Assembly (NCBI GenBank): GCA_964016885.1
Contig: OZ024742.1
Coordinates: 79,236,001 to 79,300,000, forward strand
DNA length: 64,000 bases
Direction: 5' to 3'
DNA from: Eledone cirrhosa
Lineage: Eukaryota
Below, in pieces: positions 1 to 64,000 of the stretch (positions are counted from its first letter, which is position 1; each line of letters starts with the position of its first letter). Both the position numbers and the translations under genes were made by a program. The notes under the pieces are model-generated. The model was not told the origin of the DNA, did not search any database, and was given only the letters and a program-made list of their open reading frames with translations.

Positions 1-130
1 ACTTTATTTTATAGACCCCGTAAGGATGAAAGACAAAGTCAACCTCGGCGGGATTTGAACTCAGATCGTAAAGGGACGTAACTATGCTGGAAAGCATGGC
101 GTCCGACCCTCCACCGATACTGCCAATCCA
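1..130 (-). mobile_element. tRNA-derived SINE family A, partial copy at window edge
   Basis: Minus strand reads TGGCAGTATCGG (A box) ... GAGTTCAAATCCC (B box) followed by the conserved GTCTTTCATCCTTACGGGGTC block shared with ~20 copies in the window. Confidence 0.85.
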
Positions 131-618
131 ATAATGTTTAATTATGTTTAATGTCTTTAGTAATCAGTCATATATGTCATCAGAAAGGCTATAATGAGTT
201 GAAAATGAAATAATGTTATTGTTTTACATTCAGTTTGCGTGTATTACTAAAAGTATTGGAAAATACAACGGAAATTGATTAAAAAACATGTCACTGCTTG
301 TCAATAACAACCATACTTTAACAGCCTCTGATTCGTTTCCCTCTTATCATAACACACACAATACCTATTTACCAGGAATGTCGTATCCCATGTTTACTGT
401 CATCTCTCATAACGACATGATATAGGCCTTTAACCTTTTCTTTGAAGTTGATTTTTAACGTGAACCAAACACTGTAACCCATTTCCGGCAAGTTGAATGC
501 ATCCATAACCTCAACTGTTTCACTTTTCTACAGCATTACATCTCAACAAAATGTATTATTGTTTGTGTACGTACATACATACATACATACATTCAAGCAT
601 GCATACATGAATGAATGC

Positions 619-718
<100 letters not shown>

Positions 719-724
719 GAAAAT

Positions 725-897
725 AGTCAGGCCCCGACAGCTGAGCTCTGGCCGTTTCGACCGCTAGATCCGAACTCATGCGTTCGGCTCTAGTTGTCGA
801 AACGACCGGAGCTCAGCCACCCGGGTCCTGACTCTTTCCCTATTACCCACTCTACTACCCTAAGTATCGCGTACTCTGGTGCGTTATAGTCTACCTG
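725..897. repeat. Fold-back repeat family (probably PLE-terminus derived) with ~50 bp hairpin; other copies at 4055-4145, 15505-15575, 51405-51548, 62438-62605
   Basis: Arms GGCCCCGACAGCTGAGCTCTGGCCGTTTCGACCGCTAGATCCGAAC / GTTCGGCTCTAGTTGTCGAAACGACCGGAGCTCAGCC; shared tail TACCCACTCTACTAC...GTACTCTGGTGCGTTAT. Confidence 0.7.
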
Positions 898-928
898 ATT
901 TCTTACCTCACTTTCTTTGTTATATATA

Positions 929-1025
<97 letters not shown>

Positions 1026-1041
1026 GTGTGTGTGTAGAAAA

Positions 1042-1215
1042 ATGGTTTCTACTATAGGCACAAGGCCAGCAATTCACTGAGAGGGGAAAGTCGATTAAAT
1101 CAACCCCAGTGCCTTACTTGTAATTTATTTTCTCGACCTCACAAGGATGAAAGACAAAGCTAACTTCGGTGGGATTTGAAGTCAGACCATAAATGACCGT
1201 AACTCTATGCTGCAA
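1042..1215 (-). mobile_element. tRNA-SINE family A, long form, 5'-truncated
   Basis: GGCACAAGGCCAGCAA...GTCGATTAAATC...AAGGATGAAAG...GGATTTGAA match to family. Confidence 0.8.
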
Positions 1216-1262
1216 ATTAATAAAAAAGGACGAGGAGTTAGATCTTCATTATATTTATTGAG

Positions 1263-1350
1263 GTGTGCCGCGCGTCTCGCGATTGATGAGCTGAAGGCTC
1301 GATCTGTATCGATCGGGCCCGACTCTGGAATGAAAAGCTCGTCGGACGTC
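1263..1350 (-). ncRNA. Degenerate hammerhead ribozyme, paralogue of 48412-48496
   Basis: Minus: CCGACGA GC-long helix II-GC GAGA CGCGCG; GAAA mutated to GAGA and the UH site lost. Confidence 0.5.
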
Positions 1351-1428
1351 TGTTCTGGTAATGACAGAATGTTTCCATTACAGCTTTGAGAAAATACATA
1401 TCAGTGCTAATTCATATACTTCATAAAC

Positions 1429-1539
<111 letters not shown>

Positions 1540-1631
1540 GTGCGCGAGAGTGTATTAGCTCTGAGTCAAAAACAAAAAAAATTTTTTTTTTCATTCTCGC
1601 TTTTTCATTCTCTGTTTCTTCCTGACTATTA

Positions 1632-1703
1632 TGCAATTACACACCTGATGATGTCACCGGGTTCATACGTAACTTGGCCACTGAAATGTGCATAGTGTTT
1701 GCA
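1632..1703 (+). ncRNA. Type I hammerhead ribozyme (PLE/retrozyme type)
   Basis: Helix I ACAC/GTGT (extended by TGCAA/TTGCA), core CTGATGA 1645-1651, helix II CCGGGTT/AACTTGG, GAAA 1683-1686, helix III TGTGCA, AUA cleavage triplet. Confidence 0.8.
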
Positions 1704-1756
1704 GTAATAAAATCTGAAGAAATACAACCTGTCCGGCTTCCTATCATTTTACCCTA

Positions 1757-1847
<91 letters not shown>

Positions 1848-2016
1848 TAGTACATCTACCAACATATGTGTACAGATGTACACTCATGCTAGCAAATATA
1901 TAAGTTATGTCTTAGTACCGATGTGGTTCTATGCAGGTGAATGCAGAACAATTATACGAAAGACGTAAAATAAGAAAATTTTAAAAATTAAAAATCAACT
2001 TACTTACTAAATTTTC

Positions 2017-2098
2017 ACTCCAACTAATTAGTTTCTGTAATGGGATAAATATAGTTACACAATATAACTATAGAGAATTCATTACATCAGCAGGGAGT
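2017..2098 (-). ncRNA. Type I hammerhead ribozyme with variant core CUGCUGA and long helix II
   Basis: Minus: ACTCC CTGCTGA TGTAATG..TATAGTTA/TAACTATA..CATTACA GAAA CTAATTAG TT GGAGT; all three helices pair. Confidence 0.7.
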
Positions 2099-3046
2099 CT
2101 ATTCTCAGCTAAGTTCCCAGGCTATGCGCGGACACTAGGAACCCATATAAAAAATAATAATTCAGCGGATGAAATAAAGCTAGCGAGGACTAAATTCCGG
2201 AGCACTGAAACAATTTCACTGCCTCCGGTTAGTGGCAGATTCTAAAAAATTAATCACGTGACACCGAGGTTAATCAGTTAGGAGCGGGGTGGTATTATGA
2301 CAAGATCCTACTACTACCATGAAACAGCAGTAAATTTTGGCAAGTTTTGCTCAACAAATAATTTGGAGTTAAATATAGAGAATTAGTGGTGATTATTAAG
2401 CCTACTTATGTCCATCTGGTGAAGGGGCGTAGGCTTATAGTGTACTACTACCACCTCGTCAAAGACAGAGGCCAGCGTTGAGGTCAGGTCACAACCAAGC
2501 CGGTCATGCGTGCTAGAAAGTGCCGCGAAACAAATCTATATATAGAAATATATAGTAGGCGTCTGCATAGTATAATGTATGGACAGAAATTACGATTAAC
2601 AATTAGAAACGTTAAATTTATGTTTAGAGTTAGAAGATGCCATTTAAGATGAAATTAGAAAAATAAGGTTTAGGTTTGAAGTTGTGAGATTTAGGTAAAG
2701 AATTTACAGAAGGAGGCTTTTATGAAAAAGTTTAAGTGTGTGGGTGGTGGGGTTATTTCTGTGGCATTTTGCCGATGTAGGAAATCATTATTTGAATAAA
2801 TCTTGGGTTTTCATTCTGAGCTAACGATGTGTTTATTAAAATTATTTTTGTTCCTTCGTATTTATGAGAAGGGAGTAGACTTATATTTATATATTCCGCC
2901 GTTATTTATTGCTAGTCTAGAGGAATCCAGGAGTATTTTAATGTATATTGCTAATGTGTTTTGTTCATCGTAATTTTGTAGAAATCTGGGGAAAGAGAAA
3001 CACGTGTTTCTTTCAAAGGTAATTGTTATTTTGGTGTTGGCTATGC

Positions 3047-3089
<43 letters not shown>

Positions 3090-3198
3090 CTATTTATTTT
3101 AAAAACATATTCTGGTAGGTAAATTTGTAGTTATATTCGCGGCAACACCCATCTTCACACGTAGAGAAAAAAATAATAAATTAAAAACCCAGACACTT

Positions 3199-3458
<260 letters not shown>

Positions 3459-3977
3459 GTATTTACGCACTAGACCCTCAACGTAAGGGGATGAATTTAT
3501 TGGACGAACTTTACAAAGGATTTGTGTTGTAATAACTAAGTTTCTATTATGTGGTGAAAGTTAGTCTGCTCCCTGTGTGAATGTATAATCACTAGGTTCC
3601 TTATTTATGGTTGTTATACGTTCCATCAGTTGTGGCAACATATGGTCTCATATATACACACACACAGAAAACAACAACTTCAGACTCGTATATACATACA
3701 CCAATGCTATACTAATGCTAGGAAATGGATAAGTTGCAGTCATGCCTGTGAAGTTAAACATTTCCCTTCGCAACAACTTACTTTCGGGTTCAATTTCACT
3801 GCGTTGCATATTGAGCGTCTTCTAGTATAGCCTCTTGTTGACGAACACTACAGAATCTCGACCTATATATATATATATATATATATATATAAGTATTAAA
3901 ACAATGAAATTAAACACAAAACTGTTAATTCATAGTAAAACACATTATTTTACGATCGTTTCTGTGGGGTAGTCGCC

Positions 3978-4036
<59 letters not shown>

Positions 4037-4146
4037 AGGTGTGGTAAGATACTAGGTGGACCATAACGCACCAGAGTACTCAATACTTAGGTTCGGATCT
4101 AGCTGTCGAAACGGTCGGAGCTGAACCGTCGGGGTCCTGATTCTTT

Positions 4147-4243
<97 letters not shown>

Positions 4244-4642
4244 ATAAAATTAGGAAAATTAACAGAGAGGACAAGACAACGAATGACAAGGCAAAACGTA
4301 AAACAATTTTTTGAGGGGAACCTAAAAAATCAAGGTCATCGGGCGTTCAGGTGGACTTTGGCAGTTTGGAACCCTACCAAAAGTATTGTTAGTACACCAG
4401 GTCACAGCGTCTGACACAAACCAAACGCTGTCCAGTGGAGTAATATATAATGCGAGTGTGTGTTAGTTTTTATACCCTGTAATTTTGCTGTTCGACAAAA
4501 GAGAGATCGTTAAAATAAATACTAGCCTTGAAAAATATGCATTATGATCGACTAGATCCCTTCAGTTCGATGCATCAGTATAACCAATGACCAACGGCTG
4601 AAACCAGTAAATGAATAAAATAATGCACACATGCACACACAG

Positions 4643-4732
<90 letters not shown>

Positions 4733-4877
4733 CATTGATCTGTAAAGATCATTCTTGCTAGTATATTATGAAACAATTTATACATCTCATATGTATTTTG
4801 TCTGAAAAAGCATATTCTGATTTATGTTAAACGTAAATTTTTGCATCCTCGAAATATATATAATGAAATAAATAGTG

Positions 4878-5630
4878 AAGAAATCCTTGGCCTGGCAGTG
4901 CTACCGAGGAGCTTTGCTAGTTCGGGATAAACTTTGCAGGCATGGAGGTGCCGTCAGCCGGGCATGTCCGAGATGCGCGCAGAGCGACGAAACCGTCCTG
5001 CACGCACTCGTCCAGTGTCTGAGCATTGCTGACTTGTGGGTTTATGTCGAACACCTTCTGTCACGTGTGGGACGGATCCAGCTATCAGCTGAGTCCATCG
5101 TGAGGATTGCCCCGCTCTCTTCCTTTAGTCGGGAAGAGCAGGCAGTTTTTATCTGTCTGGTGGCCATGGCGAAAGAGATGGTATGGTGGACACGTTTGAA
5201 AGGGCTGAAGACGAACACTTACCTCTTCGGTGATGCCCTGATTAACTTTTTCAAATTTCATTTGGAAAGGAAAATCAGGGTACAGAGGGAAGTGCTCTTT
5301 TCCCAGCATTTTGTTGAAAGATGGGTGAGAGAAGCAAGTATGGCCCGAGTGAATGGGCCTACTCTGAGTATGTGCCTGTAAATTAAAGGTAGAAAACTGG
5401 GAGAGGGCACTTGCCCTGGTGGTCAGGGTCACTGTGGCCTTTTAATGGGCTTTCTCCACAGATGTCCCTCGGAAGTCTCCCCCCTATTGGGGAATTTTTG
5501 ATTGTTATTTTTTTTATTGCATCCTCTGTTTTTGTTTACACGCAGAAATGCCCATTTGTACTGTCCTGTATTGTCCTGTACTGTCTTTAATGTCTACTTT
5601 ATGTAAACCCTTGTGGTTAATAAAGAAAGC
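4878..5630 (+). mobile_element. L1/Tx1-type LINE 3' fragment (post-RT zinc-binding domain plus 3' UTR)
   Basis: KSLAWQCYRGAL..CPRCAQSDETVLHALVQC (CCHC) aligns with the C-terminus of 11841-13076; ends in AATAAAGAAA. Confidence 0.85.
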
Positions 5631-5661
5631 ATTATTATTATTATTATTATTGTTATTGTTA

Positions 5662-6538
<877 letters not shown>

Positions 6539-6911
6539 CACGTTCATATTCACACACTAACACAGAACACTCAAATTTTAGAGAGTAGTTCAGTTGCCCG
6601 TTACAAAATGCTTCAATTCTGATATATTGCTAATAGTCGATGAAAGTAAGTTTGCTACTCTTTGTGTGATTGTATTATCAAGATGTTCTTCCCGTTTGTT
6701 TATAAGTCTCTCGGGTAAAAATTGACTTTTGTAACAAACCTGACAAGTAATGACGTTTTGTGTTTAAGACTTAGGGATATAGCGTATTGTTCGACTATAT
6801 TTACATGTATGTAGGCTGGTTAATGTCTGGTAATCTTCTTCAACACCTACTCATTATACAAGCAGCTATGATGTGAATGTGTGAATGTGTGTGTGTGTGT
6901 GTGTGCGTGTG

Positions 6912-6945
<34 letters not shown>

Positions 6946-8095
6946 AGTGTGTGTGTATTCGTATGTGTAGTGACGTGATATCGTATTTTATCTGTGCGGC
7001 TCGTTTTCTTAATGTCGTAAGTTCGATTCTCTTTGGGGAGTTTATTCTTTGAGCAAGACCCATTATTTCACTTTGCTCTAGTCCACCCAGCTAGAAAAAA
7101 CAAAAACAAAAAAACAAATATGTCTAGAGAGACGTTTAATCACTCAGTACAACGACAAGAAGCTTATATCCTTTTTTTGCATATGAAACATAAGCTGGAG
7201 ATGCTCATTTGCATACAGTGAAAATAAAAAAATCTATTGGAGATATGCAAAGATGCACATAAGCTATAAACTATAATCTATAAGCTTATTCTTGTCTCAG
7301 TACCATTAGTACATACCACTGATGACGGATAACAATACTGAAACACATGTCTCTTATTCCCATGGGACAGGACCACTAGTTAAAGTATTCATAATGCGAC
7401 AATATTCATATTCCGTCATATACACCCCTGTTATTTTCTTTATGTAAAAGCATATATGAATACATATGCATATATATACTGTTATATAGGATACCTCTCT
7501 CACATTGCCTACATTTCTTCACTCAATCTTAAAACACTTTCTACTTGTCATATATATATATATATGTATTTATATATATATATATATATAAATTTAGCGA
7601 GAATCGCATTTCGGCGGGTAGAAATTGGCGAAACGCAACTTCTGTATTGTGCAGACAAGCGCTCCATGGATATGCAGATACCAGAGCTATAAACAGAAAT
7701 GGTCATACAAACTGAGATGATGGTTAAGAAGCCATTAACCACCTTAGCCAAAAAAGCGAACAAGCTAAACAGGTCAAACAAAATAAGATATGATTGAAAT
7801 AGTTACTCCGACCCTCGAGGAAGATTGAATACTCTGATATTTGGGTTTCCACAACACCTAAATCAATAATACTGTCTGCTTATAAAAAATAAGCTTTTGG
7901 TATAATGATCGAACAAGGCATCGCTTTCTCAACAGGCATTTTGCTCTTCGCGCGCCAGAATCTCACAGGTTATGAAAGCACATGTGAGGTTCTAAGGGGA
8001 GGAAACCCCTATTTTGGCCAGTGAATTCAGCATGTGTAGTTATTGCAATCATTTGCAAAAACAGCACAAAACGAATTTAGCTCTCGACCGAGTTG

Positions 8096-8134
<39 letters not shown>

Positions 8135-8139
<5 letters not shown>

Positions 8140-8569
8140 ATTCAATGGAAAGCTATCACTAAGTCCAAGCCATACGTAAGGGGAAATCCAACGTGTGGCT
8201 TATGTATTGACGAACGAATAACTATCCTAAAGAGATTGCCTAAACACGAGAAGTGAATTTTCACACGTTGTCCACACGTCACCAAACATCTATTACATAA
8301 CTACAAGGCTCTGGAATGATTCTTTGTAATTTTATTTTTTTATTTTTTTATTTTATTTTCAACCCAAAAACTTTCCGGACTTTCGCAGTTATCTCCCTTA
8401 TATCCCCCGCACACAGTCTGCTATTGCCTGTGCGAAGTGACCGAGTTTCTGCGCATGCGCGTTCGTACGGTTGTCCTTCCTGTTCCTATAATTATATACA
8501 TCCCGAGCTGAAGATCCGCGAAGGTGAAACAATTGTTCTCGGTATGGTGAACTAACTATTGTGTAACCA

Positions 8570-8572
<3 letters not shown>
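8135..8572 (+). mobile_element. Penelope-like element 3' remnant (end of GIY-YIG region plus 3' UTR/pLTR with hammerhead)
   Basis: IQWKAITKSKPY..TCGLCIDERITI resembles a PLE endonuclease C-terminus; hammerhead at 8503-8542; flanked by (TA)n. Confidence 0.7.
8503..8542 (+). ncRNA. Minimal type I hammerhead ribozyme
   Basis: CCGAG CTGAAGA TCC GCGAA GGT GAAA CAATTG TT CTCGG; palindromic helix III. Confidence 0.85.
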
Positions 8573-8620
<48 letters not shown>

Positions 8621-8628
<8 letters not shown>

Positions 8629-9164
8629 AAGGTTTAGTAAATAATGAAAAAGTTTCAAAATAAATTTTAAAAAATTGACTTTCCCCACTATAGTTACCTT
8701 TACCGATCGGTTTCGAATCCCAAAAATAAAACGGAGACCATACGGCCTTCGTTGCAAAGAAAGATTCTCGTCAGAAGGTTCTTTTCATTCAAAGAATATA
8801 AAATTCCTGAATTTAAATCACAAACTAGCGCTATCAAAAACTGTTCCTGGGATGAGAGTGGATGATGTAGAACAGGTTTATCAAGGGCCGTAGCAAAGAT
8901 AGAGGCAAAAGGAGGTAGGTCAAACTAGCCACAGCTATTACTAGCAGCAGTCGGAATGACCAAGTTTGTTCTCAACGTTAGTGGAGGTAGTAGTAATATG
9001 AAATACGTTCCTTCACGCACAAGGCGCCAAGGTACGCATGTATTGTCCAACCAAATGCCAGTGTGGTTCAATGGCGGGTTAATAAATTAACGAGCCAGAA
9101 CAAATATAAACAAGGTTTAGTAAATAATGAAAAAGTTTCAAAATAAATTTTAAAAAATTGACTT

Positions 9165-9165
<1 letters not shown>
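8621..9165 (-). mobile_element. ORF-less hammerhead-bearing unit with identical 62 bp terminal direct repeats (retrozyme-like or PLE pLTR)
   Basis: 8621-8682 is identical to 9104-9165 (period 483 bp); embedded in (TA)n on both sides. Confidence 0.75.
8696..8779 (-). ncRNA. Canonical-core type I hammerhead ribozyme
   Basis: Minus: ACCTT CTGACGA GAATC..GATTC GAAA CCGATCGG TA AAGGT; G10.1-C11.1 pair and GUA cleavage triplet. Confidence 0.9.
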
Positions 9166-9221
<56 letters not shown>

Positions 9222-9259
9222 TAGAAAAGGAAAGTAAGGTTCTATACAAAACAGTGGAT

Positions 9260-9721
9260 ATAGAGAAAAGGTGAAGTTGGAAAATACAGGGAAAATATAT
9301 TTAAGGCTCTGTTTTTTTTTTTTTCTTTTTTGATTCGTCAAACTGACATTATTGAAAAGATAAGGATTTAAAATTAAAATTAAATGGTGGAGTAAGTTTT
9401 CTTCCATGATTCTTGTTCAAAATTTGGTAAAAACTTACTCCAACATTTGATTTTAATTTTAAATCCTTAAGTTTTAGTTTTTAACTCCTATTAATTCTTT
9501 TTAATTTTTTATTTCGATACTCAACATTTGATAAGAGGAATTTTAACAATACATCGATACCGGTAATTCTTTATATACTTTATATACATCATAAAACTTT
9601 TTTTAAAAAGAATTGTTCCTCTCATTTTTTCAATAATGTTATCTTTTCAATAATGTCACTTTGACGAATCAAAAAAGAAAAACAGAGCCTTAAATATATT
9701 TTCGGTGCTATTTCCAACTCC

Positions 9722-9730
<9 letters not shown>
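9260..9730. repeat. Imperfect ~100 bp inverted repeat (fold-back)
   Basis: GAAAATATATTTAAGGCTCTG..TGATTCGTCAAACTGACATTATTGAAAAGATAA versus its reverse complement at 9639-9730. Confidence 0.75.
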
Positions 9731-9799
<69 letters not shown>

Positions 9800-9810
9800 C
9801 GTGTGTGTGA

Positions 9811-9840
<30 letters not shown>

Positions 9841-9841
<1 letters not shown>

Positions 9842-10500
9842 CTAACGGCCTCCCGGCCTTCGCCTCGGTCAGTACTGTGTTCTGTGCTCAAATCTATTCA
9901 TCAGGCGCCTATTGACATCTATAGCAGAGTTCATTTTCATTAGAATAAAAATGATAAAGGGTAGTTAAATATTGTATTATATAATTTTAAACATTTATTT
10001 AGAATATCTAAATACAGAAATTAATAAAGAAAATAATAGCAAAATGTTTTAAACTTTTTTTCTTTGGAGCATATACGAAAAGTTTGAGGGGGCTTCCTAT
10101 ACTGGAACAGCTTATATACAATTGACCATGAGAGAAATAGCTCTCTTCTAGATGGAGACAGACAAGCTGCATTATTTGATCTTGAGGTTTGTTAATGGTT
10201 ATTGCGTAACTGACTCTCACTGGGATAATGAACAGCGTCGTCCTCGTCGACAACTTTGTCGATAGATTTATAGGTCTGGCTACTTCCAGGGATCATTTGT
10301 GAGATATTTTTGTTGATAGCGTTCACTGTGAAGTTTTTGGAGCAAGGATTGCTCTTTCACACAACCAGTCTTCGTTAGAATGGTGGATTTCGAAATTAGG
10401 GAACAATGGATTAAGTTTACAACTCTTTCCACAACAGTATAAAATGAAGGATTAAAACATCCTTCAGTATCAAGGGGTTGATTTCCTATAATTTTCAACG
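9841..10500 (-). mobile_element. Helitron 3' part with degenerate PIF1-family helicase
   Basis: Minus frames give DWLCERAILAPK and PVRVSYAITINK.Q.Q....HLEESYFSHGQLYISCS; terminal GC hairpin followed by TTAG|T at ~9841. Confidence 0.8.
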
Positions 10501-11250
10501 GCTGAGAGGTTCTTAACTGTAACTTTAAGTGTCCCTTTCCTTTCTCGCCTCTGTTATTCCCACTGAAGAAATCTCAGAGGCTGGGAAAATACGAGGGTAC
10601 TCCACTCGCACCCTCCCTTCCGTTTTCGTAAAAGAAAACTATTTCGAGCATATAAGATGTCAGATTTGTTGAAAACACGAAAAAAACTAGGAAAAAAAAA
10701 AGAATTCTTCACAACCATGAGTAGGTGTTTTTCTATAAATTTAAAATGTAAAGAGGCTCTTATCTGTAACTCCAAAGGTTCTCCACCTCCGTTTTCGGGA
10801 AAAGGAATCGTTGGTGACTGAGTTGAATATCAGATAGATATTTATTAATAAATTATCAACACGGAGAAGCAATTAAACATGTTAAACTTAAGTCAAAATC
10901 CTGATTGGGGAGGGGTCGTATAAGCTAAACAGATTAAAATATGTCAGTTTTACTCGTATAGTTTCTGAACTACTATGGCTTCTGGAATTGTAAAGAAACA
11001 AAATTAGTCATGTCGAAACATTGGAATAACCAATATTGGAAGAATCGCAATTCGTTCACCAGGACGACAATTCTTTGGAATAAGAGAAGTTGAATATATA
11101 ACATACATACCATATATGGTCTCGTTAAACTACTATATGAACAGATCCCACTCAATGTATTAGGACAATACGACGGGCTTATAATGTTATAATGACGCTG
11201 GAAATAGCAGCCAAAGCTGTCGGGAATTTAGCTTAAGTTTAATATATATA

Positions 11251-11525
11251 TATATTAATAAAAGGAATTCCAACTTTGTCTGATTTACTCGTTTTATTTA
11301 CAACAGTTGAACATTGCAAACTTGACTGTCACCACACATTATGAACCTGAAGATTGCGAAAGCATGAAAGTACTTGTTCAATTAACACATAACATTTAAT
11401 ATTCTACCATACTATTTCATTCTAATACCATTATAAATTTTAAAGGATAAAACGAGTAAATCAGACAAAGTTGGAATTCCTTTTATTAATATAATCTTCT
11501 ATACACAATCATACACACCCGTGTA

Positions 11526-11527
<2 letters not shown>
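11251..11527 (+). mobile_element. PLE-type terminal repeat with inverted 5' copy, enclosing a hammerhead
   Basis: TATTAATAAAAGGAATTCCAACTTTGTCTGATTTACTCGTTTTAT (11253-11297) is inverted at 11447-11491; same family at 35195-35367 and 42980-43040. Confidence 0.7.
11342..11380 (+). ncRNA. Minimal type I hammerhead ribozyme
   Basis: TGAAC CTGAAGA T TGC GAAA GCA T GAAA GTAC TT GTTCA; palindromic AAGTACTT helix III. Confidence 0.8.
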
Positions 11528-11587
<60 letters not shown>

Positions 11588-11589
<2 letters not shown>

Positions 11590-13340
11590 CGACAAGGCTG
11601 CCCTCTCTCCTCCCTTCTGTATGTAATGACTCTAGAGCCACTGCTGCGGAAGTTGGAGTTGTTGCAGGGCATCCCGTTGGAACCGGGATTGCGGAAAGCG
11701 GTGTCGGCCTACGCCGACGACGTAACAATAATGGTGTCGACGGCCTCGGAAATCGGAGCGATCGGCACCTTACTGGAGGAGTACGAAAGGTTTACAGGGG
11801 CTAAGCTGAACCGGGACAAGTCGATCGTCTGCAACTCGGCATGTGGAGGGGCAGATCGATGCCCTCCGATGGCGTCGTCCGGCGCTGGACGGAGGGCCCG
11901 GTGAAGTTGCTCGGGGTCTGGTTCAGACCAGACCTCCAGGTGGAGAAGAACTGGGGTGAGGTAACGAACAGGGTGTTTGCACTGAGCCAGAAGTGGGCCG
12001 AGTGCAAACTGTCCCTGAAGGGTCGGGCGGAGGTGGCGAACACTTATATAGCGTCCGTCATCTACTACCGCCTAACCGTTGTGCCTTGCCCAAGGGAAAC
12101 GCTCGCCAAAATGGAGCGCGCACTCTTCCAATTCCTTTGGAAGAAGCGAGCTCCTATGGTGAGGAGATCCATCTGCTGTCAACACCCTTCGAAAGGAGGA
12201 CTGGGGATGCCGTGGCTAATGATACGTAAACACGCATTAAGGCTACGGCACCTCCAGGTATTCCTCACCGGTCAACCGGTGTGGGCCCCGTTTGTGAGGC
12301 GAGCCTTTCCCAGACTCGTCTCACTCACCGAGCTGCAATCCTGGGTCAAGCAAAGACTGAGAAAACTGGGCGCCTGGCACACTAAGTGTGCCGAGGCGCT
12401 CACGGCTCTCTGGCAGGCGGACCCGGCGATCAGTGGAGAATCCACCTCGTCATTCTATAGAGGGCTGGTGGTTAGCAGGTGCGACGACGCCCTCAGAGAA
12501 GCCCTAGGCATGGAGGAAGACGAACTGAACAACCTGTTCGGTAGGACATTCAGCCCAGGACCCATGAATAACTTCCAGAGGTCCCTGGCCTGGCAGTGCT
12601 ACCGAGGGGCTCTGCCCGTTAGAGAAAGGCTCTACACTAGGGACCCCTCGAAAAAGATCTGTCCCAGATGCGTGTGCGACGAGGAAACCGTTGCACACGC
12701 ATTGGTACACCGCTCGGGCATTGCCGATCTGTGGGGCTATGTCGAACAACTGCTGTCAAGGGTGGGACCGATCCGGTTGACCACCGAGTCTATTGTAACG
12801 ATCAAGCCGCCTCCCCTCTTCAAAAACGAAGGAGAGGCGGTGTTTCTGTGCGTAATAGCCATGGCGAAAGAGGTTGTATGGTGGACGCCTCTGAAAGGAC
12901 TGAGGCCAGACACCTTTCTCTCTGGCCAACAACTGGTCCGTTTCTTCCGATATCATTTCGGAAGAAGGATCAGGATGGAGAGAGAGGTGCTGCACCCCAG
13001 CCGTTTTTATGAAAGATGGGTGAAAGTAGCGAGAATGGCCCGTGTGAATGGGCCTTCACTCTACATCAGACTATAGGTGAGGAAGATGAAAGATCAAGGG
13101 AGCACCCCCTCTCTGTGCTCCTGAGGAGAAGGGTTGCACACTTTTTTTCGGGGGTGTGTGCGACACCCCAAGGCGCCTCCTCCCTATTGAGGATTTTGTT
13201 ATAAATTTATTTTGTTATATTTTATTTTATTTTTATATTTTATTATTGCCTCCTCCTTATTGAGGACGCCTTGTTATGTAAACTCCCCTCCATTGTACTT
13301 GTCCCACTTTTTGATGCCCTGGTGGCAAATAAAAAGAAAA
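11588..13340 (+). mobile_element. L1/Tx1-type LINE, 5'-truncated (RT C-half plus zinc-binding domain), frameshift near 11830
   Basis: IRQGCPLS and SAYADD RT motifs, then 411 aa ORF with KLLGVWF, GGLGMP, CPRCVCDEETVAH; A-rich tail; flanked by (CTAT)n. Confidence 0.92.
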
Positions 13341-13368
13341 TTATCTATCTATCTATTTATCTATCTAT

Positions 13369-13412
<44 letters not shown>

Positions 13413-13454
13413 ATATATATATATATTACACACACACACACACATATATATATG

Positions 13455-13492
<38 letters not shown>

Positions 13493-13891
13493 ATGTATGT
13501 GTGTTTGTGTGTGTGTGAGTGCGTGTATATATATGCATACATACGCATATTCACTTCTGTGTGTCTGCTTATATGTTGTATGTTTCACTAATTAGTTCCA
13601 TGTCTCATTTCCCTCTATAGGTTATTTTACCCTCTTATTTTTTCGTCTAAACTATTATTTTGGTCTCAATTGCTATTCTAAGATTCTTACTTCTCTGCTT
13701 GAAGTTGCTGCAACTATTGTTGCTACTGCTGCTGCTGCTGTTGCTTCTGTTGCTGCTGTTGCTGTAACTAGTGGCGTTACTGCTCTTGTATGCATCATTA
13801 CCACGGCCAACCGCCTCAACGGCATCTAATTGCATTTAGGTACAAGATTTGCTGAGACAATTTAAATCATGATGGTGGTATGTTTAATAAT

Positions 13892-14077
13892 TGTTTCTAC
13901 TATTGGCACAAGGCCAGAAATTACCCAGTACATTACTGGTACTTTATTTTATCGACCCTGTAAGGATGAAAGGCAAAGTTAACCTCGGCTGGATTTGAAC
14001 TCAGAATGGCAAGGGCCGTAACTCTATGCGTCAAAGCATGGCGTCCGACCCTCTACCGATACTGGCAATCCACCTTT
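13892..14077 (-). mobile_element. tRNA-SINE family A, short form, with 16 bp TSD
   Basis: A/B boxes; TGGTATGTTTAATAAT at 13876-13891 and 14078-14093. Confidence 0.9.
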
Positions 14078-15177
14078 TGGTATGTTTAATAATGATGATT
14101 GGTGGTATGTTTAATAATGATGATTGGAATAGCAACGGCGTTGATAAACATACTGATGGAGCTAATGAAGCTGATGGTGATGCTGATGAAACTATTGATG
14201 ACGCTAGTGATGGAGCTAGTGAAGGTGATGGTAGCAATAGTGATGGTGATAATGGAGATCATGATGGTAAGGATAAATAAAGGTAGTAATGATGATAGTG
14301 GAATGAACAGTGAAGTTGACGATGGCGTTGGTGAAGGCAATGATGATGAGGAGGATGATTGTGATGTCTACGAAAGATCTTTCAATATCATTGGATTTTC
14401 TACTACTACAGATGATGGTCAAGCTGATTGTCTAATGTACCATTCCATATCATTACACACGGGAGTGTTATTTGAGGAAGATTTGTTGGGTTCTTCTAGA
14501 AGGTGAAATGACTGCAAGGAGGTGATATTGTTGGTTTATAGCTGCAGTTTTGTACCATTCAACGAGGGAGGGAAGGCTGTGCCAATGACCCTTTTATAAG
14601 CCTCTGAGGCTGGTGAGAAAAAGGGAAGGAGAAAGAAACATATTCTCAAACCAGAGATATGGCATCTAACGGCCATGTGGTGGAACTAAAACGATTGACG
14701 GATTATATCTAGCATCCAAATAATCCGCAACGTCATTTGAACCCAGAACACAAAAACTGGAACAAATACCGCAAAGCATCACGTCTGATTCTTTAATTAT
14801 TCCACAAATCTACCACCCTTGAACTAGAATGGTATTTTATTTTAACGGCTATGGTGATATTTGAATTTAGATTGCAAAGAGCCAGAACACATACTGTGAG
14901 GTATCACATTCCACGCTCTGGTAACTTTATCAGTTCACCAACTGTTGTTGTGTCCAGTGTGTGAGTGAAGAAAAAAAAAAAAAAAAGAAATCAGTAGTGA
15001 TTTGAGCAAGATTTTGTTACTATTTCTTGCAGGTCGACTAACCAAGTTAACCCCCCCCCCCTGCACCGCTAGCTTATCGAATGTCGCTTTTGTTGTTGTT
15101 GATCTTGTTGCTTCCATGCCTTGCTCTTGCTGCTGCTGCTGCTGCTGCTGCTCCTCCTCCTCCTCCTCCTCCTCCTC

Positions 15178-15211
<34 letters not shown>

Positions 15212-15598
15212 ATGCAGCTATATTATATTTGCAGCTTCTTCTTTACCATCAATGATCCTCAACTACTAATAATATGCCTCTGACTTCCATGTATGCACAT
15301 GCAAATGAAACAGATAGGGGTGGCTGCTGTCGATGGTGGCATCGTTGCATTCTCTAGTCAATGTTGTTGTTTAGTCCTAGGTTAATTTTAATTGAGCAAA
15401 CGCATAACCAAAGTCATTTCGGTTGGGGCTATCGCGATTTCTTGTTCTTTAGTTCCTACTTCCGTAATGGAACACTCTTCGACCCATACCACACTCAAAT
15501 CCCGACACTGGGTCCTGACACTTTCTCTGTTACCCACTCTACTACTCGAGTACTCTGGTGCCATATGGTCCACCTGGTATTTTACCAGACCTTCTTTA

Positions 15599-15709
<111 letters not shown>

Positions 15710-15809
15710 GTATATATATATATAACACATTTATATATATATATATAAATATTGCCTGGATGTATGGTTGTAATCCCTGAAGATGGAATCACAGAGGTAA
15801 ATATACTCT

Positions 15810-15968
15810 GGATTGGCAGTATCGGTAGAGGGTCGGACGCCATGCTTTTGCAGCATAGAGTTACGCCCTTTTATGGTCTGAGTTCGAATCCCGTCGAGGT
15901 CGATAGAATAAAGTACCAGTAATGCACTGGGATAATTGCTGGCCTTGTGCCAAAAGTAGAAACAATTA
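15810..15968 (+). mobile_element. tRNA-SINE family A with internal deletion, abutting a truncated hammerhead
   Basis: TGGCAGTATCGG and GTTCGAATCCC boxes; preceded by CTGAAGA plus partial helix II at 15777-15813. Confidence 0.85.
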
Positions 15969-16557
15969 TATAAAATACATGACAAAGTGGCGCATACCTT
16001 CTAAGGTACTCAGATATTCCTGAAGTTGTTTTTACTTCATTCTTCAGCCTTCAGAATGTCACATACAAAACTAGTAGGCTTCTGCTGTTTCTATCTACCA
16101 AATTCCACTGGCAGGGCATTTGATAACCAATGGCTATAGGAAGAAACACTGGTTGAAATTGCCGAACTGTGAGAACCCCAAAACTACTTGATTGTAAAGA
16201 GAACACCTTAACCAAGCAGACGTTTCTGAAAAATGAAACATTCGCAACATATTTGTTAAGTCTTTTCTAGTCCTTGTCTCCCCACGTCTTCCCACTCTCC
16301 CTCAATATCTATCAACAAGTCTGTTTAATACTTAACAACCTTCATATACACTAATTTTGAGATGGAAAAAATAAAGAAGAAATCTATTGGCTTGGAATGG
16401 ACCCATGTATCTCATATTAGCTTGGCGAACGTGTTACAAGATTGATCTAGCACGCTACGTTGAGTTTGCCTTACTGAATTAGTTTCACGTTTGTTATAAA
16501 TAACTTTATACTTTTCTTCTCTCCCTCACTTTGATTCTCTCTCTCTCTCTATCTCTC

Positions 16558-16635
<78 letters not shown>

Positions 16636-17072
16636 TACATACATATATATATACATATATATAAATAAATATATATATATTTATTTATATATATGTGTAT
16701 ATGTTCATACGTCTGTGAGCGTCGAGAGATTGAGAGAGAGAGAGAGAAGGAGAGAGAGAGAGAGATGGCATAGAGAATGTAAAAAAATTATCTATTACTA
16801 TTTCGTCCAAATATATCCTGTTTCCTTTCGTTTCTCAGAAAATTTATAATACTCTTTTCTACATTTGCTTCTGATTCTTGATTTCTACACATCTATATTC
16901 ATGCATACATATATATTTTATATATAAATATATAATCTGTCAGGCGCCCATACATATTTACGCACTATTGGTTCACCAGTTTGAGTACTTTATGAATAAG
17001 TAGGTCTGGTTTACATTGCACATTTGATGTTTTACTATGGTCGGTGTCCTTCATGAGCTGTGTTAATAAGAA

Positions 17073-17252
17073 TAATTGTTTCTACTTTCGGCACAAGGCC
17101 AGCACTCATCCCAGTGTGTTACTAGTGCTTTATTTTATGGACCCGGTAAGGATGAAAGGCAAAGTTAACCTCGGCGGGATTTGAACTCAGATCATAAAGG
17201 GCCGTAACTCTATGGTGCAAAGCATGGCGTCTAACCCTCTACCGACACTACC
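17073..17252 (-). mobile_element. tRNA-SINE family A, short form
   Basis: Family match. Confidence 0.85.
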
Positions 17253-17298
17253 TAAGTAATGAGTAAGAACGAGGTGTCAAAATATCATCATTATGTTT

Positions 17299-17912
17299 AC
17301 TAGCTGAAAAATCACCCTTCGGGAGGTTTTCTGCTAGCATGTGTAGTGTGCATATTGATATTATACGCAAGTATACATGCATGTAGATATGATGCATCAA
17401 ATAAAATCGTAATTGACAATATTCACAGAAATTGAACGAAGACTGTGTTACACTCTCTTATGTAATCAGTAACGTAATCCATGATACATTAAAAAAAGAC
17501 GATATTATATATAAACTGCATTAGGAGAAAATTAATGACGGAAATATATGAATGTTTATTTAAGCGATCGCTAACCGGAAGTGTTGACATTTGAAAATTT
17601 TAAAGAAATGAATCTTTAAATAAGCAATAAAATATATTTAATCAAAAGCTACGAAATTTAGCAGATAAATTATGTAATATTCATTAATTCAAAGTAATCC
17701 AACTTATTTTACAAATGGGATAAAGATTTATATTCTGGATGCAGTCCCGCACTCCTTTCTTTATTATAGTGAAGATATATATATATACTTAAATGCGTAC
17801 AGATATGTCGGAGCCAAAATTTTAATACTACTTTCAAGCTGAACTGGCTTGTACACCTCCATATGCGACTGAGGCTAATCAGCCCATCTATATAGGCGAA
17901 AAATCTATATAT
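17299..17912 (-). mobile_element. Possible non-autonomous Helitron
   Basis: Minus-strand end CTAG|T preceded by a short hairpin (ACCCTTCGGGAGGT region); no coding evidence; left boundary firmer than right. Confidence 0.4.
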
Positions 17913-18148
17913 TTTCACTTGTTTCAAATTCCAGTAAAGAGAAGGGGAAGCACTGTCTTGATGACAACCAGAGCCAGAAATGCGCATTGACAGTTATCCT
18001 CCCGCTGCTTCTACTGGAATCCACTAGACGGCGCCAACCGTCAGCATTCAGTATTCAGTATTCACTTCTAGAAAGCTTTGCAAATGTTTATTCGTATACA
18101 TACCGTATATCATTAGATATACGAAATTCACACACACACACACACACG

Positions 18149-18227
<79 letters not shown>

Positions 18228-18291
18228 TTAATAGTAGAACACTGGTGGGTTATATCGGAGTTTCTTAACTACCTTAAGGGTGGAAGCTAGA

Positions 18292-18378
<87 letters not shown>

Positions 18379-18486
18379 TGTATATATATCATCCTTTTCT
18401 CTTCTTTGTCGGCCTGTGTTGCTTATAGTTTACGATCCTGTCTCTGAATCTAGTAAATCTTTCAGCTGTTATTTTAATTTTAACTC

Positions 18487-18519
<33 letters not shown>

Positions 18520-19249
18520 TTTTTTTCTTTATATAATAGATAACCTTTCCAACCATCAGAAACGCAGTCGTGCACACCTCTGTTTGCACGTCTTTGCAGG
18601 TAATTAATTTAAATCATACATTCTTGTAGCTTCCCTAGCATTTCTCCTCTTCTCATCCCTAAAAACCAACAAACGCACAAACATACTACAGTGCTAGGCT
18701 AAGTGTATATTTACATAAAAATGAAACGATTCACATACTGTATTATGTAATGCACAATTAACAGCTATCGTTTGTTGGTCTTTTTTTGTGAAAGGCACAC
18801 CGCATTTTCAAAGTATCGTAACCACATTTTAAGGAGCGTTACTCGTGGATCAGAGAACACATGCATTCATTTTACCGGTTTACTGTGTAAATGTGTAATA
18901 ATAATTGTTTCTACTTTTTGCTTTATTCTAGTTGGAGGGTGTGTGATATTTTTAAGTAAGAGATCATTCTTTTACCGAAATTGTTAGTGAGAAATAAGTA
19001 TGTTTACACACCCGTCTGTCCATGTATGCATACTGAGGTACATACATAATACACACACACACACACACGCACCCCCCCCCCCACACATATATATATATAA
19101 GTATAGTACCTATATAAAATATATACATTTATGCACAAGTTTGTATTTGTAGATGCAGTATAGACGAAATATTAAATAGTTAACTTAGCAATAAGGTTTC
19201 TAGTTGAAATCCACAGTATGGTACCTTGGCTATGTGGCAATTATCATAG

Positions 19250-19505
19250 CGTCAGGTGGAATGGTTAAGAAATTCATTTCATAATCATAAGATCCCGGGT
19301 TCGATCTCACTGCATGGCATGTTGGCCAATAAATTTTACCATGCCCTTGGATCGATGTCGACATTGTGTGAGAAATTTGGGAGAACGGAAACTGCTTGGA
19401 AGCCAGTTAGATAGACTTTATCTGTATTTCAAAGGGCCAACCTTTTTATACCGTATCATGCTGAATCTCCACCGGAAGATACCTTAAAGGTACACGTATC
19501 TGTTA
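19250..19505 (+). mobile_element. Second, older tRNA-derived SINE family B; related degenerate copies near 20540-20800, 23130-23445 (minus), 27436-27700
   Basis: ATGGTTAAGAA..GGTTCGATC B-box-like head followed by shared TGTGAG..ATTTGG..ACGGAAACTG..GGAAGCC block. Confidence 0.6.
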
Positions 19506-19545
19506 ATCAAATATACGTATCGTCGACCATTATTTGATCAAGAAA

Positions 19546-19747
19546 CACGAATGTCGGCTGAAAATTTCATAGGCTGACTATGAACAAGTGTTGCTAGAGC
19601 TGGGAAATCCTGCAGGCATTAATTTCAGCTCGTCTTATTAATAACTGCATTGTTTTTGTCCAGAGATGATGTTGGAAAATATATCTCATTCTGTCTTTCC
19701 ATAAGAGTATATTGGTCAGTCTATGAACGTCTCATCCGACATTCGTA
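19546..19747. mobile_element. Mariner-like MITE
   Basis: Imperfect TIRs ACGAATGTCGGCTGAAAATTTCATAGGCTGAC / GTCAGTCTATGAACGTCTCATCCGACATTCGTA. Confidence 0.7.
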
Positions 19748-22108
19748 AACCTCGTAAACTGGTTTTTCAAATTATATTCATAGGATCGGCAAATGCCCTG
19801 TATATTTAAGGCAACACTTCTCATAAAATATTGCAGAAACTCTACTAGTTGAATCCTAAACTAACTAGATAGAACTTTACCTGGTATATTATGGTTACCT
19901 TAGTCAATATATGAGCTTCAACTTCACCCAGCCGATGTAGCTGAGCTGGTGAGCAATACTATCATCTAAGTAAACTCTGCCATATTACTTACATAGTAAC
20001 AGCCGAAAAATTCAATACCACCAAGAACATATTATTTATTTCCCCAGAACTAAATCACCCATGATCACTAAATAGGAGGTGACTACCAGCAACCACAATG
20101 TCTACAGGTTTATCACACGCAAAGCAAATGATCATAGCACCTGTAAACATTTTCATTTCCAAAAGTTCAGTCCGGCTTTTGATTCTTTGCAAATGGAGTG
20201 TCGATTAACTTTGTACGTTTCTCCTACTAACCCCTGGTCGACCTAAATAGTTTTGTCAACAAACTTTTGTTTTTTATCAAGTTGCAACATTGCAACAGGG
20301 GTTGACAGGACGTTTTCTGGCTCACCGTTTGTGTTTCGGTCAGATCTTCGGTTTGAGAAAATATATCAAATATGGTTCCTCTCTCTCCTACCACCACCAG
20401 TCCCAGGGGCCAACGAAGAAGGTTGTATGTAGTCATTAGACTTGCTAGAAATAACAGCTTAATGTCCTTCGAATAATTCCTTGGAAAAATACTCATTGTA
20501 TAATGTATTCCACAGTTACACTCTGACTGAAAATTGGACGCATGGATTGTTGAGATGTTAAGAAGTTTGCTGTGTAATTATGATTTCCACGTCTGATCTC
20601 TTTGCATTGCATATTAGGTGAGAGATTTATATACGCCTCGATGTGATGCAAGCCATGTGAGTGAAACCGAGTACACCAAAAGTGTATAGAAATCCGTTGT
20701 ATGAATTCTACCTGTAATTCAAAAAGTCAGTCTTATCACATATTGTGTCACACTGAATCAGCTCGTGAATTACACTAAAATGCACAAGTCTATGGAATAC
20801 TCAACCATCATTTAATGAGTTGGAGGTTTAGTTAGTCGAACATCTGAAAGCTTATAATAGAATCCGAGGGAAGATACGTCGTTATCGTCACTGCAAATAA
20901 GATGGTCATGGCTGGAAAGGTATTTGATCATAGGTCTGCCTGATCAGGGATGACCTGGGACTAAACAGCAACATGAACAAATGCCTTAAAGGGCGAATAA
21001 AATCGATGGTATAGACAACAGCACATTGAATTGCAAATGAATTCCATCGACGTGCCATGATCTACATTCTTCTGATAATGAGGGCGTCTGAACACGTTTG
21101 TTTGACTTGCAAGTAATAGCAGCCCAGCCAAATTTCTATCAAATCACCCGCTCCTAGAAAAATGGAGTGCTCACACTCGCATTGTCTTTTGATCAGGGTT
21201 GACATAGAACTGAAGAACAATATCAAAGGTATCGATCAGGGATAAGTGGAAGCCGAATATGGATAGAGACACAAGTGGCCAAATAGTTCCACTGATATTG
21301 ACCAGCATCACATCAGTTCAGCCACTATGATATTCGCATGTTCGCATGAATATAACTTGCTTAATTTACGGGTCTTATTCTTTGGGGTGGGGTGGTACAA
21401 GATATATTTAGTGACATCATATAGTAAGTACATTTAAATAAATTTGTAGATGATTGCGTCCTAATAAATTATTCCCTTTTCCTCTCTCTTTCACAATTAT
21501 GTTCCTTATATCTCTTACCCATTTGCTCCCCAGTATCTCTCTGTTTCTTTCGTCCTTTCTCATTTTAATTTCAAATGCACTAAAAATATTTCTTATCTCT
21601 TTTAAGATATCAAAATTAGAAGTCTCTTTCACACACATGCAAAAAGACATTCGCATAAAAACATTGACACTCCATTTGCAAAGAATCAAAAAGACATTCG
21701 CATAAAAACATTATTATACAGACATAATTCTCTATCTTTTTCTATAACTGTTTTCCCGATTCTATCTCTCTTTCTCTCCCTCCCTCTCCCCGCTCTCTTT
21801 CTTTCTCTCTCTCTATCTTTCACTGCATAACACATCAAACGGTGATACTGTTATCGCCCAGAACTTACACTCAGTGGGTTGCCAACCTTGAATAAGAAGC
21901 GTAGTTAGTTGCTCATAACTTAACAGCATTTGTCTTAATAACATGATGTATGTACAAACAATTGACGAAGAGCAGAGAGAACATCAAACCACAATTATTA
22001 TGAATGGATGACTGAGGGGGATAAGAGAGAGACAGAGAGAGATGTAGATGAGAAAGGGAGGAATGTGTGTATATGTGAGCATGCAAGCATATGCTTGAAA
22101 TGTAGTAT

Positions 22109-22326
22109 AATGGTTTCTTATTTAGGCACAAGGCCAGCAATTTTGGGTGAGGGGAAAGTCGATTAAATCGACCCCAGTGCGTAACTGGTACTTTATTTTA
22201 TCGACCCCATAAGGATGAAAGGCAAAGTTAACCTCGGCGAGATTTGAACTCAGATCATAAAGGGCCGTAACTCTATGCTGCAAAGCATGTCGTACGACCC
22301 TCTACCGATACTGCCAATCCACCGCT
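22109..22326 (-). mobile_element. tRNA-SINE family A, full-length long form
   Basis: A box, B box, central block, GTCGATT/AATCGAC hairpin, 3' tail. Confidence 0.9.
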
Positions 22327-23521
22327 CTTGAAATGTTTCATCATTACGTATATATCGAGTCTTTATATATACATCTATTAAATTAATAACTCTTACAGGA
22401 ATACTCCTCTTTCTTATCTAAGCATTCGTATGAGATTCTCAAACAAATTCTTACAAAAGAAAGAGTCCACTCTGGTACAAGCATTCAGATCGTGTTTATA
22501 GTTTGAGGATAACTTCCCCGCTTCCAGCAGTCTCTGTGGTACTGAAACAGTTTATGGGTACTGCCCTTCCCTTCCTAACTAAACAGCAAATAAATGAATG
22601 AATAAATAAAAACTATGAGTGTTTAATTTAATACATGAAAATATATCCCCTCTGCTTTATGTATTGAGTACGGTTTTTTAAAAATTTATTGGTCGATCGA
22701 CAAGATCCCGGTCTTCATTCGCTTACCGACAGGGCTGGAACCCGTCAGATCGGACCAAGGAAACAATGTTCTTTCCATTGCTGATACTATCTACCAGTGG
22801 CAACTTCTGACAGAAAGAGAAACGTGAAATAGTCTCATGTTCAAGAACATAATATATCGCCTGGTCCAGGATCGAACTCGCAACCTCACGATAGTGAATC
22901 CAATTTCCCAACCACTAAACGACTGAGTAAGTTTACGTTTCTTTAAATTGGGATTCTCTCTGCTTTAGAAACTAATGATTAACAAAAATATTTCATGCCT
23001 GAATTATCAAACCACCACCTTCTCCCGCCAATATCACAACCATGACCATAACGCAAAGCAAATCTCAAACCACCAAAACCACCACAGTCATACCTAAAGC
23101 ATCAACAAGAGATGGAGATACTGGATATCCGTCGGTTGCGACTATGTGTGTTTCAGTCGTTCGAAGTACGGGACAGGCTGCTCGTCGAATTATCGTTCAA
23201 GTGGCTGAGTATTCCATGGAAACAAGCAATGTTAATGTAATTCTCAAGTAAATTCAGCGTAACACGGTATGTGACATGACTGGTACTTCATATTATAGGT
23301 ACAACTCATTTTCTTTTTTGCCAGTTGAATAGACTGGATCAACGTGAAATAAATGGCTTTGATCAAAGACACAACGAACTGTTTGAAATCGAACTCATTA
23401 CCTTACTGCTGTGGATCGATCACCATTACGCCATGCATCTCCACAAAGCAACATTAAGGTCTTTTAATATATTTCATGTTTATGCATTAAAAAAAAAATC
23501 ATTTCACGCCACCTTTCGTGG

Positions 23522-23581
<60 letters not shown>

Positions 23582-23736
23582 GCGCGCACTCTCTCTCTCC
23601 CTCTCACCCCCCCTCTCACCCACACACAAACTCTCTCTCTATCTCTCTCTCACACACACGCGCGCGGGTGCACTCTCTCTCTATCTCTCTCACACACACA
23701 CGCGCGCGTGCACTCTCTCTCTCTCACACACACATA

Positions 23737-23777
<41 letters not shown>

Positions 23778-23922
23778 TTTTTCGCTCTCTCATACACACA
23801 CACACAGTATCTGTTTTCCAAGAGATGACGAAATGAACAGTCTTACTTTTTCTGAAAGATTTTTCGCTTCTGCTTCTGTTAAATCTCCTCTATCTCTCTA
23901 TTTCTTCTTTCATTTCTCATTC

Positions 23923-23965
23923 TATTTCCTGATGAAGGACTAGAGTCCGAAATATTATAAAATTT
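23923..23965 (+). ncRNA. Hammerhead ribozyme motif, partly degenerate
   Basis: CTGATGA A GGAC TAGA GTCC GAAA TATTA TA; helix I only partly pairs (ATTT/AAAT). Confidence 0.6.
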
Positions 23966-26217
23966 CCTACTATATTAAGCATGAGACTAATATATATCTT
24001 CATTGTACTTCATCGTCTGTTATGTTTCTTTTCGTTTTAAAAAAAAAACTGTCTGCTTCATATAGTGTAGAATATCTCTTCTGCTAAACCAACTTCATTC
24101 TTTGCTTCATTTTCGACCCCCTCCCCCCCCCCCCCACACACACAGTGTATGTGATTCAGTGAATTACTGGCGTTAGTGCGAAATGAACATTCGACGCACG
24201 AGCAGAGTGTATATAATAGGAAAAAAAAATGACGAAGTTTCCCTTACATGAATTTATGTTTTTATTGTGCATCGAGCTGTTACGCGTGTTTCGCAGAGAA
24301 TTGGCTCAAGGTCACCCAGATACGTTATGAACCTGACTCCAGTATCGATCTGCTCGTCAGACTGGTGATTCAATATTATTTTTTGAATGGAAATCTGGTA
24401 GAGGGCAACTTTGCCTTTCATATTTTCGAGATAAAAAAATATAGAACTTGTCAAGTAATAAACAAAATAATTTAGTGCTAAGAGCAACCTGATTAAGATG
24501 TACCACAGAGGTTTTTTTTCAATTCTGGTTTTCCTATTTCTCTTAGTCCTATCAAATAGACGTATGATACTATTGATAACAACTTCTATGTACTTGTCAT
24601 GGAAATTTAGTTGAAGTTGAAGAATGAAATATTTTATGCTTATTTTCATTGAATTTTTCGTTTACAAGACTCCTTCTTGTTGGTTAGTTACACCTGCTTG
24701 CATATTCAAGCATTCGATTACGAAAGTGGATCTAGTCTTTAAAGCCAGCTGCCGAATTTAATGGACATAATTCTATCTTATTAGACTTCATCATCGTAGC
24801 ACACACACACACACGCGCGCACGTTCACGCACACACACACATAAACACACACACACACACATATGGAAATAGAGGGGAATGTAGTGACGCTGATTATGCA
24901 TTTCATTCAAATATCTGGCTGAAGAGAAATGACTGAGTGAGGTGTTCAGCATATCTATTATACATAGAGTAGCGCCTTTCATACATAATATATGGAGTTG
25001 AAAAATAGTAATAAAAAAAACTCCATTCTCGTGTATTCAAAATCTAAAACAACAGCAATAAAGGGACAAAGCTGCACCGGATTTGCCTTTCAGATCCCTG
25101 GAAACATGGAAATCATTGTCCGCGTAGTGTGACTTGAATAGTAAAGGACGCTAAAGAGATGTAACTAATTTCCACATATCAATCGGCACCCTTCAATCGG
25201 GAGCTCTGTTGTTTAGGTCTTATTTATAATCTTTATACATGCCACTATATTGCCCCCCTCTTTCTTAAAAACCCTCATCTTTTAGTTGTCATAAAGAAAG
25301 AGAATATTTTCTTTTAAGAAAGTGTGTTAGCTCTCGCTTCACTTCATAGTCTTCATGCAAAGGTTGTCCCTGAAAATTACTTCACCATCACATGCGAGTT
25401 ATTCATAATTTGAAACAAACTAACAATGTACTAAAAGTACTAATAAAGCAAGGAAGTAAAGGAAATAAATATACAAATTTGTATAAATCACCTAATTTAC
25501 GCATCACCCCAAATTATATCGAAAGAATCTGGCACTGAGATCAATAAAAAAAAAAATGACAAAATAAAACAAAAAAAAAACGAATAACAAAAATAAATAC
25601 AAACACAACTAACTGTGCCATGATGTGAAGTAAAATATGAAAAAAAAAAGATAAAAATAACATCAAAAGATATCAAACGCGCGAAGAAAGAATAAAGCGT
25701 TAATAGAATAAATACAGAATAAATGTACACAAATGCCAACAAGAAAATATATATAGTGCTATATAAGGTGAAATTTGTAAAGTATAGGAAAATAACCTAC
25801 TTTGTTTTATTCAAATGAAAAACTAATACAATAAGTAAAAACAAAAGTTCAAACAATATAATGTATAATAAATAAATAAAGTCATTTAAACAAAATTTAT
25901 TTTAAAAAAAGTGGTATTCAGCAAAGAAGAATTACAGACTATTCTGAAGATTAAACAATGAAAATATAGAATAAAAAAAGAAGCAACTCTTTTAAAAACG
26001 GAAAAGAAATTAAAGAATTAAATAAAAATAAAATGAAGAAATAAATTAAAAATACATGGAAGAAAGAAAATTCTTCTACAATGCAGATAACCCACTCAAA
26101 GAAACGAAAGAAATATGTGAAATAATCTGTAAACCATACATTGGTGAATTTTACAGATGTGAAATTTAGGCATAATTTGGAATGCAGAGGGAAAGATAGT
26201 AATAATTGCATAGATAA

Positions 26218-26506
26218 AGGCAAAGTTAACCTTGGTGTGATTTGAACTCAGACCATAAAGGGACATAACTCTATGCTGCAAAGCATAGCCTCCAACCTTC
26301 TACTGATACTGCCAAAATGTATGTGAAACGAAAGTATGAGTGATTTAACACAAGGCCAACAATTTGGAGGGAGAAAGTCGATTAAATTGACCCCAATGCA
26401 TTTATGGTATCCTCGACGGTATTTGAACTCAGAATATAAAGGGACGTAACTCTATGGCGCCAATCATGTTGTCCGACGCTCTAGCGATACTGCCAACCGA
26501 CCGCTC
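26218..26506 (-). mobile_element. Two partial tRNA-SINE family A copies
   Basis: Family match at 26218-26313 and 26348-26506. Confidence 0.75.
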
Positions 26507-28160
26507 AATATTCTGTATAATAAACAGCATTGACAAACCGTCTCTTTTTTGTGCCGGTATATCGAGAGAAATCTTGTGTCCCCGGTCCCCGGGCAGCAGT
26601 TTTTCTCCTATAAACTGGGAGGAAGATATTTCGCGGGGGAAAAGGGCCAGCAGGTGTCGCTTCTATTTTCTTCCTTCCTTTTAGTTATTCCTCTCCATAT
26701 TTTTCTCTCTCTACTTATTTATAGATATATACAGTTGAATATGAAATTTTGAATTAATAAACAGTTGAATAATATTTCTATCTTCTTCTTCTTCTTCTTC
26801 TTCTTCTTCTTCTTCGTTAGTTTTTTCAGATAATTTGGCTTCCCTTTCATAAGAGGGTAAAATGTAACTTTATAACATAATTGGTTTTTTTTAAACCCGG
26901 ATAATCGGTTACTGAGTAGAACAGGTTATTGTGAAAGACGTTCCTGCAGTGACTAACACGTATGTTTTCGGACATAACGAATAGAGGACTAATGTGTAAT
27001 TCCTGTTTTAAGAAGGTAAAGTAGCACTTTATAATAGAATTGATTTTGTTGTTTAAACTCAGATCATTTCTGACTGAGCAGATATTACATCAACGATGTC
27101 CCAACTGAAATCGTCCAATTGTTTCTTTTTTTTATACATAATGTACTAGGAATACATTATTTAATGTATACTTCCTGTTTTAAGGCGGTAAACTATGACA
27201 AAGGGAAATGTGCCTGCTATTTTTAGAAGGGTTAACGGATATGTAGTACCGAAGACTAAAATCTTAAGATTTATCTCTTGGCGTATCATCGATAAAATTG
27301 TTGTGGTTATCATTTTTTAAACTCAGATGAGATTTGCTACAGCAAAAAATGTGCTCGAAGATGTTCAACCTGTGAATATGGCGTCATTTATTTTCGGACG
27401 TAATCTCTCTATGACTACATTATATAATGTGTAGTTGCGGCAGCATGGGCGAATGGTTAAGAAGTTCGCTTCAGAATCATTTGCTCCATGATTCGATCCC
27501 ACTGCGTGGGGTCTTGGACTGGTGTCATTTACCATAAACTCGAGTCGACCCATGTTTGAGAGTGAATTTGGTTAGACGGATACTGTTTGGAAGCCCGTCT
27601 GGTTGATGGACTATACATGTAAATTAAAGGGCCATCCATGCCGCACACTGTGTTACGACTGTTCCTTTGATCGAACTGTAACACTCATCATCAAAACCAC
27701 CGGAGATCCATTCCATATATTGTGTCCTATGTTAAGATAAAATTTAAAACAATAGGGATTTTGTTGCTATTTCTAGCAACTTGAGCCATCGAAAATTTAG
27801 AGTCACCCAAAATCCCCGAGGTTGGGTTATACAATCTTAGAATAGGAACAACATATTTTACATGAGATATACGAACATCAATGGGTGAATAACATTTAGT
27901 CAGAGAGAACATCAGTGTAATAGAATAGCTCTCTATATAAATAGAACTATATTTGAAGAATTAGTTCTGATCTTAATCACTCTCTTCCAATTATATGATT
28001 GAAATAGGTGATATAAAACAATATATTTAAATGAAAATCGAACGATCAGATTTCAAGCAGACAAGTTAAAATTAGTCACACACATACAAACACGCACGTA
28101 CACATAATCCACGCACATATACACATGCATATATATATGCATATATATCTATATATATAT

Positions 28161-28727
28161 ATGGAAAAAATGAAACGAAATTTCATTTCTCACTCTTAGT
28201 ACGGCTGTTACGTAAATCCATACGTACATATATATATGTGTGCATGTATGTATATATATATACATACTCCTGTACGTCTGTATACATATATATATGTACG
28301 TGTACATACTTATATTTAAGTAACAGCCGTACTAAGAGTGAGAAATGAAATTTCGTTTCATTTTTTCCATTTATCGTTTTCGGTGCGCCCGGCCGATTAA
28401 CTCACTCGATATGCAAATTAGGCTGCTCAGCCGTTAATATGCATAAGGAAAGTATATACTTTCAGACGTTCAATCATCTGGCAGGAAGGTATACGGTGCT
28501 GACGATAGCTAATAAGCTTGAAACTAGTACATCGTTCCTTTGTCAGTGTTGAACAAATAGGCAACGATGGTTGCTAGACACTGTACGGCTTAATCCGGGA
28601 TGTTTGTTTACAAACAAACCGAGCATTATAATAAATGTTCGGTAAATCCATACGTACACATGTATATGTGTGCATGTATGTATATATATACATACTACTG
28701 TACGTCTGTATACATATATGTATGTAC

Positions 28728-28736
<9 letters not shown>
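28161..28736 (+). mobile_element. ORF-less hammerhead-bearing unit with ~95 bp terminal direct repeats and a 51 bp inverted leader (retrozyme-like or PLE pLTR)
   Basis: 28212-28308 repeats at 28642-28736 (period 430 bp); 28161-28211 is the reverse complement of 28320-28370. Confidence 0.75.
28494..28534 (+). ncRNA. Minimal type I hammerhead ribozyme
   Basis: CGGTG CTGACGA T AGCT AATA AGCT T GAAA CTAG TA CATCG; helix I extended by AGGAA/TTCCT. Confidence 0.85.
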
Positions 28737-28790
<54 letters not shown>

Positions 28791-28890
28791 TATACACACA
28801 TATATATATACATAACATATATATGCATATATAAGAGAAATATATGTATATGCATATATATGTATATATATGTGTGTGTGTATATATATA

Positions 28891-28939
<49 letters not shown>

Positions 28940-28945
<6 letters not shown>

Positions 28946-29430
28946 TATAAAGCTGACGGCCGTAAGTAGGTAACAAACTCTCCGCCAAACGGCTAAGATC
29001 TGAGAACCATCAATGGCCATGGATGTTCCACTTACCGTTTGGCTTGTCAGCTGCGTGGTATGTTACACGATGACAGCAATTGGCACCTCACCCTGCAAGA
29101 AGCAGCAACTGCTAAAGTCCCTTCTCAGCTGCGAGAACTTTTTACTATTATGCTGCACAACTGCGATCTCGCCGACCCCCTCCCACTGTGGAACAACCAC
29201 CGTGAAAGTCTAGCTAAGGACATCCTCGACCGCACACGCAGACACAATCCAAACGTAACATACGATGTCGTTTTCAATGAGGCGCTCATTTGTCTTGAAA
29301 ACAGTGTCTTGGAGATTGGTGGTAGGCCTCTATGTCACTACAGCTTACCTGCTCCTGACAGGAGTGTCCAGAGGTCAACTTCTACAGAGCTTCTCCGCGA
29401 GACGAGTTACGAAATCAGTGATTCTCTCAT
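28940..29430 (+). mobile_element. Helitron fragment (Rep-helicase linker region)
   Basis: [22 protein letters not shown]....PSQLRELF..ML..C....PL.LW is typical of Helitron Rep/Hel proteins. Confidence 0.8.
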
Positions 29431-29660
29431 GGTCAATTGTATGTAGGATGCTCTAGGGCAAAGGTTATCAACCCATTTTGGCTGCTATAATAAGAAAATC
29501 TAAGAAACGACAAGAAAACATTCACTAGATGGTAATATCGCCCTTCATTTAAATACATCAAATTTATTCTCTTTAATTCATCCCAACAAACATATAATAA
29601 TCTCTTTCAGAAGTTGGGAAAACGCAGAGATGTACGTTTTTTCATTATTAACACTCTCCA

Positions 29661-29850
29661 GGGCGGTGGGTTGGCAGTATTGTTAGAGCGTTGGACACCA
29701 TGCTTCGTAGCATAGAGTAATGGTTCTTTATGTTCTGATTTTAAATCTCCACGAGGTTAGCTTTGCCTTTCATCTTTACGAGGTTGATAAGATAATCGTC
29801 CCCACCCTTCCCAATATTGTTGGCCTTTCGCCTAAATCAGAAACCATTAT
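29661..29850 (+). mobile_element. tRNA-SINE family A, diverged
   Basis: Family match with many substitutions. Confidence 0.75.
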
Positions 29851-30967
29851 TAGTGCTCTTAGTGCAGTAGCTTTCAACTTCGTTAAAGTGGCAGACACAA
29901 TGTCATACAGTATCTAATTTCATTATTTTACGACATGAGTTCAAATCCAACCAAATTCGACTGTGACCTTCTACACGGTCGATAACATTATCTGTCAAAT
30001 ATAGCTTAGTAAAGTCAACATTAGCCTTTAATCATATTTTCTGTGTTGTGTTTCTTTTAGAAACTATTATTATTATTGTTATCTGCACTCTCCTTTCTCA
30101 GAAAACTAAATATTTAATTTCGCTTGTGCTATAGTTTCGACATTAACATGTAAGTTGCTCTTTAACTGTGGTTTAGTTTTCCAAATTACAGGGGAATTTG
30201 ATAGGTCAAATTTTAGAAGATCTTGTAAATGAGATGTGTCTTTCAACATTTCCAACTAACTAGCTAATGTATATTAGATTTAAAATCCTATCTGCTGAGG
30301 GTACCGAATCCTGCTTCAATATACTTACGGTAAAATGGTATTGAGTAATGCTTTTTTTATCATCACAAATTTGATCCAACATTACTGTAGTTAATATTCC
30401 AGCCATTAAATGCACAGATACTTACTTCAAATAAACCACTGTTTTAAATCACTCAGACCTATCTTTTGGCTCCTAACAACATCTCACATAATATCCAATG
30501 TTACAAAGGTTTCAATGAATTGCTGTAGATGAATGAAATGAAATAGTCAGGTTCATATAACATGGTGTATATTTAAAGAGAAAGTGAAGATAATCATGGT
30601 ATAACGTCATAGCAACGTTGACGGAAGCCTCCTTAAACCGTGGCATAAACATCATCGGAAATTGCATATCTCTGATTGATAAATTTTCATCTTAATTATT
30701 TTATTTGGCTGGTTTCATTAAATCCATCCGTAAACGGTATGAAATAGAGCGATACAACTGCAATCTACTCCATTATTCTTCATGCGGAAACAAAGAACCA
30801 ATGAATACTAAACTAACTACGAGGAAATAAATACAAGCTCCAAGATATATCTGGAATGAAATGGATTATCGCTGAATCAGAATTTTACGAAATTAGTTGG
30901 CAAATAATAAAATAATTACAAAAGTCAGTATCTTATGATACTAAAGTTTGATGGGATAATAATAATA

Positions 30968-31406
30968 ATGATTTCTACTATAGGCACAAGACCAGCAACA
31001 TTTTTTGGGGTGGGGTGGGTGGGAGAGGAAAGGTCGATTAAATCGACCCCAGTACGTTACTGGTGCATTATTTTATTGACTCCGTAAGGATGGAAGGCAA
31101 AATTAACCTCGGCGGGATTTGAACTCAAATCATAAATGGCCGTAACTCTATGCTGTAAAGCGTGGCGTCCAACCCTCTACCGATACTGCCAAACCACCGT
31201 CCTAATAATAATGATAATAATAATAATAATTGTTTCTACTTTTGGCACAAGGCCAGCAATTACCCAGTACATTACTGGCACTCTATTTTATCGACCCCGT
31301 AAGGATGAAAGGCAAAGTTAACCTCGACGGGATTTGAACTTAGACCGTAAAGGGACGTAACTATGCTAGAAAGCATGGCGTCCAACCCTCTACCGATACT
31401 GCCAAT
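30968..31406 (-). mobile_element. Tandem pair of family A SINEs (long form then short form)
   Basis: Copies at 30968-31200 and 31229-31406 separated by (TAA)n. Confidence 0.85.
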
Positions 31407-31562
31407 TAAACGATTATTCCATATTTGTATTCGTTTTGCAATACTTGTAGTTCTACCTAGGTGCCTACTTTTTTCGCAAAAAAAGTAATCGATACATATT
31501 TTGTTATTTTGTCTCGTGATACTAACTTTTCTGTTCGCCTTCATTATGTCTATGATGGCCAT

Positions 31563-31749
31563 GGGCGGTGGATTGGCAGTATCGGTAGAGGGTCGGACGC
31601 CATGCTTTGACGCATAGAGTTACGGCCCTTGTCATTCTGAGTTCAAATCCCGCCGAGGTTAACTTTGCCTTTCATCCTTACGGGGTCGATAAAATAAAGT
31701 ACCAGTAATACACTGGGTATTTGCTGGCCTTGTGCCGAAAGTAGAAACA
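31563..31749 (+). mobile_element. tRNA-SINE family A, full-length short form, with 19 bp TSD
   Basis: ATTATGTCTATGATGGCCA at 31543-31561 and 31750-31768. Confidence 0.92.
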
Positions 31750-32016
31750 ATTATGTCTATGATGGCCAGGTTCAAGTATTTTTAAAACTATTGTTATTTC
31801 AACATGGATTTTTAAATTGGGAAGAGCAGCGATTGATCCGTAGTGAGATCTTATGCATCTAAAAATCTGTTATAAAATAAACACTGTAAGACTACAAAAT
31901 ATGTAATGGAGAGTTGATACAAATAGCCAAGATGCATAAATAAAAGAAAAATTGTTTTCTTTACTTCAAGTAAGCCAACAACACATTTAAAACAGAAGAT
32001 GAACTGACAAATAATG

Positions 32017-32232
32017 GTTTCTTATATAGGCACAAGGCCAGCAATTTTGGGGGGAGGGGAAAGTCGATTAAATCGACCCCAGGACGCTACTGGTGCTTTA
32101 TTTTATCGACCCCGCAAGGATGAAAGGCAAAGATAACCTGGGCGGGATTTGAACCTAGACCCTAAAGGACCGTAACTCTATGCTGCAAATGATGGTGTCC
32201 GACTCTCTGCCGATACTGCCAATCCACTGCCC
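32017..32232 (-). mobile_element. tRNA-SINE family A, full-length long form, with 17 bp TSD
   Basis: TGAACTGACAAATAATG at 32000-32016 and 32233-32249. Confidence 0.92.
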
Positions 32233-32339
32233 TGAACTGACAAATAATGACGAGGAAAATGAAAACGAAAAAAACAAACAAAAAAAAACGCAACAGAAAT
32301 TGCCAAAAAGTAAAATATAAATTGAAATTAGATCTCCAG

Positions 32340-33270
32340 AATGCCATGCTAAAACGATGGCAAGAAAATCCACTACATGGCCAACACTCCAAAAAAGCTA
32401 AATAGAGAGCAAGCGGAGAAGCAAAACTCACAAAACTGGTTGAGACGTGCTGGACTAAAAACCGAGACTGTAAGATTTCTTATTGCCATATAAGATCAAC
32501 GTAACCCCATGAGAAACCACAAATGTACATAATAAAGCACAACAGTAAATAACTGTTGAATATCTAGCGGTGTAGAAGAAGCAATTAATCCCATTGTCTC
32601 TGGCAACCCTCTCTTAGCCAAAATAGAATACATCCGCTAACATGATAGAGTTGGGATTAACATACACTGGAAGTTATGCCAACATTACGAAATACTGAAA
32701 GAAAAAGATGGTACAGACATACTCTAAAAAAAAGGTGTCAGCAACGCGCATAGACTGGGAGATCAAAACTAACCAAGAAGATATAGCAAAACACAACAAA
32801 ACATATCTTCTAATAGACAAACAAATCCCAATAGACGACAATATGTCAATCATGGAAATGAAGAAATTATCCAAATTTAAAGATATCTGGATAGAGATAA
32901 TCCAAATATTGATAAAGAAAACAGAAACATTCCCTATAGAAATAAATGTTCTTAGAATGAAAAAAAATATTGACAGATACATAATCGAAATCTACTTATA
33001 TACAGCATACAGAAAATAGCACCAGTAGGTAGGGGTGAATCAGTTACTAGAAAGCAAATGATTTGGCCCCAAATCATGGCTTTTAAAGACACTGAAAATG
33101 TTCAGAATTGCAAATGATATTACTGAACTGATAAATGTAAAGATGACTGGGTGGAGAACAAAATTAACAGGAAGACATTCATTTTGAGGAATGAAAATAA
33201 ATCGGAATATTTTCCAAGGGGATACCTTATCACCCCGATTGTTTGTCATTGCCTTCATCACACTTTGTTA
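32340..33270 (+). pseudogene. Highly degenerate R4/Dong-like LINE fragments
   Basis: Fragments such as LKTET..FL, HDRVG..IHWKLC, DWEIKTN and RT motif IFQGDTLSPRLFVIA (33205-33255). Confidence 0.6.
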
Positions 33271-34224
33271 GAATTGAGAAAAATATAAGCCAGAAATGAT
33301 TTAGAAGTTAATGACCGAAAGGCTTGTTTCAGGAGAGTTTCTTCTCTGAAGACGTGCTGTCCAGCTCTCCTGATTTTCTCGCCACTATTTCTTTGACGAT
33401 ACGCTGAGTCTATGGAAACGGTTTTCCACGTATTCGTTCAGAATTGATTTAACTATCAACAAGTCCTTTGTGATTTTCACACCAGTGATTTTATTAACAG
33501 GGAAAGGCAAGTAATTTTAACCTGCTTGAGGATTATGACGAAGATATAGGTAGTGGTATTTTGGACAGATCTATTCCTCTCCGGAAAATTTCAATCACCT
33601 TTTTCATCACCTTTTTCACTTGGAAATAAAGTAAGGGCAGAGAGGAAAGTGTTGGTCACTGTTATTGATTTCAATTTAAATAGGCGTTTGTGTTATGCCT
33701 TCTGCTCCTCTGGTTGATTAGTTTTGTGTTTGTTTAGATTAACACTTATTTCTAACAATAAGGCTGTGTATTGTAGGCACAACTGTAAAATATCTGTAGG
33801 TTGGAGGCTTTGATTTCCCTTTACTTAGCTATTAACAAACTTGTTTTCTTGGCAAATCATTTGGCTTTTGTTTCTAGTTCTTTCGATATATTGTTGAAAT
33901 ATTTACAAGAATTTTGTTTTATCTGTTAGGTATTTAGCTACAAGTTAGGAATTTTGTAATTTCCTGGTATTTTGTAGCAGTTTACATTTTGTAGTATCAG
34001 GGTTACAAGTTGAGAGGTTATTCTACCTGGGTTACTCTGCTCTGCTGTTGCACGTGCTGATTTTAATCTCATCTCTTGGCAACAACAGCAGCAGCAGTAC
34101 ACCGACGGCGACGATGACAACGAAACTCCACCACCACGACCATCACCACATTGGAAGAAATGTTTTTACGAATAGTGGGAGAGAAAATTAGTGTGTGTGT
34201 GTAAGAGAGAGAGAGAATGTGTGT

Positions 34225-34310
<86 letters not shown>

Positions 34311-34437
34311 AAGTGATAGACAGAGTGAAAGAAAGAAAAAGAGAGAGAGAAAGAGAGAGATACAAAGAAAGAGAAAGTAATAAGATTTGTATGGTTATGA
34401 CCATTATATTATTGTATATATATATATATATATATAT

Positions 34438-35165
34438 ACTAGCTAAACTACCCGTCCTTTGGACGGTTCAAGTAGCTTTCGGTGTAGCTCATTAAACTAA
34501 ACAAAGTAAATTTGAATACATAGAAGAAACACGATATAACAGTAAAAATAAAGATTAATTGTAAAATGTATTTGAAGTACTTGTAGCGGTATAACGTTGG
34601 AAATGTACAGGGTATGTAAGTTAATAATTAAATTATGTGTCAGAAACGTAGTCTAATCAATGCGAAAAAATAGAATAATTCTAAACCATCCTTTAGATAA
34701 ATTTAAGCATAATATTGTAAAAGTTATGAGATAAGTTAATATGAACATCAAGCTTGAAACAATAAATTATACAATGTCAAATCTATAACTTAACTTAGTA
34801 ATCTGTTAGAAATTGCTGGTTGTGAAATATACGCAATGATATTGTTATTTCTCTTTGTTTCAAGTAGAAAGAGTAAATTAAAATCCGAATGAGCCGAATT
34901 AAGAAAGATAACTCTTGATTACGAAAGATAACTCTTGTCTTACTTAATCACGACAATTCACACAAATAACCGAAACTTTTTTAATGTCTGCAAAGGCCCC
35001 AATATCGAATTTTGGAAGCCTTTGTAGATCATGTACAGGTTTTGTGCAAGGAGAAGCTCTGTAAAAAATTTCAAAGAAATCGCATGAATGGTTTAGAATA
35101 TATGAGCCTTCATTAAAAAATGTCGACACACATATACACATACATACAGAAATTTTCAAATTTAT
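34438..35165 (-). mobile_element. Possible non-autonomous Helitron
   Basis: Minus-strand end CTAG|T about 10 nt after hairpin CCGTCC/GGACGG; inserted in (TA)n. Confidence 0.55.
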
Positions 35166-35228
35166 ATATATACATATATATATATATATAAATATACACG
35201 GGTGTGTATGACTGTGTATAGAAGATTA

Positions 35229-35368
35229 TATTAATAAAAGGAATTCCAGCTTTGTCTGATTTACTCGTTTTATTTACAATCCTTTAAAATTATAATGATA
35301 TTATAATTTTAAAGGATTGTAAATAAAACGAGTAAATCAGACAAAGTTGGAATTCCTTTTATTAATAT
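35229..35368. repeat. Near-perfect ~140 bp palindrome of the 11251-11527 family, lacking the hammerhead
   Basis: TATTAATAAAAGGAATTCC..TTTAAAATTATAAT GAT ATTATAATTTTAAA..GGAATTCCTTTTATTAATA. Confidence 0.85.
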
Positions 35369-35385
35369 ATATATATATATATATT

Positions 35386-35473
<88 letters not shown>

Positions 35474-36879
35474 ACGTATAAATAAAACATTTAAAATACT
35501 CTAATTATCTTTAATACCTGGTAATCGTTTCTAATTAAATCATGGAAATTTCACTGTGTCAGCTATTAGCAACTAAAGTTTGAATAAGAAGTGACAAATA
35601 AAGCAGTAAAAAGTGTCAACAAAAGTACTACCTGAAACAACGCCCAGTCATTCTTCCTAATTTATAGTAACTACGTGTAAAACTATGCTTCAACGAGGAG
35701 TTCCAATTACTCACTTTCATCTCAACTGCATGTAACTATGCTGGTGTTTACGATTTTGGTTTTGGGGGTTGTCTCTCTTACTTTTCTAGACCAAACGTAT
35801 CATTAAAACTATTGATTATATAATTTATTATGAGCGTAACTGTAATTCATTAAACTATTGTTTTTACTCCTAATATTAAGTATTAATGGTTAGTTGTTAA
35901 ATTGTTTGAAACGAAGGACAAACTACATAGCAGCATTCGTTCCAGTTTACTACAACTTTGCCTTTTATAATCTCGGGGGGGGGGGGGGGGGGGTGTGTCA
36001 TGAGGGCAGAATCTTCAAACAGTCCTTCCTGTGGGTTCTATCAAAAGCAACCGTCTCTAAAGATACTGTTATGCCTCAGGAGGTAAGGAAGATTTACCTT
36101 TAACCAGAGAACTGTACTTATTTGCCAGTATTTTAGCCAAGTCCCAGTCTTTCTCTTTTTCTGTCATACGTCTAGATCGCCCTCTTAGTTTCTCTACGAT
36201 TATACCTTAAAAATAATAAATATTGACTCTACCGTAGGAATAAGATCTCACCTTTTATTGCGTTAGATCAACTTTGCCTTTTATAATCTCGGGTGTCGTG
36301 GGGGGGGGGGGTCTCCTTCTTCTTCTTCTTGAGAGGATCGTGAAGGCAGAGTTCTCAAACACCCCTTCCAGCAGATCCTGTCAGAAGAACGGGCTCGATT
36401 AAATACATTAATAGTCCCAGGGTGGTGGCTTGGCAGAATTCTTAGAGTGTGTGTTCTGGCTTTTTGCATCATGAGATTTTACATTTTGTCATTCGGTTTA
36501 AAACTACCACCTTGTCCCTCGTTGCATTTACCCGAGATATTTTCATGTAGGTATTCGGGACAGGTCTCTGGTTTGAGAATATCTTCCTTCAATATTTTTC
36601 TCATAAATCTCTGAGGTACTGAAAAGTTTAAGGTTCATCGACACTGGCCTTCCCTTCCCTGTCTATGATAATAACTTCCCCCAAATCTAATTAAAATATT
36701 ATAAGAAAATATCTCTAGCTAGAATGAGCACATGCAGATTGACTGAGACAGTGAAACAAGATACGCTATAGAGGTACATACAACTTATTAATCAACAGAA
36801 AGGCGATATTTTATCTAATGTTTATATCTGGCTAATTATATTTGATGTAAGAAAATTCGTGTAATTCACAATGAATAAT

Positions 36880-37431
36880 AATGGCTTCTGATTTAGGCAC
36901 AAGGCCGTTAATTTTGAGGGAGGAGAAAGTCGATTAAATCGACCCTTGTACGTGACAGGTACTTTATTTTATCGACCTCGTAAGGAAAAAGGCAAAGCTA
37001 ACCTCGGAGGGATTTGAAATCAGAATGTAAAGGGTCGTGACTCTATGCTATGAAGTAGGATATCCGACGCTTTACTGATACTGCCAATCCACCAACCTTA
37101 TAACAATTGTATCTACTTTTGAAATCAGACCGCAAAGGGCTGTAACTCTATGCTGCAAAGCATAGCGTCCGACCCTCTACCGATACTGCCAATCCCTTAT
37201 AATAAAATAATAATAATAATGGTTTCTGGCACAAGGTCAGCAAATTTGGGGGGAGGAGAAAGTCAATTAAATCGACCTCAGTGCATTACTGTTACTTTAT
37301 TTTATCGACCCCGTAAGGATGAAAGGCAAACTTAATCTCGGCGGGATTTGAACTCAGATCATAAAGGGCCGTAACTCTATTCTGCAAAGCATAGCGCCCG
37401 ACGCTCTACCGATACTGCCAATTCACCGCCC
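36880..37431 (-). mobile_element. Cluster of three family A SINE copies or fragments
   Basis: Matches at 36880-37095, 37120-37175 and 37218-37431. Confidence 0.8.
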
Positions 37432-37471
37432 TTATAATAATAACAATGATAACAATAATAATAATAACGAT

Positions 37472-38960
37472 AATTTCTTTATTGACCACGAGGGCCGACA
37501 TATATGGGACAATCAAAAGACAGGGACAGCTCCACAATTCCTTGCCTGAACAGTTTATCTCGAACCGGCAGTGCTTCTCGGTAGCATTGCCAAGCAAAGG
37601 ATTTCTGGAAGTTATCCATAGTCCCCGGCTCGAATGTCCCCCGGAACAAACTGTTCAGTTTGATTTCGTCGCCGCCCAGAGCCTCCCTGAGAACGTCACC
37701 CACTTGTCCACAAATAATCCTCTATAGCAGGCATGTCAAACATGCTGCCCGCAGGCCGCATGCGACCCTTTACAAGAACACCTGCGGCCCGCACAAAGGT
37801 TTTTACAGCGCGAGCTTGTTTTATCTTCGTAATATAAAATAAACAAAATTAGTTGTAATGTGCGCAATTAGTTGTCGTGTGTGGCCCTCAGATAACAGAT
37901 ATGTGACCCATGTGGCCCTCGGAGGATCCTCAGTTTGACTTGCCTGCTCTATAGAATTATAGAGTAGTATTTCTACCGACCACATTGCCCACCTGATACA
38001 GGGCACTGAGCGCTTGGCAGCATTCCAGATGCCAGGCGCTCAGCCTCGGTCTCTTCTCGACCAAGAAATGCAGTGTAGTCAAAATGACGATCTGCAGAAA
38101 GACCTGTCTCACAAAAGGTTACAACACGTGTTCACCGTTTAAGAATATCTGAAGATGCCGTAACCTCAGCGTATCATCAGCCATGGCATGCCCAACCCTC
38201 AACACAGAGGGTGCTAGCAGCAGATAGACTGCCTCATAAATGGAACCTGTCTCTTCCACAAGAATCTGAAGAACAGACGTTCCAATTTGGTGATGTGCTA
38301 ATGAGGGCAAGCAGAACGGTCAGTCAGTAATTGATGACGGACGCAATGTACGCATTCGCCACTTCCACCCGAACTTTCAGGGAAAGCTTTCTCTCGGCCC
38401 ATTTCTGGATGAGAGTGGTCATCTTGCTCGTTACTTCATTCCAGTTCTTATCCATCTAGAGGTTTAGTCCAAAACAGACGATTATAAACTTTACTGTTCC
38501 GTCTGTCCATCATCCGACGAAGCTGTGGAACGACAAGGATTTGCCTCTCTAGGTACCGAGCTGCAAAGTTACTACCATTTCCGGGTCAACTCGATGCTCG
38601 ACACCCCGCTCTTATCAGCTACTTCCATACAATCACAGCGTGCGTCTCAGGTGCGGTTCTAGTAAAGGGCGAGACGTTCCTAAAAAGTCTTCCTGGAGCT
38701 TAAAGAAATCCGGTCTTCCAGCCTGGATCGGGGTATAGTCGGCCACCAGTCTAAAGACATCTCTTTCACTATTTTTCACGTCCAGGACCACCAACTTACT
38801 GTTCGGGCCCAGGAAGATCATCCGCACCTTGTGATCCAGACTTTTCCTAAACAGCTCTATCACCCCACCTCCTATTCCCGGTCGACAAAGAGATGCGAAG
38901 ATCTTATCGTCGTCAAAAATGTGGGCTAGTGCGTGTGTCGAAAATCCTGGTCTCACCGAC
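37472..38960 (-). pseudogene. Degenerate, internally deleted L1/Tx1 LINE (APE endonuclease piece plus post-RT region)
   Basis: MDNFQKSFAWQCYREALPVRDKL and LRLRHLQIFL homologous to 11841-13076; LVVLDV....VFRLVA.Y.P endonuclease-like segment at 38633-38956. Confidence 0.8.
37728..37946. mobile_element. hAT-superfamily MITE with 8 bp TSD, nested in the LINE
   Basis: TIRs CAGGCATGTCAAAC / GTTTGACTTGCCTG; TSD CTCTATAG at 37720-37727 and 37947-37954. Confidence 0.9.
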
Positions 38961-39229
38961 AGCAGTTAGAGCCATCAGTTCTTGGTTGGCCCTTCTTATT
39001 AGCACAAAGATTTTGTGTCTGTATGATTAGTTGTGAATGTGCGAGTTTTTGTTTGGGTGGTTGAGCTGCTGGGGATAGTGGTGCTGGTGTTGTTGGAGAT
39101 GTGTCTAGGTTTGTTTTGTGTCTGATTTCTATGTTTTCTAGATTTTGTATTAGAGAGTTTGAGGAGATTCTGCAGGATGCTTTTTTGTTGGGGAGGGGGG
39201 CGTTTATGTTTCCTCTTTTGTCTATGAAC

Positions 39230-40500
39230 ATATCGATTCCCTTGTACAGACAGTTCGTACATTCAGTACAGACATAGGAATGGAATTTGACATAAAAATG
39301 TGTGGGGTGCTACTAATGAAGTGAGGTAGAAGTAATAAGATGTTAGGAATTGAATTGCCAGATGGACAGGTTACGTAGGAAATTGATGACAACGGATATA
39401 AGTACTTAGGCATCCTGGAAACATACGAAATGAAAGAGAAGGAAATTAAAGATGTATTATCAAAGGAATATACGTGGAGTCTGAAGATGCCGTTAAAGAC
39501 GAAGTTAAGTGGAAGGAATAAGATACTGGCTATCAACACATGGGGTGTTGCAGTGGTAAGTTGGTGTGATAGAGTGGAGATGTGATGAACTTAAGGAGCT
39601 TGATAGAAAGACCAGGAAAATGATGACACTACAAAGGGTTCTACACCCCAAAAGTGACGTGGACAGGTATCTATCCCGACAGAGAGGAGGAACATGTCTC
39701 ATTAGTTGTGAAATGTGTGTGAAATCAGAGAAAAATAATCTGGCATGGTATATAAAGAATTCAAGGGAGAGATTGATAGCAGGAGTAAGAAAGATAAAAG
39801 TCCTAAACAGTTGTGAATCAAAGGAAAAGGGAGAATTTAAACAAGACAGGCAGAATAACATATTGAATTGTAAAAAAGAATGTATGGTCAATTCGTACAG
39901 GAAATGACAGTTGATCAAGATAGGAATTGGGAATGGTCAAGGAAAAGTGACTTAATAGTTGAAACTGAGGCCCTTATTTTTGCAGCCCAGGAACAGGCAC
40001 TAAGAACGATCTATATCAAATTCAATATGTACAAGTCAGTGAATAGGCTGTGTGGTGAGAAAGGTGAGACAATAAACGACATTATTAGTGAATGTAAGAT
40101 GCTTTCTCAGAAAGAGTACAAGAGAAGGCACGACAACATTGCCAGATTGGTTCACTGGAAGCTCTGTCATAAGTATGAAATGAACAGAATTGAGAAATGG
40201 TATGAACACCAATCGGAAAGGGTGCCTGATAATGAACAGTATAAGATCCTATCTAGTGCGACCATTTTATCGTGGCTAGAAAGCCTGACATTATTGAAGT
40301 AGAAAATACAAATAACAAGGCATGTATTGTGGATATTGCTTCACCGTGGGACCACAGGTTGAATGAAAAGAAAAATGAAAAAGTTGAGAAATATCAGGAG
40401 CTGAAGAAAGAAACCAGGAAACTGGAGAATAAGACGCATAGAAGTGGTACCGATTGTAGTTAGCGCACTGGGAACAGTTAGATGTTGGATGCATGGCTTA
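39230..40500 (+). pseudogene. R4/Dong-like LINE, degenerate (RT end, CCHC, RLE)
   Basis: SLVQTVRTFSTDIGMEF, YKYLGILE, LDRKTRK..LHPKSDVDR, AAQEQAL, LCGEKGETINDIISEC, RHD, RKPDII..IVDIASP; many frameshifts. Confidence 0.88.
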
Positions 40501-40509
40501 ACACAGAAG

Positions 40510-41225
40510 TATTTGTAAAGAATATGGTAATACGCACCAATACTTTAGCTATCTTGGTAACAAGCTACAATGTTATTTTTAACTGGCCACTAAAAGTAGT
40601 AGCAGGACTCGAGAGAAAATCTAGAGAAATAATTATTGCATCTAGAATACACCACCTTAAATCAGAGGAAAGTAACGTTATGCAACTAGAAAACAGTAGG
40701 ACTAGAAATGTACTCAATGAATTTTAATCGAGAGTGAATATAAATAGCTATGAAGCATGATCAGAGAAAAACGAGTTTTCTGTCTTTAAGGAAGCCCATA
40801 AGTATAAAACGGAAGCTGATATAATAGATATCTATGACGCAAAGGAATTTAAAGAAGAATCAATAACAGAAATGATGAAAATTCTAAAACTAAAATAGAA
40901 GACTGATTTCCAGAAAATCATGCTAAATCAAGAGTAAGAAACCCCTCTACATCCCCAACATCCGAAACAGATGAATAAGGAAGAAATTTCACGAAACTGG
41001 CTAACAAGTGCTGGATGTAAAGCCGTGACTGAAGGATTCTTAATTACAGTACACTATCAAATCTTCCCCCATCAGAAACCACCAAAAGTATATAATAAAG
41101 CAAAACAGGCAAACAACTGGAGGACATGTAAAATTGGGAAAGCCACAATTCACCACATCACCTCAGGTAGTCCAGCGAAAAACAACACATCTCTAGACAT
41201 GACAGAGGTGACATTTACATACATT
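40510..41225 (+). pseudogene. Second, older R4/Dong-like LINE fragment
   Basis: LERKSR..IHHLKS, NWLTSAG.K..TEGFL, TIHHITSG. Confidence 0.6.
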
Positions 41226-41441
41226 AGAAGCAGGAGGCGGTATAGGTAGTGCTAATTCTGGTTGTTTGCTAAGTTCAAAGCACAGATTTTGTTGCAGTTG
41301 CTGCTAATCAAATATTTTATAGTTAGGAGTGGATATTCAGATTTTTAGTTATCAGTGAGAAACTGATTTTGGCTGTTTCTTTCACTGAGCGAACAATTTA
41401 GTTTGGTAGATGTAAGCAGACAAAACTCCAACTCTGTTAGA

Positions 41442-41502
<61 letters not shown>

Positions 41503-41506
<4 letters not shown>

Positions 41507-41595
41507 ATGTCCCCCCAAAAATGTATACGTGATTCTAATAAATATTGCCTGTACAGATAATGAAATCTGTATAGATTTTTTGGGAGGACACCCTG
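41503..41595. mobile_element. Tiny Tc1/mariner-type MITE
   Basis: AGGATGTCCCCCCAAAAATGTATAC / GTATAGATTTTTTGGGAGGACACCCTG in TA context. Confidence 0.7.
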
Positions 41596-42128
41596 TATAT
41601 ATGTATATATGTGTGTGTATGTGTGTGCATCTGTGTATGTGTGCGTGCGCGCGTGTGTGTGAGGAAAGAAATAGAAGAGTAAGAAGATTAGAACAACAAC
41701 ATCAACAAAACAAGAAGTGTGTACTTTTTATCTGCGACTCAAGAGCCGACGTCTGAGCTTGCAGATGGTTTAATAGAGATGGAGTTTTGTTTGTAATGCA
41801 AAGTTTCAAAATATATAATTGTGGTAAAGAAAGGAAGGAAGAAAGTTATTGATAACAAAGATCTGGTTCAGATCTATATTTTCTGTGTCTTCCATTCATT
41901 TAGACAGTCAATGCAACAGACATTACACCAGCTCACATCTGACATAATAACTTTCTACTGCTGACTAAATTTGGGTGAGGCGGAAGAGGTGGAATTGGAT
42001 GGTGGAGATGTGGAAGATATCTTTACAAAAGATGTAAAGTGAATATTCAACGGCAGGATGGGCGGGAAGGAAGATGATGAGAGATGGAAAAGATACAGAA
42101 TATAGATAGATAAACATTATATATATAC

Positions 42129-42246
<118 letters not shown>

Positions 42247-42868
42247 CACACACTTCCGGTATTCAATGGCGTTTCTCGAAACGTAACAACCTCCTGTATC
42301 GAACTAAAGAACACCAGACTACGATCTCTAACTGGATTGTCGTGGATTATGTGAAAGGCATATAATCGAAATATACACTCCCTTGACCATGAAAATGCCG
42401 AAGTACATGAATTACTTGACATCCCTGCGCTGTGCACCTCCAATACTTATAACACTTTTAATGCTTGCACTATCTTTAATGCTTATAATATTTCTCCACA
42501 CACAGACTATATCAATCATATAAAGACTTTGCCACCAGATCTACCAACCTAACACTCTTATTTACCTACCTAAGTGCCTCTACCACACATATCTCTCTGC
42601 CACACTATATAAACAAGACGCACATGCGTGCCACACATATAACATTTGCACTATATAACCACTTATCTTCATGTTGTACTTTAACCTATATCTTTGATTT
42701 TTGATTGTACCTATTAATATAAATGTAATCTCGAAGTGTGTACTGCCACTCTAAATTCTGTAATGAATGTTGACCCACAATGTTTGAATATGTATCAATG
42801 TTTGAATATGTATTGGTATGTCTCTCGGCTGAAAAGGAGGTCATATAACTGTCCATGCATTAATAAAT

Positions 42869-42915
42869 TGCTCCGAAGAATCCAAACCTCGGTTTGGAGG
42901 AAACAGCTGTAAGCA
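42869..42915 (+). ncRNA. Type I hammerhead ribozyme with CCGAAGA core
   Basis: TGCT CCGAAGA A TCCAAACC TC GGTTTGGA G GAAA CAGCTG TA AGCA. Confidence 0.75.
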
Positions 42916-43044
42916 CAATAATGTTTTGAACAGTTCTTTGATTCTTATATTTCATATATTTCATATATATATACATATATAATCTTCTATACACAATATT
43001 AATATAATCTTCTATACACAATCATACACACCCGTGTATATTTA

Positions 43045-43123
<79 letters not shown>

Positions 43124-43126
43124 AAT

Positions 43127-43455
43127 ACATTATATAAAGAAAGAAGAAACATTAGATATAATTAATAAAATATACCATACCCAAATTTCTTTATTACTCC
43201 TCGACTACGTAGTTTCGTGGCATATTATGCAAAAAACACTACATCACAGAGATAAACTATTTTTGTGAGGTTTGCCGACTTATCAAGAGGATACCTCATT
43301 TAGAGTTTCAAAACACATCCGTAGGACGCGAGATAGAATCCCGAAAGGCGGAGAGGGAGTCAATCACGTGATACAGCGGTCAAGAAACAGAGCTAAGCCT
43401 CTTATTAATATCTTATTAATTATATCTAATGTTTCTTCTTTCTTTATAATGTATT
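43127..43455 (-). mobile_element. PLE-type terminal fragment with inverted end and degenerate hammerhead; paralogue at ~47990-48298 (+)
   Basis: 43127-43172 is inverted at 43410-43452; GAAA CTACGTAG TC GAG half-ribozyme present in both copies, CUGAUGA box damaged. Confidence 0.6.
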
Positions 43456-43632
43456 ATATAGCTCTGATACTGAATCAATCTAATCCATTCGGATTATTTT
43501 GTCCCAGTTATTCATAGAGCAACATCGGTTGAGGTTGGCACCACAAATTCAGGGATATATGTGGATATATTCATGTATATGTATGTGTCCGCATGTATCT
43601 GTGTATTTCTTTAAATTGTGTGTATATATATA

Positions 43633-44253
43633 TATATATTGGTAAACGGAATAGAAAATGCTGACAAATTGTTCACAGTTGATAAATGGTTTAATTAGGA
43701 ATAAAAGAGTATTAGTGATTGTATGGGTTAGTATTCAGTTGTGGTTTTAAGTTTTTAAGTTTTTACCGGTTGCGCATTTCTAAATGCTTTTCAAAAATAA
43801 TTTTGAGATAGAGTGTCCGTGCTGTTTGCTCTGATCTGATTAGTTTTGGGAATTCTACCTGTTTTTATGTTAAAAAAGTGGCTCCAGCGTTATTTTTGTG
43901 TTGCAAAAATTCTTGTGGTCAAAACAATTTTGATTGGTCGGTAGAGGTCATGTGAATGTAAAGAGTTGATTTTGCGCCAAGACTGTTTTTATGTTAAAAA
44001 AGTGGCTCCAGCAAAAATTCTTGGTCAAAACAATTTTGATTGGTCGGTAGAGGTCATGTGAATAAAACATTGGTTTTGCGCCAAGATTGAGAAATGACTC
44101 TTTCACAACAAATATATGTGTGTGTGTGTGTATGTGTGTGTGTGTGTGTGTAGTAGTAGTAAGGTGTTCGATGCTGCGACAATGGCCAGCAGCGATGTGT
44201 GTCAAATGGCTATTAAGATAAGTGTGTGTGTGCGTGTGTGTGTGTGTGCGCGC

Positions 44254-44314
<61 letters not shown>

Positions 44315-44395
44315 GCAGAGTGATTCGTGGTGGTAGGGATGGTCAGTAAGAATGTGTCTGAAAGCAATGGGGGGTATTTTAGCATGTCAAAAGAT

Positions 44396-44478
<83 letters not shown>

Positions 44479-45615
44479 GCAGAGTAATTTGTGGTGGCAG
44501 GGATGGTCAGTAAGAATGTGTCTGAAAGCAATGGGGGGTATTTTAGCATGTCAAAAGATATTTTTCAGCTTCCTCGGCATCCTCATTAAGATCCATAACA
44601 AAAAAATAGAAACAGACATATACTACAAGCCCACAGACTCCAAGCAATATCTCCCCTTCAACTCTTGCCACCCTAGACACGTTAACATTAATATTCCCTA
44701 CAACTTAGCCAAGAGAATCTGTACTATAGTCTCCAATAAAAACATCTGCTACTTACGGCTACAAGAACTAAAGGACACACTCATAGGCAGGGACTACCCT
44801 GCATCACTAATTGACAATGGAATCCAACGTGCCCTAAAACTCAGTACCCAGGACCTTAGACACCCTAAAGTAAATCAACCAAAACTAAAAGCTCTTCCAT
44901 ACATCTCCACACACAACCCCCTCAACAATGAGGCCTTTGACACCATCCTCCAGAACATCCCTGTATTGAAAAAGGACCATAGAATGAACCAAATTCTACG
45001 AACACACGATATCATAAAGAGCAAAAGACAATCCAAGTCAATGAAAAACATCTTAACACATGCCAAAGTACTGCCAACCACAACAACGAAACCCACAGTA
45101 AAAAAATGCGATAGACCCAACTGTGGCATTTGCATCAACCTAATAGAGGGTTCAGAATTCTATTTCAAAGATGGACAACGTTTTATTGTAGAACACAATT
45201 TCACATGTGCATCGGAAAATCTAATATATGTATTAACTTGTTCAGGTTGTCGAGAAAAATACATAGGCCAGACCAAAAACAGCCTCCGCCAACGCATGAC
45301 TGTCCATAGATCCCAAATTAAAATACGGGAATACAGAAAAATACCACTGAGTGAACACATTGATACCTGTGCCGCCCAAAATCATCCCAACTTCAGAATC
45401 TTTCCCCTCTACAAATTTAAAGATAATGCCACCCACACTCAGCGCACCAGCAAGGAATCTTACTTCATTAACAAATACGGACCCCGTCTAAACACTTCTC
45501 CCTAAGACGAAACCACAACATACACACGTCAACATACATACCTACATCAGCACACATCTCTACCCACATATAAACACAATGACACACGTAATATATGTGC
45601 ATATATATGTATGTA

Positions 45616-45660
<45 letters not shown>

Positions 45661-45812
45661 AATATATGTATGTGTATATATATATATAGTGAATATCATT
45701 TCACACCTTTTATTGTTAAGATTTTTGATGTTCTATTAAGAGAACCGATTTTACTGAAAAAATCGAATAATGTACACCATTTTACCAGGGGGAAAAAATA
45801 CTGGTCCACCCA

Positions 45813-45894
<82 letters not shown>

Positions 45895-46305
45895 CACAAA
45901 CACATACACACGCGTACATCAACATACAAAGAGACTTATATACACACACACACACGCACTTCACCGTATAAGACAAAAGCTGAAAAATATCTTTTGACAT
46001 GCTAAAATACCCCCCATTGCTTTCAGACACATTCTTACTGACCATCCCTGCCACCACAAATTACTCTGCTACACACACACACACACACACGCACACACAC
46101 ACACACACACACACTTATCTTTTGACATGCTAAAATACCCCCCATTGCTTTCAGACACATTCTTACTGACCATCCCTACCACCACGAATCACTCTGCTAT
46201 ACACACACACACACTTATCTTAATAGCCATTTGACACACATCGCTGCTGGCCATTGTCGCAGCATCGAACACCTTACTACTACTACTACTACACACACAC
46301 ACACA

Positions 46306-46348
<43 letters not shown>

Positions 46349-46856
46349 TTGTTGTGAAAGAGTCATTTCTCAATCTTGGCGCAAAACCAATTTTTTATTC
46401 ACATGACCTCTACCGACCAATCAAAATTGTTTTGACCAAGAATTTTTGCTGGAGCCACTTTTTTAACATAAAAACAGTCTTGGCGCAAAATCAACTCTTT
46501 ACATCCACATGACCTCTACCGACCAATCAAAATTGTTTTGACCACAAGAATTTTTGCAACACAAAAATAACGCTGGAGCCACTTTTTTAACATAAAAACA
46601 GGTAGAATTCCCAAAACTAATCAGATCAGAGCAAACAGCACGGACACTCTATCTCAAAATTATTTTTGAAAAGCATTTAGAAATGCCCAACCGGTAAAAA
46701 CTTAAAAACTTAAAACCACAACTGAATACTAACCCATACAATCACCAATACTCTTTTATTCCTAATTAAACCATTTTTCAACTGTGAACAATTTGTCAGC
46801 ATTTTCTATTCCGTTTACCAATATATAATAACTTGTGTGTTACAGCTCTATTCTTT

Positions 46857-46862
<6 letters not shown>
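43633..46862 (+). mobile_element. 5'-truncated Penelope-like element with long inverted copy of its 3' region
   Basis: 43633-44571 is the reverse complement of 45977-46827; ORF lies between; ~35 nt extra tail to 46862; (TA)n on both flanks. Confidence 0.88.
44570..45505 (+). CDS. PLE polyprotein C-terminus: RT thumb, Cys linker, GIY-YIG endonuclease (5'-truncated; the ORF-track start at 44489 lies in the inverted repeat)
   Basis: TDIYYKPTDSKQYL..SCHP.H, CDRPNCGIC, NLIYVLTCSGCREKYIGQTKNSLRQRMTVHR, EH, R..KES.FI...P.LN; uninterrupted to TAA. Confidence 0.92.
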   Translation, partial: FLGILIKIHNKKIETDIYYKPTDSKQYLPFNSCHPRHVNINIPYNLAKRICTIVSNKNICYLRLQELKDTLIGRDYPASLIDNGIQRALKLSTQDLRHPKVNQPKLKALPYISTHNPLNNEAFDTILQNIPVLKKDHRMNQILRTHDIIKSKRQSKSMKNILTHAKVLPTTTTKPTVKKCDRPNCGICINLIEGSEFYFKDGQRFIVEHNFTCASENLIYVLTCSGCREKYIGQTKNSLRQRMTVHRSQIKIREYRKIPLSEHIDTCAAQNHPNFRIFPLYKFKDNATHTQRTSKESYFINKYGPRLNTSP

Positions 46863-46932
<70 letters not shown>

Positions 46933-47109
46933 AGTGTGTGTGCGTATATATATATTATACACACACACATATATATATACTTAAAAAACGCACACATATA
47001 TATATATATATAGTGGTAGAACACTGGAAGGTAATATCCGTAGTGGTAGACCACTCAGTCCATAGGACGAGTTAGGTAGAAGTGGTTACACAACAGGTAG
47101 TTCACCATA

Positions 47110-47148
47110 CCGAGAACAATTGTTTCACCTTAGCGGATCCTCAGCTCG
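47110..47148 (-). ncRNA. Minimal type I hammerhead ribozyme (same family as 8503-8542)
   Basis: Minus: CGAG CTGAGGA TCC GCTAA GGT GAAA CAATTG TT CTCG. Confidence 0.85.
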
Positions 47149-47151
47149 TTA

Positions 47152-47190
47152 CGAGCTGAGGATCTGCTAAGGTGAAACAATTGTTCTTGG
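47152..47190 (+). ncRNA. Minimal type I hammerhead ribozyme, inverted twin of 47110-47148
   Basis: CGAG CTGAGGA TCT GCTAA GGT GAAA CAATTG TT CTTG. Confidence 0.8.
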
Positions 47191-47298
47191 CACAAGGCCA
47201 GCAATTACCCAGTGCATTACTGGTACTTTATTTTATCGACCCTGTAAGGATGAAAGGCAAAGTTAACATTGAAGGGATTTGAACTCAGAATGGCAAGG
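47187..47298 (-). mobile_element. Partial family A SINE fused to the hammerhead palindrome
   Basis: TTGGCACAAGGCCAGCAATTACCC...GGATTTGAACTCAG. Confidence 0.8.
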
Positions 47299-47529
47299 AG
47301 TAATAATAATAACATCAAAATGAAAATAATGAACAGACAATAAGATAAAGATAGGAATAAAAATAAAAGTAATAAATATAATAAAAATGGTGGTGGAGTT
47401 CAAAGTGAGGAAGTGATCAGTGAATACATAAATAACTGGACAGTGTAATATAGTGGAATGAGATGAAACTCATAACCTCTACTTGGATTACCTTAAATGA
47501 TACATCGTTAGCTTAAATATATATACGTA

Positions 47530-47593
<64 letters not shown>

Positions 47594-47601
<8 letters not shown>

Positions 47602-47870
47602 TTAGAAACACACAGATACATGCGGCCACACACATATACATGAATGCATTCACATCCAACCGTGAGTTAATGGTGCCAACCTTACCGATGTTGCTCAATG
47701 AATGACTGGGACAGACTAATCCGGTTGAACTAGACTGAACCAGTATCTGAGTTAAAAATACATTCATTGAGCAACATCGGTAAGGTTGGCACCATTAACT
47801 CACGGTTGGATGTGGATGCATTCATGTATATGTGTGTGTCCGCATGTATCTGTATGTTTCTAAATATATT
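47594..47870. repeat. ~110 bp inverted repeat (fold-back); single related copy at 43465-43620
   Basis: AATATATTTAGAAAC..GATGTTGCTCAATGAAT versus ATTCATTGAGCAACATC..GTTTCTAAATATATT. Confidence 0.85.
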
Positions 47871-48411
47871 GTTCATAACTCCCTCTGGTCGAGTAATCTT
47901 TGAAGTGTGGTGACTGCTGGAAAGCTGCCATTACTCATACTTCTCGTCCCCTTTACCACCTCTTCTACGGCTTCGATATAAATACCCCCTCCGCCTCCGT
48001 GGTATTTTCTTCGGGGTTATAAGAGGCTTAGCTCTGTTTCTCGACCGTTATATCGCGTGACTATCTCCCCCTCCGCCTTTTGGGATTCTTTCTCACGTCG
48101 TGTAGACGCGTTCTTGAAGCTAGTAAAATGAGGTATCCTCTTGATAAGTCGGCAGACCTCGCAAGGGCTCTATATCTTTATGATGTACTCTTTTTGTTTA
48201 TGCCACGAAACTACGTAGTCGAGGAATCTAGGAGCAGTTTAGGTATGATACATTTTATTACTAATTATATCTAAATGTTTCTTCTCTCTTCATAATGTAT
48301 ATATATATATATATATATATATATTTCCAGGAAGTGGAATGCGAAGTTCACTGTAGGTTCACCCAGGTGAGCACTCGATGTTTAGGTTCATTCTGTCATT
48401 ACTACAACAGA

Positions 48412-48496
48412 GGTCCGACGAGCTTTTGATTCCAGAGTCGGGCCAGATTGATACAGATTGAACCTTGAGCTGATCAATAGCGAAACGCACGTCGCC
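48412..48496 (+). ncRNA. Type I hammerhead ribozyme with CCGACGA core and long helix II
   Basis: GGT CCGACGA GCTTTTGAT..ATCAATAGC GAAA CGCACG TC GCC; GUC cleavage triplet. Confidence 0.7.
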
Positions 48497-48544
48497 AACC
48501 AATATACGTAATGAAGACTTAACCATTCGTCCTTGTATTATTAT

Positions 48545-48683
48545 AGAGTTATGGCCATTGCCATTCTGAGTTAAAATCCCGCTGAGGTTAACTTTGCCTT
48601 TCACCCTTACGGGGTCGATAAAATAAACTACCAGTAATTCACTGGGAAAATTGCTGGCCTTTTGCCAAAAGTAGAAACCATTA
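48545..48683 (+). mobile_element. Family A SINE, 5'-truncated
   Basis: Family match with (TTA)n tail. Confidence 0.8.
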
Positions 48684-48859
48684 TTATTATTATTATTATT
48701 ATTGTTGTTGTTGTTGTTGTTGTTATATATATATATATATATATATAAAATTTAACATTGCTATCCATTTACAATGCGTCTAGCCCCAGTCGCTATCTTC
48801 TCACTCGATGAATATAGTGTGTGCACAATTAATAAACCCCAACTGTATATATATATATA

Positions 48860-49257
48860 CGAGGGTAATCCCAAAAGTAAGGTCTCCAAAGCGACGGGTC
48901 GCATAGAAACTGTTCGTACGGCTGTTGGCAACACTGTTGTGATTGGTGCTTCCTTCACTCCCAAACAAACATGCGCACGCTTCGCTGGGATGCTCAATCT
49001 TAGCCTGGGAGCCGCTGAGAATGGAGCTCCCGTTGAACGCTACCGCAAGTGCGAATTTCGTGCAGTTATTATATAGAGGGCAATCCCAAAAGTAAGGTCT
49101 CCTTCCGAGGAAAACATGCGTAAAGATCACTCTGGATGCTCTCTGCATTGTGTTTCCTGAGGTTTCCCGAAGCACCACTCACAGGATTTTAACGGAAAAG
49201 TTGCAATATCGGAAGTTGCAATATCGGAAGGAGACCTTACTTTTGGGATTGCCCTCG
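48860..49257 (+). mobile_element. Internally deleted mariner transposon with three TIR copies
   Basis: 28 bp TIRs CGAGGG(T/C)AATCCCAAAAGTAAGGTCTCC flanked by TA; transposase relics KCEFRAVI and VSRSTTHRILTEKLQYRK; extra TIR at 49076-49102. Confidence 0.88.
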
Positions 49258-49269
49258 TATATTAATTTA

Positions 49270-49800
49270 CTCTCCTTCTTCTTCGCCTACTTATTCCTGA
49301 AGAGATCGCAGAGGCAGAGTCCTCATACACTCCTTCCGGCGGTCTGTCAGAAGCAACGGTCTCCAACAGATCCCGTGGAATACCCAAGTGAAACCAGTTA
49401 AGCTCATGGATGTTATCCAACCATCTTGCTCGGGGTCTACCTCTAAATCTCCTGTCGGTTAGGTTTGAGGTAAAATCTGTCCAGCGTTTTTTTTCTGAGT
49501 CATTCTAAGCACACACCCGTAGTATCGGAGCTGTGGTCTCTCAATTCTGAGAAGTAGCGGCTCTATATGGAGTGACTCCCTGATCTCCGAGCTACGCACT
49601 TTATCGAGTAACGTTACTTCTAGGAAACCTAAGAGGAAGCCCATTTCGGCGGCTTGTATTTTCGGTCGTATTCTTTCGGTCATTACCCAAGATTCATGAC
49701 GATAGGCAAGATTTAGCACGAATACCGAATTGAAGATAGCGAGTTTGCCATTTACACCTACATCCTTTCTTTTGATTATCGAATGTTAAGAGAGGGCTTT
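49270..49800 (-). mobile_element. RTE-clade LINE 3' end
   Basis: HESWVMTERIR..IQAAEMGFL...VTLLDKVRSSEIRESLHIEPLLLRIER.QLR; GAA-rich tail. Confidence 0.85.
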
Positions 49801-51053
49801 GCTGTCAACTGATCACGATCTAGTTATATGCAACTTGAGACTACTTGAAGCCCAAGGAGCTTTCAAAACTGACAGGTTCCACAGGATAAAGTGGATAAGG
49901 AAATCAAGACATAATATTCAAATACTATTGCATCCAAATTCAAAGAACTCCCTGAGCAAACAGAGGACGTCGAGACAGAGTAGCTATTGTTCAGCTCACC
50001 GGTTTTTGCTTCAGCTGATAAACGCTGACGACGAAATAGGGGCAAGGTGTAGCGCTGGATAGCAGGAGGATTTATTGGTTCAATCAAGAGGTCAAAGATA
50101 CCATCTGAGCAAAGTAGGCCTACAAAGCTTGGCTTAGTTCCTCCTCATTGCACTTGCGGTACAAGCAAGCACGTAGAATCGCAGCAGAGACAGTAAAGGT
50201 GTCCAAAGTTAAGACATGGTAGGACTTTGGTGTTAAGTTGGACTCCGATTTCCGATCAGCAAATAAATTGTTTTAGCGGATCATCCATTGACTTCGTAAT
50301 AAGAAGTCTGTCTCCACACCTGCCATCAGGAATGCGCACGGTGTTCTTCTCTCTGCAAGGGGGTGCATCCTTGCGATGAAGAGAGAATATTTTGCTGATC
50401 TTCTAAACTCGAACACAACAGCATTTTCTGATGTAGACGAGGTGCATCTGGGAGCGGTGATTATTCTCTCGGAGGCTGAGATCAGAAAACCAGTTAAAGC
50501 GCTAAAATGTGGCAAGGCTACAAGGGAGTATCAAATCAGGCCCGAGATATTAAAATCGTTGCACAGAGACGGTATTCTCTGGCTTACTCATGTGCCAGCC
50601 GGTCTGGATCTCTGGAAAGGCCACCCAAGCAATGGCAATCGGGAGTGATAATCCCAATTTTCAAAAAGGGGGACGGGATAAAATTTTTCAGTTACAGAGG
50701 GATCTCCTTGTTAAGACTCCCAATAAAGTCAATGTTAAGTCTCTGGCAAAGGGATTTTGGGAGATTCTCGAATCCAAACTAGCTGATGAACAGTGCTGTT
50801 TTTGCCCCGGACACAGCACAGCCAACCAAATATTCACACTGTGACAGATCTTCAGAGAAATTATGGGATTATTGCCAAGAGGTATATTCTTGTTTGTAGA
50901 TCTCAAAAAGGCATATTACTGCGTTGCTCGGGACCTGCTGTGGAAGATTCTGCAGGAGTGTGGGATCGATGGTTTGATTCTTGTTGCACTTGTGTCTCTA
51001 TAGGAATGACTGCGTATTTGTTTCCGAATAAATGATGCTAAATGGAAACCATT

Positions 51054-51056
<3 letters not shown>
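49800..51056 (+). pseudogene. RTE-clade LINE internal segment (EN end to RT start), inverted relative to the adjacent 3' end
   Basis: LSTDH.LV, WQSGVIIPIFKKGD, YRGISLL, EQC.F.PG.ST..QIFTL, FVDLKKAY. Confidence 0.85.
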
Positions 51057-51151
<95 letters not shown>

Positions 51152-51194
51152 AAATGAAAATCCGAAGGCAAGGTAGAATTTCCAATCATTTTAA

Positions 51195-51268
51195 TCACGA
51201 CACATGTTTCAATAAGAGATAGATCGATCGTGAAGCCATGATCAATTATCACTGAACTCATCAGGTGA
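51195..51268 (-). ncRNA. Type I hammerhead ribozyme with long helix II
   Basis: Minus: TCAC CTGATGA G..ATTGATC/GATCGAT..T GAAA CATGTG TC GTGA. Confidence 0.75.
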
Positions 51269-51689
51269 AAATGTGGAGAACTTAATATTGCTAACAAAAA
51301 TTTATTGGACCGTTTTACACAACCAATAATACACATTACTACATACATACATACACACACACACACACATATATATACATATATATATATATACACATAA
51401 CAAAGGTGGACCATAACGCACCAGATTACTCAATACTTAGGGTAGCAGAGTGGGTAATAGGAAAAGAGTTAGGACCCCGACGACTTAGCTCCGGCCGTTT
51501 CGACAGCTAGATCCGACAGCTAGATCTCAGCCGTCGGGATCCTGACTCTGAGGTTTTACAAAGCGAAACTGATCAGTAAGGGCCACTAGAAGAGGTAAAT
51601 ATTTATATTATATTTTTTAATGTATTTTGAAAAATTGATTGAATTTTACTTGTTCTGCTTATCTTAATATATATATATATATATATATA

Positions 51690-51790
51690 TTCCAATGCCA
51701 CAGAACACCCGCCATCCGCATCAGGGTCGAACAACGCACGATCTTCGCCCTACAGACCCACACTCTCCCCGGCCTGAACTCCCCCCCCCA
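51690..51790 (+). pseudogene. GIY-YIG (PLE) C-terminal relic followed by a C/A-rich UTR-like tract
   Basis: IRIRVEQRTIFALQTHTLPGLN matches the R...EQ..IF.L.T..P.GLN terminal motif. Confidence 0.6.
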
Positions 51791-52885
51791 TTCCTTTCCC
51801 TTCGACCGCCCTGTTCCCCCCCCCCACACACACATCCCCCACTAACACCACTAACACACTCCTCCTTTTCACCGCCCACCCCACAACTAACAATACTAAC
51901 ACCCCCCCGACCCTCCAACTAACAATACTACCCCCCTCCCTCTATCACGCACACACCCACCGGTACATATATACACGCACTCACACTATCTACACACCCT
52001 ACTACCACCACTAACCCTCACTCTCACATCCACCCCACCACCCCACAACTAATACCACTAACATCCCCCCGACCCCACGCACACGAACATACCCACCCTC
52101 CCACACCCACTTACACCACCCACTCTACACACCCTCCCACCACTGACCCCCACTAACACACCCGCATTCAACCCTTTCCTCCACCACTAGTATACTAACG
52201 CCCACAAACACCCCCTTCACCACACACACTCATCCAAACACGCACACACACACACCAGTACGCTACCCCCCCTGCCCCCACCTTTTTCTCCCTCTCCTCA
52301 CTCCACCCACACCCCTTCACACACACACACGCACACACACATCCCATTAACACCTCTACTAATACACACCCCATCCCCCGCACGAGCCCTCCCCACTCCA
52401 CCTTTCACACCTACCCATCTCTCCCCTGTCCACCACACCTCCGCACACACTGACACACTGACTTTCTCCACCTGCCATTCTCCTCTACTGCTGCTATGCC
52501 TTGACCCTCTGACCACTTCTCCGCACACACAGGCACACAGCCCTCTACACCTGTCATTCTCCTCTAACCTCCTCTTGCCTTGACCCTCTGACCACTTCCT
52601 GTTGCGCGCGCACCCCACATCTCCTCTCTTCCGACCAACACAATCACGGATTACACACCATTGGCCATCGTTCCCACTATCAACTCAATCACATGGAAAA
52701 TATCCGGCCACTGACCACACCCTCTACGGAACTACCTTAGGAACTTACCCACAGACATACACTCACACAATTTTCTTTCGAACCACGCCACCTACATACA
52801 CAATACGTATAAACACCAGACACACGTGCGTACACCCACATATACACACACTCAGCCTCCGGAATCCCCCCTCCCCCACCCCTCT

Positions 52886-53072
52886 AGGTGAATTGGCAGT
52901 ATCGGTAGAGGGTTGGACGCCATGCTTTCTAGCATAGTTACGACCCTTTACAGTCTGAGTTCAAATCCCGCCGAGGTTAACTTTGCCTTTCATCCTTACG
53001 GGGTCGATAAAATAAAGTACCAGTAATGTACTGCTAATTGCTGGCCTTGTGCCTAAAGTAGAAACAATTATT
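52886..53072 (+). mobile_element. tRNA-SINE family A, short form
   Basis: A/B boxes and family match. Confidence 0.88.
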
Positions 53073-53488
53073 AAAATATATCTAACATTCAATATACGTA
53101 ACAGAATGATCGGACATTGAAGTATTGAGAATATAGAATTAATGTAAAGGATGATATCTCAAGCATAGAGATCTCATAAAACGGCTTATAATATAGTGTG
53201 AATACCCGTAAAAGATGGGAAAAAAAGTTGCCATTGGTCGCTGTGAGAAATTGAATTGCATATCTCTCAGTATCTGGGAGATTTGAGGTATCAATTCCTC
53301 ATAGCAGCCGTTGGTAACTTATATTCCCGTATTTCACGGGTATTCACCGTATTCACCCTACTTTATAAGCTATTTTATAACATCTCTGTGTATGAACACA
53401 TCATCTTTTACAATATATCTAATATATTTCTTACTGACTATGTTTGCGTCCCTCAATGGCAGTCTTATCATATTCGTTGTGTGCGCAA

Positions 53489-55235
53489 GTAGTGGTGGTG
53501 GTAGTGGGAGTGGCCTGCTGGTTGTGAGTGTGTGTGTGTGGAGGTGGTAGCGGGAGTGACCTGCTGGTTGTGAGTGTGTGTGTGTGGAGGTGGTAGCGGG
53601 AGTGACCTGCTGGTTGTGAGTGTGTGTGTGTGTGGAGGTGGTAGTGGGAGTGGCCTGCTGGTTGTGAGTGTGTGTGTGTGGAGGTGGTAGCGGGAGTGGC
53701 CTGCTGGTTGTGAGTATGTGTGTGTGGAGGTGGTAGCGGGAGTGACCTGCTGGTTGTGAGTGTGTGTGTGTGGAGGTGGTAGCGGGAGTGGCCTGCTGGT
53801 TGTGAGTATGTGTGTGTGGAGGTGGTAGCGGGAGTGACCTGCTGGTTGTGAGTGTGTGTGTGTGGAGGTGGTAGCGGGAGTGACCTGCTGGTTGTGAGTG
53901 TGTGTGTGTGGAGGTGGTAGCGGGAGTGACCTGCTGGTTGTGAGTATGTGTGGAGGTGGTAGCGGGAGTGACCTGCTGGTTGTGAGTATGTGTGTGTGGA
54001 GGTGGTAGCGGGAGTGACCTGCTGGTTGTGAGTATGTGTGGAGGTGGTAGCGGGAGTGACCTGCTGGTTGTGAGTGTGTGTGTGTGGAGGTGGTAGCGGG
54101 AGTGACCTGCTGGTTGTGAGTGTGTGTGTGTGGAGGTGGTAGCGGGAGTGACCTGCTGGTTGTGAGTATGTTTGGAGGTGGTAGCGGGAGTGACCTGCTG
54201 GTTGTGAGTGTGTGTGTGTGGAGGTGGTAGCGGGAGTGACCTGCTGGTTGTGAGTATGTGTGTGTGGAGGTGGTAGCGGGAGTGACCTGCTGGTTGTGAG
54301 TGTGTGTGTGTGGAGGTGGTAGCGGGGGTGACCTGCTGGTTGTGAGTATGTGTGTGTGGAGGTGGTAGCGGGAGTGGCCTGCTGGTTGTGAGTGTGTGTG
54401 TGTGGAGGTGGTAGCGGGAGTGACCTGCTGGTTGTGAGTGTGTGTGTGTGGAGGTGGTAGCGGGAGTGGCCTGCTGGTTGTGAGTGTGTGTGTGTGGAGG
54501 TGGTAGCGGGAGTGACCTGCTGGTTGTGAGTGTGTGTGTGTGGAGGTGGTAGCGGGAGTGACCTGCTGGTTGTGAGTGTGTGTGTGTGGAGGTGGTAGCG
54601 GGAGTGGCCTGCTGGTTGTGAGTGTGTGTGTGTGGAGGTGGTAGCGGGAGTGACCTGCTGGTTGTGAGTATGTGTGTGTGGAGGTGGTAGCGGGAGTGGC
54701 CTGCTGGTTGTGAGTGTGTGTGTGTGGAGGTGGTAGCGGGAGTGGCCTGCTGGTTGTGAGTGTGTGTGTGTGGAGGTGGTAGCGGGAGTGACCTGCTGGT
54801 TGTGAGTGTGTGTGTGTGAGGGTGGTAGTGGGAGTGACTTTCTGGTTGTGAGTGTGTGTGTGTGTGGGTGGTAGTGGGAGTGGCTTTCTGGTTGTGAGTG
54901 TGTGTGTGTAGGTGGTAGCGGGAGTGGCCTGCTGGTTGTGAATGTGTGTGGAGGTGGTAGTGGGAGTGATCTGGTTGTGAGTGTGTGTGTGTGGGGGTGG
55001 TAGTGGGAGTGGCTTTCTGGTTGTGAGTGTGTGTGTGTAGGTGGTAGAGGGAGTGACCTTCCGGTTGTGAATGTGTGTGGAGGTGGTAGTGGGAGTGATC
55101 TGGTTGTGAGTGTGTGTGTGTGGGGGTGGTAGTGGGAGTGACCTTCTGGTTGTGAGTGTGTGTGGAGGTGGTAGTGGGAGTGATCTTGTTGTGAGTGTGT
55201 GTGTGTGGAGGTGGTAGTGGGAGTGATCTTGTTGT
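53489..55235. repeat. G-rich minisatellite, ~37-43 bp unit, roughly 40+ copies
   Basis: Unit GGAGGTGGTAGCGGGAGTG(A/G)CCTGCTGGTTGTGAG(TG)n. Confidence 0.95.
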
Positions 55236-55537
55236 GTGAGTCTGCTTCTGAGATGTTTTCACACGTAAACACACACACACCAGACACACACACCACACAC
55301 ACACACACCAGACACACACACCACGCACACACACACCAGACACACCACACACCAGACACACACACCAGACACACACACCAGACACACCACACACCAGACA
55401 CACACACCAGACACACACACCAGACACCCACACCAGACACACCACACTCGTTCACACATAAACACTTTCACAATCTATACATTTATCAGCTCTTCAAATA
55501 TTTCTATTTTCTGTATATTTCTCAAGCCTGTATGCAA

Positions 55538-55594
<57 letters not shown>

Positions 55595-55681
55595 AAACTC
55601 ACAGACGTACACACACACACAGCCATACAGACACACACACACAGAGACAGACAGACACACACACAGAGACACACATACACA

Positions 55682-55731
<50 letters not shown>

Positions 55732-55887
55732 CTCACAGACACATACACATACATACACACACACATATACACACACACACAGACAGACACACACACACAT
55801 ACTCAGACACAGACACACACACACAAACACACATATGTGTATATATATATATAGAGAGAGAGAGATAGATAGATATAAACATATACG

Positions 55888-55931
<44 letters not shown>

Positions 55932-55938
55932 CACTGTC

Positions 55939-55993
<55 letters not shown>

Positions 55994-56570
55994 CGCACAT
56001 GCACACACATATATATATATATATACGCATGCACACACGGGGGGGGGGGGGAGGGGGGAGAGTAAGGGAGTTCAAAATGAATAAAAACAAAAAAACAAAA
56101 AACAAAAAGAAATAAATATCAACTGAGACATTCGTCTTTCATATTGAAGATTTCAGATATATATAGGGTTATAGAAACTATTATTGTTGTTGTTAATGTT
56201 TCTTAATTTATGTTTTTGTTTTTAGTCCCAAATGCTATTTAACCGATGGCCTTTTCGCTTGTTGCTTATCTTTTGACAAAATCTAAATCTGTTGAAAAAA
56301 ATATCCTTACTAAATCTGTTTTTACTGACCTTTTAAAGAAACCGAATGACCTAAGATGGCGGGGAGATAACTGTCATATCATAATGGCGAATGTATTGGT
56401 GCGTAGTTTTGAAAGTTTTTGTGTTTTGTGGAGAAGGTGTTGTTTCTTTATCGTTGTTATAGTTATTTCTTTTGTTAATAGTGGTCGTGGCCGTAGGCAA
56501 AATGCAGATAAACATTTTTCAATTTATATATATATCATGTAACTATGCGTTACATACGTACACACACCAG

Positions 56571-56654
<84 letters not shown>

Positions 56655-56708
56655 CGTGTCTGTGGGCGTATTCGTGTATATGTATGCGTGTATATATGTA
56701 TGTATATA

Positions 56709-56739
<31 letters not shown>

Positions 56740-56839
56740 GCATGTACATACAGACACAGACCCCCCCCCACACACATATATATATATATAAATATGTGTG
56801 GGTGTATTTAATGTATATATATATTGTTATATATATATG

Positions 56840-56885
<46 letters not shown>

Positions 56886-56907
56886 CATACATATATACAT
56901 ATAATAA

Positions 56908-57023
56908 TAATTGTTTCTACTTTTGGCACAAGGCCAGCAATTACACAGTGCATTACTGGTACTTTATTTTATCGACCCCGTAAGGATGAAAGGCAAAGTT
57001 AACCTCGGCGGGATTTGAACTCA
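56908..57023 (-). mobile_element. Family A SINE, 5'-truncated at the B box
   Basis: Family match; (TAA)n on both sides. Confidence 0.85.
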
Positions 57024-57429
57024 AATAATAATATTATAATAATATTATTTATAGTTATGTATACACTATATACAACTATAAACAGGAAATGTCAGTAATT
57101 CACTACTACCTTATTACCAGTAAGAAAAATAGCTCAATGTAAATACATTAGATGTTTTACAGAGCAGGAATATAAATTACAAAAGCTATGTCAAAATCAT
57201 TTTATTGCTGACACTCGTTTCTCCTATTTAACTGAACAATAGGTAAGGGAAAAAATGTTGTAAAAGGTATGCGATGAGATCTAGATAAGAGTGAACTGAG
57301 TAAAGGATAAAGGTGGTGGGTGTGTATGTGTAAAGGGTAAGGTAGAAAGTAGTGGGGAATATAAGTCAACGGAAAACATTTTTATAATAGGAATAAAATA
57401 ATAAATATAAGGAGATATAGAAGGAGATG

Positions 57430-57767
57430 AGGGAGGAAAAGTATATATGGGTAAGAAATGTGAGTTCAGAGAGTAATAATATTCGTAGTGAGGGGAAGGC
57501 GTAATGAGTAAAGAAGAAGCGGAAGGTGGTTGAATCAATTTAGAATTCTCCAAAATTTGAAAGCCCCTTCCACTTGCCTCAACTGCAAGATCGAGATCTT
57601 CAGATGTTGTTCACATCTGAAATCGCATCTACTTTTTAACTGGATTCATATTCCTACGATGATTCAACCACATTGAGCTTCTTCTTTACTCATTACGCCT
57701 TCCACTCACTACGAATATTATTACTCTCTGAACACACATTTCTTACCCATATATACTTTTTCTCCCT
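57430..57767. repeat. ~105 bp inverted repeat (fold-back)
   Basis: 57431-57537 versus 57660-57766, near-identical reverse complements. Confidence 0.85.
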
Positions 57768-59099
57768 TTAAAATTCATTATATACACACACACACTGACA
57801 CATACGTCTGTGTGTGAATATATGTAAATGTAAAGAGACATAAAGAAAGAAAAATGTATATATATATATACCTATATTGAGAGAGAGAGAACGAGAGAGA
57901 GCGAGAGTGAGATCCTATGAAGCATTGTGAACTATGTGGTTAGCATTTGATGGGGGAAAGCTAGTTCAATGCAAGTTAGAAATAAAAGAGTGAAATTTAG
58001 ATTAAAGTAAGACGAAAAAATCAAACGTTTATATGTTTGCTTCTTATTTGCTGATATTCCGATCCTTTACTGAAAAAAAGAAAATGTAGTGTGACAGTGA
58101 TAGAGAGCTGAGCTGTTGCTTATGTAGATATTTTTCGGATGGGTGGTGATATATGCAGGCTGGTTCAGGTAAATCACACCTTCTCTTAATGAAAGGCTTT
58201 AATCTATTGATGAAGATATCCTACCTGATTCAATGCTTCTTGGAAAGGGGTGGGGGCTATGGTGACATTAATATGTTGAACGAAACATTTTTATAGGTGT
58301 TTTTTAACAGAAAAAGCATTTGCGTTGATTTGTTGCGGTACATGAATATGTAGTTGGCAGACAATACTTCAAATATATGAGCCAGTACATTTATTGTATA
58401 CAACATGTTATCTGAGACATGTATTCAAATGCTTATAAGGCAGTTTGTCAGTTTGCTAAATTTTGTTGTTGTATGATGTTCGATCATTGAACAGGAATTT
58501 CTTTAGTGTCAACCCAGATAAACTATTTATATACTATCCCATATTCCTTCGGATGGCTTGACAGATTGCAATGGTGGTCCTTTCACGAAAGAGTGTTAAT
58601 TCATGTTAGAACTTACAGTCAATTAGGGTGGCGTATTGGCATCCTAGTTGTTAGTAAAGATGCTGCGTGGCTGTTTTTCACCGGCCTCTAGAACTCTTTA
58701 GTGATAGTACTTTTATCCATACCCTCATTACATCTGTTTCAGAGAGATCTACTTCTGTACACAGGCCGATATGATTCTGGTGGGTATGGCTGGATCGTAG
58801 TGTACGACTAATCCATTACGTGTTGCCTTCTTCGATTATTTGGGACAACGTCTCTATGATTTTTGAATTGGGAATGGAGTAGGGAGAGGGATCCAGTGTT
58901 GTCAGGAACACTTATCTTCAAAGGTATGTATATTACTTATCTGCAAGTATGTATAGTACATGTGGAATACCAACAATTCGTGAATGTCTGTGGCTGTGAA
59001 ACAGAGTCAATTAAAATTTTCGGCGGAGTTGATACGATCGATTGTTAAGTTGATGGCTTAGAAGATACGGCTGATCCGTAGAAGGGCAAATAATGTTTA

Positions 59100-59400
59100 A
59101 CATAAATGGGCATCTATTGTGTCAAAGTGTAGAGAGTTGAGATCTTTCATTGAACAAGCCACTCGTCGACTAGTGGACCAGTTCGCCGAATATCTCCGGG
59201 ACATCCAGCTCGGCAAGCAGTCTCCAGTCACTCGAGATTTCCGCTCTGCCAGCCATTCCACCCATAATCTCACTGTTTTCAGTTTAGTTGCTTGCACTGG
59301 AGCCTCCGCCAAATACCTGAGATCAGAGCAGCGGACTATTTTCCTCTTCAGACCTGGAGTGGAAACGGCCTTAATACTCCACCCTCTTCCTTTAGCCCTT
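59100..59400 (+). pseudogene. Degenerate GIY-YIG endonuclease (PLE)
   Basis: C..C...FI.Q..RRLVDQFAEYLRDI.....PV...F....H...L.VF...EQRTIF. Confidence 0.7.
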
Positions 59401-60319
59401 TTTATCACCCACATCTCCCACCAACACACGCACACTACTACTTCACCAATACATCCACACACACCAACATAACTAATTCCTCATTTAAACCTATAAGACC
59501 TTGATACACATCTAACCCCACTATCGGTATAAAATAACTAACGAAACACTAACCAATAATTATTAACTACTTCTTCTTATTACATTCACACTATGCTCTT
59601 TTACCACAAATACACATGCACACATTGCTACTACAGCTTCCATCTTAAACCCCTTCCATTCTGCCTGCACCACAACAAGCCCACTCCTCTCGATCCTCCT
59701 TGACCACAACCTCTTCTAGCCACTTCCTGAAACAGCAACGTTCTGACAACACGCACGGTGTACCAGGACATTTACGAAACTCATTCGGACACACACGTGT
59801 ATATTCGCATACACACACGCTCTTACACAGACATACACACACACCCATATATAATCATATACACACATAGACTTACCTGTACATACATGCACAAAAACAC
59901 ATAAGATAATTCAGACACACACATGTAGATACACAGGCACACACACTCATTCAAAAACATAAACACACACACAGGACTTCAACCACAGAGAGAGAATAAT
60001 GCATCCCAACGAAATGCAGTCCATCTGCACAATCATAGCCTGGACTCTCCATCTCGGCCCCAACTCCCGAATGCCGCATTACTCGCCTACCACTCCAAGG
60101 CCTTAAAAACGCTTTTCCAAACTTCGATGTTCCAGCCTTGTCTCTCTCTCTCCGAAGGTTCCATTTCCCGAAGAAGGACTTATGTCCAAAGTGCCGAACC
60201 CTCTTCTACATCCAACTAAACGTGATATTACTGATATTACTAAAAATATGTGTTTTTGCATCCTTGTGTTTGTGTTGTCATTTCTTTAACTATACACACA
60301 CACGCATATATATATAAGC

Positions 60320-60351
<32 letters not shown>

Positions 60352-60639
60352 ATATAGTTGGCGCAGTCTATATAATTACGATAATATTTGATCATTATAA
60401 TAGTTGAACAAATTGGTATCAATGGTGACGGTACAATTGAACAAAGGCACCCGGAGGAATCAAACCACGTATTTGTTTAACTATTATTTTCGCTATCTAC
60501 ATTGTGGCAACTATATTTCCAAATTTCAAAATTCCCAATGTTTTCACCGACACACCAACACACACATCCCCACATACACACTCATATCTCTTCACGTACA
60601 CATACATATGTATAAATATAATGAAACAATATTGGTTAG

Positions 60640-61350
60640 ATTCATTTATTTATGGTCTATAAGACGGTATATATTGTTATATATGATTTTTAGTTTAGAG
60701 GACAATTACTTCATGTACGATGAAACAGCAAACCGACGAAAATCAGAAACAAATATGTGAATAATTGTTGCACCAACATATGCCAAACGTGTCATATGAT
60801 GCGATGAACAATCTATGAACAATCCTCGTATATGTATGGACAAACATTCAGCTGTTAAATATATAAAAACAGTAAAAGATTTCTGGATGATTGCTTGATC
60901 TTGTGGAGGAAACAAATCTTGATAAATTGAGCGATTTTCAAAATCGTAGCCGTAATATGACTCCTCCAACCCCACATCGACTTCACTATGAAGTTCAATA
61001 AGGAAACACGCTTCTTCTTAAATATACTGGTAAAAATAAGAAACATAAAACTAGAAACTGCTATATACTTCAAACCTACAAACCCCGACAATACCTCTCT
61101 TTTGCATCATCGCACCCATACCCGCAGCAACATTCCATCCTATTTATCTAAGAGAATCTGCACAATAATCTCAATCCCAAAAGCAAGACAAGAAAAGAAG
61201 AGAAAGTACTCAGCAAGAGGATATAGCCCCTAAATCTACTCAATAATACAGAAAAAGAAAGTCAAATTAAGACTGAGTAACAACGAAAACAAAATCTGAC
61301 AATGAAAATTATTTATACCCTATAATACAATCTCTGATCCAAAGAACGCA
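60640..61350 (+). pseudogene. Degenerate PLE reverse transcriptase fragment, related to 44570-45505
   Basis: NYF, APTYA, FLNILVKI....LETAIYFKPT, HTRSNIPSYLSKRICTIIS. Confidence 0.75.
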
Positions 61351-61413
61351 GAAATACAGATACACATCCAATTAAACTTACCAATTTTAAACACACACAC
61401 ACACGCACGCACG

Positions 61414-61521
<108 letters not shown>

Positions 61522-62698
61522 TATTCGCGTAAATGTATAAACTTATATTCCTGCATGTCAGACTTTAGAACTAACAAATTATGTTTTTTTCTCAGTTAAC
61601 TTTATTTAAATATTCTTTTAAGATTCAAAACATGATTTTGTTTCATTTTGTAATTTTTTGCTAACTGTAATAAACAACAAAAAACCCACCAAACAAACAA
61701 ACGAAAACAACCAACCAAACAAAACTGTAAGCATCAGAAATAAATAACATACATATCAGAGAAAAGAGTAAAATGATTATGATAGAAAAATAGAAATATG
61801 AATAAAAGAAGATACAATGGAAAAGGCAGGGTGTTTTATCACAGGAAAAACTTTATACATTATTCGTCGAATATGGAAATGCAAGCAGACAATATAACAA
61901 AAGAGTATTCAGAAAGAAAGAGTCATAAAAATGTCTGACATATATATTCATAGACCTCACACTATTTTATTCAAGATCTCTCAATATCTTTTTCGCTCCC
62001 CCCCCCCCCCCCCCTTTGAATATATACACACGCGCACACATTCGTGAAATCAATGTGTACGTTGACATTCGTGCATATTCATACAATGGCTTGTCAGAGC
62101 TTTTTTCAAATGCATATCCATACATGTCAATACACCGTTTGTGTGTTGTCAACATCTAAAATACAATCACGGCATGCAGGGGAGAAAACTCCAGTAATAT
62201 CAATTGAAACAAATTTGAGAAATAGTAGCAGTGTATTAAGAAATGCCCAGAGCTTGGTAGATAACACTTGAAAGCAACGGACATATTCTCCTCAGTTTAG
62301 ATATGAAAAAAAAGAGAGTATATACGCATATTGAGTATATATGCACGTTTGTGTACGTGCGCATACACTCAAACACATACAATCGCGCATACACATATAC
62401 ACACATACACACACACAAATATACATATATGACATAGAGGTGGACCATAACGCACGAGAGTACTCAATATTTAGGGTAGTAGAGTGGGTAATAAGAACAG
62501 CGTTAAGACCCCGACGGCTGAGCTCCGGCCGTTTCGGCAGCTAGACAACAAGTTCGGATCTAGCCGTTGAAACGGCCGGAGCTCAGACGTCGGGGTCTTG
62601 ATTCTTTTCTTATATATATTTATATATATATCTTGACTGTTACTCATTCACGCACTCAGTATGTATATCGCTTTTTCCACATTACAAACACACACACA

Positions 62699-62780
<82 letters not shown>

Positions 62781-63144
62781 GAGAGAGAGAAGGGAAGAAA
62801 AGAGTCAGACAGACATACACATTATAAGAGAAATTCTGACGTATCACAGCCATAGAAATTATTATAAATTACTTCTATACATTAGGAACTATAACATCCT
62901 GGAAGATTTTCATAGAATACTTCTGTCAAAGATCTTTAATTCTAAGTAATCTAAAAAAATATATATATCATTTTAAAAATAGCATCACCACCTACAACTT
63001 TGCTTTTGGAAAGCTTTTAATAAGAGTGAAAGATTTCAAAGGTATGTCAGACAGTCAATGTATTGAAATATACTTAAACTCCGACCTATAGTCGGACATA
63101 TAATAAAATACAATTTCAAATAGTAGAAATTTAGTATTGTTCAT

Positions 63145-63267
<123 letters not shown>

Positions 63268-64000
63268 ATATAAAGAGACTTTTCCTACAATATCGAACGT
63301 TAATCTTATATATATCTTCATTTTACAGCCTTGTATACACACACACACACATTTGTATGTGTGTGATATGTGTATATATATATGTATACACACGTAGATA
63401 TATATGTACATATACATACATGTATACACACATATATGCATTTATACATATTTATTAATGTATATATATATGTGTGTGTATGTATATCCACTACATATAT
63501 ATATATGTGTGCGTGTGTGTGTATGTATTCAGCATGTGAGATTTGAAATAAGAAAAAGTAAAGGATATATGTAAATAGTAATATTTCTTATCTTATCTGT
63601 ATTTATTATGAATGAACTGTTTAAGTACGCAAGCAGACATATACGTGCATGTGTACGTCGTTGTATTTATATATCGTCTGCCTTATTCATTTAATATTGC
63701 AGATTACGCTCACCAGAAATATAAGATTTAAAAAAAAAAAACTTTCTTAGCGACTTCCTGATAACCATTATACTTGATACATTTGATAGAACATAATAAC
63801 ATAGATACAGGGGACAACAACGGAGTATCTATCGACTATGACACCAACTGAGTATAGAAACAAGTGACTGGAAACAGGACGGTATGTGGCACAGGGAAGT
63901 TGTGTAAATGGTAGTGCAAGATGGAGGGTGATATAATAAATATTTATAAAAATATTAAGTGTTGAAATGAGAGAAGAGTATACAACTGTCTTTTCTCTTT

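What the first reader, a model, noticed from the sequence alone, without database searches (positions are those of the whole stretch)
8621..9165. Candidate retrozyme 1: 483 bp non-coding unit with a canonical hammerhead and an exact 62 bp terminal redundancy
Seen: 8621-8682 equals 9104-9165, with one intact minus-strand hammerhead (8696-8779), no recognisable ORF, and (TA)n on both sides. Inference: one unit plus a partial repeat is what reverse transcription around a circular RNA would leave, as described for metazoan non-LTR retrozymes. The alternative is a solo or partial-tandem pseudo-LTR of a truncated PLE.
Basis: partly seen in the sequence, partly recalled or inferred. Interest (0 to 1): 0.8.

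Follow-up and report, generated by a model that had tools for sequence, protein, structure and literature searches.

The report
Penelope-type hammerhead retrozyme with paired starts
This is one of over a thousand copies of a short non-coding repeat carrying a conserved hammerhead ribozyme motif; copies begin at two fixed points inside TA repeats and double-armed copies almost always use one of each, which suggests a Penelope-type reverse transcriptase likely copies a probably circular RNA from both strands of the cut target.

Summary
Observation confirmed: 8621-8682 = 9104-9165 (period 483), a type I hammerhead motif on the minus strand (8779-8696), (TA)n on both sides. The 62-bp repeat is not a terminal repeat but where copying stopped. 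The locus belongs to a dispersed family (966 exact hits of a 26-mer) with tandem arrays and relatives at 56-90% identity whose hammerhead helices covary: a non-LTR retrozyme, although circular RNA is untested. Many insertions have two head-to-head arms, and 78 of 79 scorable ones pair one A start with one B start. An intact young Penelope-like element in the same window follows the same rule (19 of 19). Ten of 31 arm pairs cannot be fold-backs. This ties the retrozyme to Penelope-type machinery by mechanism and suggests two-site twin priming on one RNA as the origin of Penelope 'tails' and inversions. The partner element was not identified, and no RNA data were available.

The parts
8572..8625 (.). 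(TA)n target run at the start side of the insertion; it directly follows the 3' end of a separate Penelope-like fragment (8138-8571)
8621..9167 (+). Whole insertion: one arm of about 1.13 units in cDNA sense, starting at site A and ending at a variable point
8621..9103 (-). 483-nt non-coding repeat unit (u1 = 8621); the minus strand is the hammerhead (RNA) strand
8621..8626 (+). Start site A (ATATA microhomology with the TA target); 45 of 85 arms start here
8696..8779 (-). Type I hammerhead ribozyme motif with extended helix II and palindromic helix III; predicted cut between 8701 and 8700
8991..8999 (+). Start site B (u371-376, TA/AT microhomology), internal in this copy; 30 of 85 arms start here
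8996..9103 (+). About 108-nt segment between the two start sites, equivalent to the optional 'tail' of Penelope-like elements
9073..9096 (-). Hairpin just downstream of site A in the RNA, kept across families (2044 exact hits of a degenerate 27-mer); candidate protein-binding signal (inferred)
9104..9167 (+). Partial second lap (the reported 'terminal redundancy'), ending at the variable end
9168..9221 (.). (TA)n run at the variable end

Best explanation
This is a single-arm copy of a high-copy, non-coding 483-nt hammerhead repeat (a non-LTR retrozyme) that is likely mobilised by a Penelope-like reverse transcriptase/GIY-YIG endonuclease, which likely cuts (TA)n and primes cDNA at two fixed internal sites on a probably circular RNA. 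Shown: copies start at site A or site B next to (TA)n, cross the ribozyme cut without scars, run up to 10 units, end at variable points, and two-arm copies pair one A with one B start. Inferred: read-through transcripts of arrays self-cleave to monomers that are ligated into circles; a two-active-site (dimeric) PLE complex holds one RNA at both sites; each target strand primes one arm; strand displacement lets the arms run round the circle; the two cDNA ends are joined head-to-head. When only one strand is productive a single arm results, as here. Likelihoods: retrozyme moved by PLE-type priming about 0.85; circular rather than uncut linear template about 0.65; one RNA bound at both sites about 0.55.
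For: Family: 1801 candidates, the 40 scored at 97-100%; 966 exact hits of a hammerhead 26-mer, control 0; 1428 hits of (TA)n plus start A. Anatomy in 58 C1 loci, 85 arms: starts A 45, B 30, other 10; (TA)n abuts 71 of 75 A/B starts against a 3.8% background; ends spread over the unit. One-of-each rule: 54 A/B of 67 two-arm junctions in 150 loci, 11 unassignable, and the 1 A/A and 1 B/B called by the script are A/B on reading; in 90 loci chosen only by an A start, 33 of 34 scorable partners start at B (p 4e-9); union 78 of 79. Same rule in an intact 784-aa RT+GIY-YIG element: 19 of 19, and 3 of 3 in the PLE family next to the finding. Not fold-back: in 10 of 31 pairs neither arm lies inside the other, 3 share no sequence. 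Passage of the cut: 74 of 78 A arms go past it; 171 segments span it with 1 gap and no insertion at u76-85. Ribozyme conserved: 3 of 84 inherited-variant columns against 65 of 399 elsewhere (p 0.0015); 87% of cells paired, 12 of 24 pairs with two-sided changes in 24 diverse copies, above 500 of 500 shuffles and all slid controls. Both arms of a locus come from one variant (0.8% apart, against 5.0% between loci). In vitro a PLE protein cuts and extends both strands from two internal start sites and is predicted to be a dimer (PMC11167929).
Against: No RNA run holds the unit, so expression, cleavage and circles are untested. No sequence similarity between the unit and either PLE family sampled, so the partner is unnamed. 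Within-locus divergence is not lower than that to the nearest other locus (median 0.9% against 0.8%; lower in 20 of 48), and only 6 rare variants in 4 loci are shared by both arms against 64 private ones: a single template molecule is suggested, not shown. One true A/A insertion exists (L252). The circle is not more folded than shuffles (z -1.3), unlike the 'highly self-paired' circles described, and the active hammerhead fold costs 3.9 kcal/mol in this unit and 11.6 in a second family. In vitro the PAc element did not need ribozyme cleavage, used unprocessed RNA and showed no start-site difference between strands.
Confidence: 0.7

Rival explanations
1. Same Penelope-type two-site priming, but the template is an uncut linear read-through transcript of a tandem array; the hammerhead is slow or serves another step, and no circle is needed.
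For: Seamless passage of the cut fits an uncut multimer equally well; arrays of up to 10 units exist as possible sources; PAc used unprocessed RNA in vitro; 8 of 9 Xenopus retrozyme dimers did not cleave in vitro (bioRxiv 10.64898/2026.07.22.740005).
Against: Internal priming plus truncation can only shorten a linear lineage, yet families 56-80% apart all keep a 474-488-nt closed period; the hammerhead is the most conserved part of the unit; no rare variant was shared by position-matched units of the two arms only (low power).
Confidence: 0.2
2. The locus is a solo or partial-tandem pseudo-LTR left by a 5'-truncated autonomous Penelope-like element.
For: It shares target, tail and inversion pattern with PLEs, and many vertebrate retrozymes resemble pLTRs, so a pLTR origin in the past is plausible.
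Against: In 290 locus records only 2 had a same-sense PLE ORF within 600 nt without (TA)n between; one is a different element in between and one a lone composite joined mid-ORF. Arms that pass one unit always re-enter the unit. Only two PLE families plus one stray RT frame were used as probes.
Confidence: 0.05
3. The head-to-head arms arise by fold-back self-priming on an antisense template (as proposed for rotifer PLEs), and arrays grow by unequal crossover like a satellite.
For: Some junctions are near-palindromic (L095 198/198, L075 434/425); the model is proposed in PMC3846280.
Against: 10 of 31 pairs have neither arm inside the other and 3 share no sequence; fold-back gives no reason for the strict A/B pairing; insertions are dispersed with fixed starts in (TA)n.
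Confidence: 0.05

Closest known systems
Metazoan non-LTR retrozymes (coral, mussel, axolotl; Cervera and de la Pena 2020, PMC7229834)
   Same: Short non-coding repeats with a type I hammerhead, GC under 50%, tandem arrays, weak palindromic helix III, co-existence with PLEs.
   Different: Unit 474-488 nt, above the 170-400 nt RNAs described there; long helix II extension; not more self-paired than shuffles; circles not shown here. Fixed internal start sites, (TA)n targeting and two-arm inversions are not mentioned in the parts read (0 hits for 'inverted' or 'microsatellite').
Vertebrate retrozymes as PLE derivatives (Li, Clavereau, Pollet 2026, bioRxiv 10.64898/2026.07.22.740005)
   Same: Proposes PLE machinery and pLTR origin; unit lengths 51-972 bp; monomers dispersed.
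   Different: Link there rests on co-occurrence and pLTR similarity and leans on local satellite-like expansion; here no pLTR homologue was found, the link is the insertion signature, and arrays look born at insertion.
Penelope-like elements: PAc/Poseidon in vitro (PMC11167929) and tail/inversion anatomy (PMC8557442, PMC3846280)
   Same: [quoted passage not shown]
   Different: This element has no ORF and a closed period; its tail is about 108 nt rather than 30-40; both starts have microhomology to the target; the tail/no-tail pairing is here counted as a near-strict rule, whereas PAc showed no start difference between strands in bulk.
L1 twin priming (recalled, not read here)
   Same: Both target strands prime on one RNA and give an inverted join.
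   Different: In L1 the second primer lands at random and the two pieces do not overlap; here both starts are fixed and most arms copy overlapping template, needing strand displacement or two RNAs.

Membership tests
Metazoan non-LTR retrozyme | Type I hammerhead with intact core in each unit | tested here: met
   Core invariant across subfamilies; covariation in helices I and II; Rfam models do not match
Metazoan non-LTR retrozyme | Short tandem repeats, monomers to multimers | tested here: met
   Arrays of period 482-485, up to 10 units in one arm
Metazoan non-LTR retrozyme | No protein coding, no LTR/PBS/PPT structure, GC under 50% | tested here: met
   Longest ATG ORF 44 aa; no fixed terminal repeat; no tRNA gene; GC 38.5%. 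PBS/PPT were not searched by motif
Metazoan non-LTR retrozyme | Unit size (150-450 bp in the first description, 51-972 bp in the 2026 survey) | tested here: met
   474-488 nt: just above the first range, inside the second
Metazoan non-LTR retrozyme | Self-cleavage of the transcript | not testable with these tools
   Only a hint: 15 of 107 arm ends within about 50 nt of the cut fall in the 7 nt at the cut (7 expected; window chosen afterwards; a neighbouring bin is as high)
Metazoan non-LTR retrozyme | Expressed as linear and circular monomer RNA | not testable with these tools
   No RNA holder listed
Metazoan non-LTR retrozyme | Highly self-paired circle | tested here: inconclusive
   59% paired, -104.6 kcal/mol, z -1.3 against 60 shuffles
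Autonomous PLE or its pseudo-LTR | Unit lies at the end of an RT + GIY-YIG ORF | tested here: not met
   No pseudo-LTR arrangement in 290 locus records; no similarity to two PLE families
PLE-mobilised non-autonomous element | PLE insertion signature: two 3' ends (tail / no tail), head-to-head inversions, 5' truncation, microsatellite target | tested here: met
   same signature in two PLE families of this genome
PLE-mobilised non-autonomous element | Sequence shared with the 3' end of an identified autonomous partner | tested here: inconclusive
   None with the two families sampled; the genome holds many more hammerhead-bearing PLE ends that were not traced to their ORFs

The most novel reading that the evidence does not exclude
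A dimeric Penelope-type reverse transcriptase grips one circular ribozyme RNA at two fixed sites and copies it from both strands of a cut (TA)n at once, one site per strand. This one-of-each rule would be the general origin of the Penelope 'tail' and of PLE inverted repeats, and would be direct genomic evidence of rolling-circle target-primed reverse transcription of animal retrozymes.
Probability: 0.45. Interest if true: 0.78.

Novelty: new member of a known kind. Interest (0 to 1): 0.6.

Why it matters
Which machinery moves animal retrozymes, and how PLE tails and inverted repeats form, are both stated as open in the papers read (PMC7761336: no conserved motif points to the partner; PMC8557442: complex tandem/inverted structures unexplained). 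This family is young, numerous and free of coding sequence, so its insertions record where reverse transcription starts and stops. The near-strict A/B pairing, shared with intact PLEs of the same genome, gives a sharp prediction for the existing in vitro PLE assay and names the class of partner by mechanism rather than by homology. The element itself is an expected kind of repeat.

Tried and rejected
Rfam at gathering and at E<=10: no hammerhead model hit. Sequencing runs: no RNA holder listed; 4 runs of unknown kind from 1 study; laying 2 of them gave contigs only and says nothing on expression or circles. Pol III origin: four T runs of 5 or more on the ribozyme strand argue against a full-length Pol III transcript; no tRNA gene; the bacterial promoter scan is not applicable. 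Nearest-neighbour test of 'one template molecule' failed to discriminate. The idea that B arms stop exactly at site A was rejected: 2 of 7 checked do, the rest run 10-18 nt further. Search for the partner: blastn of the unit against 70 PLE locus records and tblastn of 5 PLE frames against 290 retrozyme records found no pseudo-LTR link; L318 and L237 were read and set aside. One search used a structure string shifted by one column and is superseded; alignment A1 is offset by one column in one inner helix for some rows and was not hand-tuned. One search stopped with an error after 3 of 5 units. Earlier findings of this scan: none. Literature searches for a prior description of the A/B pairing in retrozymes or PLEs found only the qualitative 'tail often at one end'; most subscription papers and the supplements of the papers read were not seen. 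No complex prediction was run, since the partner is unknown.

Full report
Observation. The 62-bp exact repeat, the 483-bp period, the minus-strand hammerhead topology and the flanking (TA)n are all present as described. Unit coordinates below use u1 = 8621 on the plus strand; the predicted cut lies between u81 and u80. Rfam finds nothing at gathering score in the window and no hammerhead at E<=10 in 8000-9300. The window lies on contig C3 of a 3.0-Gb genome; the microsatellite and retroelement content looks like an animal genome, which I did not identify.

Family. The unit gave 1801 candidates, of which the 40 scored matched at about 97-100% over full-length hits. An exact 26-mer in the hammerhead occurs 966 times (control 0), a degenerate 27-mer of the tail hairpin 2044 times, and (TA)n plus the unit start 1428 times. 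Related families exist at 69-80% and 56% identity, all with closed periods of 474-488 nt; a fragment of the most distant one lies in this window at 51547-51658. All samples beyond searches come from the first listed places on contig C1.

The ribozyme is under constraint. Across 81 loci, 3 of 84 columns of u76-159 carry inherited variants against 65 of 399 elsewhere (Fisher p 0.0015), and the 12 core positions differ only by private changes in 0-3 loci each. In 24 diverse copies, picked from 31 non-redundant motifs after dropping 4 unrelated and 3 truncated ones, 86.9% of cells pair, 12 of 24 pairs show two-sided changes and no shuffle or slid control reaches the covariation score (relatedness inflates such tests). 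Against this, the isolated motif's MFE is not the active fold, forcing the fold costs 3.9 kcal/mol in this unit and 11.6 in a second family, and the circle is no more stable than shuffles (z -1.3). Activity is therefore inferred.

Insertion anatomy. In 58 loci chosen by the hammerhead 26-mer, 85 arms start at u1 (site A, 45), at u371-376 (site B, 30) or elsewhere (10); 71 of the 75 A/B starts abut (TA)n against 3.8% background, and both sites begin with ATAT or TA that match the target. The other ends are spread over the whole unit. The window's copy is a single A arm of about 547 nt, so its 'terminal redundancy' is only the stopping point. Read as cDNA, arms begin 80 and about 188 nt downstream of the ribozyme cut, the geometry reported for the PAc element, where reverse transcription starts at two internal sites downstream of the hammerhead and the distance between them is the genomic tail (PMC11167929, parts 1-2 of 4 read).

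The one-of-each rule. Many insertions are two arms joined head to head with both starts in (TA)n. In 150 loci the script found 67 such junctions: 54 A/B, 11 with one end unassignable, 1 A/A and 1 B/B; the last two are A/B when read (an internal deletion and a later insertion had split the arm). Because those samples could be biased, I took 90 loci chosen only by an A start: of 92 matched arms 57 had no partner, 31 a B partner, 2 an A partner and 2 were unscorable; on reading, one A/A is A/B, one unmatched anchor is A/B and one A/A (L252) is real, giving 33 of 34 (p 4e-9 against 1:1). Eleven of these overlap the first set by coordinates, so the union is 78 of 79. Seven two-arm copies of the most distant family read A/B in the table and are not in the tally.

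The same rule holds for autonomous elements. The ORF at 44480-45505 belongs to a young family with many intact 784-residue frames carrying RT and GIY-YIG domains; its CxxxxxCxxC linker suggests the Neptune/Nematis type (motif described in PMC8557442; no tree built). Its ends in (TA)n are 30 short, 29 with a tail of about 38 nt and 5 running on in tandems, and 19 of 19 scorable two-arm copies pair short with tail, including the copy in this window (50 locus records, 20 of them picked by me for intact frames or opposed pairs). The PLE family whose 3' end abuts the finding (8138-8571) has a tail of about 65 nt and 3 of 3 such pairs. [quoted passage not shown] Fold-back requires one arm to lie inside the other; in 10 of 31 retrozyme pairs neither does, and 3 share no sequence. 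Each arm was therefore primed separately on an RNA-sense template (inference).

One RNA or two. Units of one arm differ by 0.58% and opposite arms by 0.82%, against 5.0% between loci. The control is weak: the nearest other locus is as close (medians 0.9% and 0.8%; within lower in 20 of 48), and 6 rare variants in 4 loci are shared by both arms against 64 private ones, with about 0.4% sharing expected by chance. The strict pairing is the better argument for coupling: two independent complexes should give like pairs about half the time. One RNA held at both sites by a two-active-site complex is the simplest reading; an asymmetric complex with two RNAs is not excluded.

Circle or multimer. Of 78 A arms that reach the cut, 74 pass it, and 171 segments span it with 1 gap and no insertion at u76-85, so cut linear monomers and template jumps are not the main route. 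A ligated circle and an uncut multimer both fit. I favour the circle because a linear lineage can only shrink under internal priming, while all families keep a closed period and a conserved ribozyme, and because circles are the abundant form in coral, mussel and axolotl (PMC7229834, parts 2-4 of section 3 read). A weak excess of ends at the cut (15 against 7 expected, post hoc window, a neighbouring bin as high) may reflect occasional cleaved templates. No RNA evidence was available.

Partner. The unit has no similarity to the two PLE families sampled. Of 290 retrozyme locus records, 53 hold PLE protein matches nearby, as expected from a shared target, and 2 were flagged as directly adjacent; L318 has another element in between and L237 is a single composite joined mid-ORF that may be a template switch or a later insertion with deletion. 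The 2026 preprint (parts 1-3 of 5 read) links vertebrate retrozymes to PLEs by co-occurrence and pLTR similarity; a 2020 review (passages) states that no motif points to the partner.

Verdict. A real, ordinary-in-kind non-LTR retrozyme (new member of a known kind; expression and circularity untested) whose copies give an unusually clear record of Penelope-type two-site priming. Seven paper searches did not show the A/B pairing counted or applied to retrozymes; subscription papers and supplements were not seen. Interest 0.6.

Noticed in passing
window 8138-8571 (+): 5'-truncated 3' end of a Penelope-like element (GIY-YIG C-terminus with an internal stop, minimal type I hammerhead at 8503-8542, short end in (TA)n); 2889 candidates genome-wide; the retrozyme sits in its flanking (TA)n.
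   Followed up: yes
window 43637-46860: Two-arm insertion of a young, largely intact RT + GIY-YIG family (ORF part 44480-45505); left end short, right end with tail. My scan found no hammerhead in its ends, and its long 3' region holds (CA)n runs.
   Followed up: partly
window 51547-51658 (-): 112-nt fragment of a distant relative of the retrozyme (family about 56% identical, period 485).
   Followed up: partly
window 11342-11380 (+) and 28493-28535 (+): Two further type I hammerhead motifs of other repeat families, both seen again in other loci; likely ends of other PLEs or retrozymes.
   Followed up: no
window 8680-8692 (-) and alignment A1 columns 107-113: A GT(A/G)AGT splice-donor-like motif is kept 12-13 nt past the cut across families but is mutated in this copy; it may be a relic PLE intron donor or pair with the U-rich loop of helix II (both untested).
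   Followed up: no
window 9257-9737: Element with 67-nt inverted arms (85% complementary) and internal hairpins, MITE-like.
   Followed up: no
L237:1630-3590: Composite of a two-arm Penelope-like insertion whose second arm continues directly into 1.2 retrozyme units; possible template switch between retrozyme and PLE RNA, or a later insertion with deletion.
   Followed up: partly
L132, L136, L160, L165: Other hammerhead-bearing families also show opposed pairs with one short and one extended end, suggesting the pairing rule is genome-wide; not counted.
   Followed up: no
window 53492-55226: 46-bp minisatellite of 38.5 copies.
   Followed up: no
window 4872-6543, 11709-13076, 28997-29446, 39874-40302: Fragments that look like Tx1/L1-type and RTE-type LINEs and a Helitron (labels recalled from motifs; only a weak zf-RVT hit for 11805-13076).
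   Followed up: no

What the first reader, a model, noticed from the sequence alone, without database searches (positions are those of the whole stretch)
28161..28736. Candidate retrozyme 2: 430 bp unit with hammerhead, ~95 bp direct repeat and inverted leader
Seen: 28212-28308 repeats at 28642-28736, a minimal hammerhead lies at 28494-28534, and the element starts with a 51 bp inverted copy of its own internal sequence. It is unrelated in sequence to candidate 1 but has the same architecture. Inference: an independent non-autonomous ribozyme element mobilised by PLE machinery, since inverted 5' pieces are a PLE hallmark.
Basis: partly seen in the sequence, partly recalled or inferred. Interest (0 to 1): 0.75.

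Follow-up and report, generated by a model that had tools for sequence, protein, structure and literature searches.

The report
Penelope-type hammerhead repeat, one dead copy
This stretch is one insertion of a 428-base repeat found at least 25,000 times in this animal genome; its insertion pattern matches Penelope-like retrotransposons, which likely copy it, and its conserved hammerhead-like motif is predicted but not shown to cut its own RNA, making it a new member of a known kind.

Summary
They are a 430-bp-spaced direct repeat, a perfect 51-nt inverted repeat, and a hammerhead-like motif at 28493-28535.

They are not features of a single element. They are the footprint of one insertion of a high-copy repeat family:
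- The unit is about 428 bp: A (54 nt), B (267 nt) and a conserved TA/TG-rich segment, LC (about 107 nt).
- The motif's 31-nt core occurs 24,749 times in the genome and 0 times in the reversed control.

Across 29 loci and six arrays the family shows two fixed 3' ends, usually followed by (TA)n. Its 5' ends are variable, and it forms partial or full tandems. Inverted copies are joined only head-to-head (11 versus 0). This is the published insertion signature of Penelope-like elements (PLEs). Two PLE families with intact ORFs fill this genome, but neither shares sequence with the unit.

The hammerhead block is the most conserved part of the unit. Differences between subfamilies fall at N7, in loop 2, or in compensated stem pairs. 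It still scores below Rfam's threshold (18 versus 52 bits), has a U·U pair at the base of helix II, and no RNA data were available.

Verdict: likely a metazoan non-LTR retrozyme-type element. The window copy has one ribozyme motif and is probably inert.

The parts
28129..28162 (.). (AT)n microsatellite on the 5' side; likely part of the target microsatellite
   Evidence: Tandem Repeats Finder row 28129-28162, period 2; sequence
28161..28211 (-). Inverted, extremely 5'-truncated copy. It is the reverse complement of segment A (the 3' tail module) alone, and its 3' end faces the outer (TA)n.
   Evidence: Perfect 51-nt inverted repeat with 28320-28370. Inverted 5' pieces occur in 18 of 29 loci.
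28212..28319 (+). LC segment, first copy. This is the conserved TA/TG-rich part of the unit, and the forward copy starts here, 5'-truncated at the B/LC border.
   Evidence: Aligns with 28642-28736. LC is conserved between subfamilies, its 3' half most of all.
28320..28374 (+). Segment A (about 54 nt, with an 8-bp hairpin). In other loci it also stands alone after the last LC, as the 3' tail.
   Evidence: A second A follows the last unit in 16 of 29 loci
28375..28641 (+). Segment B, the unique body of the unit, which holds the hammerhead-like domain
   Evidence: Full-length matches at 95-100% identity at the 40 scored places
28478..28546 (+). Hammerhead-like domain. It has an extended helix I (outer stem 28478-83/28541-46, GG bulge, middle stem 28486-89/28537-40, internal loop, inner stem 28493-98/28530-35), the catalytic core, helix II and a minimal helix III. 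The predicted cut is between 28529 and 28530.
   Evidence: HH9 model alignment, 18.1 bits. Pair counts: 92% of cells paired and two pairs with changes on both sides. Least variable block of the unit.
28642..28736 (+). LC segment, second copy. It is the 3' end of this insertion, the end type without the A tail, and it runs into (TA)n.
   Evidence: 13 of 29 loci have no A tail after the last unit; most of these end at or in LC, a few are interrupted or truncated.
28737..28949 (.). (TA)n microsatellite on the 3' side
   Evidence: Tandem Repeats Finder row 28709-28949, period 2, 121 copies. (TA)4 or longer follows 15 of 16 tail-type ends and 9 of 13 LC-type ends.

Best explanation
The 576-bp stretch is one insertion of a ~428-bp non-coding repeat family whose hammerhead core occurs at least 24,749 times in this genome. 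The family's insertion anatomy matches Penelope-like elements, so it is likely a non-autonomous element copied by a Penelope-like reverse transcriptase, and its conserved hammerhead-like motif is predicted, not shown, to self-cleave.

Shown:
- The unit is A + B + LC.
- Copies have one of two fixed 3' ends, after A or at the end of LC, and most are followed by (TA)n.
- The 5' ends are truncated at many different points.
- Copies often exceed one unit or form arrays of up to 7-8 units.
- Inverted copies abut only 5'-to-5'.
- The hammerhead block is the least variable part of the unit.

Inferred:
- Tandem master arrays are transcribed on the + strand.
- The type-I hammerhead, with its 1-bp helix III and palindromic loop, cuts each unit, probably pairing as a dimer with a neighbouring copy. 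This gives unit-length RNAs that may be ligated into circles.
- A PLE RT/endonuclease nicks (TA)n DNA and starts reverse transcription at an internal site of the multimeric or circular RNA (the end of A or the end of LC). It then copies a variable length, sometimes more than one unit. An inverted 5'-truncated copy arises when the intermediate is resolved.

The window copy is an inverted tail plus 1.25 forward units with a single hammerhead motif. It cannot release a unit-length RNA on its own and is probably inert.
For: Copy number and dispersal:
- 561 first-look candidates. The 40 scored places are full-length or nearly so, 95-100% identical, on 7 contigs.
- The 31-nt core pattern matches 12,750 times forward and 11,999 times reverse, against 0 and 0 for the reversed control.
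- 29 of 44 sampled copies fit that exact pattern, so the true number is higher.

Anatomy in 29 independent loci:
- 18 have an inverted 5' piece, and 16 have the A tail after the last unit.
- (TA)n follows 15 of 16 tail-type ends and 9 of 13 LC-type ends.
- 5' ends fall at many points.

Polarity: the first 100 pattern hits form 59 clusters. 14 are tandem, 11 are head-to-head and 0 are tail-to-tail.

Arrays: subfamilies 84-91% identical to the window unit all end in the A tail and join head-to-head.

Match to published PLE features:
- partial tandems, an inverted 5'-truncated copy, a 30-40 bp tail, and (TA)n bias in the Naiad and Hydra clades (PMC8557442, passages read)
- internal RT initiation explains the tail (PMC11167929, abstract and part 1 of the main text)

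PLE enzymes are on hand:
- The window's GIY-YIG ORF gives 34,268 candidates. All 118 scored are 97-100% identical, many within an open 784-aa frame.
- A second family gives 13,308 candidates with ORFs up to 905 aa.

Hammerhead motif:
- All core bases are present, in type-I order.
- Among six subfamily representatives, 5 of 43 motif columns vary against 90 of 278 elsewhere in A+B (Fisher one-sided p = 0.003). Every least-variable 43-nt window overlaps the motif.
- Four of the five variable sites are N7, loop 2, and the pair 28496/28532, which reads G.U, U.G or A-U. The fifth, 28534, breaks a helix I pair in one subfamily and is listed under evidence against.
- In the extended stem, 28486/28540 changes A-U to U.G, 28487 changes A to G (still paired), and 28492 changes U to A, creating a pair.
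- Covariation score is 0.078 against 0.039 in shuffles (0 of 500 reach it); slid controls reach at most 0.030.
- The same variants are common among the contigs of run X1.
- G.U pairs fit only the + strand, the same polarity as the fixed 3' end.
- A U.U pair at the base of helix II has a precedent in an active axolotl retrozyme hammerhead (PMC7229834, passage read).
Against: Rfam:
- No hammerhead family reaches gathering anywhere in the window.
- No hammerhead match at E<=10 in 27500-29500.
- The best score is 18.1 bits for HH9 against a cut-off of 52, and 14.9 bits in a diverged copy.
- The same genome holds another repeat with a hammerhead above the RF00163 cut-off (18 of 74 scored candidates). 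Canonical motifs are therefore detectable here, and this one is atypical.

Motif details:
- The 10.1-11.1 pair is U.U rather than the highly conserved G-C (PMC4209133, passage read).
- One subfamily (L078) carries an uncompensated change in helix I at 28534.

Folding:
- RNAalifold recovers the outer and middle stems and part of helix II. It replaces the inner helix I with a pairing between core bases and loop 3.
- The monomer's lowest-energy fold is -12.0 kcal/mol, against -7.0 for the hammerhead fold.

Covariation rests on two pairs, each probably a single inherited event.

Partner: neither PLE family shows significant similarity to the unit. The best local scores, 27 and 23, lie inside the shuffled range, whose maxima are 27-32. 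The partner is therefore unassigned, and derivation from a pLTR is not shown.

The conserved block could serve another role, such as a promoter or an RT-binding site.
Confidence: 0.6

Rival explanations
1. The family is a PLE-mobilised non-autonomous element, but the hammerhead-like block is not a working ribozyme. It would be conserved because it serves as an internal promoter, a binding site for the RT, or a stable hairpin. No circular RNA would be involved.
For: - The motif scores below all Rfam gathering thresholds.
- It has a U.U pair at 10.1-11.1.
- The active fold is not the lowest-energy fold.
- The conserved block runs past the motif to about 28558.
- No RNA run is on record. This is listed only as a gap in the data, not as evidence.
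Against: - All core bases are kept across subfamilies that differ by 9-16% elsewhere.
- Four of the five variable sites sit where a hammerhead tolerates change: N7, loop 2 and one compensated helix I pair.
- The loop of helix III stays palindromic in nearly all copies.
- A U.U pair at this position exists in an active retrozyme hammerhead (PMC7229834).
Confidence: 0.27
2. The family is a SINE-like element copied by a LINE (non-LTR) reverse transcriptase. The 5' inversions would come from twin priming, and the (TA)n would be a tail added during reverse transcription.
For: - LINE-type RT fragments lie in the window: RVT_1 and zf-RVT at 11437-13076 and 4872-5381.
- Fixed 3' ends and variable 5' ends fit any target-primed element.
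- Several 5' flanks are unique sequence while the 3' flank is (TA)n.
Against: - Copies longer than one unit, arrays of up to 7-8 units, two alternative 3' ends about 54 nt apart, and very frequent abutting inverted copies (18 of 29 loci) are PLE traits, not LINE/SINE traits (PMC8557442).
- No tRNA, 5S or 7SL head was found at E<=10.
Confidence: 0.08
3. It is not a retroelement at all. It would be a satellite spread by recombination, a foldback or MITE-type DNA transposon, a Helitron passenger, or an assembly artefact.
For: - The window copy alone looks like a hairpin: 51-nt perfect inverted arms around a TA-rich loop.
- Rfam's miRNA models score it as a long hairpin, below threshold.
- Tandem arrays exist.
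Against: - The inverted arms are absent from 11 of 29 loci. Where inverted pieces exist, their lengths and breakpoints differ, so they are not terminal inverted repeats.
- Copies are dispersed on many contigs with unique flanks.
- Head-to-head versus tail-to-tail junctions are 11 versus 0.
- The order of segments is identical at every locus, so it is not an artefact.
Confidence: 0.03

Closest known systems
Metazoan non-LTR retrozymes: tandem repeats with type-I hammerheads expressed as small circular RNAs (PMC7229834; bioRxiv 10.64898/2026.07.22.740005)
   Same: - Non-coding unit of a few hundred bp (here 420-502 bp) with low GC (37%)
- One type-I hammerhead-like motif per unit
- Monomers, dimers and longer arrays
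- Tens of thousands of copies
- Coexistence with autonomous PLEs in the same genome
- Minimal helix III with a palindromic loop, which suggests action as a dimer
- A U.U pair at the base of helix II, as in the axolotl HHR_Amex2
   Different: - The motif fails the Rfam thresholds, and neither cleavage nor circular RNA has been shown.
- Most sampled insertions hold a single motif: 38 of 59 clusters.
- The unit carries a conserved internal TA/TG-rich segment and inserts in (TA)n.
- No similarity to a PLE pLTR was found, whereas Xenopus retrozymes are reported to resemble pLTRs.
Penelope-like elements (Penelope/Poseidon, Neptune, Hydra, Naiad) and their pseudo-LTR insertion structures (PMC8557442; PMC11167929)
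   Same: - Partial tandems
- An inverted 5'-truncated copy abutting the 5' end
- An extra tail segment at one end
- (TA)n or AT-rich target sites
- A hammerhead motif in the non-coding part
   Different: - No ORF: only 1 of 35 loci has RT-like sequence nearby, and that is a separate insertion.
- The tail here is about 54 nt rather than 30-40 nt.
- No sequence is shared with the two PLE families examined.
Hammerhead-bearing SINE-like and satellite repeats of schistosomes (Sm-alpha), newts (satellite 2) and cave crickets. These names are recalled; only the newt satellite is mentioned in the passages I read in PMC7229834.
   Same: A dispersed and tandem repeat of about 330-500 bp, with a type-I hammerhead that has a weak helix III
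   Different: No sequence comparison was made here. Those ribozymes are experimentally active and are represented in Rfam's Hammerhead_1 family.

Membership tests
Hammerhead ribozyme, type I | Conserved core: C3-U4-G5-A6-N7-G8-A9, G12-A13-A14, the A15.1-U16.1 pair, and H17 not G | tested here: met
   CUGACGA at 28499-28505, GAA at 28520-22, A28523 paired with U28528, A28529. These columns are invariant or nearly so in 42 distinct copies.
Hammerhead ribozyme, type I | Three helices in type-I order, with helix I open and helices II and III closed by loops | tested here: met
   Helix I is 6 bp plus an extended stem. Helix II is 4 bp with a 4-nt loop. Helix III is 1 bp with the palindromic loop CUAG. 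92% of cells are paired over 38 copies. This helix III form is described as typical of metazoan type-I motifs (PMC4209133).
Hammerhead ribozyme, type I | G10.1-C11.1 pair at the base of helix II | tested here: not met
   It is U.U (28506/28519) in the window and in nearly all copies. An active axolotl motif with a U.U pair here is reported (PMC7229834).
Hammerhead ribozyme, type I | Score at or above the gathering threshold of an Rfam hammerhead model | tested here: not met
   No hit at gathering in the window. The best score is HH9 at 18.1 bits against 52, and 14.9 bits in a diverged copy.
Hammerhead ribozyme, type I | Site-specific self-cleavage | not testable with these tools
   No RNA run is on record among the runs offered. 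This needs in vitro transcription.
Metazoan non-LTR retrozyme | Short, low-GC tandem repeats, each unit carrying a type-I hammerhead | tested here: inconclusive
   Arrays of 2 to 8 units with periods of 420-538 bp exist, and GC is 37%. However, 38 of 59 clusters hold one motif, and ribozyme activity is unproven.
Metazoan non-LTR retrozyme | Expression as unit-length linear and circular RNA | not testable with these tools
   No RNA holder is listed. The contigs laid are of unknown kind and cannot show RNA ends.
Metazoan non-LTR retrozyme | Coexistence with autonomous PLEs | tested here: met
   Two PLE families have long open ORFs: 784 aa with 34,268 candidates, and up to 905 aa with 13,308 candidates.
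PLE-type insertion signature | Partial tandems, an abutting inverted 5'-truncated copy, a tail at one end, and a microsatellite or AT-rich target | tested here: met
   18 of 29 loci have an inverted 5' piece and 16 of 29 have the A tail. Head-to-head versus tail-to-tail is 11 versus 0. (TA)n follows 24 of 29 ends.
PLE-derived non-autonomous element (pLTR derivative) | Sequence similarity to the pLTR or terminus of an autonomous PLE in the same genome | tested here: not met
   No significant similarity to the two PLE families examined. Other PLE families were not examined.
MITE / foldback DNA transposon | Terminal inverted repeats present in all copies | tested here: not met
   Inverted pieces are absent in 11 of 29 loci and differ in length and breakpoint in the rest.
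SINE with a Pol III gene-derived head | A tRNA-, 5S- or 7SL-related 5' region | tested here: not met
   No such Rfam match at E<=10 in 27500-29500.

The most novel reading that the evidence does not exclude
A retrozyme family with at least 25,000 copies whose hammerhead escapes the standard models: it has a U.U pair at the base of helix II and a 1-bp helix III. It would work as a dimer to release ~430-nt circular RNAs. A Penelope-type RT would copy these from two internal start sites specifically into (TA)n. Each copy brings its own conserved TA/TG-rich segment, which expands within arrays, so the element would both target microsatellites and seed them across a 3-Gb genome.
Probability: 0.3. 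Interest if true: 0.55.

Novelty: new member of a known kind. Interest (0 to 1): 0.4.

Why it matters
The core motif count implies about 10.6 Mb, or 0.35% of the genome, in this one family.

Standard Rfam annotation would miss the family entirely. That suggests hammerhead-bearing retroelements are under-counted wherever the motif departs from the canonical G10.1-C11.1 pair.

Three features make it a convenient natural substrate for testing how PLE reverse transcriptases choose their internal start sites:
- two sharply defined 3' ends
- strict head-to-head polarity
- very young PLE families with intact ORFs in the same genome

The conserved TA/TG-rich segment, which varies in length between subfamilies, also makes it a candidate vehicle for spreading microsatellites.

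For the window itself the result is ordinary: a single, probably inert insertion.

Tried and rejected
Autonomous partner, sought by sequence:
- BLAST of the unit against 30 loci of the 784-aa PLE family gave only two weak hits: 54 nt at 81% at the edge of L059 and 19 nt in L042.
- Against a full copy, L061, the best hit was 29 nt at 79% identity, E = 0.38, near the ORF start.
- Against the 900-aa family, only low-complexity matches appeared.
- Smith-Waterman scores against both families fell inside the shuffled range.
- The 424-bp spacer between tandem ORFs of the second family matches the unit length only by coincidence.

Other hammerheads:
- No Rfam hammerhead at E<=1 in one 3.9-kb PLE locus, L050.
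- The genome's canonical hammerhead repeat (RF00163 above its cut-off) is unrelated to this unit apart from low-complexity matches.

RNA evidence:
- No RNA holder was listed.
- The four runs laid are contigs of unknown kind, so they say nothing about expression, RNA ends or circles.
- A second read-laying request, on four more runs for cross-species variation, was sent seven times and never answered because the machine was busy.

Other checks:
- Earlier-findings look-ups returned nothing.
- Target-site duplications could not be read because most insertions lie in (TA)n.
- The neighbouring ORF at 28997-29446 has no Pfam match.
- The protein Atlas shows only that the 784-aa ORF is PLE-like (HTH_animal, DUF8422, GIY-YIG). 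It gives no host taxon, and the organism was not identified.

Full report
**1. The observation**

- Positions 28212-28308 and 28642-28736 are a direct repeat. 91 positions are identical over 97/95 nt with one 2-nt gap, and the spacing is 430.
- Positions 28161-28211 are a perfect 51-nt reverse complement of 28320-28370.
- A hammerhead-like motif lies on the + strand at 28493-28535. It has a 6-bp helix I, the core CUGACGA, and a 4-bp helix II with a 4-nt loop closed by a U.U pair. After GAAA comes a 1-bp helix III with the palindromic loop CUAG, then U16.1 and A17. The predicted cut is between 28529 and 28530.

I wrote a descriptor after seeing the candidate. It finds only this site in the 64-kb window on both strands. 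In 200 dinucleotide-preserving shuffles it found 0.035 sites per shuffle, with 7 of 200 shuffles giving a hit. A stricter form gave 0 of 200.

**2. A large repeat family**

The non-repetitive 321 bp (28321-28641) gave 561 first-look candidates in the window's own 3.0-Gb genome. The 40 scored places are full-length or nearly so, 95-100% identical, and lie on seven contigs.

A 31-nt pattern covering the hammerhead core, with N at N7 and at one loop base, matches 12,750 times forward and 11,999 times reverse. The reversed control matches 0 times. Only 29 of 44 sampled copies fit the exact pattern, so the family is larger than that. At 428 bp per unit this is at least 10.6 Mb, or 0.35% of the genome.

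**3. Anatomy of the family**

I mapped the unit onto 30 loci. L001 is the window itself and L002 and L008 are one array, so 29 loci are independent. The unit is A (54 nt, with a small hairpin), then B (267 nt), then LC (about 107 nt, TA/TG-rich but conserved).
- 3' side: 16 of 29 loci end with an extra A after the last LC. The other 13 have no A tail; most of them end at or in LC, and a few are interrupted or truncated by other sequence.
- (TA)4 or longer follows 15 of 16 tail-type ends and 9 of 13 LC-type ends.
- 5' side: copies break off at many different points.
- 18 of 29 loci have an inverted partial copy abutting the 5' end. In L007 only LC is inverted; I read that by eye.
- The first 100 pattern hits form 59 clusters. 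38 hold one motif and 21 hold two to eight. 14 have same-strand neighbours, at spacings of 420-538 bp with one at 850 bp. 11 have a minus copy followed by a plus copy (5'-to-5'). None has the opposite order.
- Six arrays fetched for inspection belong to subfamilies 84-91% identical to the window unit. They show the same rules: a head-to-head junction on the 5' side and the A tail on the 3' side.

The window copy therefore reads as follows. An inverted copy reduced to the A tail (28161-28211) is joined to a forward copy that starts at the B/LC border. The forward copy runs through LC, A and B to the end of a second LC (28736). The whole sits inside a (TA)n tract. The direct repeat is the partial tandem, and the inverted leader is the inverted 5'-truncated copy. 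Neither is a terminal structure of the element.

**4. What this anatomy means**

Published descriptions of PLEs list the following (PMC8557442, passages read):
- frequent 5' truncation
- partial tandems that form pseudo-LTRs
- an inverted 5'-truncated copy next to the 5' end
- a 30-40 bp tail at one end
- a bias for (TA)n, reported for the Naiad and Hydra clades

Biochemistry on an anole PLE showed that reverse transcription starts at internal sites of the RNA, which explains the tail. It also showed that the enzyme cuts AT-rich DNA on both strands (PMC11167929, abstract and first part of the main text).

The family fits each of these points. A LINE-driven SINE would explain the fixed 3' ends and variable 5' ends. 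It would not explain copies longer than one unit, arrays, or two alternative ends 54 nt apart.

A MITE or foldback reading fails. Inverted pieces are missing in 11 of 29 loci and differ in length elsewhere.

The element is not attached to a coding PLE. Only one of 35 loci (117.5 kb in all) has an RT-like match within 1.5 kb. That match is a separate 5'-truncated insertion, set apart by (TA)n.

**5. PLEs in this genome**
- The window has a GIY-YIG ORF at 44480-45505. It gives 34,268 first-look candidates. All 118 scored are 97-100% identical, many within an open frame of 784 aa.
- A full copy, L061, begins in (TA)n and has inverted pseudo-LTRs.
- A second family, found next to the unit in L016, gives 13,308 candidates with ORFs up to 905 aa and tandem copies of period 3,127 bp.
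- Neither family shares significant sequence with the unit.

Enzymes of the right kind are therefore abundant and young, but the partner is not identified. Descent of the unit from a pseudo-LTR, as reported for Xenopus retrozymes (bioRxiv 10.64898/2026.07.22.740005, abstract and Results part 1), is not shown here.

**6. Is the hammerhead real?**

For:
- All core bases are present in type-I order.
- The form with helix I of 6 bp, helix II of 4 bp and helix III of 1-2 bp with a small palindromic loop is described as typical of metazoan type-I motifs, which act as dimers (PMC4209133, passages read).
- In an alignment of ten units from six arrays plus the window, I compared six subfamily representatives. 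5 of 43 motif columns vary, against 90 of 278 elsewhere in A+B (Fisher one-sided p = 0.003). All the least variable 43-nt windows overlap the motif.
- Four of the five variable sites are N7, one loop-2 base, and the partners 28496 and 28532, which read G.U, U.G or A-U. The fifth is 28534 (see below).
- Helix I continues outward. After an internal loop there is a 4-bp stem, then a GG bulge, then a 6-bp stem. In the most diverged subfamily this extension changes by A-U to U.G, by A-U to G.U, and by U.U to A-U.
- On 38 distinct copies, 92.0% of cells pair and two pairs change on both sides. The covariation score is 0.078, against 0.039 in shuffles (0 of 500 reach it) and at most 0.030 when partners are slid. 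A shorter model on 42 copies gave 0.097 against 0.043. Four rows truncated at junctions were dropped from the longer alignment.
- The same variants are common among the contigs of a run that holds the family at very high depth.
- The G.U pairs fit only the + strand. That agrees with the polarity given by the fixed 3' end.

Against:
- No Rfam hammerhead model reaches its threshold. There is nothing at gathering in the window and nothing at E<=10 in 2 kb. HH9 scores 18.1 bits against 52 when only 91 nt are searched, and 14.9 bits in a diverged copy.
- The genome's other hammerhead repeat does pass RF00163: 18 of 74 scored candidates, 37.8 bits against 34.
- The 10.1-11.1 pair is U.U, where G-C is highly conserved (PMC4209133). 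An active axolotl retrozyme motif with a U.U pair there is on record (PMC7229834).
- One subfamily has an uncompensated change at 28534.
- RNAalifold recovers the outer and middle stems and part of helix II, but pairs core bases with loop 3 instead of forming the inner helix I.
- The hammerhead fold is 5 kcal/mol above the monomer's lowest-energy fold.
- The covariation may reflect only two inherited events.

I put the chance that the motif self-cleaves, at least as a dimer, near 0.6.

**7. Mechanism proposed**

Shown: the family's structure, copy number, polarity, target context and the conservation pattern.

Inferred:
- Arrays are transcribed on the + strand.
- Hammerheads of neighbouring units pair through the palindromic ACUAGU and cut each unit.
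- Unit RNAs may be circularised.
- A PLE RT/endonuclease nicks (TA)n and starts cDNA synthesis at the end of A or at the end of LC on a multimeric or circular template. This yields copies of variable length, some above one unit.
- Resolution of the intermediate gives the inverted 5' copy.

The window copy has one motif and so cannot release a unit RNA by itself.

**8. Comparison and novelty**

The closest known kind is the metazoan non-LTR retrozyme (PMC7229834). It shares unit size, low GC (37%), arrays, copy number, coexistence with PLEs and the style of hammerhead. The defining expression as circular RNA could not be tested, and the Rfam criterion is not met. I therefore file this as a likely new member of that kind, not a proven one.

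Particular to this family are the U.U pair together with a 1-bp helix III, the conserved internal TA/TG-rich segment whose (TA)n part differs in length between subfamilies, and the two sharp 3' ends.

**9. Limits**
- The organism was not identified.
- No RNA data were available.
- A second read-laying request did not complete.
- Supplementary files of the papers were not consulted.
- The Sm-alpha and cave-cricket examples are recalled, not read here.

Noticed in passing
window 43633-46827: A PLE fragment: a 341-aa ORF ending in a GIY-YIG domain at 44480-45505 (+). It is flanked by long inverted repeats, 43633-44571 against 45977-46827, at 94-99% identity. Its family has 34,268 first-look candidates in the genome. 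All 118 scored are 97-100% identical, many within an open 784-aa frame, so it is a very young and probably active PLE.
   Followed up: partly
L016:130-711 (-); L111 and L112: A second PLE family, about 28% identical in the RT to the first. It has 13,308 first-look candidates, ORFs up to 905 aa, and tandem copies of period 3,127 bp. No hammerhead was seen by eye in the 424-bp spacer.
   Followed up: partly
L063-L074 (for example G000:C3:10277077-10277121): A different repeat family carries a canonical type-I hammerhead above the RF00163 cut-off (up to 37.8 bits). It has a G-C pair at the base of helix II and a 2-bp helix III, and it sits in palindromic, head-to-head structures. It is unrelated to the unit studied here.
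   Followed up: partly
window 28997-29446 (+): A 149-aa open frame lies right after the (TA)n tract and has no Pfam match. From memory it resembles the stretch between the Rep and helicase domains of Helitron proteins. This is an untested recollection.
   Followed up: partly
window 4872-5381 and 11437-13076 (+): ORF fragments with RVT_1 and zf-RVT matches. They are likely remains of LINE-type retrotransposons.
   Followed up: no
window 53370-56118: A GC-rich stretch (about 50% GC, with strong GC skew) with long open frames on both strands, up to 693 aa, and no Pfam match. Unexplained.
   Followed up: no
L075, L076, L080 compared with L077, L078 (alignment): Unit length ranges from 422 to 502 bp between subfamilies. 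Much of the difference comes from a (TA)n run inside the LC segment, along with smaller insertions in B. The element therefore carries a microsatellite that varies in length.
   Followed up: partly
L019 upstream of the unit; L020 inside the unit at about q317: Another short repeat, which looks tRNA-like by eye, is inserted next to or into copies of the family. This shows later insertions into these elements.
   Followed up: no
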